The position numbers and the translations under genes were made by a program. A stretch of DNA of 64,000 bases from NCBI RefSeq assembly GCF_044324875.1, contig NZ_CP172185.1; one strand, given 5' to 3'. Below are positions 1-64,000 of the stretch, in pieces. Source of the DNA: Escherichia coli. GTDB lineage: Bacteria; Pseudomonadota; Gammaproteobacteria; Enterobacterales; Enterobacteriaceae. How positions within the stretch are numbered: the first letter of the stretch is position 1; the number at the start of each line of letters is the position of its first letter. The notes beneath the pieces are model-generated. The model was not told where the DNA came from. It saw only the letters and a list, made by a program, of their open reading frames with translations, and ran no database searches.

Positions 1-543
1 CAGTTGTTGCCAGTTCGCCATGTAATATTCGTTCATCGCTGTACGCCAGCGGAACACGTAGTGACTGACAAAGAAGTTGTTCAGCACACTGATCACCACC
101 GCGATCAGCGCAATCCCCAGAAAGACGCCCACTTCGCGGTAAAATTGTTCGATGGTGACTTTATGCGGCGAACTTAGCGCGGTTTGAATCAGATCATAGA
201 ACGGCGCATACCAGGCGTTGACGGCGACCCCGACTTCCACCAAAAACCAGGTGACGAAGATGATCAGTGCAGTACCGAGTATTGACCAGTATTGCCAACG
301 ATGCGGGCTGTAGATAAACCAGAACAATGCAAAAAGTCCTACACAAACAATGTAGTAAGCGTAAAAAATCAGAAAATCCAACGACCAGAAACGCGCGGCG
401 CTAATCGGGATTTGCCCGGAAGCTCCGGTGATACGCGCCACCCAGTCACCCCCACCTGCTTGCCAGAAGATAACGGCAATCAATGCCCAAACAAAGGCCG
501 AGAGAAAAAACGTTCCCGGCTTTGGGAAAAAAGACTTAAACAT
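1..543 (-). CDS. sbmA: Peptide antibiotic/microcin transporter SbmA, N-terminal part; gene runs past window start
   Basis: Hand translation of reverse strand from ATG (complement of 541-543) gives [41 protein letters not shown], recognised as SbmA N-terminus. Not in the ORF track because no stop lies inside the window. Confidence 0.75.
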
Positions 544-894
544 ATGCACTCCTGCTAACTTCTTATCGTTTTAACAACTGCTGTGTATTAACCGCATGAC
601 CGCTACAAAGAGTCAGCCAAATGAAACCGCCCATTGTGACCCATAGCAAGGCGCTTAGTTCGCCAGCCTGAGCATAAGAATTGTTTCGACGGATTTCGCA
701 AACCAAAGATTGTTTACATAAGCGGATTAACACGCGCAGGATCACAAATGCAGGCATTGGTGAGCAGGAAAAAGATCGTGTTTACGCGCCGTTACGTTTT
801 TAACACTATTATTGCACTAATTCGCCCTTTGCAATCCATCAATGAGTAGTATAAATACGCTCAGTTACCTTCATTCAATCTATGGACACCACCG

Positions 895-2052
895 TTGAAA
901 CGTAGTCTGCTTTTTTCTGCCGTGCTGTGTGCGGCGTCATTGACCTCCGTCCATGCGGCGCAGCCGATCACTGAACCGGAGTTTGCCTCTGATATTGTCG
1001 ATCGTTATGCCGATTATATTTTTTACGGCAGCGGTGCCACGGGGATGGCGCTGGTAGTTATCGACGGTAACCAGCGCGTCTTTCGTAGTTATGGCGAAAC
1101 GCGACCTGGTAATAACGTTCGCCCGCAGCTGGATTCGGTCATACGTATTGCTTCCCTCACCAAGTTAATGACCAGTGAGATGCTGGTGAAATTGCTCGAT
1201 CAGGGGACCGTGAAGTTAAACGATCCGCTAAGTAAATATGCTCCGCCAGGCGCACGCGTACCGACCTACAATGGGACGCCCATTACGCTAGTGAATCTGG
1301 CAACCCATACCAGCGCCCTGCCCCGTGAACAGCCCGGTGGCGCGGCACATCGTCCGGTATTTGTCTGGCCAACGCGCGAGCAACGCTGGAAATACCTTTC
1401 CACTGCCAAACTAAAAGCCGCGCCGGGCAGCCAGGCCGCGTACTCCAACCTTGCGTTCGACCTGCTGGCAGATGCACTGGCGAATGCGTCCGGCAAGCCT
1501 TATACCCAGTTGTTTGAAGAGCAGATTACCCGCCCATTGGGGATGAAAGACACCACCTACACCCCCTCGCCGGACCAGTGCCGCCGTTTAATGGTTGCTG
1601 AGCGTGGTGCCAGTCCGTGCAATAACACGCTGGCGGCAATTGGCAGCGGCGGAGTCTATTCCACGCCTGGCGATATGATGCGCTGGATGCAGCAGTATTT
1701 GTCATCTGATTTTTATCAGCGCAGTAACCAGGCAGATCGCATGCAGACGTTGATTTATCAGCGCGCGCAGTTTACGAAAGTGATTGGCATGGATGTCCCC
1801 GGCAAAGCGGACGCGCTTGGTTTAGGCTGGGTATATATGGCCCCGAAAGAGGGTCGTCCAGGGATTATTCAGAAGACAGGTGGTGGTGGCGGTTTCATTA
1901 CCTATATGGCGATGATCCCGCAGAAGAACATTGGCGCATTTGTGGTGGTCACTCGTTCGCCATTGACGCGCTTTAAAAATATGAGCGATGGCATCAATGA
2001 CCTGGTGACCGAACTGAGCGGGAATAAACCGTTGGTCATCCCCGCATCCTGA
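895..2052 (+). CDS. ampH: Penicillin-binding protein AmpH (class C beta-lactamase-like DD-peptidase)
   Basis: 385-aa ORF with N-terminal signal peptide, SxxK active-site motif (SLTK) and YSN motif; length matches AmpH. Confidence 0.9.
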   Translation: MKRSLLFSAVLCAASLTSVHAAQPITEPEFASDIVDRYADYIFYGSGATGMALVVIDGNQRVFRSYGETRPGNNVRPQLDSVIRIASLTKLMTSEMLVKLLDQGTVKLNDPLSKYAPPGARVPTYNGTPITLVNLATHTSALPREQPGGAAHRPVFVWPTREQRWKYLSTAKLKAAPGSQAAYSNLAFDLLADALANASGKPYTQLFEEQITRPLGMKDTTYTPSPDQCRRLMVAERGASPCNNTLAAIGSGGVYSTPGDMMRWMQQYLSSDFYQRSNQADRMQTLIYQRAQFTKVIGMDVPGKADALGLGWVYMAPKEGRPGIIQKTGGGGGFITYMAMIPQKNIGAFVVVTRSPLTRFKNMSDGINDLVTELSGNKPLVIPAS

Positions 2053-2735
<683 letters not shown>

Positions 2736-2749
2736 AACCTATTTCTTCA

Positions 2750-4137
<1,388 letters not shown>

Positions 4138-4148
4138 TGGATTTGCCC

Positions 4149-5054
4149 CTATATTTCCAGACACCTGTTATCACTTAACCCATTACTGGCTTGCTGCCGT
4201 AGATATTCCCGTGGCGAGCGATAACCCAGTGCACTATGCGGATGCCATTCGTTATAATGCTCGAACGCCTCTGCAAGGTTCTTTGCTGCCGTTAACCCGT
4301 CTGGTTTGGGCATGACACTGATGTAGTCACGCTTTATCGTTTTCACGAAGCTCTCTGCTATGCCGTTACTCTCCGGACTCCGCACCGCCGTGCTCTTCGG
4401 TTCAAGCCCCAACATCCGGGCAAACTGCCGTGTTTCATTAGCCCGGTAGCATGAACCATTATCCGTCAGCCACTCTACTGGAGACGCCGGAAGCTCGTTG
4501 CCGAAGCGGCGTTCCACCGCTCCCAGCATGACGTCCTGTACTGTTTCACTGTTGAAGCCGCCCGTAGTGACCGCCCAGTGCAGTGCCTCACGGTCACAGC
4601 AGTCCAGCGCGAACGTGACTCGCAGTTTTTCTCCGTTATCACAGCGGAACTCGAACCCGTCAGAGCACCATCGCTGATTACTTTCTTTCACAGCCACTCT
4701 GCCTGTATGTGCCCGTTTCGATGGCGGTACAGCAGGTTTTCGCTCAAGCAACAGCGCATTCTGGCGCATGATCCGGTAAACACGTTTGGCATTGATCGCA
4801 GGCATACCATCAAGTTCTGCCTGTCTGCGAAGCAGCGCCCATACCCGACGATAACCATACGTTGGCAGCTCTCCGATAACATGGTGTATACGGAGAAGCA
4901 CATCCGTATCATCAGTGTGACGACTGCGGCGGCCATCCATCCAGTCATCGGTTCGTCTGAGAATGACGTGCAACTGCGCACGCGACACCCGGAGACAACG
5001 GCTGACTAAGCTTACTCCCCATCCCCGGGCAATAAGGGCGCGTGCGCTATCCAC
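4149..5054 (-). CDS. insD: IS2 transposase OrfB (InsD), DDE integrase-like
   Basis: 301-aa ORF recognised as IS2 InsD; overlaps insC in the arrangement typical of IS3-family frameshift fusion. Confidence 0.9.
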
Positions 5055-5377
5055 TTTTTTGCCCGTCCATATTCAACGGCTTCTTTGAGGAGTTCATTTT
5101 CCATCGTTTTCTTGCCGAGCAGGCGCTGGAGTTCTTTAATCTGCTTCATGGCGGCAGCAAGTTCAGAGGCAGGAACAACCTGTTCTCCGGCGGCGACAGC
5201 AGTAAGACTTCCTTCCTGGTATTGCTTACGCCAGAGAAATAACTGGCTGGCTGCTACACCATGTTGCCGGGCAACGAGGGAGACCGTCATCCCCGGTTCA
5301 AAGCTCTGCTGAACAATTGCGATCTTTTCCTGTGTGGTACGCCGTCTGCGTTTCTCCGGCCCTAAGACATCAATCAT
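5012..5377 (-). CDS. insC: IS2 OrfA (InsC), HTH DNA-binding protein
   Basis: Frame beginning [40 protein letters not shown]…, 121 aa from the internal Met of ORF 5012..5422. Confidence 0.85.
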
Positions 5378-5468
5378 CTGTTCTCCAATGACTAGTCTAA
5401 AAACTAGTATTAAGACTATCACTTATTTAAGTGATACTGGTTGTCTGGAGATTCAGGGGGCCAGTCTA

Positions 5469-7004
5469 TTCAGTATCGAACTGATCAACGTTCACATCCA
5501 ATACACCACCGTTAGTTACGGTGATGGTATTGGCGTACAGGTTGTAATCAGCACCCCAACCTGTAGATTCGGTCAACGCAACAGTACTGTAGGAGTTAAT
5601 AGTCAGATGATCGGTATCAACGTAACCATCTTCACCAATGTTCAGCGAAGAACCGTTAGTTAAATCGATAGTATCTGAAGTTAATTTAGATTCCGAAACA
5701 TTAACCTGAGAAGCATTATTAACTGTCAAGGTATCAACGATGGAACGACCTGTAGTATCCCATTCAGAACCGTTGTTCAACGCTACGTTAAATACACCGC
5801 TCTGGAAGACCTTGTCATCAACAACACGTTTCCAGTCATTGTTTTCATATGTTGCATTAGGAGTAAGGCTGTTTGTAGCAACATCATACATTGCTGACGT
5901 TTCAGCAACGTTATAAATTGCCTGACCAACCCACTTGCTTCCGTTATCAAGAGTGAGGTTCAGTTCATCAACGTTGAGGCCATCATCAGTCCAACCACCG
6001 TTGGTATCTTTCAGCCCGTCACCGTTGGAATCATGACCATTCGGATCAAAATTACTATTCCAAGTGCTGTTAAATGCAACATCGCCCATCAGCGTTGAAT
6101 TGCTGAAGTATACGTTGTTCTTCATTGCATAGTCGGAACCTGAATCAGTGAAGGACATTGCAACATCTCCCGGACCGGTATAATCACTCGGTTCACTAGA
6201 GTTGCCAAAGTGTCCTGTTTTGACATAAGTATCGCTATCCAGAATAATGTCTGAACCAGAAGTCACTGTGGAATCTTTTACAGAGATATTGTTATCCCAA
6301 GTATGAGATTCGGTAGTATAAGTTTCGTTGTAAGTATTACCTTGAGATAATGCAATACCTGCAATGCGGGAGTTATTTGAAATATTGATGTTACTTTCTA
6401 CATCAAGATTAACAGCAACACCTTCACTGGTATCAAATGTCTCATTTGTGTGTTTGGTTACATCACCATCTTTATAAGAATCAGTGAAGTAAAACGCTTC
6501 ATAATCATCATCAATGGTAGTGTTAGCAATGTTAAGAGTGAAAACATCACCATCACGCCAGTTTGTGTCAACAACAGCATCAGTGTAAAAATCATATCCA
6601 ACCAGAAGATCACTATCTGCATCCAAACGATCATAATAACCGCCTGGCTTCAAAGAAGTAATCGAACCGTGAATCACTGAATTACTGATATCAAGCTGAT
6701 TAGCAGTACTGTCTGCATAATCATGGTTCAAATAATAGGTTGAGATCGTGCCGTTAACGGTATCGCCGTTAAAGGACTGATCGAAATCACCATTGGTGTT
6801 GTTGTAATAGACAAAACCACTATAGTTTACATAGTTGCCATCTACAGTGCCTGCCTTATCCATATGATCCCAATCAAGTGCAGTAACGGGATTGTCGTAA
6901 TAAGTCCAGGTGTCATAAGTAGTTGCATTAGCCTGAGAGGTGATAGCCAGAGTGCAAGCCAATGCTAATTGTGATACTACAAGTTTCTTTTTCCAGGAGT
7001 GCAT
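5469..7004 (-). pseudogene. yaiT: Autotransporter YaiT, N-terminal (signal peptide + passenger) fragment; stop lies inside the IS2 terminus
   Basis: ORF 5466..7004 starts MHSWKKKLVVSQLALACTLAITSQANA (signal peptide); Asn/Thr/Asp-rich passenger; terminates at a stop contributed by the IS2 end. Confidence 0.8.
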
Positions 7005-7529
7005 TTGTCATCCCTCCTCAGGGACGTAATAAGTTGATCCATCAATTATCAATGCATAGAAAACATCTTATGTTTCGCGTTGACGATTATGCGGCGTTAT
7101 AGAGGAATGGTTCAATTATTCTTTCCCCGAAGTCCGGTTACGGACATATATAAAGCACGGAGGAACACACAAAGAAAAAATTGATAAAGGCTTGATGTTT
7201 CAACAAGTTAACAGGAGTTCCATTTTTAAAGCATATGCATTTAAAATATCAAACACACAAACCAGACAAATAATCTATCAATAACCAATGAACTTTAAAT
7301 CATTCTGTTTTTGATAACGCAATCAAATCCGTAAAAACAATAATCCAGGGATATAAATAAAAATTAAAAATATTTTCAGTGAATATGAAATTATTGCTGT
7401 TTCTATTACAAAGATGTCATGGACTCTCTTTCATTCTCTTCTTGTCAACATCGCGACAACTTTCGTAAAACATCCCCACCCTGCTTCAGGTATACTATGC
7501 CCCTCGATTCCACAAACATCAGGCAGACC

Positions 7530-8504
7530 ATGACAGACTTAATCCAACGCCCTCGTCGCCTGCGCAAATCTCCTGCGCTGCGCGCTATGTTTGAAGAGAC
7601 AACACTTAGCCTTAACGACCTGGTGTTGCCGATCTTTGTTGAAGAAGAAATTGACGACTACAAAGCCGTTGAAGCCATGCCAGGCGTGATGCGCATTCCT
7701 GAGAAACATCTGGCACGCGAAATTGAACGCATCGCCAACGCCGGTATTCGTTCCGTGATGACTTTCGGCATCTCTCACCATACCGATGAAACCGGCAGCG
7801 ATGCCTGGCGGGAAGATGGACTGGTGGCGCGGATGTCGCGCATCTGCAAGCAGACCGTGCCTGAAATGATCGTGATGTCAGACACCTGCTTTTGTGAATA
7901 CACTTCTCACGGTCACTGCGGTGTGCTGTGCGAGCATGGCGTCGACAACGACGCGACTCTGGAAAATTTAGGCAAGCAAGCCGTGGTTGCAGCTGCTGCA
8001 GGTGCGGACTTCATCGCCCCTTCCGCCGCGATGGATGGTCAGGTACAGGCGATTCGCCAGGCGCTGGACGCTGCGGGCTTTAAAGATACGGCGATTATGT
8101 CGTATTCGACCAAGTTTGCCTCTTCCTTTTATGGCCCGTTCCGCGAAGCGGCAGGAAGCGCATTAAAAGGCGACCGCAAAAGCTATCAGATGAACCCAAT
8201 GAACCGTCGTGAGGCGATTCGTGAATCATTGCTGGATGAAGCCCAGGGCGCAGACTGCCTGATGGTGAAACCAGCTGGAGCGTACCTCGACATCGTGCGT
8301 GAGCTGCGTGGACGTACTGAATTGCCGATTGGCGCGTATCAGGTGAGCGGTGAGTATGCGATGATTAAGTTCGCCGCGCTGGCGGGTGCTATAGATGAAG
8401 AGAAAGTCGTGCTCGAAAGCTTAGGTTCGATTAAGCGTGCGGGGGCGGATCTGATTTTCAGCTACTTTGCGCTGGATTTGGCTGAGAAGAAGATTCTGCG
8501 TTAA
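7530..8504 (+). CDS. hemB: Porphobilinogen synthase (delta-aminolevulinate dehydratase)
   Basis: Frame from [18 protein letters not shown]… (324 aa) recognised as HemB; ORF track extends further upstream to 7419. Confidence 0.92.
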
Positions 8505-8543
8505 TGATCATTATGCCGGGTTATCCAACCCGGCATTTCCCCC

Positions 8544-9395
8544 TTACCCCGCCCGATAAAACGGTTTATCCCCAAGGATTGTCGCCCGATGCATTATCCG
8601 CCGCTGTGGCAGGTAATCCGCATTGGCATAGTGCTGAGTCACGCGGTTATCCCAAATCGCAATATCATTTGGTTGCCAGCGCCAGCGCACCTGAAACTCC
8701 GGTTTGGTGATATGGGCAAACAAAAAACTTAACAAGGCTTCGCTCTCTTTCTCGCTGACATCAACAATTCGCGTAGTAAAGCCTTCATTCACAAACAGCG
8801 CCTGTTTACCGCTCACCGGATGCGTTCGCACCACCGGATGTAGTAACGGCGGATTTTTCGCGACCGCCTCGCGCCAGCGTTGATGCTCCTCCTCCGTTTT
8901 GCGGTATTTGTATTCTGGGAACGATTTACGGAAATCATGCTCCGCACGCAGCCCGCTCAACAGCTGGCGGAAGGGAACAGAGAGTGCCTCATACGCCGCA
9001 ATACCGCTGGTCCATAGCGTATCGCCGCCAGTCGAGGGTAACTCTTTCGCCGCCAGAATCGCCCCAGCAGGAGGCGTTTCAATAAATGTCACATCGGTAT
9101 GCCAGTTGTCGTTATCTGGCGGATTATCGTTATGAGTATCCAGTACGATAATCTCGTCAACCCCTTCGGCATGAGGGTAAACAGGATGAATATGCAGCTC
9201 GCCAAAACGCTGGGCCAGCGCGCGTTGCTGCTGCGGCGTAATGGCCTGTTCACGCAGAAACACCACCTGATGACGCAGTACCGCATGGTAAAGCTGTTCA
9301 AACTGGTTATCACTTAACGGGCGCGTCAGGTCGGCACCCGTAATTTGTGCGCCAATATACGGCCCCAGCGGGGTAATGCTCAGACGTTCACTCAT
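8544..9395 (-). CDS. tauD: Taurine dioxygenase (2-oxoglutarate/Fe(II)-dependent)
   Basis: 283-aa ORF, last gene of a four-gene block with 4-bp start/stop overlaps; recognised as TauD. Confidence 0.92.
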
Positions 9396-10219
9396 TGTAC
9401 TTCTCCATGCCAGGGCGTGAGGCGGCGCTGTAACGCGCGCAGACCCAGTTCTAAAAGAAAGGCGATAATCGCAATCACCGCGATCCCCGCCAGCACCACG
9501 TCAGTCGCGAGAAATTCACCCGCTGACTGGACCATAAAACCCAAACCGCGCGTCGCGGCAATCAGCTCCGCCGCCACCAGGGTAGACCAGCCCACACCCA
9601 GACCAATGCGTAATCCGGTGAGAATTTCCGGCAGCGCACCGGGCAAAATAACAAACCACAGCACCTGCGCACGGCTGGCACCCAGCGACTGGGCGGCACG
9701 AATGCGAACCTGCTGCGCGCTTTTCACCCCCGCCAGCGCCGACATCGCCACAGGTGCAAAAATCGCTAAATAGATCAGTAAGATCTTCGAGGTTTCACCA
9801 ATACCAAACCAGATCACCATCAGCGGCAAATACGCCAGCGGCGGCACCGGGCGATACAATTCAATTATCGGATCCAGAATGCCGCGCACCGTCGGGCTTA
9901 GCCCCATGGCGATCCCAACCGGAATGCCGATCAACACCGCCGCAAGTAGCGCCAGCACAATGCGCGTCAGGCTGGCTGCCAGATGCTGCCACAGGGTGGC
10001 GTCCATAAATCCCTGCGGCCCGGCAATGGTGAGCAGTTTTGCCAGTACCTGTTGCGGTGGCGGCAAAAACAGCGGGCTAATCAGGTGCAGCGCCGCGACT
10101 GCCCACCATACAGTGAGCAAAACCGCTAACGTGCCAATGCTTAAGGTCACCTGACGCGAGAGCGGCCAGCGCCATTTCAGCCGATGCGAATGCAGTTTTT
10201 CATTAATGAGCACACTCAT
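9392..10219 (-). CDS. tauC: Taurine ABC transporter permease
   Basis: 275-aa polytopic membrane protein; overlaps tauB stop and tauD start. Confidence 0.9.
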
Positions 10220-10983
10220 GAGAACGCCTCCCGTTGCTCAAATACGCGGCTTAAAACATATTCGCGCATGGCGATGAATTGTGGATCGGACTTGATGCTG
10301 CGGCTCGACTCTCCCGCAACAAAGCGGCGAGCAAAGTTGAGCGGCAGCCGCTCCAGCACGCGGCCAGGGCCGGGTGAAAGCAGAACCAGTTCAGTCGCCA
10401 TAAACACCGCTTCTTCTATATCGTGGGTAATCAACAGCACCTGCTTTCCCGTCTCCTGCCAGAGTTTCAGCAGCAGGGTTTGCATCTGGTCGCGGGTGAA
10501 GGCGTCCAGCGCACCAAACGGTTCATCGAGTAATAACAGCTGGGGATTTGCCGCCAGCGCGCGGGCAATCCCCACCCGCTGACGTTGACCGCCGGAAAGC
10601 TGCCAGATGTAGCGTTTTTCTGCGCCTTCCAGCCCCACTTTTTTCAGCATCTGGTGCGCGATTTCCAGTCGCTGCATTTTCTCAACACCTGCCAGTTGCA
10701 GGCCGAACACCACGTTGTCCCGTACATTGCGCCACGGTAGCAGCCCTTCATTCTGAAAAACTACGCCCCGCTCTGCTCCCGGCCCCTCAATGCACTTACC
10801 CGCCAGTTGAATGCTGCCATGCTGATAAGGCACAAAACCGGCAATCAAATTCAGCAAGGTGGTTTTGCCACAGCCAGACGGCCCCAGAACCACCAGAAGC
10901 TCGCCGCTTTCCAGCGTCAGGTTGATATCTTCCAACGCCGGTTTGCCGCCATAATCGGCGTAAAGATGAGAGATTTGCAGCAT
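10216..10983 (-). CDS. tauB: Taurine ABC transporter ATP-binding protein
   Basis: Walker [13 protein letters not shown] signature LSGGQRQR, Walker B LLLLDEP; 255 aa. Confidence 0.93.
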
Positions 10984-10995
10984 CTGCGCCTCCTT

Positions 10996-11958
10996 TTATT
11001 GCACGAAGCGCGAGGTCACGTACTGGCTGTAATCGTTCGCTACAGCCGGGACTTTGCCCTGCTCTTTCAAAAACTGCGCGGTGTCGATGATCGCTTTGTT
11101 CACCGATCCGGTCAGTTCTGCCGTTTGCTGCTGCGGTGTCAGATAGGTATTCCCCTTCACCAGCCCCGGAACGTCACCTTCAGGTACGCCGCTTAAACGC
11201 GCCAGCTTGCTGATGTTTTCCGGCTGTTTCAGCCACGCGTCTGGGTTAGCAATGTACGGTTGCTGAGCATCGATGGCGCTTTTAGCGAACGCTTTCACGA
11301 CCTCAGGATGTTTCTCGGCAAAATCTTTGCGCACCACCCAGACGTCCAGCGTTGGCGCGCCCCACTGCCCGACCTGTTCAGAATCGGTCAACACCTTGCC
11401 GTCTTTTTCCAGGGCGTTAACCGCCGGTGCCCAGACATAAGCACCATCAATGTCTCCCCGTTGCCATGCGGCGATAATCGCGGGTGGCTGCAGGTTCACT
11501 ATCTCCACTTGTCCGGGTTTTATACCCCAGTGTTTCAGCGCCGCCAGCAGGCTGTAGTGGGTGGTGGAGATAAACGGTACGGCGATGCGTTTGCCAATGA
11601 GATCTTCCGGTTTGCTGATAGTTTTCTTTACCACCAGCGCTTCGGAGTTACCCAGTTTTGACGCCAGTAAGAAGACTTCAATCGGCACCTGTTGGCTGGC
11701 TGCCACCGCTAATGGGCTGGAACCGAGGTTACCGATTTGGACATCGCCTGAAGCCAGCGCCCGCACGATGCTGGCTCCGCTGTCAAACTTGCGCCAGTCC
11801 ACCGTCGCCCCGCTCTCTTTAGCAAAGGTGTTATCAGCCTGAGCCACTTTCGCCGGTTCAGCGGAGGTTTGATAGGCCACGGTGACGTTCACCGCCTGTG
11901 CCTGAAAAGCGATGAATGCCAGTGCGGCAAGAAGTGTGTTACGCGATGAAATTGCCAT
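10996..11958 (-). CDS. tauA: Taurine ABC transporter periplasmic binding protein
   Basis: Start placed at MAISSRNTLLAALAFIAFQAQA (signal peptide), 320 aa; ORF track extends 19 codons further upstream. Confidence 0.88.
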   Translation of the reverse strand: MAISSRNTLLAALAFIAFQAQAVNVTVAYQTSAEPAKVAQADNTFAKESGATVDWRKFDSGASIVRALASGDVQIGNLGSSPLAVAASQQVPIEVFLLASKLGNSEALVVKKTISKPEDLIGKRIAVPFISTTHYSLLAALKHWGIKPGQVEIVNLQPPAIIAAWQRGDIDGAYVWAPAVNALEKDGKVLTDSEQVGQWGAPTLDVWVVRKDFAEKHPEVVKAFAKSAIDAQQPYIANPDAWLKQPENISKLARLSGVPEGDVPGLVKGNTYLTPQQQTAELTGSVNKAIIDTAQFLKEQGKVPAVANDYSQYVTSRFVQ

Positions 11959-12015
11959 GATTGTCTGCTCCCCTGTCTTGTTATAGGAGCAGTATTCAAG
12001 AATAAAAACATTCAT

Positions 12016-12566
12016 TAAAAGAATTAGTCGTTATCGCACAGATGATTTTATTCTTAGCAAAAAAGCGGCAAAGGAAAGATTAAATATGCAATTACACCCA
12101 CGCTGACAATTCAGTAAGTTACTGCACTTCATTTTTATTAATGCATAAACAAGCAGAACATAATGTCTTTTATTTTATTAACAGCAATATATATAATGAA
12201 ATCATTATATTCACATTGCATATATAACTGTATCATTCTCAATCAACCACATAATACATTCACATAATGTATATAATCCATATTTGTGCCTAGAACATAT
12301 TTTTAATATGTAATTAATTGACAAACTAAATCACATCTAAATACAATATATAAAACAAAATAACTATACAAACCAAACACACAAACACTTAACATATGAA
12401 TTACATAAAAGATTACGCAGTCGTATCCCCGTACCTGAAAGCCCCTTATTTTTCAGCTATCAGTAATTTTTAACACTTAAAAATTAGCATCTGTCTGTGC
12501 CAGAGATTACGTCTCTGCGAGCGTCGTTGTGCTTGTAGTATAATAAATAAAATGGAGTGTCATTAA
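12016..12566. promoter_or_regulatory. AT-rich ~550-bp divergent intergenic region between tauA and yaiS (promoter region; candidate nucleoid-protein binding)
   Basis: No ORF of 60 aa or more on either strand; long A/T tracts and A/C-rich runs (acaaaccaaacacacaaacac); lies upstream of both divergent gene blocks. Confidence 0.5.
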
Positions 12567-13238
12567 GTGGATAAGGTTTTAGATTCAGCCATCCTTTCTT
12601 CGGCAAATAAAAGAAAGGGTATCCTTGCTATTGGCGCACATCCTGACGATATAGAATTGGGCTGTGGCGCGTCGCTTGCTCGTCTTGCGCAAAAAGGAAT
12701 TTATATCGCAGCCGTGGTGATGACTACCGGCAACTCTGGCACAGATGGAATAATCGATCGCCATGAAGAATCGCGCAACGCCCTAAAGATATTAGGGTGC
12801 CACCAAACTATTCATCTTAATTTTGCTGACACCCGCGCGCATTTACAGCTCAATGATATGATTTCCGCCCTGGAAGATATCATTAAAAATCAAATTCCTT
12901 CTGATGTTGAAATCATGCGGGTATATACCATGCATGATGCCGACCGCCATCAGGATCATCTCGCTGTTTATCAAGCTTCAATGATTGCCTGCCGCACTAT
13001 TCCACAAATTCTCGGCTACGAAACCCCGAGTACCTGGCTTTCATTTATGCCTCAGGTTTTTGAATCCGTTAAAGAAGAATATTTCACAGTCAAACTTGCT
13101 GCATTAAAAAAACATAAAAGCCAGGAACGACGCGATTATATGCGTCATGATCGCCTGCGTGCAGTTGCACAATTTCGCGGGCAACAGGTCAATAGCGGTC
13201 TGGGTGAAGGCTTTGTAATTCATAAAATGATTCTTTGA
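12567..13238 (+). CDS. yaiS: LmbE/PIG-L family deacetylase
   Basis: GTG start preceded by GGAG; signature AHPDDIE near N-terminus; 223 aa as drawn, exact start uncertain. Confidence 0.7.
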   Translation: MDKVLDSAILSSANKRKGILAIGAHPDDIELGCGASLARLAQKGIYIAAVVMTTGNSGTDGIIDRHEESRNALKILGCHQTIHLNFADTRAHLQLNDMISALEDIIKNQIPSDVEIMRVYTMHDADRHQDHLAVYQASMIACRTIPQILGYETPSTWLSFMPQVFESVKEEYFTVKLAALKKHKSQERRDYMRHDRLRAVAQFRGQQVNSGLGEGFVIHKMIL

Positions 13239-13247
13239 GCAAATTGC

Positions 13248-14444
13248 ATGAAAACCTGGATATTTATATGTATGGCCGTAGCAATATTGCTATGGTTCCT
13301 GAGTACGTTAAGGCGTAAGCCCAGCCAAAAAAAAGGTTGTATTGACGCCATTATACCTGCGTATAACGAAGGCCCGTGTCTGGCACAGTCACTGGATAAT
13401 CTACTGCGTAACCCTTATTTTTGCCGGGTAATTTGCGTTAACGACGGCTCCACGGACAATACCGAAGCGGTCATGGCGGAAGTCAAACGCAAATGGGGCG
13501 ACCGCTTTATTGCCGTCACGCAAAAAAATACCGGTAAAGGTGGTGCGCTGATGAATGGCCTCAATTACGCCACCTGCGACCAGGTTTTTTTAAGTGATGC
13601 CGACACCTATGTTCCGCCCGATCAAGACGGAATGGGCTATATGCTGGCAGAAATAGAGCGCGGTGCTGATGCCGTAGGCGGCATTCCCTCTACTGCGTTG
13701 AAAGGCGCGGGTCTGTTACCGCACATCCGCGCGACCGTAAAGTTGCCGATGATTGTTATGAAGCGCACGCTACAGCAGCTCCTGGGCGGCGCACCGTTTA
13801 TTATCAGCGGTGCCTGCGGGATGTTCCGTACTGATGTATTGCGTAAGTTCGGTTTCTCCGATCGTACTAAAGTCGAAGACCTTGATCTCACCTGGACATT
13901 GGTGGCAAACGGCTATCGTATTCGGCAGGCGAATCGCTGCATCGTATACCCACAGGAATGCAACAGCCCGCGTGAGGAGTGGCGTCGCTGGCGGCGTTGG
14001 ATTGTGGGCTACGCGGTCTGTATGCGCCTGCATAAAAGGCTTTTATTTAGCCGCTTCGGTATCTTCAGTATATTTCCTATGCTGTTGGTTGTGCTTTATG
14101 GCGTTGGGATTTATCTCACTACCTGGTTTAATGAATTCATTACCACCGGGCCGCATGGTGTGGTGTTGGCAATGTTTCCGCTTATCTGGGTCGGCGTAGT
14201 TTGTGTTATTGGTGCTTTTAGCGCCTGGTTTCATCGTTGCTGGTTGTTGGTGCCTTTAGCACCGCTTTCCGTTGTGTATGTATTATTAGCTTACGCCATC
14301 TGGATTATTTATGGACTTATTGCCTTTTTTACTGGACGCGAACCTCAGCGCGACAAACCCACCCGCTATTCCGCACTGGTGGAAGCGTCAACCGCTTATT
14401 CCCAACCTTCTGTCACAGGAACTGAAAAACTTTCTGAAGCTTAA
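13248..14444 (+). CDS. yaiP: Membrane-embedded family-2 glycosyltransferase (synthase-like)
   Basis: 398 aa; N-terminal TM, GT2 core with DAD motif (FLSDADTYV) and RRW-containing segment (EEWRRWRRW), then several C-terminal TM helices. Confidence 0.8.
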   Translation: MKTWIFICMAVAILLWFLSTLRRKPSQKKGCIDAIIPAYNEGPCLAQSLDNLLRNPYFCRVICVNDGSTDNTEAVMAEVKRKWGDRFIAVTQKNTGKGGALMNGLNYATCDQVFLSDADTYVPPDQDGMGYMLAEIERGADAVGGIPSTALKGAGLLPHIRATVKLPMIVMKRTLQQLLGGAPFIISGACGMFRTDVLRKFGFSDRTKVEDLDLTWTLVANGYRIRQANRCIVYPQECNSPREEWRRWRRWIVGYAVCMRLHKRLLFSRFGIFSIFPMLLVVLYGVGIYLTTWFNEFITTGPHGVVLAMFPLIWVGVVCVIGAFSAWFHRCWLLVPLAPLSVVYVLLAYAIWIIYGLIAFFTGREPQRDKPTRYSALVEASTAYSQPSVTGTEKLSEA

Positions 14445-14561
14445 TGTTAAAGAGAAAATATTCAGATTGCAGACCAGGTAATTATTGATGAAACTGCAGG
14501 TGAAGTTGTTATCGGAGCGAATACCCGTATTTGTCACGGTGCCGTTATTCAGGGTCCGGTA

Positions 14562-15002
14562 GTGATTGGCGCAAACTGCCTGATAGGTAATTATGCGTTT
14601 ATTCGTCCTGGCACAATAATCAGCAATGGCGTAAAAATTGGTTTTGCCACCGAAATTAAAAATGCGGTTATTGAAGCGGAAGCAATGATTGGTCCGCAAT
14701 GCTTTATCGCCGACTCGGTAGTTGCAAACCAGGCATATTTGGGCGCACAAGTACGTACCAGTAATCATCGTCTGGATCAACAGCCCGTGTCTGTTCGAAC
14801 TCCAGAGGGAATTATCGCTACCGAATGCGATAAATTAGGTTGTTATATCGGGCAGCGTTCACGCCTTGGCGTACAAGTTATTATTTTGCCTGGGCGAATT
14901 ATTTCCCCGAACACGCAACTTGGCCCGCGCGTGATTGTAGAACGTAATTTACCTACCGGAACTTATTCACTCCGACAAGAACTTATCCGTACAGGAGATT
15001 AA
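14562..15002 (+). CDS. yaiX: Hexapeptide-repeat acyltransferase (YaiX-like); 5' end uncertain, possibly truncated
   Basis: Left-handed beta-helix repeats (VIGANCLIGNYAFIRPGTIISNGVKIG…). Frame is open back to 14454, directly after the yaiP stop, with no in-frame ATG before the GTG at 14562. Confidence 0.55.
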   Translation: MIGANCLIGNYAFIRPGTIISNGVKIGFATEIKNAVIEAEAMIGPQCFIADSVVANQAYLGAQVRTSNHRLDQQPVSVRTPEGIIATECDKLGCYIGQRSRLGVQVIILPGRIISPNTQLGPRVIVERNLPTGTYSLRQELIRTGD

Positions 15003-15003
15003 A

Positions 15004-15777
15004 ATGATAAAACGGACGTTATTAGCGGCGGTCATTTTTAGCGCATTGCCCGCTTATGCCGGGTTAACTTCCATTACCGCGGGCTACGATTTTACCGATT
15101 ATTCTGGCGATCATGGCAACCGTAATTTAGCGTATGCTGAACTGGTGGCGAAAGTTGAAAACGCAACGCTGCTTTTTAATCTTTCCCAGGGGCGTCGTGA
15201 TTATGAAACTGAACATTTCAATGCCACTCGCGGTCAGGGTGCGGTCTGGTATAAATGGAATAACTGGCTGACAACCCGAACGGGTATTGCCTTTGCGGAT
15301 AATACGCCGGTCTTTGCCCGCCAGGATTTTCGTCAGGATATTAACCTGGCACTGTTGCCAAAAACGCTTTTCACGACCGGTTATCGCTACACGAAATATT
15401 ACGATGATGTCGAAGTCGATGCCTGGCAAGGCGGCGTATCACTCTATACTGGCCCGGTGATCACCAGCTATCGCTATACCCATTATGACTCCAGCGATGC
15501 AGGTGGTAGTTACAGCAATATGATTTCCGTGCGTCTGAATGACCCGCGCGGCACTGGTTATACGCAACTATGGCTAAGCCGCGGAACAGGTGCTTACACC
15601 TATGACTGGACGCCAGAAACACGCTACGGCAGCATGAAGAGCGTCAGTTTGCAACGTATTCAACCGCTGACTGAGCAACTTAATCTCGGGCTGACGGCAG
15701 GTAAAGTGTGGTACGACACCCCAACCGATGATTATAACGGTCTGCAACTTGCAGCCCATCTGACCTGGAAATTCTGA
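15004..15777 (+). CDS. yaiO: Outer-membrane beta-barrel protein YaiO
   Basis: 257 aa; signal peptide MIKRTLLAAVIFSALPAYA; alternating aromatic residues and C-terminal …HLTWKF ending in Phe, typical of OM barrels. Confidence 0.8.
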   Translation: MIKRTLLAAVIFSALPAYAGLTSITAGYDFTDYSGDHGNRNLAYAELVAKVENATLLFNLSQGRRDYETEHFNATRGQGAVWYKWNNWLTTRTGIAFADNTPVFARQDFRQDINLALLPKTLFTTGYRYTKYYDDVEVDAWQGGVSLYTGPVITSYRYTHYDSSDAGGSYSNMISVRLNDPRGTGYTQLWLSRGTGAYTYDWTPETRYGSMKSVSLQRIQPLTEQLNLGLTAGKVWYDTPTDDYNGLQLAAHLTWKF

Positions 15778-15887
15778 TTCCTTCTGCCGCCCGCTATCCG
15801 GGGCGGCCTTCCCTGCCGATTAGCCCCACCCCCTTTCCTCTTTGTTTTCCGACCACATTCACCGGATAAATTTTATTCTCCAGTGTT

Positions 15888-15940
15888 ATATACTATAGGG
15901 GGGTATGCATTGACATATAGAATACCCCCCTATAGTATAT
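15888..15940. promoter_or_regulatory. frmR operator/promoter: perfect 19-bp inverted repeat ATATACTATAGGGGGGTAT, 15-bp spacer
   Basis: 15888-15906 is the exact reverse complement of 15922-15940; located about 25 bp upstream of the frmR start. Confidence 0.7.
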
Positions 15941-15964
15941 TGCATGCAGATGATGAGGTGCGAA

Positions 15965-16240
15965 ATGCCCAGTACTCCGGAAGAGAAGAAAAAGGTCCTT
16001 ACTCGAGTTCGTCGTATTCGGGGGCAGATTGATGCTCTGGAACGGTCGCTGGAGGGTGATGCCGAATGCCGTGCCATACTCCAACAGATCGCTGCCGTTC
16101 GGGGCGCGGCTAACGGGCTGATGGCAGAAGTGCTTGAAAGCCATATCCGGGAAACGTTTGACCGAAATGACTGCTACAGCCGCGAAGTCAGCCAATCCGT
16201 TGACGACACTATTGAACTGGTTCGTGCCTATCTTAAATAG
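15965..16240 (+). CDS. frmR: Formaldehyde-responsive repressor FrmR (CsoR/RcnR family)
   Basis: Frame from [29 protein letters not shown]… (91 aa); first gene of frmRAB. Confidence 0.9.
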
Positions 16241-16244
16241 CTGA

Positions 16245-17384
<1,140 letters not shown>

Positions 17385-17476
17385 TTGCCCGCAGGTTTAC
17401 CCCGTCCAGTTCAGGCGGGGTTCTTAATACTCTCCCCGGGCAGCCGTCCGGGGGATTAACCGTGAGATAATGACTG

Positions 17477-18310
17477 ATGGAACTCATTGAAAAACATGCC
17501 AGCTTTGGCGGCTGGCAAAATGTGTATCGGCATTATTCCCCATCACTGAAATGTGAAATGAATGTCGGCGTCTATCTCCCACCAAAAGCCGCAAGTGAAA
17601 AATTGCCGGTGTTGTACTGGCTTTCAGGGCTGACTTGCAACGAGCAGAATTTCATTACTAAATCGGGGATGCAGCGTTACGCGGCGGAGCACAACATTAT
17701 TGTTGTTGCGCCAGACACCAGTCCGCGAGGCAGTCATGTCGCAGATGCTGACCGTTACGATCTCGGGCAAGGTGCCGGGTTTTACCTGAACGCAACGCAA
17801 GCGCCGTGGAATGAACATTACAAAATGTATGACTATATCCGCAACGAGCTGCCGGATTTAGTGATGCAACATTTTCCGGCAACGGCCAGAAAGTCTATCT
17901 CAGGTCATTCTATGGGCGGGCTGGGTGCACTGGTGCTGGCGTTACGTAATCCAGATGAATATGTCAGCGTCTCGGCGTTTTCGCCCATTGTCTCCCCATC
18001 GCAAGTACCGTGGGGACAGCAAGCCTTTACCGCATATCTTGGTGAAAATAAAGAAGCCTGGTTGGATTACGATCCGGTGAGTCTTATTTCACAAGGTCAA
18101 CGCATTGCGGAAATAATGGTTGATCAGGGGTTGAGTGATGATTTTTACGCAGAACAGCTGCGGACTCCAAATCTTGAAAAGATCTGCCAGGAGATGAATA
18201 TCAAAACGTTAATCCGTTATCACGAGGGTTATGATCACAGCTATTATTTTGTCTCCAGTTTTATTGGCGAGCATATTGCCTACCACGCCAATAAACTGAA
18301 TATGCGTTAA
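17477..18310 (+). CDS. frmB: S-formylglutathione hydrolase (esterase D family)
   Basis: 277 aa; nucleophile elbow GHSMGG. Confidence 0.93.
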   Translation: MELIEKHASFGGWQNVYRHYSPSLKCEMNVGVYLPPKAASEKLPVLYWLSGLTCNEQNFITKSGMQRYAAEHNIIVVAPDTSPRGSHVADADRYDLGQGAGFYLNATQAPWNEHYKMYDYIRNELPDLVMQHFPATARKSISGHSMGGLGALVLALRNPDEYVSVSAFSPIVSPSQVPWGQQAFTAYLGENKEAWLDYDPVSLISQGQRIAEIMVDQGLSDDFYAEQLRTPNLEKICQEMNIKTLIRYHEGYDHSYYFVSSFIGEHIAYHANKLNMR

Positions 18311-18314
18311 TAAT

Positions 18315-18430
18315 AGTGCACGACTGCCGGATGCGGCGTGAACGCCTTATCCGCCTACATTTCGCCCGCAGGCCGTAGGCATGATAAGACGCGCATAGCG
18401 TCGCATCAGGCATCTGCGTACGACTTATCT
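18315..18430. repeat. REP (repetitive extragenic palindromic) elements
   Basis: GCCGGATGCGGCGTGAACGCCTTATCCGCCTAC and CCTGATGCGACGCTATGCGCGTCTTATCATGCCTAC-type palindromes between convergent frmB and yaiL. Confidence 0.8.
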
Positions 18431-18434
18431 ATGT

Positions 18435-18974
18435 TTACCACATCAAATCATCAGGCACTTTGAAGTCGGCATACGGATCGTCTTCATCCTGCTCTTCGGC
18501 GCTGAGCGCGCTGTGCAACACAATACTGCTGGCATCACGCTGAGCAATTTTATCGGCAACGCTGGCGGGAATAATGGCGTATTCACCTTCGCTATTGTTA
18601 TCGAGCAACAAGCGGGCAATCGCCAGACGACCATTAATCAACTGCGCCTGTGTGAGCTTATCGACAAAAATCTTCTTAATCAGATTGCCGTCAGTGAAGT
18701 TAAAACCAATATCGCCATTGGCAATGGTGATTCGGTTCATTTCAATGAGCTGCTTCACCTGAGCTTTATATTCTTTCGCCAACGCCGCTTGTTTTTGTTG
18801 CTCGCTAAGCTGTTTATCACGCTCAAGCTGTGCCTTTTTATTTTCTTCTACCGCCGCCCGAGCTTCACGCGCCTGAACGCGCGATTTTTTCGCCGTTCTC
18901 TCGACCTTCGCCGCTTTTTTGCTGGTGACTAATCCTGCTTTGAGCAATTGCTCTTGTAAGGTAAGTTTTGCCAT
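18435..18974 (-). CDS. yaiL: DUF2058 family protein YaiL
   Basis: 179-aa frame from MAKLTLQEQLLKAGL…; Lys/Glu/Gln-rich; position matches yaiL. Confidence 0.7.
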   Translation of the reverse strand: MAKLTLQEQLLKAGLVTSKKAAKVERTAKKSRVQAREARAAVEENKKAQLERDKQLSEQQKQAALAKEYKAQVKQLIEMNRITIANGDIGFNFTDGNLIKKIFVDKLTQAQLINGRLAIARLLLDNNSEGEYAIIPASVADKIAQRDASSIVLHSALSAEEQDEDDPYADFKVPDDLMW

Positions 18975-19075
18975 CTTTGTTTCCAAACCCGCTGAATAAT
19001 TTTTAGCGAGTATACCTGTAAACGCCGTAGGTGTATTGGGGGCAAGTCCCTTTCGCCCCTACTTAATAAGGCGCG

Positions 19076-20287
19076 TCAGGCATCGGCGCACGGCTGCATT
19101 CGTGATCTCCGGCTCATCAAAATAAACACTGCCAGGCCAGCAACAAGAATACCCGGCGCAGAAGCGGCCATTACGCCAACCGTGCCAGTGCCTAATGCCA
19201 GCATTTTCCCGGCCAGTAACGGACCGCTCATAGCCCCCAGACGCCCTACCGCCACGGCTGTTCCCACACCTGTTGCGCGGATCTGCGAACTGTAAAACAA
19301 CGGTGCCAGGGCATACAAAACGCTTTGCCCACCTGTCGCAAACAACCCCGCGACGAATCCCGCCAGCAGCATACCGTTAAATGACGACACCGTTCCCAGC
19401 GCCAGCAGCGAAGCTAACATGCCGCTATAAATCAGTAGCGACATGGTTACTGGACGCAGCTTATCCATCAATGCGCCCAACATTAACGTCCCGCTTGCCG
19501 CCCCCATTTGCAGTGCAAACATCACCCCTGCCGCCTGCGATGGCTGGAATCCTTGCTCCACCAAAAGCAGCGGTAGCCAGTTGATCAACATGTAGACCAC
19601 CAGCAGAGTGAAGAAATAACACAACCACAGCAGCAGCGTCGCGGTTGCCGTTTCTGGCGCAAATAACGCACGCAGTGGTGGCGCAGCCTGTTTTTCGCCA
19701 GCGAAAACCGCCGACTCCGGCAGCCAGCGCATTAATAGTGGCACCAGAATCAACGGCACTACACCACCGACCCAAAACACCGTTTGCCAGGCTAAGTTTG
19801 CCCCCGCGAAACCCAGTGTCGCCGCCAGCGCCGCGCCAATGGGGACACCGCAATACATCAGGCTCACTGCCGTCCCACGAAAACGTGGACCCGCGGCTTC
19901 AGACGTCAGGGCGATCAGATTCGGCAACGCCGCCCCCAGCCCGACACCGGTCATCAGTCGCGCAAAGACCAGTGAGGGGAAATCCCAGGCAATCGCCGTT
20001 GCCAGTGAGAACAAACCAAACAGCGCAACTGAGCTAATTAAAATACGCTTACGACCATAACGGTCCGCCAGCATTCCGCCAACCAGCGCGCCGGGTAGCA
20101 AACCGAGTATTCCGGCGCTGAATATCCAGCCCATTTGCATTTTATCGAGTGCGAAAGCCTGGGCGATGCCACCCGCCGCAATGCCAGCCGCCTGAAGATC
20201 CAGTCCTTCCATCAGAGCGACCAAAAAACAAAGCCCGATAGTCAGCATCAGGCGGGTTGAAGATGATGAAGGGGTACGAGTCGACAT
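19076..20287 (-). CDS. mhpT: 3-(3-hydroxyphenyl)propionate transporter (MFS)
   Basis: 403-aa frame from MSTRTPSSSSTRLMLT…; 12-TM MFS profile; ORF track extends 23 codons upstream. Confidence 0.88.
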   Translation of the reverse strand: MSTRTPSSSSTRLMLTIGLCFLVALMEGLDLQAAGIAAGGIAQAFALDKMQMGWIFSAGILGLLPGALVGGMLADRYGRKRILISSVALFGLFSLATAIAWDFPSLVFARLMTGVGLGAALPNLIALTSEAAGPRFRGTAVSLMYCGVPIGAALAATLGFAGANLAWQTVFWVGGVVPLILVPLLMRWLPESAVFAGEKQAAPPLRALFAPETATATLLLWLCYFFTLLVVYMLINWLPLLLVEQGFQPSQAAGVMFALQMGAASGTLMLGALMDKLRPVTMSLLIYSGMLASLLALGTVSSFNGMLLAGFVAGLFATGGQSVLYALAPLFYSSQIRATGVGTAVAVGRLGAMSGPLLAGKMLALGTGTVGVMAASAPGILVAGLAVFILMSRRSRMQPCADA

Positions 20288-20339
20288 AAGATGAACCTCG
20301 TTGCGAGTGCAGGTGAATCGCGGCTGATACATTGTCAGC

Positions 20340-20445
<106 letters not shown>

Positions 20446-20462
20446 GTTCTCGGCAGTCATCA

Positions 20463-21472
20463 TTATTTGTTGTTGCGCAGATCCAGCGCCACGTCGACGA
20501 TCATATCCTCCTGGCCGCCAACCATCCGGCGCTTGCCCAGCTCAACGAGAATATCCACCGCGCTTAAGCCATAACGCGCCGCCGCCGTTTCACAGTGACG
20601 CAGGAAGCTGGAGTAAACACCGGCATATCCCAGCGCCAGCGTTTCGCGATCGACTCGTACCGGACGATCCTGCAACGGACGCACCAGGTCGTCAGCGGCA
20701 TCCATTAACGCATAGAGATCGGTCCCATGCTGCCAACCCAGTTTATCCGCGGCGGCAATAAACACTTCCAGCGGCGCGTTACCTGCGCCCGCCCCCATTC
20801 CCGCGAGACTGGCATCGATTCGGTCGCAGCCCTCTTCCACCGCCGCGATAGAGTTCGCCACGCCAAGACTCAGGTTATGGTGAGCGTGCATGCCGGTTTG
20901 CGTTTCTGGTTTCAGCACTGCTTTCAGGGCGCGGAAACGGTCACGGATATCGCTCATGTTCATCGCACCGCCAGAATCCACCACATAAATACAGGTCGCA
21001 CCGTAGCCTTCCATCAGCTTTGCCTGCTTTGCGAGATTCTCCGGCGTGGTCATATGGCTCATCATCAGAAAACCAACGGTGTCCATTCCGAGCTCGCGGG
21101 CATACTGAATATGCTGGGCGGAAACATCGGCTTCGGTACAGTGCGTTGCCACACGAACCACCCGCGCGCCAGCCTGCCAGGCATTTTTCAAATCGTGAAT
21201 AGTGCCGATTCCAGGCAGCAACAACGTCGCGATTTTGGCGTGCTTCACCACATCCGCCGCCGCTTCAATCCATTCAAGGTCGCTATGTGTGCCGAAACCA
21301 TAGTTAAAGCTGGACCCCTGCAAACCGTCGCCATGGGCCACTTCAATCGAATCCACGCGGGCATCGTCCAGTGCTTTGGCAATCTGGCGGACATTTTCCA
21401 GCGAATACTGATGACGAATGGCGTGCATACCGTCACGCAACGTGACGTCCGAGATATAAAGTTTTTTACCGT

Positions 21473-21476
<4 letters not shown>
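20463..21476 (-). CDS. mhpE: 4-hydroxy-2-oxovalerate aldolase
   Basis: 337 aa; HMGL-like aldolase (…[13 protein letters not shown]…); overlaps mhpF by 4 bp. Confidence 0.93.
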
Positions 21477-23238
<1,762 letters not shown>

Positions 23239-24105
23239 TTAAGGGCGTGCGAGGAAATTCAGCACCAGTTGATTGAAAGCGTCGGCATGTTCCCACTGCG
23301 CCCAGTGACCACAGTCGCGGAAGATATGCAGTTCAGAACCGGCAATGCCGGACAGCAGACGCAGACCCGCATCCATCGGCACAAAGCGGTCGTTGCGCCC
23401 CCAGACAATCAGGGTTTGCGCTTTGATTTCCGCCAGACGTGGGCCAAAATCCGGGAACTGTTTCGGATTAGCTTCCAGACTCTTAACGAAGTTTTCCAGG
23501 TGATCGTGGCGCGACAGCATATTATTCAGGCGCGCTTCAAACAGGGCGTCGGTCAAATCGCTGGTATCAAAAACGAAGATATCCATCATCAGCTTCAGGT
23601 TTTCGATAGTCGGCTGACGATAAAGCTGATTCAGTCGCTTAATACCTTCAGTTGGCATCGGCGTAAACAAACTCATACCGCCCGTACCGCCGCCCATCAG
23701 CACCAGTTTGCCGACGCGCTCCGGCCAGTTAAGGGTGAACGCCACAGAACTGTGGCCGCCCATCGAGTTGCCTAGCAGGTGGATTTTGGCGATATCCAGT
23801 TGATCCACCACGCTTTTCAGGATTCGCGCATTAAGATCCGATCGCGAACCACTATTAACGATCGAATCGCTCTTACCCCAACCCGGACAATCCAGCAGGA
23901 TCACCCGATAGCCCGCCTCTACCAGCGGATCGATATTGCGGCTGAAGTTCGCCCAGCCAGTAGCACCCGGGCCGGAACCATGCAGCAGGACAACGGTTTC
24001 GTCGCCTTGTCCGCAGTCATTAAAATGGATGCGCAGCGTTTTACCCGCTTCTTCTACATTCAGAAAACGGCTGGTGGCGGCTTCGGTTTGTGGCTGATAA
24101 CTCAT
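23239..24105 (-). CDS. mhpC: 2-hydroxy-6-ketonona-2,4-dienedioate hydrolase (alpha/beta hydrolase)
   Basis: 288-aa frame from [15 protein letters not shown]…; nucleophile elbow GNSMGG. Confidence 0.9.
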
Positions 24106-24122
24106 CATCTTCTCCTGCATAT

Positions 24123-25067
24123 TCAGTTCTCTGTTCTGGCGCTTAACGAGCCAAATCCGGCAATCCACTCCGGGATTGGGTGGTAATAACGCCCTTCGCT
24201 ACGCCAGTTGCCAAACGCAGAAATAGCGGCAAAAGCGGCGACCCAGGTTTTGATTTCATGTGTCGACTTTCCGGCAATGGCGGAAAGCTCTTCGTTACTG
24301 ACGGCATCCAGTTCCTGTATGCGTCCCTGCTCCAGCAAAGTCATGAACTGGTTATCCCAAATCGGGTTGAGCGGATGCAGAGTTCTCTGATCCTCAACAA
24401 ACTTCTCAGCGGCGCTAATCACCCGCTGCTGACGCAATTCACGCTCAGTGGCGGGTAAATCTTTCCCGCTCCCCAACAGACGGTCGCGCATATGGGCATC
24501 GGCTTTCGCCAGTTCTGGCACCGGCGGCTGATGGGAAAGCCCACCGGACCCAAGGAACAGCACGCGTTTATTGAGAGTGCTGGTGAAACGTCCAATGGCT
24601 TCCCCCAACATGCGGGTACGCTGGAAACCGGGCAGCGGTGTGGCGACACCGTTGATGAACACAGGCAGAACCGGCACCTTATCCAGCCCACCGAGCAGGA
24701 ACTCCAGCGGCTGGGCGAACCCGTGGTCCACCTGCATACAGTAAGAAACGGCAAGATCGATCCCGCTCTTCATGACGGCATGCGCACAGGCCTCCGCCAG
24801 CTCCACAGGCACGGGCAGCTCTCCTGCCGCACTGCCGAAATCACCAATTGCCGTCGCTCCAACGCCTAAACAGAACGGTGGCATCACGTCATAGAAAAAG
24901 CCGTTGTAGTGATCTGGCGCAAACAGCACCACCAGTTCAGGGGAGAAAGCCGCAATACGCTCGCGGGCGCTGGCAATCACGCCATTGACCTCATCGAGCA
25001 CCTCTTGCGCCGGGTCGACATACCCCACCAGCGGCGAGTGGGAAAGACAGTGAAGATAAGCGTGCAT
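24123..25067 (-). CDS. mhpB: 3-(2,3-dihydroxyphenyl)propionate 1,2-dioxygenase (extradiol)
   Basis: 314 aa; recognised as MhpB. Confidence 0.92.
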
Positions 25068-25068
25068 A

Positions 25069-26733
25069 TCAGGCTACCTTTTCGACAGAAACGTCGGCAT
25101 CAGGGCGGGTCAGCGTCATCACCGACGCCAGTTTATTCAGGGTCTTGCCCAGGGTTTGCGGAATGGCGGTGGCGGCAACAAAGCGATCCGGGCGCATCAC
25201 CACCAGCGAAGCATTGTGTTGCGCGAACCAGCTACGCAGGCGACCTTGCGTATCGCCCACGCGTAGTACGCCGTCGTGGTTATCCTGTGCGGTATGAATT
25301 TGCACTTCCGGCACCACCTGAATGAAGCGTGTGCCCAACGCGCGCCACTGCTGGATTTGCTCGTCGCTCATCCCCCACAGTGGATTGCATCCCCAGCCAA
25401 TTACCGCGAAGTTCGCGCCGATCGCGTTATCGAGCAGCGTCACGTCGCCGTTTTCCAGCGTGACTTTCGGCTGAATAAACATCTTGCCGACCGGAGAGTG
25501 CTTCGCTTCGCCCTCACGCACCAGCGCACCGCCGTAATATTGCGGCATCGGCTTGAAGCGCATTTCGAGGAAGTAGCGTTTTACTGGCGGCAGATAATTC
25601 AACAGCCAGGAAACGCCGTCACGTAACGTACCCTGCCAGCGTTTCGGTGGAGCCAGCACGTTGCCCGCCGTCACGGACAGGTCAATCATCGCTTTGGCGT
25701 GATCGCGACGTTCTTGTTGATAGGTATCGAGCAGCGCATCACGGGCTTTCCCCTGGATAACCAACGCCAGTTTCCATGCGAGGTTAAAGGCGTCGCGCAT
25801 ACCACTGTTATAGCCCTGCCCCTGCCACACCGGCATGATGTGCGCGGCATCGCCCGCCAGCAGTACGCGATCAATACGGAAACGTTGCGCCAGTCGCGCG
25901 TTATGGGTGTAGACACGCTGGCGAATCAATTCAACATTGTCCGGATTAGGCAGCACTTTGCTTAACAGCTTGCGCATATTTTGCGGCTCACGCAGCTGTT
26001 CTTCGGTTTCTCCCGGCATCACCATAAATTCAAAGCGACGTACCGCATGAGGCAGCGCGGCAGAAACATACGGGCGCACCGGATCACAACACAAATAGAT
26101 ATGGGGCGTACTTAACGGATCGTTGGCGATATCTACCACAATCCACTGATTTGGCGCAGTTTTACCTTCAAACGGCACATTCAGGGTGCGACGGACAAAA
26201 CTTGCCCCACCATCACAGGCCACCAGCCACTGAGCTTTGACCGTTTCCCGCTGCCCTTCTGCCGTTTTCAGGTGCAAGGTCACTTCGTCATCTTGCTGGC
26301 TGAAGGCCTCCAGCTCGCGGGAAAACAGGCAGCGCACATTCGGAAAACGCGACAATCCTTCCAGCATCACCGCATCGACCTGAGGCTGAATAAAGGCGTT
26401 ACGGCGCGGCCAGCCAAATTCATCGGTCATTGGCTGAATATCAGCAAAACAGCGACCTTTCGGGGTGAGAAAACGCATCGCGTGCCACGGCGTAGTGTGC
26501 GGCAGAACATTATCGACCAGGCCGACCGACTGCATGGTGCGCAGCGCCTCGTCATCAATACCAATCGCACGCGGGTAGTCGATCAACTTATCGAGTTTCT
26601 CCACCACCAGCACGTCAATGCCCATCTGGCCGAGATAGTTCGCCATCATCAGCCCGACCGGACCGGCACCAGCGATCGCCACCTGAACGCTATGGTTAAC
26701 AGCAGGCTGGATGTCAGGGTGTTGTATTGCCAT
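25069..26733 (-). CDS. mhpA: 3-(3-hydroxyphenyl)propionate hydroxylase (FAD monooxygenase)
   Basis: 554 aa; FAD-binding GxGxxG at N-terminus ([16 protein letters not shown]). Confidence 0.93.
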
Positions 26734-26874
26734 TTCAGTACCTCACGACTCGGACAAAATGCCGTTGCGCGCACAGTACAGCGCAACTTATTTTGTTAAA
26801 AACATGTAAATGATTTTTTATTGTGCGCTCAGTATAGGAAGGGTGTTTCCGGCTACAATCAAAACATGCCCGAA

Positions 26875-26891
26875 TGTGCACCAGGTGCACA
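26875..26891. promoter_or_regulatory. 17-bp palindrome TGTGCACCAGGTGCACA, candidate MhpR operator in the mhpR-mhpA divergent region
   Basis: Perfect dyad TGTGCACC-A-GGTGCACA between the divergent mhpR and mhpA starts. Confidence 0.6.
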
Positions 26892-26923
26892 ACGTTGTTT
26901 TAACTATAGAAATGTCAATTAAT

Positions 26924-27757
26924 ATGCAGAACAATGAGCAGACGGAATACAAAACCGTGCGCGGCTTAACCCGCGGTCTTATGTTATTAAATATGTTAAA
27001 TAAACTTGATGGCGGTGCCAGCGTCGGGCTGCTGGCGGAACTCAGCGGCCTGCATCGCACCACTGTGCGGCGACTGCTGGAGACGCTGCAGGAAGAGGGA
27101 TATGTCCGGCGTAGTCCCTCCGATGATAGTTTCCGTTTGACCATCAAAGTGCGGCAATTAAGCGAAGGATTTCGTGACGAACAGTGGATTTCTGCACTGG
27201 CGGCCCCACTGCTGGGCGATCTGTTGCGCGAAGTGGTTTGGCCAACAGATGTGTCCACCCTGGATGTTGATGCAATGGTGGTACGCGAAACCACCCACCG
27301 TTTCAGCCGCTTATCCTTTCACCGGGCAATGGTCGGGCGACGTTTACCGCTTCTGAAAACCGCCTCGGGCCTGACCTGGCTGGCCTTTTGCCCGGAACAA
27401 GAACGCAAGGAATTAATCGAGATGTTAGCCTCCCGCCCCGGTGATGACTATCAACTGGCACGAGAACCGTTAAAGCTGGAAGCCATTCTGGCGCGCGCGC
27501 GCAAAGAGGGTTACGGACAGAACTACCGCGGCTGGGATCAAGAAGAAAAGATCGCCTCCATTGCCGTACCGCTGCGCAGTGAACAACGGGTGATTGGCTG
27601 TCTGAATCTGGTGTATATGGCGAGCGCAATGACCATCGAACAGGCAGCGGAAAAGCATCTTCCGGCGCTACAACGGGTGGCAAAACAGATCGAAGAAGGG
27701 GTTGAATCGCAGGCTATTCTGGTGGCCGGACGGCGAAGCGGCGTGCATTTACGCTGA
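26924..27757 (+). CDS. mhpR: IclR-family activator of the mhp operon
   Basis: 277-aa frame from MQNNEQTEYKTVRGLTRGL…; IclR-type N-terminal HTH. Confidence 0.9.
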   Translation: MQNNEQTEYKTVRGLTRGLMLLNMLNKLDGGASVGLLAELSGLHRTTVRRLLETLQEEGYVRRSPSDDSFRLTIKVRQLSEGFRDEQWISALAAPLLGDLLREVVWPTDVSTLDVDAMVVRETTHRFSRLSFHRAMVGRRLPLLKTASGLTWLAFCPEQERKELIEMLASRPGDDYQLAREPLKLEAILARARKEGYGQNYRGWDQEEKIASIAVPLRSEQRVIGCLNLVYMASAMTIEQAAEKHLPALQRVAKQIEEGVESQAILVAGRRSGVHLR

Positions 27758-27833
27758 CACCATCGAATGGCGCAAAACCTTTCGTGGTATGGCATGATAG
27801 CGCCCGGAAGAGAGTCAATTCAGGGTGGTGAAT

Positions 27834-28908
27834 GTGAAACCAGTAACGCTATACGATGTCGCAGAGTATGCCGGTGTCTCTTATCAGACCGTTTCCCGCG
27901 TGGTGAACCAGGCCAGCCACGTTTCTGCGAAAACGCGGGAAAAAGTGGAAGCGGCGATGGCGGAGCTGAATTACATTCCCAACCGCGTGGCACAACAACT
28001 GGCGGGCAAGCAGTCGTTGCTGATTGGCGTTGCCACCTCCAGTCTGGCCCTGCACGCGCCGTCGCAAATTGTCGCGGCGATTAAATCTCGCGCCGATCAA
28101 CTGGGTGCCAGCGTGGTGGTGTCGATGGTAGAACGAAGCGGCGTCGAAGCCTGTAAAGCGGCGGTGCACAATCTTCTCGCGCAACGCGTCAGTGGGCTGA
28201 TCATTAACTATCCGCTGGATGACCAGGATGCCATTGCTGTGGAAGCAGCCTGCGCTAATGTTCCGGCGTTATTTCTTGATGTCTCTGACCAGACACCCAT
28301 CAACAGTATTATTTTCTCCCATGAAGACGGTACGCGACTGGGCGTGGAGCATCTGGTCGCATTGGGTCACCAGCAAATCACGCTGTTAGCAGGTCCATTA
28401 AGTTCTGTCTCGGCACGTCTGCGCCTGGCGGGCTGGCATAAATATCTCACTCGCAATCAAATTCAGCCGATAGCGGAACGGGAAGGCGACTGGAGTGCCA
28501 TGTCCGGTTTTCAACAAACCATGCAAATGCTGAATGAGGGCATCGTTCCCACTGCGATGCTGGTTGCCAACGATCAGATGGCGCTGGGCGCAATGCGCGC
28601 CATTACCGAGTCCGGGCTGCGCGTTGGTGCGGATATCTCGGTAGTGGGATACGACGATACCGAAGACAGCTCGTGTTATATCCCGCCGTTAACCACCATC
28701 AAACAGGATTTTCGCCTGCTGGGGCAAACCAGCGTGGACCGCTTGTTGCAACTCTCTCAAGGCCAGGCGGTGAAGGGCAATCAGCTGTTGCCCGTCTCAC
28801 TGGTGAAAAGAAAAACCACCCTTCCGCCCAATACGCAAACCGCTTCTCCCCAGGCGTTGGCAGATTCTTTAATGCAGCTGGCGCGACAAATTTCCCGACT
28901 CGAAAGCG

Positions 28909-28916
<8 letters not shown>
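27834..28916 (+). CDS. lacI: Lactose operon repressor LacI
   Basis: GTG start giving MKPVTLYDVAEYAGVSYQTVSRVVNQ… (360 aa); a few substitutions relative to the K-12 protein as recalled. Confidence 0.97.
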
Positions 28917-32113
<3,197 letters not shown>

Positions 32114-32119
32114 TAATAA

Positions 32120-33418
<1,299 letters not shown>

Positions 33419-33475
33419 GCAATCAATGTCGGATGCGGCGCGAGCGCCTTATCCGACCAACATATCAGGACGGAA
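33419..33475. repeat. REP element between lacY and lacA
   Basis: GTCGGATGCGGCGCGAGCGCCTTATCCGAC palindrome immediately after the lacY stop. Confidence 0.8.
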
Positions 33476-33483
33476 TGATCGCA

Positions 33484-34095
33484 ATGAACATGCCAATGAC
33501 CGAAAGAATAAAAGCAGGCAAGCTATTTACCGATATGTGCGAAGGCTTACCGGAAAAAAGACTTCGTGGGAAAACGTTAATGTATGAGTTTAATCACTCG
33601 CATCCATCAGAAGTTGAAAAAAGAGAAAGCCTGATTAAAGAAATGTTTGCCACGGTAGGGGAAAACGCCTGGGTAGAACCTCCCGTCTATTTCTCTTACG
33701 GTTCCAACATCCATATAGGCCGCAATTTTTATGCAAATTTTAATTTAACCATTGTCGATGACTACACGGTAACAATCGGTGATAACGTACTGATTGCACC
33801 CAACGTTACTCTTTCCGTTACGGGACACCCGGTACACCATGAATTAAGAAAAAACGGTGAGATGTACTCTTTTCCGATAACGATTGGCAATAACGTCTGG
33901 ATCGGAAGTCATGTGGTCATTAATCCAGGCGTCACCATCGGGGATAATTCTGTTATTGGCGCGGGTAGTGTCGTCACAAAAGACATTCCACCAAACGTCG
34001 TGGCTGCTGGCGTTCCTTGTCGGGTTATTCGCGAAATAAACGACCGGGATAAGCACTATTATTACAAAGATTATAAAGTTGAGCCTTCAGTTTAA
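33484..34095 (+). CDS. lacA: Galactoside O-acetyltransferase
   Basis: 203-aa frame from MNMPMTERIKAGKLFTDMCEGLPEKRL…; hexapeptide repeats. Confidence 0.97.
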   Translation: MNMPMTERIKAGKLFTDMCEGLPEKRLRGKTLMYEFNHSHPSEVEKRESLIKEMFATVGENAWVEPPVYFSYGSNIHIGRNFYANFNLTIVDDYTVTIGDNVLIAPNVTLSVTGHPVHHELRKNGEMYSFPITIGNNVWIGSHVVINPGVTIGDNSVIGAGSVVTKDIPPNVVAAGVPCRVIREINDRDKHYYYKDYKVEPSV

Positions 34096-34112
34096 ATAAG
34101 CACTGAAATAAA

Positions 34113-34142
34113 TGTCGGATGCGCCATTGGGCACATCCGACA
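34113..34142. terminator. Perfect 9-bp stem hairpin (TGTCGGATG / CATCCGACA, 12-nt loop) between convergent lacA and cynX; REP-like, possible bidirectional terminator
   Basis: Inverted repeat read directly; no clear U-tract, so terminator function is uncertain. Confidence 0.35.
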
Positions 34143-34182
34143 ATAATTCACTCTTCCATTATCTGGCGAAACAAGCGTCGCA

Positions 34183-35370
34183 TCATGCCTCTTTGACCCA
34201 CAGCTGCGGAAAACGTGCTGGTGCAAAACGCAGGGTTATGATCATCAGCCCAACGACGCACAGCGCATGAAACGCCCAGTCCATCAAGTAATTGCCACTG
34301 ATACTACGCAGCACACCAGAAAACCACGGGGCAAGCCCGGCGATGATAAAACCGATCCCCTGCATAAACGCCACCAGTTTGCCAGCAATAGCGGGTTGCG
34401 CAGAGTGATCGAGCGCCAGCAGCAAACAGAGCGGAAATGCGCCGCCCAGACCTAAACCACACACCATCGACCACAATACCGGCAATTGCAGCGGCAGCCA
34501 GATAAAGCCGCAGAAACCCACCAGTTGTAACGCCAGCGCCAGCATCAAAAGTTTGCGCCGATCCTGATGGCGAGCCATAGCAGGCATCAGCAATGCCCCT
34601 GCTGCTTGCCCAAGCGTCATCAATGCCAGCAAGGAACCGCTGTACTGCGCGCTGGCACCAATCTCAATATAGAAAGCGGGTAACCAGGCAATCAGGCTGG
34701 CGTAACCACCGTTAATCAGACCGAAGTAAACACCCAGCGTCCACGCGCGGGGAGTAAATACCACGCGAACCGGAGTGGTTGTTGTCTTGTGAGAAGAGGC
34801 GACCTCGCGGGCGCTTTGCCACCACCAGGCAAAGAGCGCAACAACGGCAGGCAGCGCCCACCAGGCGAGTGTTTGATACCAGGTTTCGCTATGTTGAACT
34901 AACCAGGGCGTCAGGGCAGCACCAAGGCCACCGCCGCCCATCAGAGCCGCGGACCACAGCCCCATCACCAGTGGCGTGCGCTGCTGAAACCGCCGTTTAA
35001 TCACCGAAGGCATCACCGCCTGAATGATGCCGATCCCCACCCCACCGAGCAGTGCGCTGCTAAGCAGCAGCGCACTTTGGGGGTAAAGCTCACGCATCAA
35101 TGCACCGACGGCAATCAGCAACAAACTGATGGCGACGCTGCGACGTTCGCTGACATGCTGATGAAGCCAGCTTCCGGCCAGCGCCAGCCCGCCCATGGTA
35201 ACCACCGGCAGAGCGGTCAACAGGGCAGCCACGCTAAAGCTCATTCCGCTTGCCTGGCGCAATTGCGGTAGCAGTGGCCCGACGGAGGTGAGCAGTGGTC
35301 GCATATTAAGACCAATCAGCACCAGAACCAGAACCAGCAGCATCGTGAACGTCTTTTGATGGTTACGCAT
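34183..35370 (-). CDS. cynX: Cyanate transporter (MFS)
   Basis: Polytopic membrane ORF downstream of cynS; start may be the internal Met at 35343. Confidence 0.85.
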   Translation of the reverse strand: MRNHQKTFTMLLVLVLVLIGLNMRPLLTSVGPLLPQLRQASGMSFSVAALLTALPVVTMGGLALAGSWLHQHVSERRSVAISLLLIAVGALMRELYPQSALLLSSALLGGVGIGIIQAVMPSVIKRRFQQRTPLVMGLWSAALMGGGGLGAALTPWLVQHSETWYQTLAWWALPAVVALFAWWWQSAREVASSHKTTTTPVRVVFTPRAWTLGVYFGLINGGYASLIAWLPAFYIEIGASAQYSGSLLALMTLGQAAGALLMPAMARHQDRRKLLMLALALQLVGFCGFIWLPLQLPVLWSMVCGLGLGGAFPLCLLLALDHSAQPAIAGKLVAFMQGIGFIIAGLAPWFSGVLRSISGNYLMDWAFHALCVVGLMIITLRFAPARFPQLWVKEA

Positions 35371-35375
35371 GGCTG

Positions 35376-35864
<489 letters not shown>

Positions 35865-35876
35865 TTAAAAATAAGG

Positions 35877-36536
35877 TTACGCTGCGGTCGGTTGGCGTAG
35901 CGGTATGGCACAAACGCGAGGATTAGCGGCCAGTGGCACAAACTGGCGGGTTGCGCCGTCAAAAGCTGCGATGCTGCCGCTTTCAATGTCGTAGACCCAG
36001 CCGTGCAGGGCGATCCGCCCCTCTTCGAGCGCCAGGCGCACCGATGGATGCGTTTGCAGATTAGCCAACTGAGCAATCACGTTTTCACGCACCATCGCCG
36101 CAGCTTTTGACGGTAAATCACGATGCGGGCGCGCCTCATTAACGACGCGGGCAGAATCGGCATAACGCAGCCAGTGAGAGACGGCAGGCATATGGTCCAT
36201 GCACTGGCAGCTGGCAATAGCGGTCATTGCGCCACAGTTGGAATGACCGCAAATCACAATGTCAGATACCCGAAGCGCAGCGACGGCGTACTCCACCGAA
36301 GCAGAAACGCCACCGGGTTCTGGCCCGTAGGAAGGGACGATATTGCCCGCGTTGCGAATAACGAACAGATCGCCAGGTTCACGTTGCGTCACCAGCTCAG
36401 GGACCAGACGGCTGTCGGAGCAGGAGATAAAAAGGGTGCGCGGGCTTTGCTGTGTCGCCAGCTGTTTAAACAAGGCTTCCCGCTTCGGAAATGCCTCGCG
36501 CTGGAATTTAAGGAATCCATCAATAATCTCTTTCAC
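35877..36536 (-). CDS. cynT: Beta-class carbonic anhydrase
   Basis: 219 aa; beta-CA Zn-ligand context (CSDSR … HSNCGA). Confidence 0.95.
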
Positions 36537-36645
36537 CGTTAACCTCTGTCTGTCTCTGGAATGAGAGGCAGACTACTCGCCGATTGTCATAAGGTAAAAG
36601 ACTCATTTATGATGAGTTCTATTGGATTTACTTATAGGTTGGCGA

Positions 36646-37545
36646 ATGCTCTCTCGACATATCAATTATTTTCTTGCCGTGGCTGAACATGGCAGCTTCA
36701 CCCGTGCCGCCAGTGTGTTGCACGTCTCCCAGCCTGCGCTTTCCCAGCAGATTCGCCAGTTAGAGGAGAGTTTAGGCGTGCCGCTGTTTGACCGTAGCGG
36801 GCGAACGATTCGTCTCACTGATGCAGGAGAAGTCTGGCGACAGTACGCCAGCCGGGCGTTACAGGAACTCGGGGCGGGTAAACGGGCGATTCATGATGTT
36901 GCCGATCTGACGCGAGGATCGCTGCGTATCGCCGTCACTCCCACCTTTACAAGCTACTTTATCGGCCCTTTAATGGCGGGTTTCTATGCGCGCTACCCCG
37001 GCATCACGCTCCAGCTACAGGAAATGTCGCAGGAGAAAATCGAAGATCTGCTTTGTCGCGACGAGTTGGACGTTGGGATTGCCTTCGCGCCTGTGCATTC
37101 GCCGGAGCTGGAGGCAATTCCTTTACTGACAGAAAGTTTAGCGTTAGTCGTGGCGCAACATCATCCGCTGGCTGCCTGTGAACAGGTGGCGTTGAGTCGC
37201 TTGCATGATGAAAAACTGGTCCTGCTCAGCGCGGAATTTGCCACCAGAGAGCAAATTGACCACTACTGCGAGAAAGCGGGGCTACATCCACAGGTGGTCA
37301 TTGAGGCGAACTCAATTAGCGCGGTTCTGGAGCTGATTCGCCGCACTTCCCTTTCCACATTGTTGCCAGCAGCGATTGCCACACAACATGAAGGGCTTAA
37401 AGCTATTTCTCTTGCCCCACCACTACTGAAGAGAACGGCGGTTTTGTTGCGGCGGAAAAATAGCTGGCAGACAGCCGCCGCGAAGGCATTTTTGCAAATG
37501 GCGTTGGATAAATGCGCGGTTGTTGGCGGGAATGAATCGCGGTAA
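36646..37545 (+). CDS. cynR: LysR-type activator of the cyn operon
   Basis: 299-aa frame from [35 protein letters not shown]… (LysR HTH), divergent from cynT. Confidence 0.93.
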
Positions 37546-37549
37546 CCAC

Positions 37550-37665
37550 TGACACAATTGCCTGATGCGCTACGCTTATCAGGCCTACGAGTTCAGTGCT
37601 CTACGTAGGCCGGATAAGGCGTTCACGCCGCATCCGGCATAAACTACGCTCGCTTTGTCAACACA
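37550..37665. repeat. REP elements between cynR and codA
   Basis: CCTGATGCGCTACGCTTATCAGGCCTAC and GGCCGGATAAGGCGTTCACGCCGCATCCGGCA palindromes. Confidence 0.8.
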
Positions 37666-37677
37666 CAGCCCAGCCGA

Positions 37678-38961
37678 TCACCGTTTGTAATCGATGGCTT
37701 CTGGCTGCTCCAGATATACGGTGGTTTGTGCCGGTTGTGTGCTGGCAATCACCTTGCCGCCACGTACCGAATAACGTACCGGAACCTGACGGCGCAGCGC
37801 ATCAAATCCATTTTCAGCCGGCAGGATAATCAGGTTGGCGCTGTTTCCGGCGGCAATGCCGTAATCCTGCAAATTCAACGTCCTGGCGCTGTGGTGGGTG
37901 ATTAAATTCAGGCCGTCGTTAATCTGCCCGTAGCCCATCAGCTGGCAAACATGCAGCCCCATATGCAGCACTTGCAGCATATTCGCCGTTCCCAGCGGAT
38001 ACCACGGATCGAAGACATCATCGTGACCAAAGCAGACGTTAATGCCTGACTCCAGCATCTCTTTAACGCGCGTGATGCCGCGACGTTTTGGATACGTATC
38101 GAAACGCCCTTGTAGATGAATATTGACCAACGGGTTGGCGACAAAGTTAATACCGGACATTTTCAGCAGGCGGAACAGGCGTGAGGTATACGCCCCGTTA
38201 TAGGAGTGCATTGCCGTAGTATGGCTGGCGGTGACTCGTGCGCCCATTCCTTCACGGTGCGCCAGGGCGGCAACGGTTTCGACAAAGCGCGACTGCTCAT
38301 CATCGATCTCATCACAGTGAACGTCGATGAGACGGTCGTATTTTTGCGCCAGGGCGAAGGTTTTATGCAGCGACTCCACGCCATATTCACGGGTAAATTC
38401 AAAATGCGGAATCGCCCCAACAACGTCTGCTCCTAAGCGTAGCGCCTCTTCCAGCAACGCTTCACCGTTGGGATACGACAAAATCCCTTCCTGCGGGAAG
38501 GCGACGATTTGCAGATCAATCCACGGCGCAACTTCCTGTTTCACTTCCAGCATCGCTTTCAACGCAGTCAGCGTTGCGTCGGAAACATCGACATGGGTAC
38601 GCACATGCTGAATGCCGTTGGCAATCTGCCATTTCAGCGTTTGCCATGCGCGTTGTTTCACATCGTCATGGGTTAATAACGCTTTGCGCTCGGCCCAGCG
38701 TTCAATGCCTTCAAACAGCGTGCCGGACTGATTCCAGTTCGGTTGCCCGGCGGTTTGCGTGGTGTCCAGGTGAATATGCGGCTCCACAAACGGCGGTAAA
38801 ACTAAACCTTGTTCGGCATCCAGGCTGTTTTCAGTTACGGGCATCACACCAGATTGCGCATCAATGGCGCTGATTTTTCCGTCCTGCAGATGAATCTGCC
38901 ACAGCCCCTCTTTGCCGGGTAACCGGGCGTTAATAATTGTTTGTAAAGCGTTATTCGACAC
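37678..38961 (-). CDS. codA: Cytosine deaminase
   Basis: GTG start giving [16 protein letters not shown]… (427 aa); amidohydrolase metal site (VEPHIHLD); overlaps the codB stop. Confidence 0.95.
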
Positions 38962-40210
38962 TGTTAGCCTCCACATGCGTCATTGCTGCTGTCGTTTTAC
39001 GATTCAAAATCGGGTTAAGGATCAGATAGCTCAGCGCGCCACCTAATACCGCGTTGACCGGAACAATTCCCGGTAACCAGTGGCCTGCGGCAATCCCCAA
39101 GGCGACCGCCAGAATCGCCACCCAATTGACACTCATCATACGCGTGGTCGCAAAGTGCTCATAGCGGCGACGGTTCATCAGATAGTCGGCGATGATCACG
39201 CCCCCTACCGGAGGAATAGCTGCCGAAAGGAAGGTCAGCCAGCCGACAAAATTGTTATACAGCCATAGTGCGCAGACCGTACCGATAATACCGTTAATCA
39301 CCGAAAGGGTTTTGCTCGACATACCGGTAATGTTGGCGAAACCTAAGCCCGACGCATAGAGCGCGTTATCGTTGGTGGTCCAGATATTCAGCCCCAGCAC
39401 CACAATCGCGGGTAGCAGCAGGCCCTGAGCAATCATCACATCAGAGATATCTGCCATGCCCAGTGCCGCCGCTCCCGCTGCACCGAAAATAAACATCAAC
39501 GAGTTGCCAAGGAAAAAGGCCACCATCGCCACCAGCACCGCCAGTTTGGCATTGCGACCAAACCGGACAAAGTCAGCGGTGAGCGTACCCGCGCTGATAA
39601 ATGACCCCACAACCAGCGCCAGCGCGACATTGAAATCTAGCGGTTGTGCAGGAACGACCGCTTTTAATGCGTCCAGGCCGCCCATGCCGTTAACGGCCAG
39701 CCACACGGAATAACCGCCAAGACAGGCGATAGCCGGAACCGCAATCACCGAAAGAACCGTCAGCGCCGAAATGCCAAAGAAGACGGTGACGGTCATCAGT
39801 AAACCGGAAACGGCAATCAGCAAATTAATATCCAGCCCGGTTGCCTTACCCACCGGAATGGCAAACATCGCCACGCCAACGCCAAACCAGCCAACCTGGG
39901 TACCCCCCAGCAGCAGTGAAGGCAGCCATGAGCCTTTAACACCAAACGAGAAGCGAGCAAGAAGATGGGTGGTCAGGCCGGTTTTTGCGCCAATGTAACC
40001 AAGAAATGAAGTGTAAATACCGAGGAGAAGATTACCGATGAGGACTGCGAGGAAGAAATCATGATAGCTAAGACCGGTTCCGAGAGTGCCGCCGGTCCAC
40101 ATACTGGCGGAAAAGAAGGTTAATCCCAGCATGACGAACGTCAATGCCAATACCCCTTTCCGCGCCGACTGCGGGACTGGCCCCTGGCTAAAGTTGTTAT
40201 CTTGCGACAC
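38951..40210 (-). CDS. codB: Cytosine permease (NCS1 family)
   Basis: 419-aa polytopic membrane ORF upstream of and overlapping codA. Confidence 0.95.
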
Positions 40211-40339
40211 GAAATTCCCCCTTTTTGCTGTTTGAAACCCAAAAAATCCGCCGCATTCTATTCATCTGAAGATAAAAAGCAATCGTTTTCGTGGGGAAAT
40301 ATATTTTTTATATGAATGAGTGCAAAAAGGTGGGGGAAA

Positions 40340-41275
40340 AATTATCCACGGTTCAGGCCTGTGGGCATGATAAGACGCGTCAGCGTCGCATCAGGCATCT
40401 GCGCACGGTGTCGGATGCGGCGCGAGCGCCTTATCTGACCTACGGTTCAGACCTGTAGGCATGATAAGAGGCACCAGCGTCGCATCAGGCATCTGCGCAC
40501 GGTGTCGGATGCGGCGCGAGCGCCTTATCCGACCTACGGTTCAGGCCTGTAGGCATGATAAGACGCGCCAGCGTCGTATCAGGCATCTGCGCACGGTGTC
40601 GGATGCGGCGCGAGCGCCTTATCCGACCTACGGTTCAGGCCTGTAGGCATGATAAGACGCACCAGCGTCGCATCAGGCATCTGCGCACGGTGTCGGATGC
40701 GGCGCGAGCGCCTTATCCGACCTACGGTTCAGACCTGTAGGCATGATAAGACGCGCCAGCGTCGCATCAGGCATCTGCGCATGGTGTCGGATGCGGCGCG
40801 AGCGCCTTATCCGACCTACGGTTCAGGCCTGTAGGCATGATAAGACGCACCAGCGTCGCATCAGGCATCGGCGCACGGTGTCGGATGCGGCGCGAGCGCC
40901 TTATCCGACCTACGGTTCAGGCCTGTAGGCATGATAAGACGCGCCAGCGTCGTATCAGGCATCTGCGCACGGTGTCGGATGCGGCGCGAGCGCCTTATCC
41001 GACCTACGGTTCAGACCTGTAGGCATGATAAGACGCGCCAGCGTCGCATCAGGCATCGGCGCACGGTGTCGGATGCGGCGCGAGCGCCTTATCCGACCTA
41101 CGGTTCAGGCCTGTAGGCATGATAAGACGCGTCAGCGTCGCATCAGGCATCGGCGCACGGTGTCGGATGCGGCGCGAGCGCCTTATCCGACCTACGGTTC
41201 AGGCCTGTAGGCATGATAAGACGCGTCAGCGTCGCATCAGGCATCGGCGCACGGTGTCGGATGCGCCACACGACG
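40340..41275. repeat. Tandem REP/BIME array, about 10 copies of a 94-bp unit
   Basis: Unit GCCTGTAGGCATGATAAGACGCGCCAGCGTCGCATCAGGCATCTGCGCACGGTGTCGGATGCGGCGCGAGCGCCTTATCCGACCTACGGTTCAG recurs with exact 94-bp period; ORF-track starts at 40461, 40555, … 41119 are 94 bp apart. Each unit holds two inverted REP palindromes. Confidence 0.9.
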
Positions 41276-41289
41276 CATCCGACAATACC

Positions 41290-43176
41290 TTACTCTTCCA
41301 TCGCCTGGCGGATCTGATCCAACGACGCAGGATCATCAATGGTCGTCAGATCCCCAGGATCGCGTCCTTCGCAAATCGCCTGGATCGTGCGGCGCAGCAT
41401 TTTTCCGGATCGCGTTTTCGGCAATTGCGAGACAAACCAGACGTGCGCCGGGCGGCCAAAGTTGCCAATCTGGCTGTCCACCAGCGCCATAATCGCCTTC
41501 TCTTGCGAGTGCGCCACCTCACGGTCTTCCAGACTGTCGCTCTCTTTCGGAATGACAAACGCCACCGCCACCTGCCCTTTCAGCGCATCTTTCACCCCAA
41601 CCACCGCCACTTCGGCAACGCCCGGATGACTGGAGATACTCTCTTCAATCTCGCGCGTCCCCAGCCGATGCCCGGCAACGTTAATCACATCGTCAGTGCG
41701 CCCGAGAATAAAGTGATAACCGTCAGCATCGCGGATACCCCAGTCAAAAGTGGCGTACACCGGACGGGAAAACAGCGACCAGTACGTCTTCACAAAGCGG
41801 TCGTCGTCGCCCCAAATGGTCTGAATACACCCCGGCGGCAATGGCCCTTCCACCACCAGCATCCCTTTCTCGTTGACGCCACACGGTTCGCCGGTGACTT
41901 CATTAAGCAACTGCACGTTATAGCCATACATCGGCACGCCGGGGCTACCCAGACGCGTCGGCCTGTCGTCCAGACCGCGAGCAATCGCCATAATCGGCCA
42001 GCCGGATTCGGTCTGCCAGTAATTGTCGATCACTGGCACATCCAGCGTATTGCTCACCCAACTGGCGGTCGGCTCGTCCAGCGGTTCTCCAGCCAGATAG
42101 AGCACTTCCAGCGACGAGAGATCGTGTTTGCGAATTTCAGCGGTAGGGAATTTTTTCAGCACGCGAATGGCGGTCGGCGCTGAGAACATCCGGCTAACCT
42201 GATATTTCTCGACGATTTTCCACCACACGCCGCAGTCCGGCCAGGTCGGTAATCCTTCGTAAACGATAGTCGCCATCCCCGCCAGCAGCGGCGCGTAGAC
42301 GATATACGAATGCCCCACCACCCAGCCGATATCCGAAGCACAAAAGAACACACCGCCCGCTTTGCCGCCAAAAATGGTGTCCATCGAGGTCGCCAGCGCC
42401 ACCGCATATCCGCCAACGTCACGCTGCACGCCTTTAGGTTTGCCGGTCGTGCCGGAGGTGTAGAGAATGCAGGAGGTTTCGTTGGATTCCAGCCACGCCA
42501 CCGGTACCCGCGCGCCGATGTGTTGATGGCGCAACGACGCGAAATCGACATCCCGCCCGCTGACGCGTGCCATTTTCGCCAGCCCGCGATCCACCAGCAA
42601 AACATGGCGTGGCTGGTGCTGCGCCTGACTTATCGCATCGTCGAGCAATTTTTTATAGGGAATGATTTTGCCACCGCGCGCTCCGGCATCAGCCGAGACA
42701 ATCAGCACCGGTTTAGCATCATCAATTCGCGCCGCCACGCTGTGCGAGGCAAATCCCCCAAACACCACCGAGTGAATAGCGCCAATGCGCGCGCAAGCCA
42801 GCAGAGTAATATGTGCTTCGGCAATCATCGGCATATACACCAGCACCCGATCGCCGCGCTGCACACCCAGCGAGCGCAGCATTGAGGCCACCGCATTCAC
42901 TTCGTCATGTAACTGGCGGAAGGTAAAGGTGCGCTCTTCTTCTGTTTCCGAAGAGACGGCAATCAGCGCCAGCGCCTCTGGCTGTTTCTCCAGCCAGCGG
43001 TCGATAGCGTTGTGACACAAGTTGGTTCGGCCTTCACAAAACCAACGGGCAAACGGCGGATTGCTGTGATCGAGCGTTTGCGTAAAGGGCGTCTGCCAGT
43101 CAATACGCCGGGCCTGCTCGGCCCAGAACTTCTCCGGTTCGTTAATCGAACGCTGATAAAATTCGCTAAAAGACAT
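41290..43176 (-). CDS. prpE: Propionyl-CoA synthetase
   Basis: 628 aa; AMP-binding signature YTSGTTGKPKG. Confidence 0.95.
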   Translation of the reverse strand: MSFSEFYQRSINEPEKFWAEQARRIDWQTPFTQTLDHSNPPFARWFCEGRTNLCHNAIDRWLEKQPEALALIAVSSETEEERTFTFRQLHDEVNAVASMLRSLGVQRGDRVLVYMPMIAEAHITLLACARIGAIHSVVFGGFASHSVAARIDDAKPVLIVSADAGARGGKIIPYKKLLDDAISQAQHQPRHVLLVDRGLAKMARVSGRDVDFASLRHQHIGARVPVAWLESNETSCILYTSGTTGKPKGVQRDVGGYAVALATSMDTIFGGKAGGVFFCASDIGWVVGHSYIVYAPLLAGMATIVYEGLPTWPDCGVWWKIVEKYQVSRMFSAPTAIRVLKKFPTAEIRKHDLSSLEVLYLAGEPLDEPTASWVSNTLDVPVIDNYWQTESGWPIMAIARGLDDRPTRLGSPGVPMYGYNVQLLNEVTGEPCGVNEKGMLVVEGPLPPGCIQTIWGDDDRFVKTYWSLFSRPVYATFDWGIRDADGYHFILGRTDDVINVAGHRLGTREIEESISSHPGVAEVAVVGVKDALKGQVAVAFVIPKESDSLEDREVAHSQEKAIMALVDSQIGNFGRPAHVWFVSQLPKTRSGKMLRRTIQAICEGRDPGDLTTIDDPASLDQIRQAMEE

Positions 43177-43215
43177 AATGCTCTCCTGTTGAACTTACGC
43201 CTTACCGCTGTTTGC

Positions 43216-44667
43216 TTAAATGACGTACAGGTCGAGATACTCATTGACCGGCATCTGTTCCAGGCGAGCTCTGTCGAGAGAAACCTCCAGAATGCGCTGC
43301 TGTTGGCGAGTCGGGAACTGGCGCGCGAGATTGATTTTGAATTTATCGACCAGCTTCGGAATGCCATCCTGACGGCGGCGAGCATGACCAATTGGGTACT
43401 CCACCACCACTTCTTCAAATCGCGTACCGTCGGTGAACTCAAGGGTTATGGCATTGGCGATGGCACGTTTTTCCGGGTCGTGGTAGTCAGCGGTAAATGC
43501 CGGATCTTCAAAGCAATTGATCTTCTCGCGCAGGGCGTCGATGCGTTTATCTTGCGCAACGTTGTCCTCGTAATCTGCCGCCGTTAAGCGTCCGAACAGC
43601 AGCGGGATCGCCACCATGTACTGAATGCAGTGATCGCGGTCTGCCGGGTTATTGAGCGGTCCTTTTTTGTCGATGATGCGAATACAGGCTTCGTGGGTGC
43701 GAATGGTCACTTTTTCGATATCTGCCGCCGTTTTGCCTGCTGCCTGCATCTGTTCATAGAGCGTCATCGCTGCTTCAACTGCCGTCTGGGAGTGGAACTC
43801 CGCCGGGAAGGAGATTTTGAACAGCACATTTTCCATCACGTAAGAACCGTACGGGCGCTGGAAGCGGAACGACTCACCTTTGAAGGAGACGTCGTAGAAG
43901 CCCCACACAGGCGCAGTCAGGGCTGACGGGTAACCCATTTCGCCCGTTTTCGCCATCAGTGCCAGACGTACCGCGCGGGAAGTGGCATCGCCCGCCGCCC
44001 AGGATTTACGCGTGCCGGTGTTCGGCGCATGGCGATAGGTGCGCAGCGACTGACCGTCCACCCACGCCAGCGAAACGGCGTTGAGAATTTCCTCGCGGGT
44101 CAGGCCGAGCATTTCGGCGACCACGGCGGTGGAAGCCACTTTCACTAACAGAACGTGGTCGAGGCCGACGCGGTTAAAGGAGTTTTCCAGCGCGATGCAG
44201 CCCTGAATTTCATGGGCTTTGATCATTGCGGTCAGCACCTGTTTCATGGTCAACGGCGCTTTGCCGCTGGCGACCGCGTTGCGCGAAAGCCAGTCCGCCG
44301 TTGCCAGAATGCCGCCGAGGTTGTCGGAAGGATGGCCCCACTCCGCCGCCAGCCAGGTATCGTTGAAATCAAGCCAGCGGATCATCGCGCCAATGTTAAA
44401 TGCCGCCTGGACGGGGTCGAGCTGGAACTGAGTTCCGGGGACGCGCACGCCGTTAGGTACGACAGTGCCGGGGACAATTGGCCCCAGCAGTTTTTTACAG
44501 GCCGGGTATTCGAGAGCTTCAAGACCGCAGCCGAGAGTGTCGAGCAGGCAGTAATGTGCGGTGTCGTAGGCCACTTTAGAGCTAATTTCGTAGTTCATGA
44601 CGTAATCGACGATATCAACGATTTCACGATCAAATTCCGGGCGGATGTTGTTGATTTGAGCTGACAT
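43216..44667 (-). CDS. prpD: 2-methylcitrate dehydratase
   Basis: 483-aa ORF recognised as PrpD. Confidence 0.95.
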
Positions 44668-44700
44668 TGGGTACGTTTCCTTATTGTTATTCGTAGAGGT

Positions 44701-45870
44701 TTACTGGCGCTTATCCAGCGCGACAAACTGGCGGTCTTCCGGTCCAACATAATTGGCGGAAGGACGGATAATTTTGTTGTCCTGACGTTGTTCGATAATG
44801 TGCGCCGCCCAGCCGGTGACGCGGGCGATAACAAACAGTGGGGTGAACATCTCGGTGGGAACGCCCATCATGTTGTAGGAAACAGCGGAGAACCAGTCGA
44901 GATTGGGGAACATCTTTTTGCTCTCCCACATCACCGTTTCCAGGCGATCGGCGATGTTGTACATCTTCAGCGAACCGCCTTCCTGCGAGAGCTGCTTCGC
45001 CACGCGTTTGATCACCTGATGACGCGGGTCGGCGATGGTGTAAACCGGATGACCAAAACCAATGACCACTTCTCTGTTTTCCACGCGCTTGCGGATATCG
45101 GCTTCGGCTTCGTCCGGCGTTTCGTAGCGTTGTTGGATCTCCAGCGACACTTCATTCGCCCCGCCGTGTTTCGGCCCGCGCAGTGCGCCAATCGCGCCAA
45201 TAATCGCGGAATACATATCAGAGCCGGTGCCCGCAATCACCCGGCTGGTAAAGGTGGAGGCGTTAAACTCGTGTTCGGCGTACAGCACCAGCGAAATATG
45301 CATCGCCTTTTCCCAGCTTTGCGACGGCTTTTCGCCATGCAGCAGATGCAGGAAGTGACCGCCGATGGAGTCGTCATCGGTTTCTGGCTGGATGCGTTCG
45401 CCGTTGTGGCTGTAGTGATACCAGTAGAGAAGAATCGAGCTAAGCGACGCCAACAGTTTGTCGGCAATATCCCGCGCGCCAGAGACAGTGTGCCCTTCTT
45501 TTTCTGGCAGCGTGCAACCGAGTGCGGAAACGCCTGTGCGCATGACATCCATCGGGTGCGACGCCGCCGGTAAGGCTTCCAGCACGGTACGCACGTTAGC
45601 CGGTAAACCGCGCAGGGCTTTCAGTTTTGTTTTGTAAGCGGCGAGTTCGTCACGGGTCGGCAGTTTGCCGTGGATCAGCAGATGCGCCACTTCTTCAAAT
45701 TCGCAATGTTCCGCCAGATCAATAATATCGTAACCACGGTAATGCAAGTCATTGCCACTTTTACCCACGGTGCAGAGCGCCGTATTGCCCGCCGGAACGC
45801 CAGAAAGTGCCACAGATTTTTTCGGTTTAATGACATGGGTACTGTTTTGCAGGATCGTTGTGTCGCTCAT
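44701..45870 (-). CDS. prpC: 2-methylcitrate synthase
   Basis: 389 aa; citrate-synthase family. Confidence 0.95.
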
Positions 45871-45889
45871 ATTGTCCTCGTCATTGTTA

Positions 45890-46390
45890 TCATTTGTAGG
45901 GTCGAGATTGTTGTCGGATGCGACGCTATGCGTCTTATCCGACCTACAGTTCAGTTCACCCCGCAGGCCTGATAAGCCGCGTCAGCGTCGCATCAGGCAT
46001 CGGTTGTCGGATGCGACGCCATGCGTCTTATCCGACCTACAGTTCAGTTCACCCCGTAGGCCTGATAAGTCGCGTCAGCGGCGCATCAGGCATCGGTTGT
46101 CGGATGCGACGCCATACGTCTTATCCGACCTACAGTTCAGCACGCCCCGTAGGCCTGATAAGCCGCGTCAGCGGCGCATCAGGCATCGGTTGTCGGATGC
46201 GACGCTATGCGTCTTATCCGACCTACAGTTCAGTTCACCCCGTAGGCCTGATAAGCCGCGTCAGCGGCGCATCAGGCATCGGTTGTCGGATGCGACGCTA
46301 TGCGTCTTATCCGACCTACAGTTCAGTTCATCCCGTAGGCCTGATAAGCCGCGTCAGCGGCGCATCAGGCATCGGTTGTCGAATACAACC
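45890..46390. repeat. Tandem REP/BIME array, about 5 copies of a ~95-bp unit, between prpC and prpB
   Basis: Repeated GTCGGATGCGACGC…CTTATCCGACCTACAGTTCAG…GGCCTGATAAGCCGCGTCAGCG…CATCAGGCATCGGTT; ORF-track peptides repeat with about 32-aa period. Confidence 0.85.
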
Positions 46391-46402
46391 AACGGGCGTT
46401 TT

Positions 46403-47293
46403 TTATTTCGCCTGGCTACGGGCAAACAGGTCGTCGAGCTTCTCTTCGTACTGGTAATAGTTGATGCTTTCGTACAGTTCGTTGCGGGTCTGCATGGTGT
46501 CGATGACGCTTTTCTGCGTGCCTTCCTGACGCAGGACGTTGTAGACATGTTCGGCGGCGCGGTTCATGGCGCGAAACGCTGAAAGCGGGTACAGCGCCAT
46601 TGCAACATGGGCACTGCGTAATTCATCGGTAGTAAACAGCGGTGTTGCGCCAAATTCGGTAATGTTGGCGAGGATTGGCACCTGCACCGCATCGGCAAAC
46701 TGGCGGTACATAGCGAGTTCGGTAATCGCCTCCGGGAACAACATCTCGGCACCCGCTTCAACATAGGCCCGCGCACGCTCGATCGCCGCATCCAGCCCTT
46801 CAACCGCCAGCGCATCGGTGCGCGCCATGATCACAAAATCAGGATCGGTTTTCGCATCCACCGCCGCGCGGATCCGATCCACCATCTCCTCTTTCGAGAC
46901 GATCGCTTTATTCGGGCGATGGCCGCAGCGTTTCGCACCAACCTGATCTTCAATATGCAATCCCGCCGCACCGGCTTTAATCATCGATTTCACGGTGCGC
47001 GCAACGTTAAAAGCAGAAGAACCAAAACCGATATCCGCATCTACCAGCAGCGGCAGCGAGCAGACGTCGGTGATACGGCGAATGTCGGTCAGCACGTCAT
47101 CAAGGGTAGAAATACCGAGATCGGGCAGCCCCAGCGAACCTGCCGCCACGCCACCGCCGGAAAGATAAATCGCCTGATATCCGGCACGCTGCGCCAACAG
47201 CGCATGGTTAGCGTTGATGGTGCCAACAATCTGCAATGGATTTTCTTTAGTCAGTGCAGCGCGAAACGCTTTACCTGGAGAGTGTAGAGACAT
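46403..47293 (-). CDS. prpB: 2-methylisocitrate lyase
   Basis: 296 aa; PEP-mutase/isocitrate-lyase family. Confidence 0.95.
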
Positions 47294-47340
47294 AGCCCAT
47301 CCTTTGTTATCAACTTGTTATTTGCGTTAATAAAGACAAA

Positions 47341-47356
47341 GCAAGGGGTGTGCCAC
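47341..47356 (-). promoter_or_regulatory. Sigma-54 (-24/-12) promoter for prpBCDE
   Basis: Reverse strand reads G-TGGCAC-ACCCC-TTGC (GG and GC with canonical spacing), about 45 bp upstream of the prpB start, facing prpB. Confidence 0.8.
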
Positions 47357-47531
47357 AATTGCCTGAATAAAATTAAATGTTTTATTTCAATTTGTTAGAG
47401 ATAAAGTCATGAAGTAATCCGCAAATATGCGTTTCAGTTAACGTTTCAGGCAATGTTTCACCGCGTTTCATTGCAACAATTATGAAACAAGACTAAACCC
47501 AATATTCAGTTTCTTAACTTTGCGGTGCGCT

Positions 47532-49118
47532 ATGGCACATCCACCACGGCTGAATGACGACAAACCGGTTATCTGGACGGTATCGGTGACGCGCCTGTTC
47601 GAGCTGTTTCGCGATATCAGCCTCGAGTTTGATCATCTGGCGAACATTACCCCTATCCAGCTTGGCTTTGAAAAAGCGGTGACCTACATCCGCAAGAAAC
47701 TGGCAAGCGAACGCTGTGACGCCATCATCGCTGCTGGCTCTAACGGCGCATATCTTAAAAGCCGCCTGTCAGTGCCAGTTATTTTGATTAAACCGAGCGG
47801 CTACGATGTGTTGCAGGCACTGGCAAAAGCCGGAAAACTCACCTCTTCTATCGGCGTTGTCACTTATCAGGAAACCATTCCAGCGCTGGTGGCGTTTCAA
47901 AAAACCTTTAATTTGCGCCTCGACCAACGTAGCTACATTACAGAGGAAGACGCACGCGGGCAGATTAACGAGCTGAAAGCTAACGGCACCGAAGCGGTGG
48001 TCGGCGCAGGGCTGATTACCGATTTGGCAGAAGAAGCCGGAATGACCGGAATTTTTATCTATTCCGCCGCCACCGTGCGCCAGGCATTCAGCGATGCGCT
48101 GGATATGACGCGCATGTCGTTACGCCATAACACTCACGATGCCACCCGTAACGCCCTGCGTACTCGTTACGTGCTGGGCGATATGCTCGGTCAATCACCA
48201 CAGATGGAACAGGTACGGCAGACTATTTTGCTGTATGCCCGCTCCAGTGCAGCGGTGTTGATTGAAGGGGAAACGGGGACGGGCAAAGAGCTGGCGGCCC
48301 AGGCGATTCATCGGGAATATTTTGCCCGCCACGATGCGCGACAGGGCAAAAAGTCACATCCGTTTGTTGCCGTCAACTGCGGGGCGATTGCCGAATCGCT
48401 GCTGGAGGCAGAGCTGTTTGGCTATGAGGAAGGGGCGTTTACCGGCTCGCGACGCGGAGGTCGCGCCGGGCTGTTCGAAATCGCCCACGGTGGTACGCTG
48501 TTTCTGGATGAGATTGGCGAAATGCCGCTACCTTTGCAGACTCGCCTGTTACGGGTGCTGGAAGAAAAAGAGGTCACCCGCGTCGGCGGGCATCAGCCTG
48601 TTCCGGTGGATGTGCGAGTCATTAGCGCCACTCACTGCAATCTGGAAGAAGATATGCGGCAAGGGCAGTTTCGCCGTGATCTGTTTTATCGGCTGAGTAT
48701 TTTGCGTCTGCAATTGCCACCACTGCGCGAGCGGGTGACGGATATTCTGCCGCTGGCGGAAAGCTTTTTGAAAGTGTCTCTGGCGGCGCTCTCCGCCCCG
48801 TTTTCTGCCGCATTACGCCAGGGATTACAGGCAAGCGAAACCGTGCTGGTGCACTACGACTGGCCGGGCAATATTCGTGAACTGCGCAATATGATGGAGC
48901 GACTGGCGCTGTTTTTAAGTGTGGAACCGACGCCGGATTTAACGCCGCAATTTTTGCAGCTGCTACTGCCGGAACTGGCGCGCGAGTCGGCGAAAATTCC
49001 CGCCCCATCCTTGCTGACACCACTACAGGCACTGGAGAAATTTAATGGCGATAAAACAGCAGCGGCGAATTATTTAGGCATCAGCCGGACGACGTTCTGG
49101 CGGCGGCTGAAAAGCTGA
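47532..49118 (+). CDS. prpR: Sigma-54-dependent activator of the prp operon
   Basis: 528-aa frame from [15 protein letters not shown]…; AAA+ sigma54-interaction motif [12 protein letters not shown]-terminal HTH. Confidence 0.95.
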
Positions 49119-49215
49119 ACTGCCGAATGCAGCGCGAACGCTTTCTCCGGCATAAATTTCAATAGATGATCACCGATAAACTTACGCATCGGGGATGTTT
49201 ACATAGGGTTCAGAA

Positions 49216-49491
49216 TTACTTCTTCTTATAAATATTTGCCGTGCCGTGGATCTTATTGTCAGTTTGACCAGAGGTCAGTACCAACACATCAGCCCCTTTT
49301 TCATCCGCTTTTTTGATCAAATCTTCTTTCGCATCTGCGGTCGACATTTCATTACTGGTTGAAATATCACCTATTTTTTCATATTGCGATTCAACCTTTT
49401 CAAATTCCGCTTTGGTCATTAATTCTGCGGCATAGACATTGGTAACGGCAAACGCTAACGCACCGACTAACATTTTAGAGATTATTTTCAT
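49216..49491 (-). CDS. yahO: Small periplasmic protein YahO (DUF1471)
   Basis: 91 aa with signal peptide [21 protein letters not shown]. Confidence 0.8.
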
Positions 49492-49637
49492 ATTACGGCT
49501 CCAGAGTTGTTATCACACTATCACCCACCCACATTATTGGGTTGATTAATAATTAGTTCAGTCAGGGCATAAACGCCAGTAACCGGAAATAAGACACTTT
49601 GTGATCTCTCTCGCACCCGATTATTTTTGGTAGAAAT

Positions 49638-50309
49638 ATGATGAAGTTACTTCACTTATTTATGGATGAAATCACTATGGATCCTTTGCACGCCGTTTAT
49701 CTGACCGTAGGACTGTTCGTGATTACTTTTTTTAATCCGGGAGCCAATCTCTTTGTGGTAGTACAAACCAGCCTGGCTTCCGGTCGACGCGCAGGAGTGC
49801 TGACCGGACTGGGCGTGGCGTTGGGCGATGCATTTTATTCCGGGTTGGGTTTGTTTGGTCTTGCAACGCTAATTACGCAGTGTGAGGAGATTTTTTCGCT
49901 TATCAGAATCGTTGGCGGCGCTTATCTCTTATGGTTTGCGTGGTGCAGCATGCGCCGCCAGTCAACACCGCAAATGAGCACACTACAACAACCGATTAGC
50001 GCCCCCTGGTATGTTTTTTTTCGACGTGGATTAATTACCGATCTCTCTAACCCGCAAACCGTTTTATTTTTTATCAGTATTTTCTCAGTAACATTAAATG
50101 CCGAAACACCAACATGGGCACGTTTAATGGCCTGGGCGGGGATTGTGCTCGCATCAGTTATCTGGCGCGTTTTTCTTAGTCAGGCGTTTTCTTTGCCCGC
50201 TGTGCGTCGTGCTTATGGGCGTATGCAACGCGTTGCCAGTCGGGTTATTGGTGCAATTATTGGTATATTCGCGCTACGCCTGATTTACGAAGGGGTGATG
50301 CAGCGGTGA
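49638..50309 (+). CDS. yahN: LysE/RhtB-family amino-acid exporter
   Basis: 223-aa polytopic membrane protein. Confidence 0.8.
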   Translation: MMKLLHLFMDEITMDPLHAVYLTVGLFVITFFNPGANLFVVVQTSLASGRRAGVLTGLGVALGDAFYSGLGLFGLATLITQCEEIFSLIRIVGGAYLLWFAWCSMRRQSTPQMSTLQQPISAPWYVFFRRGLITDLSNPQTVLFFISIFSVTLNAETPTWARLMAWAGIVLASVIWRVFLSQAFSLPAVRRAYGRMQRVASRVIGAIIGIFALRLIYEGVMQR

Positions 50310-50325
50310 GCAGATAATTTACTCT

Positions 50326-50571
50326 CTACGTAATCAACCTGATTTGCCAAATCCCGGTCATCGGCGATGATAGCCCCCGTAATGCGTGGTCCTTATTTCC
50401 GATAAGTTTACTTGAGTCTTTAGCTTCCCATTTCAGCCCACTCTCCCCTGTATGGGCTTTTTTCATTGCTCTGACCCGCCCTGAATAGCCAAACAATGGC
50501 AATGTTTCACTTTGCAGGGATGATAATAAGGGGAGCTGATTCAGAAGAGTTATGAAAAGTTGGACCGCCAT
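50326..50571 (-). CDS. yahM: Small hypothetical protein YahM
   Basis: 81-aa frame from the internal Met of ORF 50326..50601; assigned by position and length only. Confidence 0.45.
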   Translation of the reverse strand: MAVQLFITLLNQLPLLSSLQSETLPLFGYSGRVRAMKKAHTGESGLKWEAKDSSKLIGNKDHALRGLSSPMTGIWQIRLIT

Positions 50572-50983
50572 CGAGGCCTCGAACCCCGTACCATACAACA
50601 ATCCTGGTTGTCGTCTGCTCTTCCTGATGAGCTAATGGCGGTTTTTGATATGAGCCTTACAGCATATTTTCTGTCAGGCTTGAGTGCGATGCGTAAGGTA
50701 CAGAAAAGACCCCACACAAACATGATGGAATTATGATTTTTTTCATATGAATGTCAACCCACACATTCACAAAACACCTGCATGAGATCATTTTTTATAC
50801 ACCACATAGCTGCAAAACTACTACTGGTGATTTTTTAAGCGAAGCGTCGCCGATCACAACAAAATATCGGCGAAAAAGGCGGTGGAATGCCATTTGGCAT
50901 ACGGATATACAGATGAAATGATCACCTGCTTTGCGATTCACTCTCTGCTGGAATAACAACTTGCAGGTGGAACCCTTTCTGAA

Positions 50984-51799
50984 CTAAAGAGTGTAGCGGA
51001 TTTTAACGTGCTTATTTACAGGATAATATCTGTCACCTAATTCCTGCACTCTATTCGATATCCATTCGTTTAATCGCGCATCATCTCTGTATGTTTTTAC
51101 GTCCAGAACAGAGAGCAATAACATCACCAGCGATTCAGGAAAAACAGGGTAGATATTTTTTAAGTGTAATAATAATCCATGCGCAAGCGCCTGCTTAATT
51201 GGTGCGTCGCTCTCCGGAATAGACGACATTTCGCGAAGCCATTTTTCCACATGCATACACTCTTTCCCTTTAGGGAAAAGTCTCAGTAAAGGCATATGGT
51301 GTTCAAGAAGAATACATTTGCAATCTGTTCGCACTGAATCGATAAACTGCACTAATTTCTTAAGCCCGGTAAAGCGTCCAGCCTGCACATTTGCTTTAAT
51401 ATCAAGAAACGCATCATCCTGGTCATATACCCAAACTGTCCCTTTTTGATTTTCAAGTATGCGAAAAACAAACTTAACCGGGTAATCAGGGTAATCCATC
51501 CAGTCATAAAATCCCGGGAAATCATTAAACTGTACATTTATGGTAAGTGCGTTATCGTCTGACCACTCACAGTCTCGTACGGCAGCCATGAGATGAATGA
51601 GTTTGTCATCATCGACTAAATCATCACGACAATCATAAGGATAATCATAATATTGTTTAATCAAAACCTTGAATATATCGACACAGGAAACCAGGGAGCT
51701 TTTGATATCCTCCGGTAACTGATTGTTTTTAACCGTATTAAGTATGCTTTGTTGCGTATATGGCATCAAATTATTGTACGGAGCTTTTAATGATATCAT
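50984..51799 (-). CDS. yahL: Hypothetical protein YahL
   Basis: 271-aa ORF in AT-rich DNA; assigned by position and length; no recognisable domain. Confidence 0.65.
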   Translation of the reverse strand: MISLKAPYNNLMPYTQQSILNTVKNNQLPEDIKSSLVSCVDIFKVLIKQYYDYPYDCRDDLVDDDKLIHLMAAVRDCEWSDDNALTINVQFNDFPGFYDWMDYPDYPVKFVFRILENQKGTVWVYDQDDAFLDIKANVQAGRFTGLKKLVQFIDSVRTDCKCILLEHHMPLLRLFPKGKECMHVEKWLREMSSIPESDAPIKQALAHGLLLHLKNIYPVFPESLVMLLLSVLDVKTYRDDARLNEWISNRVQELGDRYYPVNKHVKIRYTL

Positions 51800-52041
51800 C
51801 GCGATCTCTCTTAAATAAAAATAAACGTCGCAGATAATAAAGCCCTGATTAAACCAGGCACTATCAGAAATCGCTCATAACTAACGTATGAAGTATTGTG
51901 TCCTGGAGGGAGTTAATTTAACAATTTGAATTTACGTTATAGGTTTTACCGCTACTTTGATATTATTTCGCTCTCCTTAACTAAAAAGTTAAGTGGAGAG
52001 CGAAGTTAATATGTTAAACCACAGGGTATTTATTAATTGTT

Positions 52042-53091
52042 TCAGTCTGTTAGTGTGCGATTATCGATAACAAAACGATATTTCACATCTCCTCGCAGCA
52101 TTCGCTCATAGGCTTCATTAATTTGATCGGCCCGAATCATCTCTATATCAGCCACGATGCCATGTTCGGCGCAAAAATCGAGCATCTCCTGTGTTTCTGG
52201 AATGCCGCCAATCATAGAGCCGGCTATCGCGCGGCGTTTCATGATCAGGTTGAAAACTTCCGGCGATTTATGCGGTGTCGCAGGCGCACCAACCAGCGTC
52301 ATGGTGCCATCGCGCTTCAGCAAGGTGGTAAAATCGTCGAGATTATGTGGCGCAGCTACTGTATTCAAAATGAAATCGAAACTCTTCAGATGAGCCGCCA
52401 TCTCATCGGCATTGCGTGAGTTAACAACTTCATCGGCCCCCAGGGCTTTTGCCGCTTCGCGTTTTGCCTCAGAAGTGGTAAATGCCACCACATGTGCCCC
52501 CATCGCGTGGGCCAGCTTAATCCCCATATGTCCCAGACCGCCGATGCCAACCACGCCCACTTTTTTACCCGGCCCGGCCTGCCAGTGACGTAGCGGCGAG
52601 TATGTGGTGATCCCTGCACACAATAAAGGAGCCACCGCCGCCAGCTGCTCTTGCGGGTGACGAATACGCAGAACATATCGCTCATGAACGACGATCTGTT
52701 GTGAGTAGCCGCCCAGCGTATGGCCCGGTTCGTCCGGCGTCGGCGAGTTATAGGTGCCGGTCATGTGATCACAGTAGTTTTCCAGCCCGTCTTCACACTC
52801 TTCGCAATGTTTACAACTGTCGACAATACAGCCGACACCGACCAGATCGCCCGTCGCATGTTTTTCTACCTGATCACCAACGGCTACCACACGCCCCACA
52901 ATTTCATGACCCGGCACGCAGGGGTAAACCGTCCCCGCCCACTCGGAACGGACCTGGTGGATATCGGAATGGCAGACGCCACAGTAAGCGATTTCAATTT
53001 TGACATCATGCGGTCCCGGTTCACGCCTGGTAATATCCATCGGTTCCAGCGGTTGCGTCGCGGAATAAGCACCAATAGCCTTGATATTCAT
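52042..53091 (-). CDS. yahK: NADPH-dependent Zn-type aldehyde reductase / alcohol dehydrogenase
   Basis: 349-aa frame from MNIKAIGAYSATQPLEP…; GHEIVG catalytic Zn motif, Cys cluster CKHCEECEDGLENYC, Rossmann GIGGLGH. Confidence 0.9.
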   Translation of the reverse strand: MNIKAIGAYSATQPLEPMDITRREPGPHDVKIEIAYCGVCHSDIHQVRSEWAGTVYPCVPGHEIVGRVVAVGDQVEKHATGDLVGVGCIVDSCKHCEECEDGLENYCDHMTGTYNSPTPDEPGHTLGGYSQQIVVHERYVLRIRHPQEQLAAVAPLLCAGITTYSPLRHWQAGPGKKVGVVGIGGLGHMGIKLAHAMGAHVVAFTTSEAKREAAKALGADEVVNSRNADEMAAHLKSFDFILNTVAAPHNLDDFTTLLKRDGTMTLVGAPATPHKSPEVFNLIMKRRAIAGSMIGGIPETQEMLDFCAEHGIVADIEMIRADQINEAYERMLRGDVKYRFVIDNRTLTD

Positions 53092-53362
53092 TGCATTCAC
53101 TCCTGTTCGAAGAGGTATCTGGATGATGTGAGGAACGTCTTTGCAGCAAAACTCGCTCATTCAATATAGCCAATGAATGGTTGCCCGTGATGGGCTCTGA
53201 GACGTTGATACCGGAGAGTTTAATGACCAATAGTGGTGTCGTTTTTCGTGGCAGATCACACTTTCTGGCACCAGCGATATCCCTTTTCCGCCTTAAAACC
53301 GGGGCGGTATCGTGACTGGCGAATTAGACTGCCGTGAAATTCAATTATTACGCACACGCCGT

Positions 53363-54010
53363 TTACCCCGCAAAAGAAACACGCAATAACTTTAACTGCC
53401 CGTTAATCATGCCAAATTCCAGTATAGTTGTGCCATCACAAACAGCCGGTGGAATTTGTTCATTAGCCTGCGAACCAATATTCAGCGTAATGCCATCGTC
53501 AGAAATATTCCCCGACATCGCCAGTTCACATATTCCCGTGACGTAGTGGCGCTCCCCTTTCTCTTCGTAATAGAAACGTCCATCATTGAGGGGATAATAT
53601 TTTCTTTTTTGCTCCGCTGGCGTCAGCGAATGACTGAGATAATCATCAATCCATTGGGTACCCGGATGTATCGTGAATTTTGTGACATTATGCAGACGCC
53701 GCATAATGGTTTCTGAATGGCGATCAAATAGTGCTTCTGTGAAGGGTTCAGATTCAGGCAACTCAATCTCAGCGAGAAAGCCGAAATAGGTATCGTAGGG
53801 GAATTTTAAGAAGGTTTTTAGTTTCGTGGCATTCTTTGCACTCAGCGCTTGCTGAAACTTTTGCAATTGCGTTAAGGCATCTTTTTTCTGCTCCGGCGTG
53901 ACCAGGGGCTGTATGCGCACCGCCTCGCATTCGTGTTGTGAATTTCCAGCAGGGCAAGTTGCCAGGACGGCCTGACTCAGAAACAACAGCGATAACCAAA
54001 GAAATTTCAC
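53363..54010 (-). CDS. Hypothetical secreted/periplasmic protein (no name assigned)
   Basis: 215-aa ORF with signal peptide MKFLWLSLLFLSQAVLA and four Cys in the mature part; sits between yahK and yahJ. Confidence 0.5.
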   Translation of the reverse strand: MKFLWLSLLFLSQAVLATCPAGNSQHECEAVRIQPLVTPEQKKDALTQLQKFQQALSAKNATKLKTFLKFPYDTYFGFLAEIELPESEPFTEALFDRHSETIMRRLHNVTKFTIHPGTQWIDDYLSHSLTPAEQKRKYYPLNDGRFYYEEKGERHYVTGICELAMSGNISDDGITLNIGSQANEQIPPAVCDGTTILEFGMINGQLKLLRVSFAG

Positions 54011-54129
54011 GGCGTCTATCCATCCCTGGATAAAAAAGATAATCCGCAGTGTACGTCATGGGCAAAACGCAGAGGATATCGGGTTTTAAAATCGGAATAG
54101 TGCCTGCCCGGATATCCTCGCTGATAACG

Positions 54130-55508
54130 TTACACCACACTCCCCCACACCAGTTGTCCTTTATGGAACGTTGCCGTTCTCGGCGAGATACGCGCCACCG
54201 CCTCGGCGGAACAGGAGGCGTCCACCAGCACAAAACTGGCGTCATCCTGCGCTTTGGGCCACACGCGCTCGCCTTTTTCATTCAGCGGCAATACATCGCC
54301 AGTGGCTAAAAACAGCGAACGGGACAAATTCTGTTCGTTAGGGCGAATATAGAGCTGCGCGTACAGATTGGCTTTTTCCAGCATGTCGCCCAGGCCATAA
54401 GGTGACCAGTGGTCAATAACGCTGTCAGTTCCGGTCATGACTTTTACGCCTTTGTCGTGCAACTGTTTGAGCGGCATATGCAGCGTGCCAATCGGCACCG
54501 TCGAGGCGATAGAAATTTGCTGCGCCGCCATCCGGTGCGCCAGTTCATCTACCTGTTGTTCGTTGAGCGTTGCCAACGCAAAGGCGTGACTGATGGTCAG
54601 CTTGCCCTTCAGCTGTGGCGTTTTCTCTACCGTTTCAACCATATAATTGATGGCTGCCACACCTGCCGGAGTGGTTTCGTGCAGGTGAATATCGACGCCT
54701 TTGTCGTAGTCCAGCGCAATCTGAAACATGGTGTCGAGGGATTTTTCCATCGCGCCATCAACACTGGTTGGGTCCAGCCCGCCGACGTAATGCGCGCCCG
54801 CCTGCATCGCTTCACGCATTAAGGGTTCTGATTTCGACAGCAGCAAACCGTGCTGCGGGAAGGCGACGATTTCACACTCGAAGCCCGCCTGACGTCGCGC
54901 CAGCACCGCCTGCAAATTTTGCAGATTTTTCAGGCCGGAAACCGGTTCGATATTGCAGTGGCTGCGGGCAATGGTGGTGCCTTTCGACTGCAATAAATCG
55001 ATCAGTTTTTCCGCTCGTTCCTGAGTGTACGGTTGCAGCTCCGGCAGCATTTTCTGCTCGAGTTTGATCATGTCCTGGATGGTGGTCCTGCCGGGCGATT
55101 GAGCGAGCGCCACGGCCCGCCGTAAAAGGTTTTGTCGAGATGAATATGCATGTCGCGGGTGGTGGGCAGCATCAGCTTACCGCCAGCGTCATAGTGCGGC
55201 AGCGTGGCGTCCGGATGCTGCTTGTTCTCGCGCAGGGCAACAATTTTGCCGTTCTGAATCTCTACGGTCTGGTGCGCCGTGCGGGTCTGTACCGCCACAC
55301 CGTTTTCGTAGTCAAAACCGGTTTCCAGCAGCACGTTGTCGAGATAGTAGTGCGGGTCAGTGATTTTCATGGTGTTATTCGCGTCGCAGTTTAGGGTGCC
55401 AGAGACTGCCGCATGGGCGAGCGGCACAGAGGTACCAAACAGCGCGGCGGCGGTGACCATCTTACAGCTCTGGCTCAGAAACTCACGGCGGCTATTGTTT
55501 TTTTTCAT
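54130..55508 (-). pseudogene. yahJ: Tat-signal amidohydrolase/deaminase YahJ, split by an apparent frameshift
   Basis: ORFs 55068..55508 (146 aa, Tat motif SRREFL) and 54130..55113 (327 aa) overlap by 46 bp in different frames and together cover one amidohydrolase-length gene. Confidence 0.7.
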
Positions 55509-55517
55509 CTTACGTCC

Positions 55518-56468
55518 TTACGTTTTAATAATATGTGTGCCTGTTTCACCGCGCAGCGCCGCAGGCAGGCATTCCGGCGTGGTGATAATCACTTCTTTGC
55601 CGCCCTGCTCCAGGAACGTCAGGCTGGCGATGATTTTTGGCAACATGCTGCCAGGCGGGAAATGCCCTTCCTGCATATAGCGGGTCATGGTGGCAATATC
55701 CACCCGATCCAGCGCCTGCTGCTGCGGCTTGCCAAAGTGAATACACACTTTTTCGACGCCGGTGGTGATCACCAGAATGTCGGCGTGAATTTCACGGGCC
55801 AATAGCGCGGTAGAGAGATCTTTGTCGATAACCGCGTCCACGCTTTGGTAATCCCCCGCTTCACTGCACACCACCGGAATTCCACCGCCGCCCGCGCCAA
55901 TCACCACAAAACCTTGTTGGATCAGCGCCTTAATGGCAGGTGCTTCGACAATACGTTTCGGTTCCGGCGAGGCGACCACGCGGCGATAGCCCCGTCCGGC
56001 ATCTTCAACAAAACGCCAGTCAGGGTTTGCCTTTTGTAATTCGTCACGCTGGCTTTCACTGAAGAATGCGCCGATGGGCTTGGTGGGATGAGCAAATCCC
56101 GGATCGTTTTTATCCACTTCCACCTGAGTCACCACGGTGACGGCTTTTTTCTCGCCGTGACGCGCCAGTCGGTTATTCAGCGCCTGTTGGATCAGGTAGC
56201 CGATGCCACCTTGCGTATCCGCCACACAGTTCGCCAGCGGCGTTAAGGGCAGCCCTTCGCGCTCGTGGGCAATCTCCGCACGGCGTAAATCCAGCCCGAC
56301 CTGCGGCCCGTTGCCGTGGGTCAGCACAATGTCGTAATCGGAAGCCAGCATTTCCAGCACCGTATCGGCGACGGCCTTCACCGCCTCCGCCTGATGCTCA
56401 ATCGACTGGCTGGCGTTATCTTTGATAATGCTGTTGCCACCAATGGCAACGACCACAAGTTCTTTCAT
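55518..56468 (-). CDS. yahI: Carbamate kinase-like protein
   Basis: 316 aa; amino-acid kinase fold (MKELVVVAIGGNSI…). Confidence 0.9.
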   Translation of the reverse strand: MKELVVVAIGGNSIIKDNASQSIEHQAEAVKAVADTVLEMLASDYDIVLTHGNGPQVGLDLRRAEIAHEREGLPLTPLANCVADTQGGIGYLIQQALNNRLARHGEKKAVTVVTQVEVDKNDPGFAHPTKPIGAFFSESQRDELQKANPDWRFVEDAGRGYRRVVASPEPKRIVEAPAIKALIQQGFVVIGAGGGGIPVVCSEAGDYQSVDAVIDKDLSTALLAREIHADILVITTGVEKVCIHFGKPQQQALDRVDIATMTRYMQEGHFPPGSMLPKIIASLTFLEQGGKEVIITTPECLPAALRGETGTHIIKT

Positions 56469-56494
56469 GTTGTTATGTCCGCTACAGAGGGTGA

Positions 56495-56705
56495 TGGGGT
56501 TATGACCAACGCCAGACTGCCTGATGCGCTACGCTTATCAGGCCTAGAATTCTCGTGCCATTCGTAGGCCGGATAAGGCGTTCACGCCGCATCCGGCAAT
56601 GGTGACAAATGCCTGATGCGCTACGCTTATCAGGCCTACAGATTCTCGCGCCACTCGTAGGCCGGATAAGGCGTTCACGCCGCATCCGGCAGAGACAACG
56701 CGCAC
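56495..56705. repeat. REP/BIME elements between yahI and yahG
   Basis: Two copies of CCTGATGCGCTACGCTTATCAGGCCTA…CGTAGGCCGGATAAGGCGTTCACGCCGCATCCGGCA. Confidence 0.85.
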
Positions 56706-56713
56706 TTTGCAGG

Positions 56714-58132
56714 TCAGACGCCGTAACGTTCGCACCAGCCAAGAATGGCTTTCTCGAAGCAGGCGAATGGTGGATGCACAATGCCCGCGCCAATCATGCC
56801 GACGCCCGCATCTTTATGGGCGATGGCGGTGTTGATCACCGGCAGAATGCCGCTACTGCCCACGCGGGTTATGTCGATTGCCGACGGCACGCCCATAAAA
56901 CCGAGCAGCGGAATGGTGACGTTGGGATTTTCGCCGAGAGTGATTTCGCGCATCTGGCGGGAGAAATCGATGGCCTCTTCCACCGTACCGCCCACCAGCG
57001 CGACGATTGCAGGCGCGGTCGCCATAGCAAATCCACCAATGCCGTAGGTTTCGGTGATGGCGCTGTCGCCAATATCCAACCCAGAATCTTCCGGCTTATA
57101 ACCGGCAAACATCGGGCCGATGACCTGCTGCGCCGGACCGGTAAACCATTGCCCCGGTAATCCGCTGACCCGCAGGCCGAACTCGACGCCGTTACGCGCC
57201 ATGGTGGTCACCACAGTGCTGTATTCGATGCCGTGCGCCGCATCCATCGCCGCTTTACACATCGCCATCCACGTCGGGCCGGAGAAGTAGTCACTGCTGG
57301 CGACAAACTCAAACACTTCGCGCTGTTGCTCGACGGAGTAGCCCGCCTGAATAATCCCCGGCGTCAGCGCCTGAATCAGCAGCGTCGTCCCGGCGTTATT
57401 GCGGTTATGGCACTCATCGCCCATATGCAGCGCCTGCGCCAGCATTAAGCGCAGATCGATCTCGCCGATAATTTTCATCGCATCGCGCAGCATTGGCCCC
57501 TGCACATCACGCATCCAGTTGAGTCGGTCGATCACGCTCTGGTCGTTAGCGCCCATACGCAAAATCTTTGCCATCTGCTCGCTCATATTGGTGTAAGCGA
57601 TGTTGCCGTAGGTTTTGTTTTTCACGATGTGCATAAACATCGAGGCCGAGGTAACACCCGCCATCGATCCCACGCAGTCATGTTCGTGGCACGGCGAGAA
57701 GGTGATCTCCCCGGAGGCCGCCAGTTCAGCCGCCTCATCGAGATCTTTCGCCAGCCCTTCGAACACCAGCGCTCCGGTGACCGCGCCTTTCATCGCGCCA
57801 CACATTTTTTCCCAGGTGATCGGCGGTCCGGCGTGAAGAATGGTTTTCGGCGTCATACCCGGCACCACGTTAATCGCCTGATCAAAACCAATCAGCACCG
57901 GATGCGACTGGATAATGCGCTCCAAAGCCTGCTGGTTAGCGGCGGCGATTTTGTCTGCCAGCGGCGAATCGGCAATGTTATCCAGCGCCTGCACCACCTG
58001 CATATTGCCCTGCCCCGGCGGCGTCCAGTCGAGTTGAGTCACTTCTACATGCTGCTTTTTCAGGTCATCGCTAAACATGGCGATGCCGACGTTAATAACG
58101 TTCAACGGTTGGCTAAACAGTGACTGGCTCAT
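56714..58132 (-). CDS. yahG: DUF1116 family protein YahG
   Basis: 472-aa ORF immediately downstream of yahF. Confidence 0.8.
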   Translation of the reverse strand: MSQSLFSQPLNVINVGIAMFSDDLKKQHVEVTQLDWTPPGQGNMQVVQALDNIADSPLADKIAAANQQALERIIQSHPVLIGFDQAINVVPGMTPKTILHAGPPITWEKMCGAMKGAVTGALVFEGLAKDLDEAAELAASGEITFSPCHEHDCVGSMAGVTSASMFMHIVKNKTYGNIAYTNMSEQMAKILRMGANDQSVIDRLNWMRDVQGPMLRDAMKIIGEIDLRLMLAQALHMGDECHNRNNAGTTLLIQALTPGIIQAGYSVEQQREVFEFVASSDYFSGPTWMAMCKAAMDAAHGIEYSTVVTTMARNGVEFGLRVSGLPGQWFTGPAQQVIGPMFAGYKPEDSGLDIGDSAITETYGIGGFAMATAPAIVALVGGTVEEAIDFSRQMREITLGENPNVTIPLLGFMGVPSAIDITRVGSSGILPVINTAIAHKDAGVGMIGAGIVHPPFACFEKAILGWCERYGV

Positions 58133-59679
58133 CAGGCTTCCTCCCCTTTGCAGATAAATTCACGCGCCAGCAATCCGGTATTGGTGCTGCTGCTTGCCAG
58201 AATTACCCCAGCATCAAGCAGCATCTGGCTTTGTTGTTCTAATGATGGCGTATCAAGATCGGTACCCAGCACATAGGCGAGAATGATCAACTCACGTCCT
58301 TCGGCAGCGGCGATCGCTTTCGCTTCTTTGATCGCATCGATGGTGGAGCCGACCGGATCTTCATGCGATCCAAATCCGAGCACAAAATCCATCACGATCA
58401 CCGCCACTTCTGGATCGCGCGCTTCTTCGATCAAGCGACTGATGCGGTTGGTCGGGTCAATCATTGGATGCGGCTTGCCGTTGGTGAAGTCGTCATCACC
58501 AAAGTCGAGGAAGGTGTGTTTGATGCTGCGGCTGATATCTTGCAGGCGGAATTCCGGATCGGGCTGAATGTTGCTGTAGACATCGCCGTGTTTTTCCATC
58601 ACCGCGAACATCGTTTCGTCGCACAGCGTGCCGCCGCAGAACAGGCCACGAATGTATTTCTGTTGCGGTTGCAGGCGAGCGCGCACGTCAGCAATCAATG
58701 GCTGGTTCAGGGTATGCAGGTCGAGATGTTCTTGTTTCACACCGGAGAGCATCACCGCTTTTAGTGCCGCCTCTTTGGTGCCGCGAGCAAACTGTAGCCC
58801 CTGCTCATCCACTGGCGTTTCGCCACGACCGAGGAAGCAGACTACCACTGGCTTACGGCAGGCGCGTGCGCGTTCCAGCACTTTGCGGGCCACCGCAGGC
58901 GCTGGCGGTTTGGAGATAAGCACAATGATTTCAGTTTGCGGATCGTTTTCCAGCATCCCGATGGCGTCGAGCATCATCAGGCCGCCGATTTTCTCGCTCA
59001 GGTCGCGCCCGCCGGTGCCGATCAGTTGCGAAACGCCGCCGCCAAATTCATGAATGCGGACGCTCAGCTCCTGGCTGCCGGTGCCGGATGCGCCAACAAT
59101 ACCGATGTTGCCGCGACGCACGGCGTTACCAAAGCAGAGCGCCGCGCCGTTGATAATCGCCGTACCGCAGTCTGGCCCCATCATCAGCAGCCCTTTTTCG
59201 TGGGCCAACTGTTTGAGCGCCAGTTCATCTTCAACTGAGACGTTATCGGAAAACAGCATCACTTTAAGATCGTTTTGCAGCGCCTGACGCGCTTCGCGAG
59301 CGGCAAACAGACCGTTGACCGAAATCACCGCCAGGTTACTTTCCGGGATATGCTTTTTGGCGCTGGCAATAGTGGCATAGCGTGCTTCATGTGAACCAGT
59401 TTGAGCTTTGGTGTTGAACAGTTCTTCAATCTCCACCAGCAACTGCTCGTTGTCCGCACCCGATTTACCATTGATGACAATCATCAGGTCACCGTTTTTC
59501 GCCTGCTCCAGTTCCGGCGTCAGCAGTCCTAAATTCTTCAGCACACCTTTGTTCATTTCGGTCGCCATCGCCACAAATGCCTGCTCGACGCCGTCGAGTT
59601 TATTTGCACGCGTGGAGATAGACATCAGCGAGACAGAATCAAAATAGGTATTCGGTTTAATGACTATTTTAACTGACAT
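58132..59679 (-). CDS. yahF: FdrA-like acyl-CoA synthetase (CoA-binding, succinyl-CoA-synthetase-alpha-like)
   Basis: 515-aa ORF; Gly-rich CoA-binding segments. Confidence 0.85.
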   Translation of the reverse strand: MSVKIVIKPNTYFDSVSLMSISTRANKLDGVEQAFVAMATEMNKGVLKNLGLLTPELEQAKNGDLMIVINGKSGADNEQLLVEIEELFNTKAQTGSHEARYATIASAKKHIPESNLAVISVNGLFAAREARQALQNDLKVMLFSDNVSVEDELALKQLAHEKGLLMMGPDCGTAIINGAALCFGNAVRRGNIGIVGASGTGSQELSVRIHEFGGGVSQLIGTGGRDLSEKIGGLMMLDAIGMLENDPQTEIIVLISKPPAPAVARKVLERARACRKPVVVCFLGRGETPVDEQGLQFARGTKEAALKAVMLSGVKQEHLDLHTLNQPLIADVRARLQPQQKYIRGLFCGGTLCDETMFAVMEKHGDVYSNIQPDPEFRLQDISRSIKHTFLDFGDDDFTNGKPHPMIDPTNRISRLIEEARDPEVAVIVMDFVLGFGSHEDPVGSTIDAIKEAKAIAAAEGRELIILAYVLGTDLDTPSLEQQSQMLLDAGVILASSSTNTGLLAREFICKGEEA

Positions 59680-60160
59680 AATTCCCTCCGTAGGTTTGGC
59701 TCAGCGCACAACCATCGGCCATGCCATACAGCATGTCGCAGCCGGAACTGGAGCCAATATGTTTAATTTTTTCTATTGCCTGGGTTGAATTCCCAGGGAC
59801 ACCATAAATAATATCGTGAATAAAATGATGAATATTTTCCCGGCAGCGTTGTTGTAATGCGGCTTCCAGCGTTATGGCACTTAATAACGTGGTATTATTT
59901 CTGCCGCGTTGCAGACCGATATAAAATTCCTCTTTGTATTTTTCCGCCGGATGTCCGGAAATAAATAAAATAAGCGCCAGACCTGTTAAATAATCATCGG
60001 CTGATGGCGTAAGGCCAATCCCTAACCCCATCATACTGGCGACCGCTAAGGCGATATTTTTTTTATCGTTTACTTCCTGAATAACTGCCCGTCGTTTAAT
60101 ATGTAATTCTTTATTTAACGCCTGATAAAACGGATTATCGCCGCGATAATTAAACAGGGT
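59669..60160 (-). pseudogene. yahE: YahE-like (DUF2877) gene, 3' portion only; 5' end replaced by IS1
   Basis: Frame stays open without a start codon from the IS1 boundary at 60160 down to the stop at 59669 (…TLFNYRGDNPFYQALNKELHIKRRAVIQEV…MMGLGIG…); overlaps the yahF start. Confidence 0.65.
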
Positions 60161-60175
60161 GGTAATGACTCCAAC

Positions 60176-60679
60176 TTATTGATAGTGTTTTATGTTCAGA
60201 TAATGCCCGATGACTTTGTCATGCAGCTCCACCGATTTTGAGAACGACAGCGACTTCCGTCCCAGCCGTGCCAGGTGCTGCCTCAGATTCAGGTTATGCC
60301 GCTCAATTCGCTGCGTATATCGCTTGCTGATTACGTGCAGCTTTCCCTTCAGGCGGGATTCATACAGTGGCCAGCCATCCGTCATCCATATCACCACGTC
60401 AAAGGGTGACAGCAGGCTCATAAGACGCCCCAGCGTCGCCATAGTGCGTTCACCGAATACGTGCGCAACAACCGTCTTCCGGAGCCTGTCATACGCGTAA
60501 AACAGCCAGCGCTGGCGCGATTTAGCCCCGACATAGCCCCACTGTTCGTCCATTTCCGCGCAGACGATGACGTCACTGCCCGGCTGTATGCGCGAGGTTA
60601 CCGACTGCGGCCTGAGTTTTTTAAGTGACGTAAAATCGTGTTGAGGCCAACGCCCATAATGCGGGCAGTTGCCCGGCAT
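60176..60679 (-). CDS. insB: IS1 InsB (transposase C-terminal frame)
   Basis: 167-aa ORF recognised as IS1 InsB. Confidence 0.9.
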
Positions 60680-60873
60680 CCAACGCCATTCATGGCCATA
60701 TCAATGATTTTCTGGTGCGTACCGGGTTGAGAAGCGGTGTAAGTGAACTGCAGTTGCCATGTTTTACGGCAGTGAGAGCAGAGATAGCGCTGATGTCCGG
60801 CGGTGCTTTTGCCGTTACGCACCACCCCGTCAGTAGCTGAACAGGAGGGACAGCTGATAGAAACAGAAGCCAC
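60598..60873 (-). CDS. insA: IS1 InsA (transposition repressor)
   Basis: 91-aa [46 protein letters not shown]…. Confidence 0.92.
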
Positions 60874-60928
60874 TGGAGCACCTCAAAAACACCATCATAC
60901 ACTAAATCAGTAAGTTGGCAGCATCACC

Positions 60929-61270
60929 AGAGATTTACCAACTGCTGAAGCGGAAATATCTCGCGTGCAGGCGTCTATTATCAAATGGTATGCGTCAGAA
61001 TACCATAATGGCAGGCAAGTTCTCGATGAGATACAAACGCCTTCAGCAATTAACAGTGAGCTTTATACAAAAATGATATATCTGACCAGGAACTGGTCAT
61101 TGTATCCGAACGGTGATGGCTGTGTAACTATAAGCTCACCAGAAATAAAAAATAAATACCCTGCTGCCATTTGCCTGGCTCTGGGATTTTTTCTAAGCTT
61201 TGTAATTTCTGTAATGTTTTGCCTTGTCAAAAAAATGGTAGATGAATACCAACAAAACTCTGGGCAGTAA
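60929..61270 (+). pseudogene. 3' fragment of a membrane-protein gene (ykgH-like by position), 5' end replaced by IS1
   Basis: Frame open with no stop from the IS1 junction at 60929 to the stop at 61270; C-terminal hydrophobic helix (AAICLALGFFLSFVISVMFCLV). Confidence 0.4.
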
Positions 61271-61512
61271 TAAACAGCATTCTGATAGAGAGTGCCTGTA
61301 TAAAGCTGAAGTGACAATGACCGGGAAGGGAACCCGTTTTCAGGAATGGATGCCTGTCTTTTTCACTGTAAATATCCTGGCATTACTAATGCCAGGATAT
61401 TTACAGAAGAGCAGCATAACCATGACGGAACGGGGTTAAGTCAGGTTGTCCTTAACGCTATTCACAACCTCGTATGCCGACTTCAGGTTTATGTCCAGAC
61501 TTCATATCTCTC

Positions 61513-62208
61513 TCAGCAATCCTCAATAATCAGATACACCGCTTTCACCGGGCCATGAACCCCGACGACTTTGATAAGCTCAATATCCGCCGTTGAACTA
61601 GGGCCGCTAATGATGTTAATGCAGGACGGCATTCGTTCACCGGCCTGCGCTTTCTGATGCAATTTTTCTGCGAGTTGCGCTACACGCGGCAGGATTGTGC
61701 TTTTACGCAGGATAAAAAGAGAAGATTCCGGGAGCAGGCTCAATGAACGCCCGCGCCCGGCGGCGGAAAAAAGAACCACGCCTCCCGATTCGGTTAAACC
61801 ATATTCAGCATACACGACACCCACTTTAGCCTGCTCTGCTTGTGATATGTTCTCAATACCTTTCGCCGGATCCCAAACAACGGCATTGCATTCCTGCTGC
61901 AAACGTTCGCTAATCCCCAATTCCTCCAGCCTCGTGTCACCGCTAATCACGACCGACTGATCTCCCAGCTCTTTACACAGACGTATTGCAGCTTCTGCCG
62001 CCTTCGCCTCGCTGGTCAGTTCACAGCGCGTCAACATAACATCGCTGGCAAACTGAATAAACGCGTCACAACGCTGCTGTTGGGTAAGTTGGGTAAGCCG
62101 CTCGTTAGCATAGTTGTTAAGCGGCGCATCTTCTGCTTGCGGTTCAAGTCGCAGCGGGCGACCCAGTGCCTGAGCAACGTTATTCAAAAATTCGCTCCGA
62201 TTATCCAT
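61513..62208 (-). CDS. ykgG: LutC-like lactate-utilisation protein
   Basis: 231-aa frame from MDNRSEFLNNVAQALGRPL…; start 2 bp from the ykgF stop. Confidence 0.85.
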   Translation of the reverse strand: MDNRSEFLNNVAQALGRPLRLEPQAEDAPLNNYANERLTQLTQQQRCDAFIQFASDVMLTRCELTSEAKAAEAAIRLCKELGDQSVVISGDTRLEELGISERLQQECNAVVWDPAKGIENISQAEQAKVGVVYAEYGLTESGGVVLFSAAGRGRSLSLLPESSLFILRKSTILPRVAQLAEKLHQKAQAGERMPSCINIISGPSSTADIELIKVVGVHGPVKAVYLIIEDC

Positions 62209-63628
62209 TCTTTTTCTCCTGCGCCTGATGTTTCTTAAACCAACTACGGAAACTCTCTCCGTCAGCTTCAGGAAGATCGCGTGCTTCCATCCAGTCGCTA
62301 ATCGCGCCAAATTTGAGTGGTGTTTTGCCGCCATTGATAAACCAGCTTGCCGCATGAGCACCAGCCATCATCCCGACTTTCCACAATCCTGGATGACTAT
62401 TGGCATAAGCGAACATTTTTATCGCCCGTTGCTCTGCTTTTGCGGTGATCCCTTTTTCAGCCATCACCCGACGATGACGCAAAATCAGTTTTGACAGCGG
62501 AATACGCACCGGACACACGCTGTCACAAGCGGTGCATAAAGAGCAGGCGTAGGGTAAATCTTTAAAATCTTTATAGCCGCCAAGTAGCGGAGAAATCACC
62601 GCACCAATTGGCCCTGGATAAATAGAGCCATATCCATGACCGCCAATATGGCGATATGCCGGACAAGTATTCATACAAGCCCCGCAGCGAATACAGCGCA
62701 GCACATCCCGAAATTCAGAGGCCAGCACCTCAGAACGCCCGTTATCGACAATAACCAGATGAAACTCTTCAGGACCATCAACGTGCCCCGCTTCGCGCGG
62801 TCCTGTCAGCCAGGTGTTGTATCCCGTCAAACGTGCACCAACGGCACTGCGCGCCAGCATGGTGATCAATACATCTACCTCGGCAAACGTGGGGGCAATA
62901 CGCTCCATTCCCATCACTGCAATATGCGTTTTAGGCAGCGTGGTACACATTCGCGCATTACCTTCATTGGTCACCAGGCATACCGAACCGGTCTCTGCCA
63001 CCGCGAAATTACAGCCGGTAATACCTATTTCAGCACTGAGGAAATCTTCGCGGATTTTTTGCCGGATGAATAAGGTCATTGCTTCAGGCGTTTCCGACCC
63101 CTCATAGCCCAGACGTTCGTGTAGCACCCGACGGATCTGATGGCGATCTTTATGAATTGCCGGGACCACAACATGAGAGGGCGGATCTTGATCCAGCTGG
63201 AGAATGTATTCACCCAGATCGGTTTCAATCACCTGAATGCCAGCATCCTGCAACACATGATTGACACCAATCTCTTCGGTCACCATCGATTTAGATTTCA
63301 CCACCTTCCGGGCATTTTTGCGTTGGGCAACCTGTAAAATGTAGCGAGTGGCGTCTTCTTTAGTTTTTGCAAAATAGACGTGACCGCCGTTTTGCGTCAC
63401 TTTTTCTGAGAGCTGGTACAGATAAGCGTCGAGATTACTCAGAACATGATCACGTATCTGGGCGGCCCGATCGCGCCACTCCTCCCAGTGCCCCAATTCA
63501 TCGACCATTTTTTGCCGATTTGCCCCGATACGCTGCTGCGCGTTTGCCACCGCTTTGCGCATGATCGGATCTTCAATTTGCTGACGGATGCGTGTCTTAA
63601 AATCTGTATTACTGGTTTTGATCGACAT
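62201..63628 (-). CDS. ykgF: LutB-like iron-sulfur protein (4Fe-4S ferredoxin-type)
   Basis: 475 aa; Cys clusters CIRCGACMNTCP and CSLCTACDSVCP. Confidence 0.9.
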   Translation of the reverse strand: MSIKTSNTDFKTRIRQQIEDPIMRKAVANAQQRIGANRQKMVDELGHWEEWRDRAAQIRDHVLSNLDAYLYQLSEKVTQNGGHVYFAKTKEDATRYILQVAQRKNARKVVKSKSMVTEEIGVNHVLQDAGIQVIETDLGEYILQLDQDPPSHVVVPAIHKDRHQIRRVLHERLGYEGSETPEAMTLFIRQKIREDFLSAEIGITGCNFAVAETGSVCLVTNEGNARMCTTLPKTHIAVMGMERIAPTFAEVDVLITMLARSAVGARLTGYNTWLTGPREAGHVDGPEEFHLVIVDNGRSEVLASEFRDVLRCIRCGACMNTCPAYRHIGGHGYGSIYPGPIGAVISPLLGGYKDFKDLPYACSLCTACDSVCPVRIPLSKLILRHRRVMAEKGITAKAEQRAIKMFAYANSHPGLWKVGMMAGAHAASWFINGGKTPLKFGAISDWMEARDLPEADGESFRSWFKKHQAQEKKNG

Positions 63629-63638
63629 CTTTATATCC

Positions 63639-64000
63639 TCAGCGGCTCATCAGCACTTCAGCAATATGCATTACTTTGACTTTCTGCCCTTCCCGTTGTA
63701 ATCGCCCACTGATGTTCAGCAGGCAACTCACGTCAGCACCAATTAAATACTCAGGGCGGACTTCCATCAGGTGCGCAACCTTTTCTTTCACCATCTCGCC
63801 GGATATTTCGGCCATTTTGACCGAGAACGTGCCGCCAAATCCGCAGCAGGTATCCTGTTCAGCAAAGGTCAACAGCTCCAGTCCACGCACATTTTTCAGC
63901 AGCATAAGTGGCTCGTCCTTCCCCCCCAGCTTACGGGCCAGGCTACAAGATGGGTGATACACCGCTCTCCCTTGCAAACTGGCACCTACATCGACTACCC
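63639..64000 (-). CDS. ykgE: LutA-like Cys-rich (CCG-domain) protein, 3' part; gene continues past window end
   Basis: C-terminal 112+ residues with CCGFGG motif; frame open to position 64000. Confidence 0.8.
   Translation of the reverse strand, partial: VVDVGASLQGRAVYHPSCSLARKLGGKDEPLMLLKNVRGLELLTFAEQDTCCGFGGTFSVKMAEISGEMVKEKVAHLMEVRPEYLIGADVSCLLNISGRLQREGQKVKVMHIAEVLMSR

Follow-up and report, generated by a model that had tools for sequence, protein, structure and literature searches.

In this work, we analysed the yaiS-yaiP-yaiX-yaiO cassette of an Escherichia coli genome within a window, i.e. the whole stretch of DNA under study, of 64,000 nucleotides (Table 1). The initial annotation had described four co-directional, closely packed genes, and four plus-strand ORFs were indeed found, with gaps of 9 bp between yaiS and yaiP and of 1 bp between yaiX and yaiO. 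In intact alleles the 5' part of yaiX overlaps the 3' end of yaiP by 23 bp, and overlaps between cassette genes are conserved across loci; yaiO has GGAG 9 nt 5' of its ATG. In the window, the A-run of yaiX at about 14453-14457 is 1 bp short (GAGAAAAAT to GAGAAAAT, by comparison with ECA64, K-12 and the paralogue), so that the first 11 codons are out of frame; the first canonical in-frame start is a GTG giving 146 aa, versus 193 aa. The hairpin past yaiO was read from the sequence and was not called by the terminator scan.

Table 1. Features of the yaiSPXO locus (positions in the window)
Feature	Position	Strand	Remarks
AT-rich divergent control region tauA/yaiS	11959-12566		GC 0.26-0.34; H-NS-bound 'promoter island' in K-12
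Sigma-70 promoter-like site for yaiS	12318-12347	+	TTGACA-18-TACAAT, 11/12 consensus positions
yaiS	12567-13238	+	GTG start, 223 aa, intact in the window
yaiP	13248-14444	+	398 aa
yaiX	14422-15002	+	Frameshifted near 5' end in the window; canonical-start ORF 14562-15002
yaiO	15004-15777	+	257 aa
GC-rich hairpin	15786-15807	+	Just past yaiO stop; 7-bp stem gccgccc/gggcggc, 8-nt loop, without T-tract

The region preceding yaiS had been described as ORF-free, strongly AT-rich and 550 bp long. Neither an ORF longer than 40 aa nor an Rfam match was found in it, and the proposed comparison with the flanking tau genes agreed with its AT-richness (GC of 0.26-0.34 over 11900-12500 versus 0.55-0.58 in tauA; about 0.29 in the 500 bp directly 5' of yaiS); its length was corrected to about 608 bp because the annotated tauA start lies at 11958. 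The region is shared with the divergent tauA promoter. For K-12 yaiS, a constitutive RpoD promoter has been listed by genomic SELEX, the same spacer being flagged HNS (PMC3946193), and the promoter site of the window is identical to it in hexamers and spacing. The K-12 tauA/yaiS spacer has further been listed among promoter islands associated with H-NS (PMC3661553). From this match to published K-12 data, the cassette in E. coli is most likely kept transcriptionally silent by H-NS. The 500 bp 5' of the cassette are AT-rich in most enterobacterial copies (GC 0.29-0.37; 0.43 at plasmid locus L103).

Domain assignment with Pfam and NCBIfam upheld what had been proposed for all four proteins, including the placing of YaiP in GT2 and of YaiS in the deacetylase family. 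YaiS is predicted to be a cytoplasmic zinc de-N-acetylase of the PIG-L/LmbE type (PF02585, E 7.8e-25), not CE4, and carries the reported AHPDDIE motif at residues 24-30. It falls below every NCBIfam equivalog cut-off (best model BshB1, 78 bits versus 182), and its nearest solved structures are archaeal diacetylchitobiose deacetylases (E 7e-12). These enzymes deacetylate the non-reducing GlcNAc of chitobiose. YaiS shares with them, as with BshB1, MshB and PIG-L, PF02585 and the AHPDD and HxDH metal-binding/catalytic motifs common to PIG-L/LmbE enzymes, which are invariant across YaiS orthologues; residues H25, D27, D28, H128 and H131 and a C-terminal block HxSQ...FRGxQ...ExF are invariant among 14 of them. 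Its operon partner is a membrane GT2, not a thiol or GPI pathway. No hydrophobic segment or signal peptide was recognised in the N-terminal sequence of YaiS, nor any signal peptide in YaiX, and both are therefore predicted to be cytoplasmic.

YaiP, which had been likened to membrane-embedded, processive GT2 synthases, is predicted to be an inner-membrane glycosyltransferase of synthase type (PF00535, 1e-27; PF13632), and its PgaC-like motifs and synthase-like fold support the likeness. The DAD motif and the RRW-containing segment reported for it lie at residues 117-119 and 246-251 (RRWRRW), and it also matches Glyco_transf_21 in Pfam (E 1.2e-7). The best curated family is PgaC_IcaA (100 bits, cut-off 422; runner-up 43 bits). 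YaiP and E. coli PgaC are 28 % identical over 241 aa, and their NDGSTD, DxD, (T/V)ED and (Q/R)xxRW motifs line up. The last motif is invariant in YaiP; it opens with Arg in place of the Gln of QxxRW, as is typical of GT21 lipid glucosyltransferases. A single TM helix lies at the N-terminus and three lie at the C-terminus, with interface helices in addition. For the AF2 model (mean pLDDT 78), the top Foldseek matches, membrane part included, were the class I hyaluronan synthases (HAS) of Chlorella virus and Xenopus (HAS1; TMq 0.58-0.63, E about 1e-12 to 1e-13), although sequence identity is only 14-16 %. Like the predicted YaiP, HAS is a single-protein membrane-embedded GT2 synthase, with UDP-GlcNAc as a donor; unlike YaiP, it has more TM helices, two alternating donors and no tailoring partners. 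Structural neighbours in AFDB include GT2 proteins that carry a fused deacetylase domain of NodB type. The invariant (Q/R)xxRW, the HAS-like fold and these fusions indicate that YaiP is most likely a synthase rather than a polyprenyl-phosphate transferase. The fold match to GtrB and ArnC reached only TMq 0.35-0.40, versus about 0.6 for HAS.

YaiX is predicted to be a cytoplasmic left-handed beta-helix (LbH) protein resembling the C-terminal domain of GlmU and ST0452. It matches the C-terminal region of TIGR03992 (126 bits, below cut-off) as well as the Pfam models Hexapep and LbH_EIF2B, its best Pfam matches being non-catalytic LbH domains, and aligns without gaps over 158 aa with residues 241-398 of Sulfolobus ST0452 (E 1.6e-21). 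The hexapeptide beta-helix and the GlmU/ST0452 N-acetyltransferase lineage thus agree with the proposed hexapeptide acyltransferase; the label 'acyltransferase' is itself unproven because the catalytic His-x-x-Tyr has become Pro-x-x-Phe in all 14 orthologues, where IGPQCF(I/V)AD stands in place of PHLSYVGD. A segment RTSNHRLD, with a different His, is likewise invariant in all 14, and in the ST0452 alignment E-x-K and N-x-R-x-D are kept. GlmU and ST0452 also possess a nucleotidyltransferase domain, whereas YaiX stands alone.

The outer-membrane beta-barrel proposed for YaiO was borne out by TIGR04390 (184 bits, cut-off 32), PF19413 and the AF2 model (mean pLDDT 93.4), in which a 14-strand barrel is confidently predicted; the protein has a Sec signal peptide. 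By TM-score the best match was OmpG (0.73), with CymA at about 0.6 and the PgaA barrel at 0.58. OmpG and CymA are 14-strand sugar channels equal to YaiO in strand number and size; YaiO differs from them in showing no detectable sequence similarity, in its very short loops on both sides and in being encoded within a biosynthetic cassette. No PDB sequence matched YaiO even at an E of 1 or less, and neither a periplasmic domain nor any hatch or lateral-opening feature was identified in the model.

The gene order PIG-L, GT2, LbH, YaiO was identical in 13 of 13 loci compared besides the window's own E. coli locus (YaiP identity of at least 60 %). They cover several orders of Proteobacteria, i.e. 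an E. coli second copy, Citrobacter, Superficieibacter, Salmonella, an Acinetobacter Rep3/MobA plasmid, Stenotrophomonas, Pseudomonas viridiflava and MAGs, and in distant hosts YaiP still retains 60-66 % identity. On three E. coli IncF virulence plasmids, too, the four genes follow one another in this order, and the cassette has repeatedly been acquired on conjugative virulence plasmids and islands. By these comparisons the four genes are a single conserved, horizontally mobile module. The AT-rich region had been called typical of silenced, horizontally acquired DNA: silencing agrees with the published H-NS-bound promoter island and its yaiS promoter, whereas horizontal acquisition holds only in part for the copy at this locus, since the cassette is mobile elsewhere but belongs here to the near-core genes of E. 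coli (found in 4970 of 5426 genomes), with hemB flanking tau-yai just as it adjoins the cassette of Citrobacter braakii. Purifying selection acts on each of the four genes (dN/dS of 0.05-0.24 within E. coli, and of 0.06-0.10 for each gene against Citrobacter FP75).

Our best, though tentative, explanation is that yaiSPXO is a self-contained, mobile, H-NS-silenced unit making a GlcNAc-based glycan that would be put on or outside the cell. YaiP, its GT-A domain facing the cytoplasm, would turn UDP-GlcNAc into a beta-linked GlcNAc chain, as do PgaC, NodC and hyaluronan synthase. YaiS would then take the N-acetyl group off a GlcNAc unit to which the cytoplasm still has access, be it a primer or the unit at the non-reducing end, and YaiX, a putative trimeric beta-helix of the GlcN-1-phosphate N-acetyltransferase lineage, would re-acylate the freed amine or serve as a non-catalytic partner of YaiP. 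Finally, YaiO, a monomeric channel of oligosaccharide-porin size, would let the product out across the outer membrane. GlcNAc chemistry is most likely, as three independent lines point to it: the likeness of YaiP to PgaC/IcaA, of YaiS to chitobiose and GlcNAc-conjugate deacetylases, and of YaiX to GlcN-1-phosphate N-acetyltransferase domains. We infer which sugar donor is used, how long the chain becomes, on what and in which order YaiS and YaiX act, the inner-membrane crossing and the export through YaiO.

Cytoplasmic YaiS and YaiX acting after the synthase would imply a Nod-factor-like order (synthase, cytoplasmic deacetylase, acyltransferase), which seems to fit the cassette better than the PNAG scheme, where deacetylation is periplasmic. 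The Nod-factor core (NodC, NodB, NodA) likewise comprises a GT2 of about 400 aa, after which a de-N-acetylase and an acyltransferase-type protein act in the cytoplasm, and its genes are mobile and plasmid-borne, with the GlcNAc-based chemistry proposed here; NodC has the same 1+3 TM arrangement as YaiP. The two systems differ in that NodB is a CE4 enzyme and the third protein is NodA, versus PIG-L and LbH in yaiSPXO, and in that yaiSPXO has no NodIJ-type ABC exporter and includes an outer-membrane barrel; the NodC model gave only 29 bits on YaiP, against a 550-bit cut-off. Several points count against the proposed GlcNAc-glycan unit: the cassette encodes no inner-membrane exporter, many barrels match YaiO by structure, YaiX lacks the catalytic His and Tyr of GlmU/ST0452, YaiP has the RxxRW variant, and some of its AFDB neighbours are labelled monoglucosyl-diacylglycerol synthases. 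A translocation channel in YaiP is not assured because it has only four TM helices without a partner such as PgaD or BcsB, and if it did translocate the polymer during synthesis, the chain would be largely out of reach of the cytoplasmic YaiS and YaiX.

A canonical synthase-dependent exopolysaccharide system, in which YaiP would make and translocate a long PNAG-like polymer, partly deacetylated and/or acetylated, for a biofilm matrix with YaiO as dedicated porin, is unlikely though not negligible. The parallel with PNAG systems (E. coli pgaABCD, staphylococcal icaADBC), drawn in the initial annotation, holds for an inner-membrane GT2 with the four synthase motifs, PgaC/IcaA being the nearest curated family, and for a de-N-acetylation step, an outer-membrane barrel and a four-gene operon. 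The HAS/BcsA-like fold of YaiP, its GT2-deacetylase fusion neighbours and the PgaA barrel among the top Foldseek matches of YaiO (TMq 0.58) also favour it, as does a yaiO transposon mutant picked up when UPEC was screened for changes in the expression of type 1 fimbriae (PMC6727828). Otherwise the parallel is loose. The PNAG deacetylase is a periplasmic CE4 enzyme (PgaB or IcaB), whereas a periplasmic polymer would be out of reach of YaiS and YaiX; YaiX is an extra protein, and the PgaD-like c-di-GMP co-factor has no counterpart. In or beside the cassette, the examined loci showed no TPR scaffold, periplasmic hydrolase, deacetylase or other periplasmic component, co-polymerase or c-di-GMP receptor. 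The PNAG porin combines a TPR domain with a 16-strand barrel, and TPR-linked porins have 16-18 strands, whereas YaiO, with 14, is smaller, and no TPR-fused relative was seen among 118 representatives of its family; the PgaC score of YaiP, moreover, is far below cut-off. Xanthomonas xagABCD, like yaiSPXO, comprises four genes, one of them for a GT2 (XagB); it is needed for biofilm and makes a polymer of unknown nature (PMC3609779, PMC8042644). With the published xag primer sequences as sole query, neither these nor their translations matched Xanthomonadales yai cassettes beyond chance level, and the lipobox-like ...SGIGAC encoded by the xagA deletion primer would fit an exported lipoprotein better than a cytoplasmic PIG-L enzyme.

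Rather improbable is a membrane glycolipid pathway, in which YaiP would transfer GlcNAc to a diacylglycerol-, ceramide- or polyprenol-type lipid, YaiS would yield a GlcN-lipid as PIG-L does on GlcNAc-PI, YaiX would N-acylate it and YaiO would handle the amphiphile at the outer membrane. PIG-L family enzymes characteristically use GlcNAc that is linked to a lipid or to some small aglycone (GlcNAc-PI, GlcNAc-inositol, GlcNAc-malate), and YaiS matches BshB1, MshB and Mca; the RxxRW variant, the Glyco_transf_21 match and the four TM helices of YaiP point the same way, and cytoplasmic YaiS and YaiX suit inner-leaflet chemistry. Several AFDB neighbours of YaiP are annotated as beta-monoglucosyldiacylglycerol synthases (TMq about 0.70), but these labels are automatic, and its closest curated family is, by a wide margin, a polysaccharide synthase. 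The relatives of YaiX, furthermore, use soluble sugar-1-phosphates, and YaiO, lacking an identified hatch or lateral opening, resembles channels for soluble sugars.

More doubtful still is a remodelling of the donor, whereby YaiS and YaiX would first turn UDP-GlcNAc (or GlcNAc-1-P) into a sugar nucleotide bearing a free amine or another N-acyl group, by a logic like that of LpxC/LpxD, for YaiP to polymerise. This would remove the access problem of a translocating synthase and accords with two cytoplasmic enzymes, with the GlcN-1-phosphate N-acetylating lineage of YaiX and with its conserved E-x-K and N-x-R-x-D positions. However, the cassette codes for no nucleotidyltransferase, YaiX lacks the catalytic His of GlmU-type enzymes, and solved YaiS relatives use free GlcNAc, chitobiose or GlcNAc-aglycones, not nucleotide sugars.

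That the cassette is a silenced, decaying relic without present role in E. coli is very improbable: the yaiS Q186amber and IS2-interrupted yaiX of K-12, the frameshifted yaiX of the window, IS1 or ISEc20 insertions in other strains, H-NS binding (PMC3946193, PMC3661553), and a reported antisense transcript within yaiP (PMC4666370) and antisense small protein YkiC (PMC6001520) are outweighed by four intact ORFs in 11 of 11 sampled non-K-12 genomes, low dN/dS, near-core presence and repeated acquisition.

The initial annotation knew of no experimentally assigned function for this cluster, and we found none in the literature for yaiS, yaiP, yaiX or yaiO. The K-12 copy of this putative GlcNAc-glycan unit is broken, which may be why nobody saw the cassette work.

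We consider it almost certain that the yaiS-yaiP-yaiX-yaiO cassette is a single selected unit, encoding a PIG-L family protein, a GT2 glycosyltransferase, a left-handed beta-helix (LbH) protein and a YaiO-family outer-membrane barrel. The initial annotation described four co-directional, tightly spaced genes, which agrees with the ORF coordinates and with gaps of 9 bp (yaiS-yaiP) and 1 bp (yaiX-yaiO) in the window; where the allele is intact, the last 23 bp or so of yaiP overlap the beginning of yaiX. GC content in the window was 0.48 for the cassette, vs 0.56 for tau and 0.51 for frm.

Genes of the cassette and its flanks in the window
Feature	Coordinates	Strand	Remarks
tauDCBA	8544-11958	-	left flank of cassette
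yaiS	12567-13238	+	223 aa, GTG start
yaiP	13248-14444	+	398 aa
yaiX	stop at 15002	+	frameshifted 5' end in window
yaiO	15004-15777	+	257 aa
frmRAB	from 15944	+	right flank of cassette

Ahead of yaiS, GC content was 0.26-0.34 (0.29 over the final 500 bp), vs 0.55-0.58 in tauA, and no ORF longer than 40 aa was found in the last 500 bp. The ORF-free, AT-rich region of 550 bp first reported is thus upheld in composition and coding content, its length being revised to about 608 bp with the annotated tauA start (11958). This spacer is common to the cassette and the divergent tau promoter. The longest tauA ORF (10996-12015, - strand) runs 57 nt upstream of the annotated start, and it was because this extended ORF had been used that the left boundary was initially placed at 12016. 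No Rfam match at E ≤0.1 was found in the AT-rich leader or the rest of the block. On the frm side, the predicted frmR promoter (TTGACA-17-TAGTAT) lies within the span of a long near-perfect inverted repeat (15884-15938, tatactataggggggtat ... ataccccctatagtata), which is presumably the FrmR operator.

YaiP matched GT2 Pfam families, and its best curated model was PgaC_IcaA (TIGR03937), with 100.4 bits (runner-up, 43 bits). Because this score lies under the PNAG synthase PgaC/IcaA equivalog cut-off (422.3 bits), YaiP is classed on sequence as a relative of PgaC/IcaA, not as a member. BLASTP against E. coli PgaC gave 28% identity over 241 residues (E 3e-19), with the following motif pairs (YaiP/PgaC): NDGSTD/NDGSTD, DAD/DGD, VEDLD/TEDID, SGACGMFR/SGVIAAFR and RWRRW/QRLRW. 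The catalytic residues, i.e. D66 (NDGSTD), D117-A-D119, E210-D211 and R247-W-R-R-W251, were invariant in 18 orthologues, as was the C-terminal tail motif TGxEPxRDKPTRY. YaiP therefore displays the UDP-binding D, the DxD, the (T/G)ED base and the (Q/R)xxRW motif of GT2 synthases, the last beginning with R, not Q.

The AlphaFold model of YaiP (AF2, pLDDT 78) comprised one N-terminal and three C-terminal TM helices, together with interface helices. Foldseek searches of the PDB retrieved hyaluronan synthases (TMq 0.58-0.63), then PcManGT and BcsA (0.50), whereas GtrB and ArnC reached just 0.35-0.40. A polyprenyl-phosphate GT2 (GtrB, ArnC or DPMS type) was discarded in view of the invariant (Q/R)xxRW and of these much lower fold scores. 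In its motifs and modelled fold, YaiP is of the membrane-synthase type, and it may polymerise processively with coupled translocation; the membrane GT2 with a DAD motif and an RRW segment that had been read from the sequence is confirmed by the motif alignment with PgaC and the hyaluronan synthase-like fold. In AFDB, the closest non-orthologous neighbours (TMq about 0.7) were membrane GT2s, several of them fused to NodB-type deacetylase domains and some auto-annotated as monoglucosyl-diacylglycerol synthases.

The assignment of YaiS as a PIG-L/LmbE-type deacetylase was borne out by a PF02585 match (E 7.8e-25) and by the zinc ligands and catalytic Asp of this family (AHPDD ... HxDH), H25, D27, D28, H128, D130 and H131 being invariant in 14 orthologues. 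A C-terminal block (H183, S185, Q186, R189, Y191, F203, R204, G205, Q207, E214 and F216) was likewise invariant in the 14 orthologues. The best curated family was BshB1 (78 bits, under the cut-off), and the closest solved relatives were archaeal diacetylchitobiose deacetylases, followed by TT1542, BcZBP and BshB1. Neither a signal peptide nor a TM segment was found in the YaiS and YaiX sequences; both proteins are predicted to be cytoplasmic, and a periplasmic polymer-modifying enzyme was accordingly not recognised in either of them.

YaiX matched Hexapep and LbH Pfam families and is a left-handed beta-helix protein. Its best NCBIfam match was the archaeal GlmU-like C-terminal acetyltransferase part (126 bits, under the cut-off), and it aligned without gaps over 158 residues with residues 241-398 of the Sulfolobus GlmU-like enzyme ST0452 (E 1.6e-21). 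The catalytic pair of ST0452, His308 and Tyr311, lies in the segment PHLSYVGD (GHLTYLGD in GlmU). Each of the 14 YaiX orthologues reads GPQCF(I/V)AD at this position, so that the catalytic His and nearby Tyr of GlmU/ST0452 (P/G-H-L-(S/T)-Y) are absent and replaced by G-P-Q-C-F. YaiX retains the E-x-K and N-x-R-x-D positions, and RTSNHRLD did not vary among the 14 orthologues. Of the hexapeptide acyltransferase initially proposed, the beta-helix fold thus stands but the catalytic His/Tyr pair does not; acyltransferase activity is plausible, possibly by means of another residue, e.g. the invariant His of RTSNHRLD.

Compared with ECA64 (overall identity 99.4%), with K-12 and with the paralogue, yaiX in the window is one base short in an A-run (A5 to A4, about 14453-14457). 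This shifts the first 11 codons out of frame and makes GTG 14562 the earliest canonical start in frame; the 1-bp deletion may be a genuine lesion or a sequencing error in the homopolymer. In a cluster of 15 E. coli proteins (P0111, 481 aa), the C-terminal portion of YaiP and the beta-helix of YaiX share one reading frame, probably by a frameshift fusion at the yaiP/yaiX overlap.

YaiO, initially described as an outer-membrane beta-barrel, belongs to the YaiO family (TIGR04390, 184.3 bits for a cut-off of 32; PF19413, E 4.7e-26), and its confident AlphaFold model (pLDDT 93.4) supports this description with a 14-strand barrel bearing short loops. No sequence relative was found in the PDB. The protein consists of a signal peptide and the barrel alone, and TPR-fused relatives were discarded, with none among 118 family representatives and the few long matches being short repetitive ones. 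The best TM-score was obtained with OmpG (0.73), followed by CymA (about 0.6), the PgaA barrel (0.58) and BcsC (0.54), the match to PgaA being generic (TMq 0.58). Known porins of synthase-dependent secretion systems have 16-18 strands. The modelled YaiO barrel would have the size of an oligosaccharide channel; its lumen charges were roughly balanced (8 acidic, 11 basic) and the alternate-residue assignment was ambiguous, so that they gave no hint of the cargo.

Three independent lines point to GlcNAc chemistry, namely the nearest families of YaiP (PgaC/IcaA), YaiS (chitobiose and GlcNAc-aglycone deacetylases) and YaiX (GlcN-1-P N-acetyltransferases). We propose that YaiP would make a GlcNAc chain, that this chain would undergo de-N-acetylation, and perhaps re-acylation, at the cytoplasmic face, and that the product would pass through the outer membrane via YaiO, a scheme whose chances we put a little below even. 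Its order resembles that of Nod factors, in which NodC is followed by a cytoplasmic deacetylase and then by an acyltransferase, more than that of the PNAG system, which has the periplasmic PgaB, the TPR-porin PgaA and PgaD. The Nod-factor order was preferred to the PNAG order because the tailoring proteins are predicted to be cytoplasmic, because no periplasmic, TPR or c-di-GMP part was found and because the barrel would be of oligosaccharide size. Specifically, no TPR gene was present in or beside the cassette in the examined loci, and no Pfam/NCBIfam domain of a c-di-GMP receptor or co-polymerase (PgaD, PilZ, Alg44, PelD) was detected in the four proteins, an unrecognised site being possible.

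A PNAG-like matrix polymer is an unlikely product; the PNAG-type parallel drawn at first holds in part, with predicted cytoplasmic tailoring and no TPR or c-di-GMP part found. A GlcN-lipid pathway seems somewhat less probable still; in its favour are the RxxRW variant, the substrates typical of PIG-L enzymes and the membrane part of YaiP with its four helices. Remodelling of the sugar donor before polymerisation is slightly more doubtful again. The cassette is best described as a new, uncharacterised architectural variant of a synthase-type glycan system. More speculatively, it could be a hitherto unnoticed, minimal, plasmid-transmissible glycan system spread over Proteobacteria, in which a four-helix NodC/PgaC-like synthase and a cytoplasmic PIG-L deacetylase would act with an unusual LbH protein and a 14-strand porin of their own; the product would be a short amine-modified (de-N-acetylated/re-acylated) chito-oligosaccharide or GlcN-lipid, i.e. 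a Nod-factor-like surface or signalling molecule of enterobacteria and other Gram-negative bacteria and not a matrix polymer, and we regard this whole reading as rather unlikely.

Two further candidates were considered and not retained. Published primers for the Xanthomonas biofilm cluster xagABCD, considered as a characterised orthologue, gave no match at ≤3 mismatches beyond chance, and the translated primers matched the cassette at only 4-5 of 6-7 residues; one primer suggests that the xagA product is a lipoprotein, and the two clusters, compared via published primers alone, are probably different. Anti-phage defence was set aside as PADLOC returned no match for any of the four proteins.

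YaiO and YaiP homologues were traced to their contigs, the hosts listed being examples and not a census. Among the matches listed, the order PIG-L, GT2, LbH, YaiO and the same small overlaps were found in all 13 loci whose YaiP was at least 60% identical, and the next GT2s were at most 32% identical to YaiP. Copies were located in E. coli (a second one, on an island beside ibrAB and cobU), Citrobacter (C. braakii, adjoining hemB as in E. coli), Superficieibacter, Salmonella (on an island or plasmid, together with ccdAB and a PapB-type regulator), Acinetobacter (a Rep3/MobA plasmid), Stenotrophomonas, Pseudomonas viridiflava and several MAGs (one labelled Alphaproteobacteria). At distant loci, identity to E. 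coli was 60-66% for YaiP, 54-62% for YaiX, 45-52% for YaiS and 29-41% for YaiO, and cassette GC content tracked that of the host (0.30 in Acinetobacter, 0.68 in Stenotrophomonas). The cassette was also found on 49 PLSDB plasmids, 33 of which are conjugative. The four genes formed a block on all three IncF plasmids inspected (one CNF2, two STEC), with IS elements on its flanks in one (pSTEC388_2). Horizontal acquisition, as initially suggested, may apply to the copy in the window in part: the cassette is mobile on plasmids and islands, but this copy is near-core in E. coli and lies beside hemB in C. braakii too.

These IncF plasmids come from cattle (the Vir-type CNF2 plasmid), pig (the IS-flanked STEC plasmid) and human (STEC), with 0.8-2.2 kb of unannotated DNA upstream of each cassette. 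In E. coli AVS0713, the second copy (7674-10880 of locus L003) lies between cobU and IS remnants, near ibrA/ibrB-like genes and a TonB-dependent receptor; its YaiP, YaiX and YaiO are 94-97% identical to those of the window, YaiS just 62%, and the nucleotide match begins mid-yaiS (window 12903 onward), which suggests a recombination breakpoint and a different upstream control region. In Salmonella enterica (L004, 1048-9777), a PapB-family regulator gene precedes the cassette, and farther upstream are ibrA/ibrB-like genes and one for an Eib-like adhesin with a YadA anchor, a possible sign that the cassette is regulated together with surface adhesins; the sequence upstream of the other copies held no PapB-like ORF. 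In the actinomycete Mumia quercus (L020, 4011-6104 and 8951-10750), a GT2 32% identical to YaiP occurs in a 698-aa ORF, about 3 kb from a large ORF with a YaiS-like PIG-L domain (125 bits), so the GT2 and PIG-L pairing may extend past Proteobacteria.

The block was present in 4970 of 5426 complete E. coli genomes, with at least 80% of it in one place in 4250. All four ORFs were intact in the 11 non-K-12 genomes checked directly, dN/dS against the Citrobacter FP75 reference was 0.06-0.10 for all four genes, and that of yaiP within E. coli was 0.05. A dead relic is very improbable, even though K-12 MG1655 (L002, 2559-3227 and 4587-5918) is a natural double mutant for the cassette because of an amber codon in yaiS (Q186, CAG to TAG, with loss of nine invariant residues) and an IS2 in yaiX. 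RefSeq 'pseudogene' flags on yaiS were rejected as a sign of decay, the ORF being intact there and the flag going with the annotation of an antisense small ORF (ykiC): in many RefSeq genomes, PGAP annotates a YkiC-like ORF and calls yaiS a truncated pseudogene despite an intact 223-codon frame. In the window, an ORF 95% identical to the 39-aa YkiC lies antisense in the 3' end of yaiS (13107-13223, - strand); YkiC is a detected small protein (PMC6001520).

A promoter scan identified TTGACA-18-TACAAT upstream of yaiS (12318-12347), exactly the hexamers and spacing that a genomic SELEX study lists for a constitutive RpoD promoter of yaiS (PMC3946193). In published K-12 data, the yaiS-tauA spacer is marked as an H-NS site (PMC3946193) and is among the 'promoter islands' linked to H-NS and predicted foreign genes (PMC3661553). 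The AT-rich region ahead of yaiS fits an H-NS-silenced locus, H-NS binding itself being taken from these K-12 data for the same spacer. GC content over the 500 bp upstream was 0.29-0.37 in most enterobacterial copies and 0.43 at the IncF plasmid locus L103, and these regions could not be aligned between different copies. Since the scan called no promoter or terminator between the four genes that scored above the shuffled background, they are likely co-transcribed; downstream of yaiO is a GC hairpin lacking a T-tract.

No functional study of the cluster was found in the literature searched, consistent with the earlier statement that it has no experimentally assigned function. yaiO serves as a PCR marker for E. 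coli, a transposon mutant in yaiO turned up when UPEC was screened for changes in type 1 fimbrial expression (PMC6727828), and an antisense RNA inside yaiP was used as a reporter control (PMC4666370). As the K-12 copy has two defects and sits behind a promoter silenced by H-NS, knockout collections in this strain cannot show the role of the cassette, which is readable only from an intact allele under a foreign promoter.

Four near-core genes stand without an assigned function in E. coli, the best-studied bacterium. Their carriage by IncF virulence plasmids (CNF2, STEC) and by an island beside ibrAB suggests selection in host-associated settings. By combining cytoplasmic PIG-L and LbH tailoring with a 14-strand porin, and by lacking TPR and c-di-GMP parts, the cassette would be a distinct architectural variant among synthase-type systems. 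If it does make a GlcNAc-derived glycan, E. coli, Citrobacter, Salmonella, Acinetobacter, Stenotrophomonas and Pseudomonas would possess an extra envelope or secreted sugar, with possible consequences for adhesion, biofilm, phage receptors and host recognition.

Follow-up and report, generated by a model that had tools for sequence, protein, structure and literature searches.

The closest described counterpart of the gene analysed here is the yaiX' (IS2A) allele of Escherichia coli K-12. Gene and yaiS-yaiP-yaiX-yaiO context are the same, and the K-12 copy too is inactivated (EcoGene 3.0, PMC3531124; PMC13058169), by a different and independent lesion: a 1.3-kb IS2 inserted at GTAAT, accompanied by a nonsense codon in yaiS. 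Repair of K-12 yaiX is reported to lead to YaiP-dependent vegetative clumping (EcoGene 3.0, PMC3531124). The 71-aa K-12 YaiX fragment was the subject of a study published in 2026 (PMC13058169). An overexpressed K-12 fragment without the N-terminal flank still gave ampicillin resistance (PMC13058169), and a truncated YaiX product is therefore not necessarily inert. The locus described below differs from that of K-12 by a 1-bp deletion located 130 bp upstream, by an empty IS2 target, and by an intact yaiS.

At the protein level, the closest relative of known structure is the C-terminal left-handed beta-helix (LbH) domain of Sulfolobus tokodaii ST0452 (PDB 5z09, 2ggo), of which residues 241-398 match residues 62-219 of YaiX, along the full length of the beta-helix (phmmer, E = 3e-21). 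The LbH domain of GlmU is a more distant match (phmmer against the PDB, E = 2e-8 and weaker). Unlike these two proteins, YaiX has no nucleotidyltransferase domain and carries a short N-terminal segment of its own, marked by two tryptophans (WW). Intact YaiX scores 64.2 bits with the Pfam profile Hexapep (cut-off 27) and 68.4 bits with LbH_EIF2B (cut-off 54), and its AlphaFold2 model consists of short beta-strand coils with pLDDT values of 96-98. It thus shows both the hexapeptide-repeat profile matches and the beta-helix fold expected of LbH acyltransferases, and on these grounds we class it as a predicted stand-alone left-handed beta-helix acetyltransferase.

The yaiX locus

The window, by which we mean the whole stretch of 64,000 nucleotides of E. 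coli contig NZ_CP172185.1 (assembly GCF_044324875.1) that was analysed, includes the tauA/yaiS/yaiP/yaiX/yaiO/frmRAB region on the + strand. The first gene of the cassette, yaiS (12567..13238, + strand), is a full ORF of 223 codons encoding a PIG-L family deacetylase (Pfam PIG-L, 88.8 bits). It is followed by yaiP (13248..14444, + strand, ending in TAA 14442-14444), an intact gene for a family-2 glycosyltransferase (GT2; Pfam Glycos_transf_2, 98.1 bits) whose product is recorded as an identical protein on 447 contigs. The last gene, yaiO (15004..15777, + strand), encodes an outer-membrane beta-barrel (Pfam YaiO, 92.7 bits). It begins 1 nt past the yaiX stop and has a strong Shine-Dalgarno (SD) sequence of its own (duplex energy of -7.4 kcal/mol). 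The position of yaiX, between the GT2 and yaiO barrel genes and downstream of the PIG-L deacetylase gene, is that of its orthologues: the order PIG-L/GT2/LbH/YaiO was also found in other E. coli, in Salmonella, in Citrobacter, and in a distant metagenome-assembled genome.

Several further observations concern the cassette. In the window the yaiS stop lies 10 nt before yaiP, and yaiS is full length, like its homologues, whereas K-12 has a CAG to TAG change at codon 186. The full-length yaiS ORF is labelled as an incomplete pseudogene in several RefSeq genomes, for example in ECA64, which looks like an annotation artefact. A scan for promoters and terminators gave a plausible promoter at 12318-12347, upstream of yaiS, and nothing specific to yaiX. 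Pairs of GT2 and LbH genes resembling yaiP-yaiX also occur on plasmids, where we found 14-20 places, including one on the 127-kb E. coli plasmid NZ_AP024127.1 (58037-58107) and a plasmid homologue of 199 aa (P0051).

A missing base in yaiX

The peculiarity of yaiX in the window is that its LbH body seems to lack a start. The frame that encodes the LbH/hexapeptide acetyltransferase domain (14451..15002, + strand) follows a TAA at 14448-14450 and is open from 14451, 6 nt past the yaiP stop and not from 14454 as in the initial annotation, to the stop at 15000-15002. The first ATG, GTG, or TTG in this frame is the GTG at 14562, which had been correctly listed as its first usable start and correctly placed within the repeat domain. 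In the intact 230-aa YaiX this codon is residue 85, and it lies inside the domain, because the Pfam matches start at about residue 47 (LbH_EIF2B 47-146, Hexapep from 66) and the AlphaFold2 beta-helix at about residues 51-58. The accompanying claim that the frame has no ATG is accurate up to GTG 14562 but not beyond, since an ATG at 14685-14687, deep in the domain, results from a Thr to Met variant of the window's lineage. A run of 37 codons without ATG, GTG, or TTG has a chance of about 0.15 by simple codon counting and is not improbable on its own. The start-less stretch, NIQIADQVIIDETAGEVVIGANTRICHGAVIQGP, nevertheless aligns with conserved residues of the homologues, and there is therefore coding sequence upstream of any usable start.

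We propose that one missing A separates the LbH body from its true start and so produces the apparent lack of a start codon; this is very probably the case, and equally so for a real mutation and for a slip in base calling. The window reads GAGAAAATATT, with four adenines (A4) at 14455-14458 on the + strand, 11-14 nt past the yaiP stop, whereas strain 7/2, strain 19AR0646, and K-12 read GAGAAAAATATT, with five (A5). Aligning the window with the three strains opens a single gap, in the A run, and all relatives examined have A5 at this place. Of 5,426 complete E. coli genomes, 4,915 were matched by an 801-nt query spanning the yaiP-yaiX junction, and every one of the 36 full-length matches listed spans 802 nt.

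With A5, the LbH frame reaches back into the 3' end of yaiP and gives a protein of 230 aa from the ATG at 14311 or of 193 aa from the CTG at 14422, the longest A5 ORF being one of 236 aa that starts at an ATG further upstream (strain 7/2). The last 134 nt of yaiP thereby overlap the native 5' end of yaiX. With the A4 of the window, start and LbH body are in different frames because of the base lost from the A5 run. The native upstream frame remains as a 5' remnant (14311..14481, + strand), delimited from the ORF list, the alignments, and the RefSeq CDS of relatives. It consists of 49 native codons (MDLLPFLLDANLSATNPPAIPHWWKRQPLIPNLLSQELKNFLKLNVKEK; MDLLPF...WWKRQ...NVKEK), seven out-of-frame codons (IFRLQTR), and a TAA at 14479-14481, and it holds both the WW motif (14377-14382) and the start codon used by RefSeq (CTG 14422-14424). 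Native residues 50-230 are encoded from 14457 onwards. An uninterrupted ORF joining the WW segment to the LbH body, as in the orthologues (193-241 aa), is thus absent from the window; what is present is an indel that is not a multiple of three and a premature TAA in the native frame, the hallmarks of a frameshift pseudogene. The 146-aa ORF of the window scores 51 bits with Hexapep, and intact E. coli YaiX (193 aa, named acetyltransferase or LbetaH domain-containing protein in RefSeq, for example WP_072170828.1) is 97-98% identical to the window in amino acids over the LbH body, differing from it in the one A that keeps start and body in the same frame.

In the light of these comparisons, the idea that the N-terminal part of the gene has been lost is nearly correct. 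The 49 codons have not been deleted, since they lie upstream within yaiP; they have been disconnected from the body by the 1-bp deletion. The comparison of the yaiP-yaiX junction across strains, which had been suggested as a check, shows a continuous A5 frame in the relatives and a start-less layout that is private to the window. Nor do the homologues form complete proteins of about 180 aa from this position, as they are 193-241 aa long and have the N-terminal WW segment. One database entry, P0066, departs from this with 180 aa; it begins, at an ATG of its own, close to the opening of the LbH frame, and a look-up of its genomic context gave no record.

The expected consequences for translation would be as follows. 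In the intact allele, the yaiX frame would open inside the 3' end of yaiP, run through WWKRQ.LIP.LL.QE..., pass the yaiP stop, and enter the beta-helix body. Once one A is lost from the A5 run, 11 nt past the yaiP stop, ribosomes coming from any native start (ATG 14311 or CTG 14422) would translate the seven out-of-frame codons and terminate at TAA 14479-14481, leaving the LbH body (14457-14999) in the other frame, with no ATG, GTG, or TTG before residue 85. Provided that A4 is correctly called, the strain would make no full-length YaiX, with yaiP and yaiO intact. We infer a loss of function of yaiX in the window and, by analogy with the repair experiment in K-12, a probable loss of YaiX/YaiP-dependent clumping in a strain carrying A4.

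N-terminus of intact YaiX

RefSeq annotates intact yaiX as a 193-aa CDS whose CTG start lies 23 nt ahead of the yaiP stop (at 1623..2204 or 5423..6004 in the E. coli loci L001, L002, and L004, equivalent to 14422 in the window), and the codon at this position is TTG, GTG, or CTG in relatives. Several results suggest that the protein under selection begins further upstream. The tryptophans W23 and W24 (in the numbering of the 230-aa E. coli protein) are conserved in at least 90% of 54 aligned homologues, and homologues that share about 50% identity measure 204-206 aa, with M/V-W-W-R-E as their N-terminus. In the distant metagenome-assembled genome, the LbH gene starts at a GTG preceded by GAGG as SD and overlaps the GT2 gene by 14 nt; E. 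coli has CAC at the position of the start codon of these distant homologues, and ATG 14311 is its only canonical in-frame start upstream of WW.

The conservation of the two overlapping frames points in the same direction. We compared them between four enterobacterial loci that share the same geometry. Within the overlap, yaiP is the more conserved frame in the first 22 codons (identities of 0.73-0.91 vs 0.45-0.77 for yaiX), whereas from WW to the yaiP stop the order is reversed (0.59-0.82 for yaiX vs 0.41-0.59 for yaiP). In six out of six pairwise comparisons, it is at WW that yaiX takes over from yaiP as the better conserved frame. The AlphaFold2 model of the 230-aa YaiX has pLDDT values of 52-60 for residues 1-20 and of 79-87 for residues 21-50, and the values of 96-98 given above are those of the helix. 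Given the conservation of WW, the starts of the homologues, the switch between frames, and the pLDDT profile, the N-terminal segment is best read as real coding sequence, with the selected YaiX predicted to begin at WW. As this segment lies 15 codons upstream of the CTG, the RefSeq model of 193 aa probably omits about 15 conserved N-terminal residues. None of the candidate start codons of intact yaiX has a good SD, as judged from anti-SD duplex energies. The choice of the native start is irrelevant to the conclusion on the frameshift, because all candidates upstream of the conserved segment precede the deletion.

As in other same-strand overlapping genes of operons, the start of the LbH gene falls within the GT2 gene in all cassettes examined. 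This overlap is 95 nt long in Salmonella and 119 nt long in Citrobacter; for E. coli it comes to 23 nt from the CTG or 134 nt from the ATG. Compared with same-strand overlapping gene pairs, the overlap in Enterobacteriaceae would be unusually long if the ATG were the start.

Distribution of the A4 allele

We searched for the A4 allele in several collections. None of the 3,934 RefSeq genomes that matched a 70-nt A4 query across the site matched it exactly, and the same was true of the 4,110 genomes matched when this query was given the majority SNP background. With the A5 version, matches were obtained in 4,275 genomes, ungapped in every row sampled. The A4 40-mer was absent from the GTDB species representative genomes and from metagenome contigs (0 vs 77 contigs with the A5 40-mer). 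An uninterrupted yaiX ORF of 230 codons is present in 61 of the 69 complete metagenomic copies, and all 10 contigs with a YaiP identical to that of the window have A5. One of them, the draft genome GCA_044690745.1, is 99.95% identical to the window over 6.2 kb and differs from it by two substitutions and the A indel. Once the A is restored, the 193-aa YaiX of the window is exactly identical to a protein encoded by 209 NCBI E. coli contigs, which come from the same genomes as those with the exact YaiS of the window. Exact look-ups of the 146-aa and 56-aa window products returned no record, a result that says little on privacy since pseudogenes are invisible to such look-ups; the case for privacy therefore rests on the DNA searches. 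As the A4 run is confined to the window, it is either a deletion on the terminal branch leading to its strain or a base-calling error.

The yaiX gene of GCA_044690745.1 has a peculiarity of its own. At the position equivalent to 14739 of the window, it has CAT (His) in place of the Tyr of the AYLGAQVRTSNHR motif, which is present in the window and in all 54 aligned homologues. This may be an independent damaging change.

Alternative explanations

A missing start could also be compensated for, and the initial annotation had evoked an unusual start or translational coupling to yaiP. The frames argue against both: ATG 14311 and CTG 14422 are out of the LbH frame, and the ATG at 14444, which overlaps the yaiP stop as TAATG, is in the third frame. 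The ORF that it opens (14444..14488, + strand), read directly from the sequence as MLKRKYSDCRPGNY, ends after 14 codons at TGA 14486-14488 and never enters the LbH frame. A functional shorter YaiX would then have to come from the LbH frame itself, by non-canonical initiation or by termination-reinitiation (at ATT 14460/14466 or GTG 14562). The ATT codons lie 16-22 nt past the yaiP stop, the RefSeq model of the intact gene itself uses a non-canonical CTG, the 180-aa entry P0066 starts nearby, and the K-12 fragment without the N-terminal flank is active on overexpression (PMC13058169). We nevertheless regard such a product as very unlikely. We scanned all ATG, GTG, TTG, CTG, ATT, ATC, and ATA codons with their anti-SD duplex energies and found weak SD pairing before the candidates (-2.9 to -3.3 kcal/mol). 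Initiation at ATT in E. coli has about 1% or less of the efficiency of ATG. The product would lack the conserved WW segment, and if started at the GTG also about 1-2 coils of the beta-helix, and the A4 arrangement on which it depends is found in no relative. We thus rejected a non-canonical start in the LbH frame, for which the scan offered only ATT codons with weak SD (14460, 14466, and further ones) downstream of the conserved WW segment. Programmed recoding might take the form of a +1 shift starting in the TAATG-coupled ORF, of a -1 ribosomal frameshift, or of transcriptional slippage in the A run. It has in its favour an A-rich shift site (AAAGAGAAAATAT) and a rare AGA codon that precedes AAA in the frame of that ORF. 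It is still less credible, to the point of being negligible: AAAGAGAAAATATT lacks an X XXY YYZ heptamer, transcriptional slippage would need a run much longer than A4, a search of Rfam gave no element, and, unlike in prfB, dnaX, and the transposases of the IS3 family, the shifted arrangement is kept in no relative. The class of programmed frameshift or slippage was accordingly set aside for want of a slippery heptamer or a long homopolymer and of any relative with the two-frame layout. One could imagine that the A4 allele is alive, with low-level recoding yielding a beta-helix protein that works with YaiP and the A run acting as a crude switch of yaiSPXO expression. The conceivable routes would be a +1 slip at AGA-AAA-U from the TAATG ORF and reinitiation at ATT 14460/14466. 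This is a highly speculative scenario, to which we give hardly any weight.

The last two alternatives concern the origin of the lesion. The statement that the K-12 gene is disrupted by an IS2 is confirmed by the K-12 junctions, which read GATAGGTAAT/TGGATTTGCCCC and CCAGTCTA/GTAATTATGCG where the window has GATAGGTAATTATGCG, and which place the element at GTAAT (equivalent to 14587-14591, + strand) with a 5-bp duplication. A scar left by the insertion and excision of IS2 or another IS in the window would be in line with this history, and the window does carry an IS2. Yet the target is empty, single-copy, and unaltered, and it is located about 130 bp downstream of the A4 lesion; there are no IS ends, target duplication, or extra bases at 14455-14458; and a homopolymer that has become one base shorter points to replication slippage rather than to transposition. 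An IS scar is therefore almost inconceivable, and we discarded both a K-12-type yaiX' allele and an excision scar after finding no IS2, IS ends, or altered GTAAT within yaiX. A BLAST search with the K-12 IS2 returned only the copy at 4138-5468. The more serious alternative is that the strain truly has A5 and an intact yaiX, one A having been dropped in base calling or polishing of the assembly. It is a sub-case of the frameshift explanation and differs from it only on whether the organism carries the lesion. The change from A5 to A4 is an indel in a homopolymer, typical of sequencing artefacts, A4 is in no other genome or contig searched, the 99.95% identical relative has A5, and the repaired protein is frequent, in its exact form, in the lineage (the 209 contigs mentioned above). 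On the other side, the assembly is otherwise clean, since it has only 4 indels in about 47 kb relative to the nearest complete genome (ECA64, 99.0% identity). The other genic 1-bp deletion of the window (in yahJ, at about 55086) is common to at least 24 independent contigs and hence real, and the IS1 and IS2 lesions nearby make gene decay plausible. Taken together, an artefact is a distinct possibility, and we consider a real mutation somewhat more likely. In both cases the missing A accounts for the separation of the LbH body from its start.

Other features of the window

The IS2 at 4138-5468 is full length and 98.1% identical to the IS2 that interrupts yaiX in K-12. It is located in an autotransporter (yaiT-like) region about 9 kb from yaiX. 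A copy of IS1 lies on the - strand at about 60161-60928, with an exact left inverted repeat at 60906-60928 and the insA and insB ORFs at 60598..60873 and 60176..60679. It truncates yahE (59669..60034). The DNA beyond the element corresponds to the ykgF/ykgG side, suggesting that the genes in between were deleted in an IS1-associated event.

In the amidohydrolase gene yahJ (54130-55508, - strand), the 1-bp deletion mentioned above, defined relative to E. coli ECA64, breaks the reading frame into the ORFs 55068..55508 and 54130..55113. The 146-aa N-terminal fragment of yahJ occurs exactly on at least 24 other contigs, and this frameshift is therefore inherited in a lineage. Offset self-matches in BLAST revealed two arrays of tandem repeats, one in the prpB-prpC intergenic area (40348-41265, about 10 copies with a period of about 94 nt) and one in the prpE-codB intergenic area (45910-46381, about 5 copies with a period of about 93 nt). 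Finally, near the 5' end of cynX, at about 35321, the window has an in-frame insertion of a 6-nt repeat unit (ACCAGA ACCAGA) relative to ECA64.

Implications

The apparent lack of a start very probably reflects an ordinary strain-private frameshift pseudogene or a base-calling slip. For annotation, yaiX of the window should be treated as a frameshifted pseudogene, or as a base call to recheck, and not as a gene for a 146-aa protein or one with an exotic start. The RefSeq model of 193 aa starting at CTG, which is used for thousands of E. coli genomes, is probably too short. If the A4 run is real, independent lesions have inactivated the yaiS-yaiP-yaiX-yaiO operon in different lineages, namely a nonsense codon in yaiS and an IS2 in yaiX in K-12, and the missing A in the window. 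Such independent hits would fit the observation that repair of yaiX in K-12 switches on YaiP-dependent clumping (PMC3531124).

Follow-up and report, generated by a model that had tools for sequence, protein, structure and literature searches.

The inverted repeat directly upstream of frmR in the 64-kb stretch of Escherichia coli DNA analyzed here ("the window") is almost certainly the operator of the frmRAB promoter: two inverted type I sites for the formaldehyde-responsive repressor FrmR. Two tetramers of the protein would occupy these sites and exclude RNA polymerase, and formaldehyde releases FrmR from the DNA. The original prediction had taken the repeat for the autoregulatory operator of a CsoR/RcnR-family repressor; published work on binding, release, repression, site alignment, and portability bears it out (PMC5146963, PMC5016687, PMC11127321). 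The element, its repressor, the chemistry of the effector, and the regulatory logic have all been published already. The present analysis therefore adds little to the biology, and its use is as a positive control: an operator and the family of its regulator were identified from sequence alone.

Geometry of the inverted repeat

Both a direct reading of the sequence and a repeat finder returned the element as it had been predicted, i.e., as a perfect inverted repeat with arms of 19 nt each, 100% complementary and 15 nt apart (Table 1). The arms cannot be extended, as they are bounded by mismatches on the outside (15887 T vs. 15941 T) and on the inside (15907 G vs. 15921 A). The placement directly upstream of frmR holds as well, with 24 bp between the end of the right arm and the ATG of the gene; the RefSeq start of frmR is identical to the one used here.

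We used two approaches to gauge how readily such a repeat would arise by chance. An analytic estimate, which took account of the size and composition of the window, put the expected number of perfect inverted repeats that reach 19 bp, with arms no more than 60 bp apart, at ~1.5e-5 per 64-kb window. When the whole window was shuffled 40 times, the longest perfect inverted repeat per shuffle measured 9–12 bp. This final shuffle test employed the same routine that was applied to the real window; an earlier, quicker shuffle routine had produced a single unexplained 16-bp outlier in a 16-kb shuffle, and the test was then re-run. Given the analytic expectation and the shuffle maximum of 12 bp, we conclude that the repeat is non-random. 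The real window contains three perfect inverted repeats of at least 12 bp, among which the dyad upstream of frmR is the second longest. Its G6 and C6 tracts, which had been described as unusual, are indeed so: runs of at least six G occur once and runs of at least six C three times in the 64 kb, and two of these four runs are the operator tracts.

Table 1. Coordinates of the operator, promoter, and neighboring genes in the 64-kb window
Feature	Position	Strand	Basis and remarks
yaiO	15004–15777		PF19413; upstream of the repeat
Left arm, ATATACTATAGGGGGGTAT	15888–15906		Sequence read, repeat finder
Distal FrmR site in left arm, ATAC-TATAGGGGG-GTAT	15890–15906	.	G6 tract 15898–15903; sequence, repeat finder, pattern scan
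Spacer, gcattgacatataga	15907–15921	+	-35 hexamer TTGACA at 15910–15915 (promoter scan)
Right arm, ATACCCCCCTATAGTATAT	15922–15940		Sequence read, repeat finder
Proximal FrmR site in right arm, ATAC-CCCCCTATA-GTAT	15922–15938	.	C6 tract 15925–15930; sequence, repeat finder, pattern scan
-10 hexamer within right arm	TAGTAT 15933–15938 or TATAGT 15931–15936		17-bp or 15-bp spacing, respectively
Predicted frmRAB transcription start	15943–15945	+	5–7 nt past the -10; inferred
Shine-Dalgarno GAGG	15955–15958	+	6 nt ahead of the frmR ATG (sequence read)
frmR, formaldehyde-responsive repressor, 91 aa	15965–16240	+	PF02583, NF008464, PDB 5lbm, RefSeq
frmA, S-(hydroxymethyl)glutathione dehydrogenase	16275–17384	+	TIGR02818 equivalog, 743 bits; annotation; regulated gene
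frmB/fghA, S-formylglutathione hydrolase	17477–18310	+	TIGR02821 equivalog, 397 bits; annotation; regulated gene

Genes of the locus

The identity of the locus is secure: the 601 bp surrounding the element occur with 100% identity in many E. coli chromosomes, where the annotation reads yaiO / frmR / frmA. The frmR product matched the DUF156 family (PF02583; E 3e-23, 82 bits) and scored 189 bits against the NCBIfam FrmR equivalog NF008464, for which the cut-off is 133; against the RcnR model, it reached 68 bits, under the cut-off of 138. Over its full length (residues 1–91), it also matched EcFrmR, deposited as "Transcriptional repressor FrmR" (PDB 5lbm), with an E of 4e-55. Denby et al. (PMC5146963) identified Pro2 and Cys35 as the formaldehyde-sensing pair, with His60 neighboring; all three residues are present in the translation, as is T64.

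The yaiO stop codon is 110 bp upstream of the repeat. Between the two, a GC-rich hairpin (GCCGCCC / 8-nt loop / GGGCGGC) is found at 15786–15807, 9 bp past that stop. It is followed by a pyrimidine-rich stretch without a T-run and was not called by the terminator scan. The DNA from ~15807 to ~15860 varies among Escherichia strains, with REP-like sequence in some of them. On the other side of yaiO, the acetyltransferase-like gene yaiX (window 14562–15002) is intact. An IS2 insertion disrupts this gene in the K-12 derivative J53, and the window thus comes from a non-K-12 strain, which nevertheless shares its operator allele with K-12.

Architecture of the operator and promoter

The functional units of the element are two 17-bp sites rather than one 19-bp dyad read as a whole. 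A pattern scan of the 64 kb for ATAC-N9-GTAT returned two matches only, one per arm, ruling out further FrmR sites of this form in the window. The long dyad exists because the two sites are mutually inverted. Nor is the 15-bp spacer inert, as it holds the -35 hexamer, which begins 3 bp past the end of the distal site. The proximal site overlaps both the spacer between the -35 and the -10 and the -10 itself.

A sigma-70 scan of positions 15700–16300 found a single promoter-like site, TTGACA-17-TAGTAT, with 10/12 matches. By genomic SELEX with RpoD holoenzyme, Shimada et al. 2014 (PMC3946193) had independently identified the site TTGACA-15-TATAGT in the yaiO-frmR spacer. Either assignment of the -10 yields the same layout, with the -35 in the spacer of the dyad and the -10 in its right arm. 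The center of the dyad is at 15914; Denby et al. 2016 (PMC5146963) located it at -29, which would place the predicted start at ~15943. Downstream of that point, GTGAGGT is kept in the orthologous leaders that we compared.

These features are those of a type I operator of the CsoR/RcnR family. Such operators have a G/C tract of 3–8 bp (here, G6 and C6) enclosed by an AT-rich inverted repeat (ATAC...GTAT), and they overlap a promoter adjoining the gene for the cognate DUF156 repressor; the promoter in this case is attested by the consensus match and the published SELEX site, and its start is a predicted one. They are also conserved upstream of orthologous repressor genes, which for the present element was found in 68/80 species loci (see below). 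For binding by the cognate repressor and release by the effector, there is published work on promoter fragments (PMC5146963) as well as on sites transplanted elsewhere (PMC11127321).

The mechanism that best explains the element is the one already published. The two ATAC-N9-GTAT sites, each built around G6 or C6, are inverted on either side of the -35. When formaldehyde is lacking, FrmR tetramers would occupy both of them; we infer one tetramer per site in E. coli, with base contacts whose exact assignment is presumptive. The occupied sites would bracket the -35 and cover the -10, presumably excluding RNA polymerase by occlusion, and the expression of frmR, frmA, and frmB would thereby be kept low and self-limited. 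Cross-linking of Pro2 to Cys35 between subunits by formaldehyde remodels the DNA-binding face of FrmR, which then leaves the DNA and allows the operon to be transcribed.

Published work and related operators

Denby et al. 2016 (Sci Rep 6:38879, PMC5146963) described the element in E. coli K-12 as a large inverted repeat consisting of tandem type I sites, in which ATAC/GTAT enclose GC-rich tracts. It is the same element at the same locus, with no substantive difference: the 89 bp around the dyad are 100% identical to those of J53. The separation of the sites is 32 bp from start to start in our coordinates (15890 to 15922) vs. 31 bp from center to center in their report. Those authors showed that FrmR binds specifically to the promoter (KD of ~220 nM for Pfrm DNA vs. 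~3600 nM for control DNA), that formaldehyde blocks this binding and dissociates the complex, and that FrmR represses frmRAB transcription in vitro, a repression that formaldehyde relieves. Sensing proceeds via Pro2-Cys35 methylene bridges (PMC5146963). The portability of the sites has been shown as well: in a 2024 study (PMC11127321), ATAC-N9-GTAT sites moved into the constitutive promoter J23100 conferred FrmR-dependent repression on it. In the same study, a truncated PfrmR that retained both sites reportedly lost repression, hinting that DNA upstream of the sites may contribute to repression, too. The papers surveyed, which did not include the sort-seq study of Rohlhill et al. 2017 (PMC5569641), contained neither a footprint of the E. 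coli operator at base resolution nor mutagenesis of its single sites; a count of the word "footprint" in PMC5146963 gave 0.

The closest points of comparison are two operators from related repressors. That of E. coli RcnR (rcnR-rcnA; tandem TACT-G6-N-AGTA), as presented in PMC5146963, shares the type I G6 tract and the AT-rich flanking inverted repeat with the FrmR operator, and in both systems a tetrameric DUF156 repressor acts on an operator with two sites. They differ in the flanks (ATAC/GTAT around a 9-bp core for FrmR vs. TACT/AGTA for RcnR), in the separation of the sites (~32 bp vs. 19 bp), and in the effector (formaldehyde vs. Ni/Co). Furthermore, the FrmR sites are mutually inverted and form a long perfect dyad, unlike the RcnR operator. 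The Salmonella Typhimurium frmRA operator (Osman et al. 2015, 2016) likewise has a C6 tract inside a T/A-rich inverted repeat. The flank is required: mutation of one T/A-rich flank abolished the binding of Salmonella FrmR (PMC5016687), which otherwise binds the operator at ~100 nM and is weakened in this by formaldehyde. In Figure 2D of Osman et al. 2016 (PMC5016687), the G/C tracts and T/A-rich repeats are marked in an alignment of the E. coli and Salmonella promoters. The Salmonella operator, however, has a single tract as opposed to two in E. coli, and its promoter sequence is distinct. The two FrmR proteins are 52.3% identical and were considered polyphyletic by the authors of that study (PMC5016687).

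Conservation across species

Is the dyad kept among orthologous promoters? Poor conservation had been named in advance as a result that would speak against the operator. We collected 4-kb frmR loci from 80 species and searched them for ATAC-N8-10-GTAT with a G/C-rich core at most 200 bp upstream of frmR. The motif was present in 68/80 loci, with two sites in 21 and one site in 47, and most of the other 12 had a TACT-C5-7 variant in the same place. The reading of the dyad as an operator therefore stands. Elsewhere in the loci, ATAC-N8-10-GTAT was rare. Most of these matches fell at ~+1085 inside frmA, in a conserved codon stretch and without a G/C tract, and we rejected them as operators, regarding them as a coding coincidence.

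The two sites differ in how widely they are distributed. In one-site loci, the site is the counterpart of the right arm of the present element and is mostly 28–57 bp upstream of the ATG (in one case, it is at -66); ATACTCCCCCATAGTAT (Brucella/Ochrobactrum) and ATACTCCCCTGGGGTAT (Pseudorhodoferax) are examples. This proximal site is the one most widely conserved upstream of frmR homologues, occurring in Alpha-, Beta-, and Gammaproteobacteria. The distal site is largely restricted to Enterobacterales, Aeromonas, and Deefgea, and the long dyad with it; one Paraburkholderia also has a distal site, at a different spacing. By this comparison of loci, the proximal site appears to be ancient and the distal one a later, narrower addition, a point that we have not met in the papers surveyed.

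When 19 dual-site promoters were aligned, the columns for ATAC, GTAT, and TATAGTAT / (T)ATAGTAT and the TT of the -35 were invariant or nearly so, and the tract positions varied. From start to start, the sites were 32 bp apart in Escherichia, 33–35 bp apart in the majority of other loci, and 40 bp apart in those of Citrobacter and Klebsiella grimontii. With spacings that range from 32 to 40 bp among orthologues, there is no conserved, fixed helical phase between the bound tetramers. A second type of cassette (loci L008, L010, and L018) has long perfect dyads with arms of 18–21 bp, in which the tract is GTGGAG/CTCCAC instead of G6/C6.

Two smaller groups of loci had arrangements of their own. 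In place of two sites, the five from Tatumella carry one fully palindromic site, ATACTATA-N6-TATAGTAT, ~32–34 bp upstream of frmR. In those from a Citrobacter metagenome-assembled genome and from Klebsiella grimontii, an extra operator-like site, ATACTGCCGTATAGTAT, is located at position 2854 of the locus. A distance of 108 bp separates it from the start of a downstream 383-aa ORF (2962–4113) that comes after frmR, past a 685-bp gap without any ORF of at least 70 aa. This site may mark a second FrmR-controlled promoter.

Variation within E. coli and occurrence on plasmids

The 89 bp around the element occur once per genome in 5358/5426 complete E. coli genomes; the number of places at which copies of the element are found has a median of one and a maximum of two per genome. 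The exact 53-bp sequence of the window is present in 1032 genomes. The commonest allele (3555 genomes) has C for A at 15921, resulting in arms of 21 bp and a spacer of 11 bp. Among seven sampled E. coli alleles, the arms were constant save in one strain with a C7 tract, and the changes fell in the spacer, the -35, and the flanks. Although the sample of seven is small, the pattern looks as expected of an operator under constraint. The C7 strain is E. coli 07_3636, in which C7 replaces C6 in the proximal site; this could reflect either real slippage or a homopolymer sequencing error. In another strain, E. coli O121 RM8352, the -35 reads TTGGCA for TTGACA.

A dual-site operator 80–90% similar to that of E. 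coli was also detected on 234 plasmids from Klebsiella, Enterobacter, Serratia, Yersinia, and others. On these plasmids, it is upstream of frmR-frmA-(glyoxalase-like gene)-frmB cassettes, e.g., at 2490–2560 of the locus from K. pneumoniae pKpn23412-362 (L087); the cassettes of L008, L010, and L018 are further instances. Of the 239 records in the whole hit set, five of them near-identical ones from E. coli, 192 were predicted to be conjugative. Nearly identical upstream DNA in the Edwardsiella, Enterobacter, and Morganella loci suggests that the frm cassette is mobile. The linkage of the dual-site operator to frmR-frmA-frmB cassettes on more than 200 plasmids, most of them conjugative, is another point that we have not met in the papers surveyed. 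Such spread bears on tolerance to formaldehyde or methenamine and on how Pfrm-based biosensors are designed.

Alternative explanations

A long perfect dyad might function as a nucleic-acid structure, either as a cruciform in supercoiled DNA or as a hairpin in RNA read through from yaiO, where it would serve as a terminator or stabilizer. The sequence is certainly capable of folding: a single strand forms a 19-bp stem at -18 kcal/mol (z = -5.5 vs. shuffles), and the distance of the repeat from the yaiO stop would suit such a role. The stem lacks a trailing T-run, however, and the terminator scan of 15700–16300 was empty. In the 19 orthologous promoters, covariation was not significant, with a score of 0.137 vs. 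0.125 in shuffles and 92/500 shuffles reaching 0.137; the tract pairs are broken in 5–8 of the 19 sequences. In the Citrobacter, Klebsiella grimontii, Erwinia, Deefgea, and Mesocricetibacter loci, the complementarity of the arms drops to only 10–13/19 while the ATAC/GTAT flanks are kept, and the 47 one-site loci could not form a long hairpin at all. Rfam has no match at the dyad, and the predicted frmRAB start is downstream of it, which would put the dyad outside the operon's mRNA. On the terminator scan, the covariation, and the Rfam search, we rejected an intrinsic terminator or structured RNA. The motif of each site is conserved and the pairing of the arms is not, favoring two protein sites over a hairpin or cruciform, and we consider a structural role for the dyad highly improbable. 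That the palindrome is due to chance in an AT-rich promoter, or is a fragment of a repetitive or mobile element, has practically no probability. REP-type sequence further upstream in some Escherichia strains is the one observation, and nothing else, that would speak for the latter. Chance is countered by the expectation and the shuffle maximum given above, and a repetitive origin by the single-copy status of the element; at a median of one and a maximum of two places per genome, it is not the multi-copy inverted repeat of a repetitive or mobile element, and that candidate was rejected. Neither version accounts for the conserved placement of the element with respect to frmR, which holds in three classes of Proteobacteria.

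A different question is whether FrmR might read the 53-bp dyad as one unit, with a single tetramer bridging both sites and looping or wrapping the -35 region. Denby et al. (PMC5146963) raised this arrangement, as the sites are further apart than those in the rcnR-rcnA operator. The extent of the symmetry is in its favor, as it exceeds the 17-bp sites (19 bp here, 21 bp in the major E. coli allele), and so are the perfect 18–21-bp arms of the cassette with the GTGGAG/CTCCAC tract. The Salmonella operator, on the other hand, binds two FrmR tetramers (PMC4528141, PMC5016687), the inter-site spacing among orthologues is variable, and most homologues have a single site. Moreover, the ~15 bp of DNA between the sites would probably be too short to loop without severe distortion. 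We therefore judge a bridging tetramer to be very unlikely and favor two sites, each bound by its own tetramer. The lengths of the arms in this window, in most E. coli, and in the GTGGAG/CTCCAC cassette nevertheless gave rise to the idea that something more than independent FrmR binding maintains the identity of the sites: a tetramer might be sandwiched between them with the -35 DNA wrapped, or an extrudable cruciform might allow one arm to template the repair of the other. We regard this as very unlikely.

Other repeats in the window

The longest perfect palindrome in the window is at 61366–61406, where two 20-bp arms, CTGTAAATATCCTGGCATTA and TAATGCCAGGATATTTACAG, flank a single central base (c). 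It lies between a 101-aa ORF (60965–61270, +) and a 282-aa minus-strand ORF that ends at 61513, and it may function as a bidirectional terminator or as a site for a protein. About 500 bp from it, at 60176–60873, are two IS1-like transposase ORFs, which resemble InsA/InsB by a reading of their translations only. At 2694–2723 are the 13-bp arms of another perfect inverted repeat, TAATGCCCGTCAA / TTGACGGGCATTA, separated by 4 nt. Finally, Rfam naRNA4 (CssrE) matches were obtained at 40364–41192 (ten tandem copies ~94 bp apart), at 45966–46316 (four), and at 56567–56636 (one); the regular spacing of ~94 bp points to tandem repeat arrays.

Follow-up and report, generated by a model that had tools for sequence, protein, structure and literature searches.

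The perfect palindrome between mhpR and mhpA of an Escherichia coli strain is very probably a common allele of the known MhpR operator

What does a perfect palindrome of 17 bp do in the short non-coding region between the divergently oriented genes mhpR and mhpA of E. coli? A first-pass annotation had noticed the dyad and proposed that the IclR-type activator MhpR acts through it on the mhpA promoter. Palindromes of this size also arise by chance, and the same sequence could in principle be read as a site for another regulator or as an RNA element. The analysis covered the window, i.e. the whole stretch of 64,000 nucleotides in which the dyad is located, together with the corresponding loci of other E. 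coli strains and other species. The features that define the locus are the following:

Positions 26875..26891: palindrome TGTGCACCAGGTGCACA, consisting of TGTGCACC-A-GGTGCACA; very probably the MhpR operator in the allele of this strain.
Positions 25069..26733, minus strand: mhpA, with its ATG at 26733; first gene of the regulated mhpABCDFE operon.
Positions 26924..27757, plus strand: mhpR, with its ATG at 26924; encodes an IclR-family activator of 277 amino acids.

The dyad was found where it had been reported, at 26875-26891, with two arms of 8 nt each that are 100% complementary and a single base at the centre. Its placement in the divergent region also held, as 26734-26923 is exactly the 190-bp gap from the ATG of mhpA to the ATG of mhpR. 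Downstream of mhpR come lacI and then lacZ, and the gene arrangement agrees with the RefSeq annotation of an identical locus. The 190-bp gap of the window is 100% identical in E. coli strain C4, and the gap is present in 4,896/5,426 complete E. coli genomes. An ORF finder returned a longer frame of 315 amino acids (26810-27757), in which mhpR would begin further upstream, at an ATG at 26810, and the operator would be read through. The evidence supports ATG 26924 rather than ATG 26810 as the true mhpR start, since it is the start in the RefSeq annotation and since the N-terminus that follows it is conserved (an EYK motif 6-8 residues past the start).

A bare palindrome is weak evidence of function and its context is decisive. 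Perfect palindromes with 8-nt arms and a spacer of 0-1 nt occur three times in the 64-kb window, compared with 2.5 +/- 1.7 expected from Markov-1 simulations, and a 190-bp stretch of like composition would contain one or more with a probability of about 0.011. The other two are CTGGCATTACTAATGCCAG at 61377-61395, with 9-nt arms, and ATTATCGCCGCGATAAT at 60134-60150, with 8-nt arms. No additional MhpR-type sites above chance were found within the 64-kb window. A repetitive extragenic palindrome was considered and rejected, given that the dyad has one copy in the window and a median of one location in the genomes of E. coli.

The identity of the site was established by comparison with the experimentally mapped MhpR site, the check that the first-pass annotation had itself called for. 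The experimentally defined MhpR motif is GGTGCACCTGGTGCACA, attributed to Torres et al. 2003 (Table 1 in PMC8222616), and PMC8222616 was the only match in a full-text literature search for the operator sequence. In the K-12 MG1655 locus the published GGTGCACCTGGTGCACA is found exactly, in the direction of mhpA. The minus strand of the window, TGTGCACCTGGTGCACA, is identical to it at 16/17 bases, including 15/15 bases of the core GTGCACCWGGTGCAC, and the only mismatch is at 26891, where the window has A and K-12 has C. As compared with the K-12 Pa operator, the locus, the flanking genes, the core and the regulator are thus the same, and the difference is that the perfect dyad spans 17 bp in the window and 15 bp in K-12. 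With this match to the published operator and with the cognate genes on either side, the proposed reading stands: the dyad is very probably the operator of the adjacent IclR-type activator MhpR, acting on the mhpA promoter Pa. The site and its regulator were already characterised in 2003, and this is an ordinary known control element of the E. coli genes that degrade 3-hydroxyphenylpropionate (3HPP). For K-12, binding of MhpR to the operator sequence has been shown in the literature and is stimulated by inducer. MhpR is there a 3HPP-dependent activator of Pa that is essential for CRP binding at this promoter (PMC8753852), and 3HPP and phenylpropionate (PP) act synergistically (PMC11603403).

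The proteins encoded on both sides are those expected from the K-12 locus. The MhpR of the window contains the HTH_IclR and IclR_C domains, matches the NCBIfam equivalog NF007341 at 345 bits (cut-off 269) and is identical to K-12 MhpR at 275/277 residues (99%), with residues 1-159 and the HTH identical. MhpA passes the equivalog model NF004827. The presumed recognition helix HRTTVRRLLETL is near-invariant among MhpR orthologues; a search for solved MhpR structures returned distant IclR-family entries only.

The conservation of the dyad outside E. coli was examined at 80 loci from 80 species, obtained from one MhpR scan of 100,044 species genomes and belonging to Escherichia, Citrobacter, Kluyvera, Shimwellia, Edaphovirga, Pluralibacter, Pseudomonas, Azotobacter, Azomonas, Marinobacterium, Zobellella, Nitrincola, Oceanospirillum, Xanthobacter and Vibrio. 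GTGCAC-N3-GTGCAC was present within 450 bp upstream of mhpR in exact form in 68/80 loci, and a further 10 had it with a single mismatch. In the 447 kb around the 80 mhpR orthologues there were 73 exact dyads compared with 0.03 expected, and 69 of these were located just upstream of mhpR. The idea that the palindrome is a functionless chance occurrence draws on the palindrome count in the window, which is at chance level (3 versus 2.5), but an exact dyad kept across 68 species while the surroundings diverge, and a match to the published MhpR operator, make it vanishingly improbable, and the cross-species conservation excludes it. The significance of the site therefore lies in the conservation of the dyad in its context (73 versus 0.03) and not in the rarity of the palindrome.

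The dyad was always flanked by mhpR on one side and by a divergent operon of mhp catabolic genes on the other. About 64 loci have mhpA as the gene divergent from mhpR, 5 have mhpB and 7 have mhpD. Given that the partner varies in this way, the dyad tracks the pair of regulator and catabolic operon rather than one particular gene. Four extra exact dyads were found downstream of mhpR (L045 2671-2685, L050 3301-3315, L059 3323-3337 and L084 3343-3357). In the three Marinobacterium loci L045, L050 and L059 the extra dyad precedes a separate mhpB operon and is followed by TGaTTTTTCTTGAtg and TATACA at the spacing of the E. coli Pa. Two Vibrio loci (L026 and L034; V. cincinnatiensis and V. furnissii) lacked both a divergent mhp operon and any dyad within 2.5 kb. 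The two Vibrio MhpR orthologues are 69-74% identical and carry the same recognition helix, and since no dyad is found within 2.5 kb despite this helix, their target would be located elsewhere.

The cross-species position matrix defined which bases of the palindrome matter:

Positions 26876..26890: 15-bp core GTGCAC-N3-GTGCAC, with a 6-bp half-site on either side of a free 3-bp spacer.

The 12 bases of the half-sites are fixed and the triplet at the centre is free (TAA, CAG, TTA, TAT and TAG being the commonest across species); the outer pair is only weakly conserved, with T at -8 in 44/69 sites, A at +8 in 48/69 and T and A together in 33/73. This indicated that the functional unit is a 6-3-6 dyad with the consensus tGTGCAC-N3-GTGCACa. 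With A instead of C at 26891 the dyad is perfect over 17 rather than 15 bp, and this form matches the cross-species consensus.

How common the perfect form is within E. coli was determined by counting alleles among the 4,896 genomes that carry the region, all but about 112 of which were assigned:

Perfect 17-mer of the window, A at 26891: 3,070 genomes.
Perfect 17-mer with a flank change, 26894 G to T: 166 genomes.
K-12 allele, C at 26891: 1,503 genomes.
T at 26891: 13 genomes.
G at 26891: 3 genomes.
Spacer CAG changed to AAG: 7 genomes.
Spacer CAG changed to TAG: 6 genomes.
9-bp duplication giving three half-sites: 16 genomes.

The perfect 17-mer is thus present in about 3,240 of the 4,896 complete genomes, which makes it the usual form in E. 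coli. What was noted as a perfect 17-bp palindrome is one allele of the site, and the K-12 operator that was used for footprinting is a minority allele that is perfect over 15 bp only. A further spacer change, CAG to CAA, was sighted once among the sequences sampled. None of about 27 E. coli sequences sampled had a change in the 12 core bases, and the variants were located at the outer base, in the spacer or in the flank. The A/C difference at 26891 probably has little effect.

If the dyad controls the mhpA promoter, its distance from the promoter elements should be visible in the conservation of the region. A scan with the sigma-70 consensus found no strong promoter in the region, which is expected of an activator-dependent promoter, and the position of Pa was instead deduced from conservation. 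When the loci were displayed gap-free and anchored on the dyad, two blocks appeared on the catabolic side: AGTATA and CTACAA, which read on the opposite strand as the -10-like TATACT and as a weak -35, TTGTAG, respectively. At 71/81 dyads across taxa, 52-54 nt separate the dyad centre from the start of the -10-like hexamer, which is TATACT/CATACT-like, CATACT being the form of the P. fluorescens group. In the window this gives the following predicted elements:

Positions 26831..26836, minus strand: predicted -10 TATACT of Pa, based on sequence and conserved spacing.
Positions 26853..26858, minus strand: TTGTAG, predicted as a weak -35 of Pa and located 16 nt before the -10; ATTGTA/GTTGTC is conserved at this offset.
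Positions 26824..26825, minus strand: predicted Pa start, based on the position of the -10; the dyad centre (26883) would be at -58/-59.

The exact start of Pa in this strain is accordingly predicted, from the sequence, to be 26824/26825. The predicted geometry agrees with the abstract of Torres et al. from 2003, in which the MhpR site is reportedly centred at -58 of Pa. A different 5' end is given in the table of Kim 2012, where a single mhpA start is placed at K-12 position 367817, corresponding to 26751 in the window, 18 nt before the ATG (9 reads, uninduced cells). This start differs from the predicted Pa start and is located just downstream of an inverted repeat, TTGCGC-N10-GCGCAA (26765-26786), within the predicted mhpA leader; the signal at 26751 may stem from a processed RNA end or from a minor promoter. 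For mhpR the Kim 2012 supplement lists no start, a portion of the Cappable-seq supplement, which may not reach this part of the genome, yielded no starts at these coordinates, the Reg-Seq and PredCRP supplements have no mhp entries and the strain used for Footprint-seq is without the mhp locus.

With this geometry, the operator would be bound by an MhpR dimer, or by a dimer within a tetramer, with one winged-helix domain per GTGCAC half-site, and its centre would be about 58 bp upstream of the Pa start, directly upstream of the weak -35. MhpR loaded with 3-hydroxyphenylpropionate, with synergy from phenylpropionate, would then turn on mhpABCDFE transcription, presumably by contact with RNA polymerase. 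In E. coli MhpR would also let cAMP-CRP occupy a poor site farther upstream, which would place the operon under catabolite control.

The involvement of CRP raised the question of whether the palindrome might itself be a cAMP-CRP site, given that TGTGC...GCACA resembles TGTGA-N6-TCACA. TGTGC and GCACA, the two outer pentamers, share 4/5 bases each with the CRP half-site and CRP-dependence has been reported for both divergent promoters. However, the spacer in the dyad is 7 bp while the CRP consensus needs 6, no correctly spaced CRP site with at most 3/10 mismatches exists in 26734-26923, the dyad is equally conserved beside mhpR orthologues in Pseudomonas and Azotobacter and the published assignment of the site is to MhpR (PMC8222616). 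A CRP site at the palindrome is therefore highly improbable, and this reading was rejected on spacing and mismatch count. Another sequence in the region is a candidate for CRP binding:

Positions 26913..26928: weak CRP-like sequence TGTCAATTAATATGCA, candidate only, with 4/10 mismatches; centre at 26920.5.

The centre of this candidate is at -95.5 from the predicted Pa start, and its TGTCA is conserved among enterics. Torres 2003 is said to have described an MhpR-dependent CRP site at -95.5.

The assignment of the dyad to Pa leaves the question of whether the same site also controls mhpR. According to the published mhp abstracts, the mhpR promoter Pr is reportedly MhpR-independent and CRP-dependent, which counts against such a dual role. 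The positional evidence points in the other direction. The dyad centre is 41 nt from the mhpR ATG in the window and 26-44 nt from it in most of the 80 species, so that the mhpR promoter or leader must overlap the dyad, and the distance from the dyad to the catabolic start codon varies widely across species. In Pseudomonas a Shine-Dalgarno sequence is located within about 20 nt after the dyad, so close that the mhpR start would be in or upstream of the dyad. On the plus strand TACAAT (26854-26859), which is the predicted Pa -35 shifted by one base, is a good -10 candidate for mhpR. Used as such, it would give an mhpR transcript in which the dyad spans about +10 to +27, and since it overlaps the predicted Pa -35 TTGTAG the divergent promoters may overlap back to back. 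The block containing TACAAT and the -35 is more conserved than a usual -35 in enterics and in the P. putida group.

A second conserved sequence is located on the mhpR side of the dyad:

Positions 26895..26902, plus strand: conserved TTGTTTTA (TTGwTTTA), 12-19 nt from the dyad centre.

Its information content is 1.3-1.8 bits at most positions and 0.7-0.95 at two (69 loci). TTGwTTTA flanks the dyad only where an mhpR start adjoins and is absent beside dyads without a neighbouring mhpR start; in Pseudomonas the order is TTGwTTTA, then the Shine-Dalgarno sequence, then the start codon. It has no likeness to the GTGCAC half-site nor to a clear -10 or -35.

Transcription factors of the IclR family generally control their own expression (PMC8222616), and by virtue of its position in the mhpR promoter or leader the site might do the same here, bound MhpR repressing or blocking mhpR transcription. 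On the other side, expression from a PmhpR-lux fusion was constitutive and did not respond to 3HPP or PP, which is said to fit Torres 2003 (PMC11237407), and taking the two sides together we consider this dual role unlikely. In the same study mhpR mRNA rose 15-fold at pH 4.4 with promoter activity unchanged (PMC11237407). A broader form of the idea, in which the operator also serves mhpR and either its occupancy by MhpR or a hairpin formed by the dyad in the mhpR leader tunes mhpR expression, is suggested by the conserved 26-44 nt distance, by the restriction of TTGwTTTA to the neighbourhood of an mhpR start and by the overlap with the promoter or leader; we regard it as quite unlikely. If true, this role of the operator could account for the rise of mhpR mRNA at pH 4.4, which is post-transcriptional and unexplained.

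A hairpin could also be the whole function of the palindrome. If it worked as RNA, the dyad and a U-rich run behind it would form a terminator-like attenuator or a stability element in the mhpR leader. In favour of this, 26875-26891 and ACGTTGTTTT together are picked out by a simple scan as a terminator-like structure of the plus strand, conservation extends to the T-rich TTGwTTTA behind the dyad, and the pH response just described occurs without a promoter change. But the predicted fold of -10.9 kcal/mol is not exceptional (z = -0.96; 33/200 shuffles fold as well), Rfam gave no match and the stem bases are invariant rather than covarying: among 9 dyads with one mismatch, 5 break the pair, 4 form G-U and 0 are compensated. 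In addition, the T-run begins 4-5 nt past the stem and contains a conserved G, and the same dyad occurs without a T-run ahead of mhpB operons. An RNA function is therefore improbable, and the hairpin or terminator reading was rejected on the fold statistics, the Rfam result and the lack of covariation.

As the MhpR operator of Pa, the dyad resembles the operators of PobR, PcaU, PcaR, HmgR and TphR, which are likewise palindromes of 15-21 bp between a divergent regulator gene and the activated operon (PMC8222616). The MhpR half-site GTGCAC differs from the half-sites of all five. PcaU, PobR and HmgR have an external direct-repeat third half-site, whereas none is evident here. TTGwTTTA is unlike the half-site. 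In its position the site is like CRP at -61.5 of lac (class I-type), as it is about 58-60 bp upstream of the predicted start, abuts the weak -35 and keeps a fixed spacing across taxa; unlike CRP at lac, MhpR belongs to another protein family, its contact with RNA polymerase is proposed only and the position of the site is counted from a predicted start.

What is new here is limited to the allele frequencies, the cross-species core with its constant distance from the promoter and a conserved neighbouring sequence that is unexplained. That gamma-proteobacteria as far apart as enterics and pseudomonads keep a 6-3-6 core at one distance from the catabolic promoter helps in annotating mhp regulons and in designing 3HPP biosensors; the significance of the site beyond correct annotation is otherwise little.

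Two minor observations concern variants of the region in E. coli. In the allele with three half-sites (L003, positions 441-467, which align to 26875-26891), a tandem 9-bp duplication places GTGCACCAG twice in a row, followed by GTGCAC, so that two overlapping dyads are formed. One of these dyads retains the promoter spacing and mhpR is 9 bp farther off; 16 complete E. coli genomes carry this allele, and many of these are chicken isolates. Finally, the E. coli genome matches included ten plasmid copies of the mhpA-mhpR intergenic region, which may be F-prime lac or cloned fragments, and nine of them carry the K-12 allele.

What the first reader, a model, noticed from the sequence alone, without database searches (positions are those of the whole stretch)
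40340..41275. Ten-unit tandem REP/BIME array (94-bp period) between codB and prpE
About 10 near-identical 94-bp units, each holding two oppositely oriented REP palindromes, fill almost 1 kb of intergenic DNA. The repetition creates a ladder of artefactual 61-aa ORFs in the track, with starts exactly 94 bp apart. I recall fewer copies at this site in K-12, so copy number looks expanded here. Arrays like this are recombination hot-spots and can affect transcript stability.
Basis: partly seen in the sequence, partly recalled or inferred. Interest (0 to 1): 0.35.

Follow-up and report, generated by a model that had tools for sequence, protein, structure and literature searches.

The report
Expanded REP (BIME-2) repeat array
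This is an ordinary E. coli REP/BIME-2 palindrome array between prpE and codB that carries 10 copies of a 94-bp unit where K-12 has 2; it is a known kind of variable-number repeat, not a new element.

Summary
Positions 40348-41265 hold 9.8 head-to-tail copies of a 94-bp unit (96% matches, no indels), filling most of the 1079-bp spacer between codB and prpE, both on the minus strand.

**What each unit is.** Each unit holds one z2-type REP and one inverted y-type REP, joined head-to-head by a 13-nt linker and tail-to-tail by an 11-nt linker. This is the defining architecture of a BIME-2. Rfam scores 9 units above threshold as naRNA4, the model built from K-12's REP325 array, on the strand transcribed from prpE.

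**Copy number.**
- K-12 has 2 units at this site.
- In 117 sampled complete E. coli genomes, 89% have 1-3 units; O157:H7 has 8.
- In the window's own clade (48 records) the counts are 5, 7, 8, 9 (31 records), 10 and 11. The window is therefore the modal count plus one, not a record.

**How it changes.** Unit-order comparison shows whole-unit gains and losses, a chimeric unit and a 3-unit block duplication, which are signatures of unequal recombination or slippage.

**ORFs.** The 61-aa ORF ladder is an artefact.

**Function (inferred).** The array probably acts as a 3'-UTR hairpin barrier and partial terminator between the prp operon and codBA, and as a set of gyrase sites.

Verdict: real, correctly interpreted, already known in kind, low interest.

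The parts
40346..41284 (-). Whole REP cluster: a BIME-2 array of 10 z2 REPs, 9 y REPs and a terminal short hairpin. The minus strand is the one transcribed from prpE towards codB.
   Evidence: TRF gives period 94 and 9.8 copies. There are 10 in-register copies. Rfam naRNA4 hits are on the minus strand.
40340..40446 (.). Left junction plus unit 1 (type A, which is clade type L with a private C>T at 40436 in the y-REP stem).
   Evidence: Unit typing is; the variable-site table is.
40447..40540 (.). Unit 2 (type B, which is clade type M with a private C>G at 40470 in the z2-REP stem).
40541..40634 (.). Unit 3 (type C).
40635..40728 (.). Unit 4 (type D).
40729..40822 (.). Unit 5 (type E; among the fetched relatives it is shared only with strain ECA64).
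40823..40916 (.). Unit 6 (type F).
40917..41010 (.). Unit 7 (type C again; the only unit type present twice, and the source of the 144-nt longest exact internal repeat).
41011..41104 (.). Unit 8 (type G).
41105..41198 (.). Unit 9 (type H; among the fetched relatives it is shared only with strain 042).
41199..41292 (.). Unit 10 (type I): the last z2 REP, the terminal hairpin and the prpE stop codon.
41255..41284 (-). Terminal 13-bp perfect hairpin (a shortened y-like REP). It starts 5 nt after the prpE UAA stop and has no U-tract.
   Evidence: The RNA fold gives -24.8 kcal/mol with z = -4.9. No intrinsic terminator is called. It is present in every fetched allele, including the 1-unit allele.
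40298..40326 (-). Sigma-70-like promoter match, the probable codBA promoter. It lies in the 135 nt of unique DNA between the array and codB and is untouched by copy-number change.
   Evidence: the left flank is identical in K-12 and the window up to 40346.
38951..40210 (-). codB (cytosine permease), the gene downstream of the array.
   Evidence: NCBIfam NF008241, 695 bits.
41290..43176 (-). prpE (propionate--CoA ligase), the gene upstream of the array.
   Evidence: NCBIfam TIGR02316, 1304 bits.
40461..41210 (+). Ladder of seven overlapping 61-aa ORFs (artefacts of the repeat, not genes).
   Evidence: The ORFs are listed. Frames rotate 2, 0, 1 and so on. There is no Pfam match. PGAP calls no CDS in this spacer in the 13 relatives fetched.

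Best explanation
**What it is.** This is a BIME-2-type REP array, a variable-number tandem repeat of a 94-bp unit. Each unit consists of a z2 REP, a 13-nt head-to-head linker, an inverted y REP and an 11-nt tail-to-tail linker. The array occupies the spacer between the last gene of the propionate operon (prpE) and the codBA operon.

**Shown here.**
- The architecture is as described.
- The array is homologous to K-12's 2-unit element at the same site.
- Copy number differs between E. coli genomes only in whole units, from 1 to 11.
- Alleles differ by internal unit gains and losses, a chimeric unit and a 3-unit block duplication.

**Inferred origin.** The array grows and shrinks by unequal homologous recombination or replication slippage between units. 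The REP-associated transposase TnpA-REP may also contribute.

**Inferred function, by analogy with K-12 REP325.** REP325 has the same unit organisation and the same polarity between two co-directional genes.
- When the prp operon is transcribed, the array forms the 3' UTR. Its roughly 20 hairpins would block 3'-to-5' exonucleases, stabilising prp mRNA.
- The hairpins would also attenuate read-through into codBA, partly through Rho. codBA keeps its own promoter in the 135 nt of unique DNA next to codB.
- At the DNA level, the y REPs are likely gyrase binding and cleavage sites.
- Ten units rather than two would be expected to strengthen the insulation, but the extra copies may equally be neutral.
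For: **Structure.** TRF gives period 94, 9.8 copies and no indels. There are 10 GTAG-first z2 REPs and 9 CTAC-last y REPs. The linkers are 13 and 11 nt and there is no IHF consensus. Nine units score 63-72 bits against Rfam naRNA4 (gathering score 59.5) on the minus strand, and the alignment shows a Y hairpin, a linker and a Z2 hairpin. K-12 REP325 has the same layout and the same polarity relative to yjdM and yjdN.

**Definition of BIME-2.** PMC3333891 defines BIME-2 as z2 + y REPs in tandem copies with a short S linker. The same paper states that copy number at a locus varies among strains.

**Population.**
- K-12 has 2 units.
- A sample of 117 genomes gives 1 unit in 37, 2 units in 54, 3 in 13, 5 in 1, 8 in 11 and 9 in 1.
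- The window's clade of 48 records gives 5 units in 4, 7 in 1, 8 in 6, 9 in 31, 10 in 5 and 11 in 1.

**Mechanism signatures.**
- Three different 10-unit alleles exist: window ABCDEFCGHI, ECA64 LMCDEFCCGI and 300033 LMCDFCCCGI.
- WP8-S18 carries a chimeric unit N, made of the head of C and the tail of G.
- The 11-unit allele LMCDFCDFCGI carries a CDF block duplication.
- O157:H7's 8 units are built from different unit variants, which indicates an independent expansion.

**Function by analogy.**
- REP325 acts as a partly Rho-dependent terminator and as a stabiliser of the upstream mRNA. The Rho dependence emerges only with the full-length array (bioRxiv 10.64898/2026.03.23.713779).
- Gyrase cleavage sites are enriched in BIME-2, mostly in y REPs (PMC6379681).
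- No intrinsic terminator lies in the spacer, so any termination after prpE must be of the REP or Rho type.
Against: - No expression, RNA 3'-end, Rho or gyrase data exist for this locus or strain. All functional statements are by analogy.
- Variation among units does not significantly avoid the REP stems: 5 of 12 variable sites lie in stems, p = 0.35. So this data set gives no evidence of selection on the hairpins.
- REP effects are reported to be strongly context-dependent, and REPs do not uniformly change mRNA half-lives (abstract).
- Slippage or unequal crossover cannot be separated from TnpA-REP-catalysed amplification on sequence alone, because both change copy number by whole units.
Confidence: 0.85

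Rival explanations
1. Neutral or selfish repeat. The array is a BIME-2, but its size has no regulatory meaning. Copy number simply drifts through slippage and unequal recombination, and the clade-specific counts are historical accident.
For: - Alleles from 1 to 11 units all coexist in healthy lineages.
- Size homoplasy and frequent single-unit changes occur within one clade.
- There is no significant stem conservation signal.
- The codB promoter region lies outside the array, so all alleles keep it.
Against: - In REP325, array length matters for Rho-dependent attenuation.
- Within the window's clade the 9-unit allele is held by 31 of 48 records. That could reflect stability or selection, but also shared ancestry.
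Confidence: 0.4
2. Cluster of naRNA4-like small-RNA genes. Each unit would yield a 77-nt RNA that binds the nucleoid protein HU and helps condense the chromosome, so more units would mean more naRNA.
For: Nine units pass the Rfam RF02564 gathering score on the transcribed strand. PMC4550694 reports naRNA1-6 from REP325 binding HU and restoring nucleoid condensation.
Against: - A 2026 preprint that shares an author with the original paper finds that REP325 deletion or overexpression does not change nucleoid volume, and that no stable HU-DNA-naRNA4 complex forms.
- The Rfam model is in effect a y + z2 REP-pair model, so a hit shows REP architecture rather than sRNA function.
- The opposite strand also scores 35-54 bits.
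Confidence: 0.08
3. Assembly artefact. The true array in this strain is shorter or longer, and the count of 10 comes from mis-assembly of near-identical repeats.
For: - Unit C occurs twice, so the path C-D-E-F-C could be traversed a different number of times if reads are shorter than about 145 nt.
- Two window-private substitutions (40436, 40470) both break REP stems and might be polishing errors.
- The exact window allele is not found in 5,426 complete genomes; the best match is 99.7% identical.
Against: - Nine of the ten units are distinguishable, and the longest exact internal repeat is 144 nt, so ordinary 150-250-nt reads resolve the array.
- Independent complete genomes of the same clade carry 7-11 units with the same unit order.
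- The window's order is a plausible mosaic of units seen in relatives: E occurs in ECA64 and the G-H-I tail occurs in 042.
Confidence: 0.07
4. Expansion is catalysed by the REP-associated tyrosine transposase (TnpA-REP/RAYT) acting on BIME units, rather than by homology-driven slippage or unequal crossover.
For: - PMC3333891 shows that TnpA-REP cleaves and recombines BIMEs in vitro, and it proposes a unit-addition model.
- The units carry the required GTAG tetranucleotide and the stem mismatch.
Against: - The chimeric unit N and the 3-unit block duplication are what homologous misalignment produces, and they need no site-specific enzyme.
- The y REP foot here is GACC|TAC rather than GGCC|TAC, which PMC3333891 associates with weaker cleavage.
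- No RAYT gene was looked for in this window.
Confidence: 0.15
5. A CRISPR-like array, or a genuine coding region consisting of the 61-aa ORF ladder and the 354-aa ORF.
For: Only the regular spacing of short palindromic repeats and the presence of open reading frames.
Against: - The inter-REP linkers are conserved between units and are not unique spacers.
- The neighbours are the cod, prp, cyn and lac genes, with no cas genes.
- The ORFs overlap each other in rotating frames and have no Pfam match.
- PGAP annotates no CDS in this spacer in the 13 related genomes fetched.
Confidence: 0.01

Closest known systems
The REP element at the same prpE-codB junction of E. coli K-12 MG1655
   Same: It has the same flanks, the same terminal hairpin 5 nt after the prpE stop, the same z2-linker-y organisation and the same 94-bp register.
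   Different: K-12 has 2 units in a 329-bp spacer, against 10 units in 1079 bp here. The left junction also differs: K-12 reads GGTGTAAAAACAGTGGGTAGG and the window reads CACGGTTCAGGCCTGTGGG.
REP325 / naRNA1-6 array between yjdM and yjdN of K-12 (Rfam RF02564 naRNA4)
   Same: It is a BIME-2 of y + z2 REP pairs in tandem, lying between two co-directional genes with the same polarity. The units align through both REPs and the head-to-head linker. It is the best experimental model for function, as a terminator plus stabiliser.
   Different: REP325 has a 100-bp period and 5.8 copies, with a longer and unrelated tail-to-tail spacer. The y REP foot here carries a compensated GTCGG...CCGAC in place of GCCGG...CCGGC. 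It is a different locus with different flanking genes.
The 8-unit allele of the same locus in E. coli O157:H7
   Same: Same locus, same 94-bp unit and a comparable size.
   Different: It is built from different unit variants (types O-U, one of them 93 nt long) and has the K-12-type left junction. This points to an independent expansion.
BIME-2 gyrase sites such as sucC-sucB and tldD-yhdP
   Same: The same family of y/z2 tandem REPs. Gyrase cleaves mainly in y REPs (PMC6379681).
   Different: Gyrase cleavage has not been examined at this locus or in this strain.
BIME-1 / RIB-RIP elements
   Same: A REP pair in inverse orientation located at the 3' ends of transcription units.
   Different: BIME-1 uses z1 + y REPs with a long L linker carrying an IHF site, and it occurs as a single copy. 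Here the REPs are z2 + y, the linker is 13 nt, there is no IHF consensus and there are 10 tandem copies.

Membership tests
BIME-2 | Built from y-type and z2-type REPs | tested here: met
   The Rfam naRNA4 model (Y + Z2 of REP325) aligns end to end at 63-72 bits. The family definition is from PMC3333891.
BIME-2 | REP and inverted REP alternate (head-to-head, then tail-to-tail), each with a GTAG/CTAC tetranucleotide at its foot | tested here: met
   There are 10 GTAG-first z2 REPs and 9 CTAC-last y REPs in strict alternation.
BIME-2 | Short S-type head-to-head linker, not the long IHF-binding L linker of BIME-1 | tested here: met
   The linker is 13 nt (ATCGGCGCACGGT). There is no WATCAANNNNTTR match on either strand of 40340-41290.
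BIME-2 | Occurs as multiple tandem copies in extragenic DNA, with copy number variable between strains | tested here: met
   There are 9.8 copies in the codB-prpE spacer. Other genomes carry 1-11 units.
BIME-2 | Imperfect stem (internal mismatch) in each REP | tested here: met
   The Rfam consensus structure shows unpaired internal positions in both hairpins, and the window's sequence keeps them.
BIME-2 | Bound and cleaved by DNA gyrase in vivo | not testable with these tools
   Known for other BIME-2 loci (PMC6379681); there are no data for this locus.
naRNA4 (Rfam RF02564) | Covariance-model score at or above the curated gathering score | tested here: met
   Nine hits score 63.3-72.4 bits against a gathering score of 59.5, all on the minus strand. 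A tenth, over the terminal hairpin, scores 49.9 bits, below threshold.
naRNA4 (Rfam RF02564) | Expressed as discrete ~77-nt RNAs that bind HU | not testable with these tools
   There are no expression data. The biological role itself is disputed.
Intrinsic (Rho-independent) terminator | GC-rich hairpin followed by a U-tract | tested here: not met
   No terminator-like site lies within 40211-41289. The terminal hairpin is followed by CCGUGCGCC, not by U's.
CRISPR array | Unique spacers between identical repeats, with cas genes nearby | tested here: not met
   The linkers are conserved between units. The neighbours are the cod, prp, cyn, lac and yah genes.
REPIN/RAYT system | A cognate RAYT (tnpA-REP) gene flanked by the same REPs in the genome | not tested
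   No RAYT search was made. In K-12 the gene lies outside the region this window corresponds to (my own knowledge, not checked here).

The most novel reading that the evidence does not exclude
Copy number of this BIME-2 may be a selected, heritable 'dial' that sets how strongly the propionate operon is insulated from codBA and how long prp mRNA survives. On this reading, the independent expansions to 8 units in O157:H7 and 5-11 units in the window's clade would be adaptive rather than drift. The natural allelic series of 1-11 units would then be a ready-made test of the recent 'REP arrays are dual terminator-stabilisers whose Rho dependence needs full array length' model.
Probability: 0.15. 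Interest if true: 0.45.

Novelty: already known. Interest (0 to 1): 0.15.

Why it matters
In itself it matters little. REP/BIME-2 arrays, their variable copy number between strains, and a REP element at this very junction are all established.

The practical points are these:
1. Gene callers should not annotate the 61-aa ORFs. A comparable phantom ORF is in fact annotated in the neighbouring prpB-prpC array of strain 042.
2. The locus is a hypervariable VNTR with 1-11 units, clade-specific modes and size homoplasy. It is usable for fine typing but unreliable as a phylogenetic marker.
3. The natural allelic series offers a convenient way to test whether REP-array length tunes termination and mRNA stability between co-directional genes.

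Tried and rejected
1. **Stem conservation test.** I asked whether variable sites among 16 distinct units avoid the REP stems. Five of 12 lie in stems, hypergeometric p = 0.35. This is inconclusive, so I make no claim of selection on the hairpins.
2. **Pfam scan of the ORFs.** The 61-aa and 354-aa ORFs gave no hits.
3. **Literature search for this locus.** A search for prpE + codB + REP returned three unrelated papers. I found no paper about this particular array.
4. **Search for REPs close to stop codons.** I looked for the paper on REPs near stop codons triggering ribosome stalling and trans-translation. It is not in the searchable library. I therefore mention the hairpin 5 nt after the prpE stop only as an observation.
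5. **Intrinsic terminator or IHF site in the array.** Neither was found.
6. **Ranking genomes by array length.** I considered using an artificially long array as the query. I rejected it because offset repeat alignments would tile the query in any genome with a few units. I used array-deleted flank queries instead.
7. **CRISPR and coding readings.** Both were rejected (see rival explanations).

Full report
**Observation.** Tandem Repeats Finder finds a single array at 40348-41265 with period 94, 9.8 copies, 96% matches, no indels and score 1703. The repeat finder gives ten in-register copies at exactly 94-bp spacing. The flanking ORFs are codA and codB (37678-38976 and 38951-40210, minus strand) and prpE and prpD (41290-43176 and 43216-44667, minus strand), each matching its NCBIfam equivalog model far above cut-off. 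The codB-prpE spacer is 1079 bp. The array fills all of it except 135 nt next to codB and 5 nt next to the prpE stop. The ORF ladder also exists. Seven 61-aa ORFs start at 40461, 40555 and so on to 41025, rotating through the three frames because 94 = 3 x 31 + 1.

**Anatomy.** Read on the + strand, each unit has four parts:
- a z2-type REP preceded by GTAG (GTAGGCATGATAAGACGCGCCAGCGTCGCATCAGGC, 36 nt);
- a 13-nt head-to-head linker;
- an inverted y-type REP ending in CTAC (GTCGGATGCGGCGCGAGCGCCTTATCCGACCTAC, 34 nt);
- an 11-nt tail-to-tail linker.

There are 10 z2 REPs and 9 y REPs. In the tenth unit the y REP is replaced by a shorter perfect 13-bp hairpin at 41255-41284. As RNA on the minus strand this hairpin folds at -24.8 kcal/mol with z = -4.9. 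It begins 5 nt after the prpE UAA stop and has no U-tract.

Rfam places nine units above the gathering score of RF02564 (naRNA4), at 63-72 bits against 59.5. All nine are on the minus strand, the strand transcribed from prpE towards codB. The alignment shows a Y hairpin, a linker and a Z2 hairpin. The plus strand scores lower, at 35-54 bits. The Rfam family was built from REP325 of K-12. I fetched that array and found the same organisation: period 100, 5.8 copies, z2-linker-y, and the same polarity relative to its co-directional flanking genes yjdM and yjdN.

**Family.** Ton-Hoang et al. [quoted passage not shown] BIME-1, in contrast, is z1 + y with a long IHF-binding L linker and occurs as a single copy. 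All sequence-level criteria for BIME-2 are met here. The IHF consensus is absent. [quoted passage not shown] Both the kind of element and its polymorphism are therefore established knowledge.

**Comparison with K-12 and the species.**
- In MG1655 the prpE-codB spacer is 329 bp and holds two units: z2, y, z2 and the terminal hairpin.
- To measure copy number without REP cross-hits, I searched 5,426 complete E. coli genomes with array-deleted flank queries and read the gap between the two flank matches.
- Two evenly spaced samples totalling 117 genomes gave 1 unit in 37, 2 units in 54, 3 in 13, 5 in 1, 8 in 11 (seven of them O157) and 9 in 1. None had 10.
- In four of the 117, an IS621 element sits inside the spacer.
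- The window's own clade is the 48 records with at least 99.3% flank identity, including strains 042 and Ecol_316. It gave 5 units in 4 records, 7 in 1, 8 in 6, 9 in 31, 10 in 5 and 11 in 1.
- Ten units is therefore rare in the species, but it is only one above the mode of its lineage and is not the maximum.
- These counts are of database records, which include duplicate depositions and are biased towards clinical lineages.

**How the array changes.** I split the spacer of 14 alleles at the unit boundary and gave each distinct unit a letter.

| Strain | Units | Unit order |
|---|---|---|
| window | 10 | A B C D E F C G H I (A and B are clade types L and M, each with one private substitution) |
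| ECA64 | 10 | L M C D E F C C G I |
| 300033 | 10 | L M C D F C C C G I |
| Ecol_316 | 9 | L M C D F C C G I |
| WP8-S18 | 8 | L M C D F C N I |
| SW070912 | 7 | L D F C C G I |
| 042 | 5 | L C G H I |
| CNREC_004-43 | 11 | L M C D F C D F C G I |

- Three different 10-unit alleles exist, so size is homoplasious.
- N is a chimera of the head of C and the tail of G, exactly what a misaligned exchange between neighbouring units yields.
- The 11-unit allele carries a C-D-F block duplication.
- O157:H7's eight units are different variants with the K-12-type left junction, so that expansion was independent.
- The neighbouring arrays have the same copy number in the window and in strain 042: 5.1 copies for prpB-prpC and 1.9 for yahI-yahG. 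The prpE-codB array differs between them, 9.8 against 4.8. The instability is therefore local to this array.
- These patterns fit unequal homologous recombination or replication slippage. TnpA-REP-catalysed unit addition (PMC3333891) cannot be excluded from sequence alone.

**Is the count an assembly artefact?** This cannot be tested directly. However, nine of the ten units are distinguishable, and the longest exact internal repeat is 144 nt, so reads longer than about 150 nt resolve the array. The unit order is a sensible mosaic of units seen in relatives. Independent complete genomes carry 7-11 units in the same order. The two window-private substitutions (40436 C>T and 40470 C>G) both break REP stems and could be real or polishing errors.

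**Function (inferred).** No intrinsic terminator lies in the spacer, and the only sigma-70-like site near codB (40326-40298, minus strand) is outside the array. The array would be transcribed as the 3' end of prpBCDE mRNA.

The closest experimental model is REP325. A 2026 preprint (10.64898/2026.03.23.713779) reports the following:
- REP325 does not compact the nucleoid.
- It stabilises the upstream yjdM mRNA.
- It reduces downstream yjdN expression about 8-10-fold.
- It yields a ladder of truncated transcripts.
- It shows Rho dependence only as a full-length array, not as 2-4 hairpins.

By analogy, the most likely role here is a hairpin barrier and partial terminator between the prp operon and codBA, and ten units would act more strongly than K-12's two. 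BIME-2 y REPs are also preferred gyrase cleavage sites (PMC6379681). None of this was measured for this locus. My test for constraint on the stems was not significant: 5 of 12 variable sites lie in stems, p = 0.35. A neutral reading of the extra copies therefore remains fully open.

**The ORFs.** The 61-aa ORFs overlap one another in rotating frames and have no Pfam match. PGAP annotates no CDS in this spacer in any of the 13 relatives fetched. They are artefacts.

**Verdict.** It is a known kind of element (BIME-2) at a known site, showing a known kind of polymorphism. The specific allele is not present in the complete-genome collection (best match 99.7%), but that is expected for a fast-changing VNTR. 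Interest is low. The modest upside is that the natural 1-11-unit series could test whether REP-array length tunes termination and mRNA stability.

Noticed in passing
window 45910-46381: A second REP array lies between prpC and prpB, with a 93-bp period and 5.1 copies. Four of its units pass the Rfam naRNA4 threshold on the minus strand. K-12 has 4.1 copies, and strain 042 has 5.1, the same as the window. This array is much less variable than the prpE-codB array within the clade.
   Followed up: partly
L015 25749-26288 (strain 042; corresponds to the prpB-prpC array near window 45900-46400): RefSeq/PGAP annotates a 'hypothetical protein' (EC042_RS29940, WP_001526095.1) inside the prpB-prpC REP array, overlapping prpB. 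It is almost certainly a REP-derived phantom ORF of the same kind as the 61-aa ladder.
   Followed up: no
window 56518-56691: A third REP cluster has a 93-bp period and 1.9 copies, with one Rfam naRNA4 hit at 56567-56636 on the + strand. It contains a z1-like REP (TGCCTGATGCGCTACGCTTATCAGGCCTAC) together with a y REP. By comparison with strain 042 it lies between the yahI and yahG homologues.
   Followed up: partly
L011 1035-2314 (strain UC4315), and hits H73, H79, H136: In 4 of 117 sampled genomes an IS621 (IS110 family) element is inserted in the prpE-codB spacer. In UC4315 it sits in the tail of the first z2 REP (GGGTAG | GCCTGATAAG). IS621 is known to target REP sequences (PMC1525189).
   Followed up: partly
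window 40436 and 40470: Two substitutions are private to the window relative to all fetched relatives: C>T in the y-REP stem of unit 1 and C>G in the z2-REP stem of unit 2. Both weaken a hairpin. They may be real mutations or consensus errors.
   Followed up: partly
window 41255-41292: A perfect 13-bp hairpin starts only 5 nt after the prpE stop codon and is present in every allele examined, including the 1-unit allele. From memory (not verified here), REPs within about 15 nt of a stop codon have been reported to stall terminating ribosomes and lower protein yield. That would apply to prpE in all strains, independently of copy number.
   Followed up: no
window 40340-40360 compared with L001 (K-12) and L009/L013: The left junction of the array has at least three forms. 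The window's clade has CACGGTTCAGGCCTGTGGG. K-12, O157 and others have GGTGTAAAAACAGTGGGTAGG. Strains MMC-J-0066 and 118UI have a GGGTAGTGGGTAGG duplication followed by the window-type units. This suggests past rearrangement or recombination at the array edge.
   Followed up: no

Follow-up and report, generated by a model that had tools for sequence, protein, structure and literature searches.

BIME-2 elements, a class described since the 1990s, are built of z2 and y REPs in inverse orientation and occur as tandem copies in which the linker is short, the palindromes have GTAG feet and the stems are mismatched (PMC3333891). Variation of their copy number between strains is a published trait of the class (PMC3333891). 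Works cited in PMC6061677 and PMC9023263 are credited there with having established REPs as barriers to 3' exonucleases and BIMEs as attenuators. The REPs between malE and malF, as a citing paper summarizes Newbury et al. (1987), shield the upstream mRNA against 3' exonucleases and so give rise to differential expression. Effects have been measured on REP325, a BIME-2 array between yjdM and yjdN in Escherichia coli K-12; when it was deleted, the upstream yjdM decreased about 3-fold, the downstream yjdN increased about 10-fold, and the yjdM/yjdN ratio went from 35 to 1 (bioRxiv 10.64898/2026.03.23.713779). REP325 stabilises yjdM and attenuates yjdN 8-10 fold, partly through Rho; bicyclomycin increased read-through for the full-length array only, and the REP325 RNA was seen as a ladder of species ending in hairpins (bioRxiv 10.64898/2026.03.23.713779). 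According to the same preprint, the effects of REPs vary widely and are context-dependent, and mRNA half-life is not generally increased (bioRxiv 10.64898/2026.03.23.713779). The original naRNA4 model, as outlined in PMC4550694, involves an HU-binding RNA and nucleoid condensation. Sankar Adhya is among the authors of the 2026 preprint (bioRxiv 10.64898/2026.03.23.713779).

The array analysed here, between prpB and prpC of E. coli, is already known. Its K-12 counterpart was catalogued as REP25 (NC_000913.3 349606-349970, tandem pair prpB/prpC) in the supplement of the REP325 preprint, in which the prpE-codB element is REP26 (bioRxiv 10.64898/2026.03.23.713779). The main text of that preprint does not discuss prp, REP25 being found in a supplementary table only, and our literature search for a prp-specific REP study returned a single match, a "prpB // prpC repeat" that broke 454 contigs. 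REP25 and the present array are one and the same element, with the same site, flanks and 93-bp z2 + y unit; they differ in that K-12 has 4 units in a 439-bp gap and the window (the whole 64,000-nt stretch of DNA analysed) has 5 units in a 532-bp gap, one unit more. A few unit-specific SNPs also distinguish the two, including a polymorphic pair in the inner stem of the z2 REP.

The array within the prp operon

The prp genes were named by NCBIfam equivalog models, and all scores were far over the cut-offs. The main features of the locus are as follows.

40348-41265: sibling array between prpE and codB (Tandem Repeats Finder)
41290-43176, minus strand: prpE, propionate-CoA ligase (NCBIfam)
43216-44667, minus strand: prpD, 2-methylcitrate dehydratase (NCBIfam)
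44701-45870, minus strand: prpC, 2-methylcitrate synthase, the downstream gene (NCBIfam NF009006, 720 bits vs cut-off 550)
45871-46402, minus strand: prpB-prpC intercistronic region, 532 bp (ORFs, NCBIfam, allele comparison)
45875-45879, minus strand: GAGGA, prpC's own Shine-Dalgarno sequence (sequence)
45910-46381, minus strand (prp mRNA sense): BIME-2 array by its sequence, 5.1 tandem 93-bp units with 10 REP palindromes (Tandem Repeats Finder, repeat search, sequence, Rfam)
45918-46457, plus strand: spurious 179-aa ORF of REP repeats, WP_001526095.1 in Ecol_316 (ORF list, PGAP)
46403-47293, minus strand: prpB, 2-methylisocitrate lyase, the upstream gene, stop TAA at 46403-46405 (NCBIfam NF008455, 560 bits vs cut-off 353)
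47341-47355, minus strand: sigma-54 -24/-12 promoter element TGGCACACCCCTTGC, upstream of prpB and facing prpR (exact match)
47520-49118, plus strand: prpR, divergent sigma-54 activator of the prp operon (NCBIfam)

Tandem Repeats Finder placed the array at 45910-46381 with a period of 93, 5.1 copies, 96% matches, no indels and a score of 874. In the second repeat search, a 201-nt reference recurred four times in register, in 93 bp steps and at 96-100% identity. Most of the 532-bp spacer is taken up by the array. The sequence-only reading had placed a REP/BIME array between prpB and prpC, which both repeat analyses and the NCBIfam gene calls bore out; its estimate of about 5 x 95 bp was right in copy number and wrong in period, and its span of 45890-46390 contained the array with about 10-20 bp too much on each side. 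It had also counted this array as the second in the window and put it inside a sigma54-driven prpBCDE operon, and both statements hold, the former through the sibling array between prpE and codB and the latter through the exact sigma-54 match and the named genes.

No sigma-70-like promoter and no intrinsic terminator were predicted on either strand of 45700-47600, and no REP hairpin was followed by a T run, indicating that prpCDE has no internal promoter and that no intrinsic terminator separates it from prpB. The array does not combine a GC-rich hairpin with a U run as an intrinsic (Rho-independent) terminator does. The tandem-gene arrangement of REP325-type elements was found at this locus, with one sigma-54 promoter and no internal promoter-like site. 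We infer that the array is co-transcribed within the prpBCDE mRNA from the sigma-54/PrpR promoter. The last array hairpin, the y REP of unit 5, is 34 nt from the prpC Shine-Dalgarno sequence. The prp operon is silent without propionate.

Judged by the sequence of its units, the array is a BIME-2 element of ten REP palindromes, in which z2 and inverted y REPs alternate over five 93-bp units, and it is a member of the chromosome-wide E. coli REP family. The traits of the class were all found: inverse alternation of z2 and y, tandem copies with a short (S) linker, the GTAG foot, an imperfect stem, and an extragenic site with strain-variable copy number. Read in mRNA sense, each unit runs from the z2 REP TGCCTGATGCGCCGCTGACGCGGCTTATCAGGCCTAC (arms TGCCTGATGCG..CTTATCAGGCCTAC) through the tail-to-tail linker GGGGTGAACTGAACT and the inverted y REP GTAGGTCGGATAAGACGCATAGCGTCGCATCCGACA (arms GTAGGTCGGATAAG..CATCCGACA) to the short linker ACCGA. 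GTAG/CTAC feet were present on 9 of the 10 REPs, the exception being the z2 REP of unit 5 with GCAG; the stem mismatches were an internal AA/GC in the y REP and a C/T in the z2 REP. The predicted hairpins, all on the minus strand, are listed from prpB towards prpC.

46370-46394, minus strand: flank hairpin CGUUGGUUGU-AUUCG-ACAACCGAUG (fold -11.7 kcal/mol, z = -3.2)
46339-46370, minus strand: z2 REP hairpin, unit 1, nearest prpB (sequence, -23.5 kcal/mol, unit parsing)
46285-46315, minus strand: y-type REP hairpin (inverted), unit 1 (sequence, -19.2 kcal/mol)
46246-46277, minus strand: z2 REP hairpin, unit 2 (93-bp register)
46192-46222, minus strand: y-type REP hairpin, unit 2 (93-bp register)
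46153-46184, minus strand: z2 REP hairpin, unit 3 (93-bp register)
46099-46129, minus strand: y-type REP hairpin, unit 3 (93-bp register)
46060-46091, minus strand: z2 REP hairpin, unit 4, with a C-A mismatch in the inner stem (unit parsing, pair counting)
46006-46036, minus strand: y-type REP hairpin, unit 4 (93-bp register)
45967-45998, minus strand: z2 REP hairpin, unit 5, nearest prpC, with an A-G inner-stem mismatch (sequence, unit parsing, pair counting)
45913-45943, minus strand: y-type REP hairpin, unit 5 (sequence)

The flank hairpin begins 8 nt past the prpB stop and shares base 46370 with the first z2 hairpin, so the two compete. The array RNA in mRNA sense folded with z = -12.5, none of 100 dinucleotide shuffles being as good, and the 44-bp spacer of the zero-unit allele folded at only -2.7 kcal/mol, compared with -23.5 and -19.2 kcal/mol for the hairpins of unit 1. 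Across 17 units from 7 strains or species, 96.8% of the pair cells were paired, compared with about 30-38% in slid controls. No covariation beyond sequence conservation was detected in these 17 units (285-483 of 500 shuffles, depending on the measure, matched the observed value), and a single pair, columns 13/24 in the z2 inner stem, showed a two-sided change; constraint at the RNA level and at the DNA level are therefore inseparable in this comparison.

Four matches to the Rfam model naRNA4 (RF02564), which was derived from REP325, were obtained on the minus strand with 61.8-67.4 bits against a gathering score of 59.5.

45966-46037, minus strand: naRNA4 match
46059-46130, minus strand: naRNA4 match
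46152-46223, minus strand: naRNA4 match
46245-46316, minus strand: naRNA4 match

Each match covers a y REP, the short linker and a z2 REP; the two edge copies of the array scored under the gathering threshold. The minus strand, that is, the sense of the prp mRNA, was the better-scoring orientation. REP325 units score 95-111 bits with this model on the yjdMN sense strand, and since RF02564 thus has its matches on the sense strand of prpBCDE as well as of yjdMN, the two arrays share their orientation relative to transcription. Both are BIME-2 elements of one Rfam family, with alternating y and z2 REPs between co-transcribed genes. They differ in that REP325 lies in another operon, has a 100-bp unit in six copies and scores above the 62-67 bits of the prp array. 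Its y-to-z2 linker is also longer (about 11-12 nt, vs about 9 nt here, ACAACCGAT), and its y REPs are canonical, GCCGGAT...ATCCGGC, in place of the GTCGGAT...ATCCGAC variant of the prp array, in which the C-to-T change is compensated by G-to-A and the stem is preserved. In addition, the effect of REP325 was measured, whereas that of the prp array is proposed by homology. The classical intercistronic stabilisers of the malE-malF type likewise place hairpins between genes of a single operon; they have one or two REPs, in contrast to the ten-hairpin tandem of strain-variable dosage at prp.

Copy number in E. coli and origin of the element

The locus was found in 5,220 of 5,426 complete E. coli genomes. 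In 3,133 of the 5,220 the array-containing query was covered to at least 80%, corresponding to at least one unit; in most of the remaining approximately 2,087 genomes (about 40%) the flanks alone matched, with no REP at the site. Since about 40% of the genomes have no REP here, the array cannot be required for propionate catabolism; it is dispensable and modulatory. Comparison of array length across strains, which the sequence-only reading had proposed, gave alleles of 0-5 units. Units were counted in two evenly spaced samples of 60 records each, one of them drawn with a flank-only query, so that its ranking was independent of the array. The pooled counts for the 120 records are given below with the gap between prpB and prpC.

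0 units: gap 44 bp, strain 19SZHZ663Rt; 42 records
1 unit: gap 159 bp (155 in O157:H7), strain GABEEC10 and O157:H7; 29 records
2 units: gap 253 bp, strain LAU-OXA; 1 record
3 units: gap 346 bp, strain 0H18; 13 records
4 units: gap 439 bp, K-12; 29 records
5 units: gap 532 bp, this window, E. coli 042 and Ecol_316; 4 records
more than 5 units: 0 records

The other 2 of the 120 rows came from one strain with a prpB-to-codB deletion. Five units made up the longest allele among the 120 sampled records, and a rare one (about 3%). Copy number was uniform among the sampled strains of a lineage, with a gap of 155 bp in all O157:H7 and of 439 bp in all K-12 derivatives. The window was identical to Ecol_316 over 45500-46800, and its prpE-codB array had one 94-bp unit more than that of Ecol_316; this sibling array, whose gap ranged from about 236 to 1079 bp, varied independently of the prpB-prpC array. 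BIMEs are substrates of the purified REP-associated transposase (TnpA-REP), which cuts and recombines them in vitro (PMC3333891). Array length at prp probably changes through gain and loss of units by recombination or slippage.

The element predates E. coli, since it is present in E. albertii (3.7 units) and in a cryptic-clade Escherichia (one unit, with flanks as in E. coli). Citrobacter, Kluyvera and the Escherichia alleles with an array share a conserved 9-bp segment, TAACAATGA, that is absent from the zero-unit allele, and the junction of the zero-unit allele does not correspond to a clean excision of the array in the allele comparison. The segment is thus ancestral and missing from the zero-unit allele, which argues, as far as the aligned alleles go, that the empty allele is the derived state. 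We had also considered the 9 bp as a duplication in the array-bearing alleles and rejected this, as Citrobacter, Kluyvera and E. albertii mark the segment as ancestral.

REPs of other sequence types were found at the prpB-prpC junction in Citrobacter and in Salmonella subspecies arizonae and diarizonae, one or two per locus, and Kluyvera had an apparent truncated REP. The TAG stop codon of prpB is the TAG of the REP's GTAG in Kluyvera, many Citrobacter loci and both Salmonella loci. These REPs share with the E. coli array the intercistronic position directly 3' of prpB; they differ from it in type, in having 1-2 palindromes that abut the stop codon, and in lacking a 93-bp tandem array. No REP was found at the junction, where the gaps were short, in Pseudocitrobacter, Shimwellia, Photorhabdus, Providencia and Morganella, nor in two betaproteobacteria (Noviherbaspirillum and Janthinobacterium), also with short gaps.

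Proposed effect on prp expression and rival explanations

The explanation that we favour, and rate as fairly probable by analogy, is that a BIME-2 array in the prpBCDE mRNA acts locally in cis and raises PrpB relative to PrpCDE. The cis effect is proposed because of the homology with REP325 and with the classical REP stabilisers. The prpBCDE mRNA would form ten stable hairpins in the spacer, of about -19 to -23 kcal/mol each, and these would block 3'-to-5' exonucleases, with the result that decay or termination products that contain prpB are retained. Translation of prpC would also be uncoupled from that of prpB by the long, structured and untranslated gap, which would reduce read-through into prpCDE as well. 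The net outcome would be a higher PrpB:PrpCDE ratio, and probably a larger increase with more units. Stabilisation of prpB mRNA, attenuated read-through into prpCDE, or both, are plausible by comparison with these systems, the most likely form of the effect being a modest, unit-number-dependent rise of prpB relative to prpCDE. The array RNA was unlike a rut site; with a C/G of 0.91 it is not C-rich, and it is highly structured, suggesting that the array is a poor Rho loading site. One REP25 fragment is listed in an in vitro Rho-binding table, in antisense and with a 4 nt overlap with the REP edge, and the same screen missed REP325 too (bioRxiv 10.64898/2026.03.23.713779).

The main rival is that the array is a neutral or selfish passenger in a permissive spacer, turned over by recombination or RAYT and of no meaningful effect on prp expression or fitness. 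The absence of an array from about 40% of genomes, the range of 0-5 units across E. coli, the independent variation of the prpE-codB sibling array and the lack of covariation beyond sequence identity in 17 units would all be expected of a passenger, and BIMEs are described as a major source of intergenic polymorphism (PMC3333891; Bachellier 1997, via a citing paper). Even so, we hold this to be rather unlikely, given that the same junction is REP-occupied in Escherichia, Citrobacter and Salmonella though the REP sequences differ, that copy number is uniform in the sampled strains of O157:H7 and of the K-12 derivatives, and that the local effects of the homologous REP325 are strong; an mRNA is also unlikely to be unaffected by ten hairpins of about -20 kcal/mol. 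A role of the array as DNA, in which gyrase would bind and cleave it strongly and supercoiling around prp or chromosome organisation would be affected independently of RNA, appears improbable. A subset of BIME-2 elements is enriched in gyrase cleavage sites, with a preference for y-type REPs, of which the prp array has five, and blocking transcription leaves the cleavage signal in place or increases it (PMC6379681). Such sites, for example sucC-sucB and tldD-yhdP, share with prp the BIME-2 architecture and gyrase-preferred y REPs; cleavage is confined to a subset of BIME-2 elements, however, and prpB and prpC are not named in those parts of the supplements that were available (PMC6379681). REP325, moreover, gave no REP-REP chromosomal contacts and no nucleoid compaction (bioRxiv 10.64898/2026.03.23.713779). 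At prp, gyrase cleavage is hypothetical, the y REPs are the variant with the compensated C-to-T / G-to-A change, and strains without an array are common.

An effect on prpB translation, by which the hairpin 8 nt past the prpB stop would stall terminating ribosomes and lower PrpB output, is in our view very unlikely. The flank hairpin at 46370-46394 (-11.7 kcal/mol, 8 nt after TAA) and the REPs that abut or supply the prpB stop in Citrobacter, Kluyvera and Salmonella would suit it; in 2015 Liang, Rudd and Deutscher reportedly found that REPs within 15 nt of stop codons stall terminating ribosomes and lower output. In E. coli, however, the first true REP begins 34 nt past the stop codon, and the weak flank hairpin competes with the first z2 hairpin. 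That naRNA4-like RNAs from the array act in trans, binding HU and condensing the nucleoid, is harder still to credit. Four units exceed the Rfam gathering score on the transcribed strand; their 62-67 bits are far under the 95-111 bits of the REP325 units, and the operon is silent in the absence of propionate. The proposal agrees with the original naRNA4 model as outlined in PMC4550694, but the preprint on REP325 found neither nucleoid compaction nor a stable HU-DNA-naRNA4 ternary complex, and REP-REP contacts that depend on HU were not found either (bioRxiv 10.64898/2026.03.23.713779). The probability that the array encodes the 179-aa PGAP protein on the antisense strand (45918-46457) is close to nil. 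The ORF exists and is annotated in Ecol_316 and E. coli 042, and because 93 bp equal 31 codons its frame stays open whatever the copy number. Against a gene stand the absence of a Pfam match at the curated cut-off, the absence of a promoter-like site in the scan of 45700-47600, the overlap with the 3' end of prpB, the absence of the ORF where units are zero or few, and a product that would be mere translated REP sequence; K-12 has no annotated gene here, and its locus tags skip b0332. The ORF was accordingly rejected as a gene for want of Pfam support, its absence from zero-unit alleles and its lack of annotation in K-12.

A further extension of the favoured cis effect, which we regard as quite doubtful, is that selection has maintained a REP between prpB and prpC in Escherichia, Citrobacter and Salmonella to set enzyme stoichiometry, the 0-5 units of E. 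coli serving as an evolvable dial. prpB is the first gene of the operon but encodes the last step of the pathway, and boosting it over prpC would limit toxic intermediates of the methylcitrate cycle. If this were true, propionate tolerance or flux would be expected to differ between lineages with 0, 1, 4 and 5 units.

The allelic series as a measure of REP dosage

The array belongs to a long-described class, and the mechanism proposed for it has already been demonstrated on the sister array REP325. For annotation it is a hazard, as it gives rise to a spurious call of a 179-aa ORF, and short-read assemblies have broken at it. Its interest lies in a natural allelic series of 0, 1, 2, 3, 4 and 5 units at one intra-operon site behind an inducible promoter, with which one could follow, without engineering, how mRNA stability, read-through and enzyme stoichiometry respond to the dose of REP hairpins. 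The 0-5 series and the repeated occurrence of REPs between prpB and prpC in three genera jointly make the prp operon a convenient test bed for REP dosage.

The array between prpE and codB

A second BIME-2 array lies downstream of prpE.
40348-41265 (gap 40211-41289), same orientation as the prpB-prpC array: BIME-2 array between prpE and codB, named REP26 in K-12

This array had a period of 94 bp and 9.8 copies, and ten of its units reached the gathering score of naRNA4 (the Rfam model built on REP325). The prpE-codB gap was 1079 bp in the window vs. only 329 bp in K-12; in other E. coli it was about 236, 326, 424, 893-900 or 985 bp. O157:H7 had a gap of about 893 bp, yet carried just one unit between prpB and prpC, indicating that the two arrays vary independently. 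In about 330 genomes the flanks of the gap were left unjoined, which could reflect longer arrays or insertions.

Strain Ecol_316 was 100% identical to the window across 45500-46800. At prpE-codB, the window held one extra 94-bp unit (gap of 1079 vs. 985 bp). Therefore, the window represents a different strain or assembly from Ecol_316, unless the prpE-codB array is mis-assembled or its length shifts very rapidly.

A deletion within the operon was observed in strain SCU-171 (NZ_CP054363.1, near 4184691-4184934): it starts inside prpB, takes away the 3' end of that gene and everything up to and including prpE, and leaves the truncated prpB joined to codB (cytosine permease). The end-point within prpB lies away from the BIME arrays.

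Annotated and mapped features touching REPs

Two further features of the window consist of REP sequences.
45918-46457, plus strand: 179-aa "hypothetical protein" WP_001526095.1 (PGAP annotation)
56518-56691: separate REP pair, period 93, 1.9 copies

WP_001526095.1 was made up of translated REP repeats throughout; its reading frame runs antisense to the prp operon and overlaps the 3' end of prpB. At the corresponding position of K-12, b0332 is missing from the locus-tag series. The protein is probably an annotation artefact propagating in RefSeq. The separate pair combined a short z1-type REP (TGCCTGATGCGCTACGCTTATCAGGCCTAC) with a canonical y REP, and resembles either a BIME-1 element or a BIME of atypical make-up.

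Rho bound in vitro to a fragment (K-12 349966-350088) that is antisense to the 5' region of prpC and shares 4 nt with REP25 (bioRxiv 10.64898/2026.03.23.713779, Table S16). This fragment corresponds to approximately 45795-45915 on the plus strand of the window.

Spacers with one unit or none, and the prpB stop codon

When the array-free E. coli allele (L003, 872-915) was compared with window 45871-45912, the 9-bp TAACAATGA was absent from the array-free allele. This sequence sits immediately upstream of the prpC ribosome-binding site, and Citrobacter, Kluyvera and E. albertii all retain it. The array-free allele also carried GAAAAAT, whereas array-bearing alleles had a single A. In the single unit of O157:H7, one GAACT direct repeat was gone from the tail-to-tail linker, changing GAACTGAACTG to GAACTG; this 155-bp allele was common to all seven O157:H7-type records sampled.

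In Kluyvera, several Citrobacter, and Salmonella arizonae and diarizonae (loci L010, L012, L013, L019, L020, L024, L026, L027 and L076), the TAG stop codon of prpB was itself the TAG of the conserved GTAG of a REP. The final few prpB codons varied among these groups, suggesting that the native 3' end of prpB was interrupted or replaced by a REP.

Follow-up and report, generated by a model that had tools for sequence, protein, structure and literature searches.

The window, that is, the whole 64,000-nucleotide stretch of Escherichia coli DNA that was analysed, carries the prpBCDE operon on its minus strand (41290–47293) and the divergently encoded regulatory gene prpR on its plus strand (47532–49118; 528 amino acid residues). 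The four operon genes, prpB (methylisocitrate lyase PrpB; 46403–47293), prpC (44701–45870), prpD (43216–44667), and prpE (41290–43176), were each assigned by NCBIfam equivalog models, all above cutoff, and prpR was assigned by the NCBIfam PrpR equivalogs, at 1006 and 881 bits. The RefSeq annotation of the near-identical strain 042 has the same prpBCDE gene order. Between the start codons of prpB (ATG at 47293–47291, minus strand) and prpR (ATG at 47532, plus strand) lies a gap of 238 bp, 47294–47531, within which the minus strand reads aattgTGGCACaccccTTGCtttg. A sequence-only reading of this DNA had given precisely these limits for the prpR–prpB divergent region; they are exact, and the genes on both sides match their equivalog models.

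PrpR has the Pfam domains PrpR_N (PF06506, 1.2e-51) and Sigma54_activat (PF00158, 1.5e-65) and a C-terminal HTH_8 domain (PF02954, 1.6e-10); an AAA-lid domain was also found. A Walker A motif, GETGTGK, is at residue 246, and the GAFTGS motif, which had been ascribed to the divergently encoded PrpR before any domain search, is formed by residues 301–306. Judged by its sequence, the protein is a sigma-54 enhancer-binding protein with the PrpR-type set of domains.

Two of the spaces in and beside the operon are filled with repeats. The prpB–prpC spacer, 532 bp long, is filled by a tandem array at 45910–46381 in which a REP/BIME-like unit of 93 bp is repeated 5.1 times with 96% matching. In the strain 042 RefSeq annotation, a 179-residue “hypothetical protein” runs over the array in antisense (corresponding to window positions 45918–46457, plus strand); this open reading frame over a REP/BIME-like array is probably spurious. 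The prpE–codB interval, 40348–41265, holds 9.8 copies of a 94-bp REP-like unit. This second array is 918 bp in the window versus 448 bp in strain 042, where it is about half as long, so that the copy number varies between strains. Farther away, a 1.3-kb IS2 element (TnpA, TnpB) at 4139–5469, absent from strain 042, interrupts an autotransporter gene adjoining hemB. Collinearity with strain 042 stops at 60160, and the segment from 60160 to 64000 has an IS1 transposase open reading frame (60176–60679) followed by lutB/ykgF-like genes. This arrangement suggests that an IS1-associated deletion or rearrangement removed the yahD-to-bet region.

Within the prpB–prpR gap, a sigma-54 core promoter sequence, TGGCAC-ACCCC-TTGC, occupies 47341–47355 on the minus strand; the match is exact, and its matrix score is 15.0 bits. 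The sequence-only reading had placed TGGCAC-N5-TTGC on the reverse strand at 47341–47356. The motif and the strand are borne out, and the end is to be moved to 47355, position 47356 adding one flanking G. That G is the first base of the extended 17-mer GTGGCACACCCCTTGCT, which covers 47340–47356 of the minus strand. The GG of the −24 element is at 47354–47353, and the GC of the −12 element is at 47342–47341. The two doublets are one helical turn apart, and the core is followed by a T (TTGCT), as is characteristic of sigma-54 promoters. Sigma-54 promoters are directional. It follows from the minus-strand position of TGGCAC-N5-TTGC that transcription proceeds toward prpB and away from prpR. The earlier proposal that the promoter faces prpB therefore agrees with the strand of the exact motif and with a predicted start 36 nt upstream of the prpB ATG, a suitable orientation and distance.

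The transcription start was placed by the rule of PMC4591121. The predicted +1 is 47329 (minus strand), 12 nt downstream of the −12 C and 19 nt from the motif centre; the base there is T in the window and C in K-12. The predicted 5′ leader of prpB, 47294–47329 (minus strand), is 36 nt long, equal to the published “distance 36” for K-12 prpB, and it contains a ribosome-binding site, AAGGA, at 47304–47300. A perfect IHF consensus, TATCAACTTGTTA, is found on the plus strand within the predicted leader, at 47308–47320, extending from about +9 to +21 with its centre at +15. The 17-mer around it, TAACAAGTTGATAACAA (47305–47321; about +7 to +23), does not vary among E. coli, E. albertii, and Citrobacter, and only part of it is conserved in a Salmonella-type sequence. 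RNA structure was considered as the reason for the conservation of this leader 17-mer and was rejected, as the leader folds less stably than shuffled sequences (z = +1.4 for the window and +0.6 for K-12).

Upstream of the core promoter is a cluster of five GTTTCA/TGAAAC half-sites within 58 bp, 47431–47488, where 0.04 are expected (Poisson P ~1e-9). The cluster is centred at −105 to −157 with respect to the predicted start at 47329, a position appropriate for an upstream enhancer, and it may be divided into two candidate PrpR enhancers, both given here on the minus strand. The promoter-proximal candidate, UAS-2 (47429–47460; −105 to −129), has three TGAAAC half-sites 12 bp apart, which on the prpB-sense strand are at 47431–47436, 47443–47448, and 47455–47460. 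The promoter-distal candidate, UAS-1 (47463–47489; −139 to −157), is an inverted repeat, GTTTCAT-N10-ATGAAAC. The repeat sits within TGTTTCATAATTGTTGCAATGAAACG, a block that E. coli shares with E. albertii, Citrobacter, and the Salmonella-type sequence at every position except one, which is A or T and lies in the spacer.

Table 1 of PMC4987338 gives the published PrpR enhancer consensus as CGTTTCATGAAACG, citing Palacios and Escalante-Semerena 2004; the five hexamers of the E. coli cluster agree with it as half-sites. UAS-2 aligns with a CGTTTCATGAAACG palindrome that is perfect in Citrobacter and in the Salmonella-type sequence; at the aligned position in E. coli and E. albertii, the right half alone remains. 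A search of the E. coli gap for the perfect CGTTTCATGAAACG palindrome found none, the best matches having three mismatches. Since the perfect palindrome is absent in E. coli, we infer PrpR binding there from the half-sites and the alignment, and the choice of half-sites that PrpR would occupy is likewise a prediction.

The reported weakness of the E. coli promoter might be connected with the lack of a perfect CGTTTCATGAAACG in E. coli and E. albertii; PMC5566544 reports for the Salmonella-derived pPro system a strength about 3-fold that of its E. coli counterpart. A speculative and rather unlikely extension is that the tandem TGAAAC half-sites of Escherichia, with their spacing of 10–12 bp, replace the lost palindrome and, together with the IHF-consensus block of the leader, represent a lineage-specific rewiring, that is, either another mode of PrpR assembly or a site for IHF or another protein downstream of the start. 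If this were true, the altered PrpR assembly or the downstream protein site might explain the ~3-fold weaker E. coli promoter.

The AT-rich stretch between the enhancer and the promoter contains a candidate IHF bending site, TTTCAATTTGTTA, at 47385–47397 (plus strand), with one mismatch to WATCAANNNNTTR and its centre at about −62. Such a spacer position is typical of IHF-assisted sigma-54 promoters. The putative IHF site is kept in E. albertii and is not alignable in Citrobacter or the Salmonella-type sequence.

The conservation of these elements was studied through PrpR itself. A PrpR search with one genome per species gave at least 15 loci encoding full-length orthologues, and their upstream regions were aligned and scanned. 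Among the matches listed, 11 other PrpR-encoding loci have a sigma-54 element of 14.4–19.1 bits on the strand that points away from prpR, as follows: E. albertii, two Citrobacter, two Photorhabdus, Rugamonas, an Oxalobacteraceae MAG, Herbaspirillum, two further Burkholderiales, and Xanthomonas massiliensis. In those of the loci whose start codon could be called, transcription is predicted to begin about 29–48 nt ahead of prpB; in Herbaspirillum, the gene that follows is acnD-like. Four loci from Massilia and Janthinobacterium, also among the matches listed, have a prpR whose neighbour is not a prp gene. No element scoring above 5.2 bits is found in these four, which are a natural negative control. 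In Massilia glaciei, inserted transporter genes separate prpB from prpR, and prpB has its own TGGCAC-N5-TTGC (positions 75–89 of locus L007, minus strand), preceded by GTTTCA repeats. That prpB keeps both the element and the repeats indicates that promoter and enhancer stay with prpB and not with prpR.

The pairing of the two elements can also be expressed as a density. The comparison covered 12 sequences that carry a sigma-54 element, namely the window and the 11 loci among the matches listed. Their 200-bp stretches upstream of −24 together contain 42 GTTTCA half-sites in 2,385 bp, and the remaining sequence contains 7 in 25,793 bp, a 65-fold difference in density. The enrichment of half-sites upstream of orthologous sigma-54 elements means that promoter and enhancer travel together, and this co-conservation is seen across genera. 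At closer range, comparison of E. coli with E. albertii, Citrobacter, and the Salmonella-type sequence shows no change in TGGCA or TTGCT; the spacer that joins enhancer and promoter has diverged, with indels. The Salmonella-type sequence was found by a metagenome scan with the published 18-mer, and its organism label is accordingly a presumption.

Of 5426 complete E. coli genomes, 5218 have the gap, at 90–100% identity, and RefSeq has no annotated feature on it. An exceptional arrangement occurs in E. coli SCPM-O-B-9504 (NZ_CP144930; L085), in which two IS1 copies and an inversion split the gap at about 47334, downstream of the −12 element and short of the predicted +1. There, prpR is truncated and prpB is cut off from its promoter, a natural promoter knockout.

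The sigma-54 occupancy in K-12, the dependence on rpoN, prpR, and ihf, and the role of 2-methylcitrate as co-activator in Salmonella are taken from the literature. Bonocora et al. 2015 (PMC4591121, Table 1) list a sigma-54 ChIP-seq site in E. coli K-12, OS01, with a peak at 347850 and a fold above threshold of 17. The motif reported for OS01, GTGGCACACCCCTTGCT, has its centre at 347851 (plus strand); prpB lies downstream, with a predicted start 36 nt away (PMC4591121). This K-12 17-mer is identical to the one in the window, and its centre is at NC_000913.3 348627, which becomes 347851 after subtracting 776 bp. We take 776 bp to be the offset between two MG1655 sequence versions, and the exact agreement of the converted centre with 347851 supports it. 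A gSELEX experiment in vitro with reconstituted RpoN holoenzyme also gave a peak in the prpR/prpB spacer of K-12, at 347864 (PMC8743547).

In Salmonella provided with a promiscuous activator, expression of prpBCDE was 45-fold higher in the wild type than with rpoN deleted, and the operon was one of four classed experimentally as sigma-54-dependent, with TGGCATAGCCTTTGCTTT as its ChIP-chip site (PMC3844500). Two reviews (PMC5566544, PMC4987338) ascribe to Palacios and Escalante-Semerena 2000 a requirement of Salmonella prpBCDE for rpoN, prpR, and IHF, and they name 2-methylcitrate as required alongside sigma-54, IHF, and PrpR. In Xanthomonas oryzae, PrpR with RpoN controls prpBC (PMC8657755).

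How far the motif could be a functionless chance match of a short degenerate sequence in an AT-rich intergenic region was assessed by comparison with shuffled sequence. The exact 15-mer TGGCAC-N5-TTGC occurs once in the 64-kb window, where 0.36 matches are expected, and it is present in 32 of 100 shuffles; matches with one mismatch number 7, with 7.8 expected. With prpB left out, Bonocora et al. (PMC4591121) list 41 “intergenic sense” motifs from sigma-54 ChIP-seq, and a 17-position weight matrix was built from these. In a scan with this matrix, which had been proposed as a check of the original reading, the prpB-facing element takes second place in the window with its 15.0 bits and lies near the median of true sites (15.85; range 8.6–21.6). 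The mean maximum score of shuffled windows is, for comparison, 16.3; most of their maxima exceed the score of the element, and 133 of 200 reach or exceed the top score of the window, 15.26. The motif by itself is thus not above chance across the 128 kb searched. Given that neither the motif nor the matrix score has window-wide significance, the case for the element depends on its position and its conservation. For the strand of the 238-bp gap that faces prpB, the expected number of matches of such quality is about 0.00086. Conservation in related loci shows that the element is not a chance match: TGGCA and TTGCT are unchanged across genera where the flanking spacer is not, and, among the matches listed, 11 distant loci have an equivalent element that the four controls lack. 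Moreover, the identical K-12 sequence is bound by sigma-54 both in vivo and in vitro (PMC4591121, PMC8743547). An origin by chance is effectively refuted.

The best matrix score in the window, 15.3 bits, belongs to TTGGCATGTTCATTGCG at 33480–33496 (minus strand), in the lacY/lacZ area. As this site goes unmentioned in the main text of the sigma-54 ChIP-seq paper (PMC4591121), we treat it as probably a chance match. The sequence TGGGCATACAAAATGCA at 20428–20444 (plus strand) is identical to the ChIP-seq site OA01 of Bonocora et al., classed as “intergenic antisense” in the mhp region. This makes it a second published sigma-54 binding site in the window, one that has no obvious target gene.

The remaining alternatives accept the element and question its use. 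Sigma-54 might bind without the site being a productive prpB promoter, prpB being transcribed from another one, for example, a CRP-dependent sigma-70 promoter. Many of the 135 E. coli sigma-54 ChIP-seq sites may indeed be transcriptionally inert, and Bonocora et al. speak of a “binding site” and not of a “promoter”, function being unproven at many sites (PMC4591121). The E. coli prpB promoter had the EcoCyc status “P” (predicted) in a 2015 comparison (PMC4591121), and we found no experimentally mapped E. coli prpB start in the literature. CRP, furthermore, is reported in PMC5566544, citing Lee et al. 2005, to act on both prp promoters, and directly on that of prpB. Against this reading, a consensus scan of 47200–47650 found no sigma-70-like promoter; the scan thus offers no support for an alternative prpB promoter, and it did not locate the prpR promoter either. 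The CRP consensus TGTGA-N6-TCACA has no match in the gap at three or fewer mismatches, and the CRP site of Lee et al. 2005 was accordingly not located by this search. The 45-fold dependence of Salmonella prpBCDE on rpoN (PMC3844500), together with the rpoN requirement given in PMC5566544, speaks for a productive promoter, as does the fixed distance of the −24/−12 element from prpB and its conservation alongside the PrpR enhancer in both gamma- and beta-proteobacteria. An unproductive site is therefore very unlikely. There is next to no likelihood that the element serves prpR autoregulation and not prpB. The divergent region is shared by the two genes, and the K-12 RefSeq record names PrpR a “dual regulator”; the minus-strand motif nevertheless directs transcription toward prpB, and the prpR promoter is described in PMC5566544 as propionate-independent and CRP-activated.

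The element is almost certainly PprpB, the sigma-54 (RpoN)-dependent promoter of the prpBCDE operon of the 2-methylcitrate cycle. Established knowledge of enhancer-binding proteins and the work with Salmonella, from which the ligand, looping, and ATPase steps are drawn, suggest that it would act as follows. Sigma-54 RNA polymerase bound to the −24 GG and −12 GC (47341–47355, minus strand) would form a stable closed complex that does not open by itself. PrpR would bind the GTTTCA/TGAAAC cluster at 47429–47489, about 105–157 bp upstream of the predicted start. The PrpR_N domain would sense 2-methylcitrate, made from propionate by PrpE and PrpC, so that inhibition is relieved and PrpR oligomerises. 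Bending of the AT-rich spacer by IHF may then form a DNA loop that brings PrpR to the polymerase, where the GAFTGS loops would contact sigma-54, and ATP hydrolysis by the AAA+ ring would open the promoter. Transcription would begin near 47329, 36 nt ahead of the prpB ATG, the exact +1 being a prediction.

The control of the locus can be explained in these terms: propionate would give rise to 2-methylcitrate, which would render PrpR active, and PrpR would open an otherwise silent sigma-54 promoter. The regulatory logic proposed in the sequence-only reading holds, as the locus has the sigma-54 element, the divergent prpR, and a 17-mer whose identical K-12 counterpart is bound by sigma-54. The pPro propionate-inducible expression vectors, like propionate biosensors, are based on the pair formed by PprpB and PrpR. 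PprpB was already known; here it is real, conserved, and correctly read, and also ordinary, and its confirmation in this DNA adds nothing new to biology.

The closest comparison is with the K-12 prpB promoter, which shares with the window the identical GTGGCACACCCCTTGCT, the 36-nt distance, the 238-bp gap, and all the PrpR half-sites; 233 of the 238 gap bases are identical. The window belongs to a strain other than K-12, and the five differences are single-base changes, one of them on the predicted +1 and none in the −24/−12 element or the half-sites. In strain 042, the gap is 100% identical to that of the window, the rest of which matches at 98–99%. The Salmonella-type sequence has the same divergent gene layout, with the core TGGCAT-AGCCT-TTGC and a leader of about 37 nt. 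Its distal enhancer, TGTTTCATAA(T/A)TGTTGCAATGAAACG, equals the E. coli block but for one spacer position. The proximal enhancer differs more, since the palindrome of Salmonella and Citrobacter, (C/G)GTTTCATGAAACG, is perfect over 14 bp, whereas E. coli and E. albertii have its right half and extra tandem TGAAAC half-sites. The spacer between enhancer and promoter is 20–30 bp longer in Salmonella and Citrobacter than in E. coli and is not alignable.

Among other sigma-54 promoters, the atoD core, CTGGCACTCCCCTTGCT, differs from that of prpB at just 2 of 17 positions. Other E. coli promoters that depend on enhancer-binding proteins, such as those of atoD, glnA, pspA, and norV, have in common with PprpB the −24/−12 element, a divergent or adjacent activator gene, an enhancer 80–160 bp upstream, and an AT-rich spacer of the IHF type. 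In contrast to these, the prp system alone has the PrpR_N sensor, with 2-methylcitrate as its ligand, and an enhancer of the GTTTCA type.
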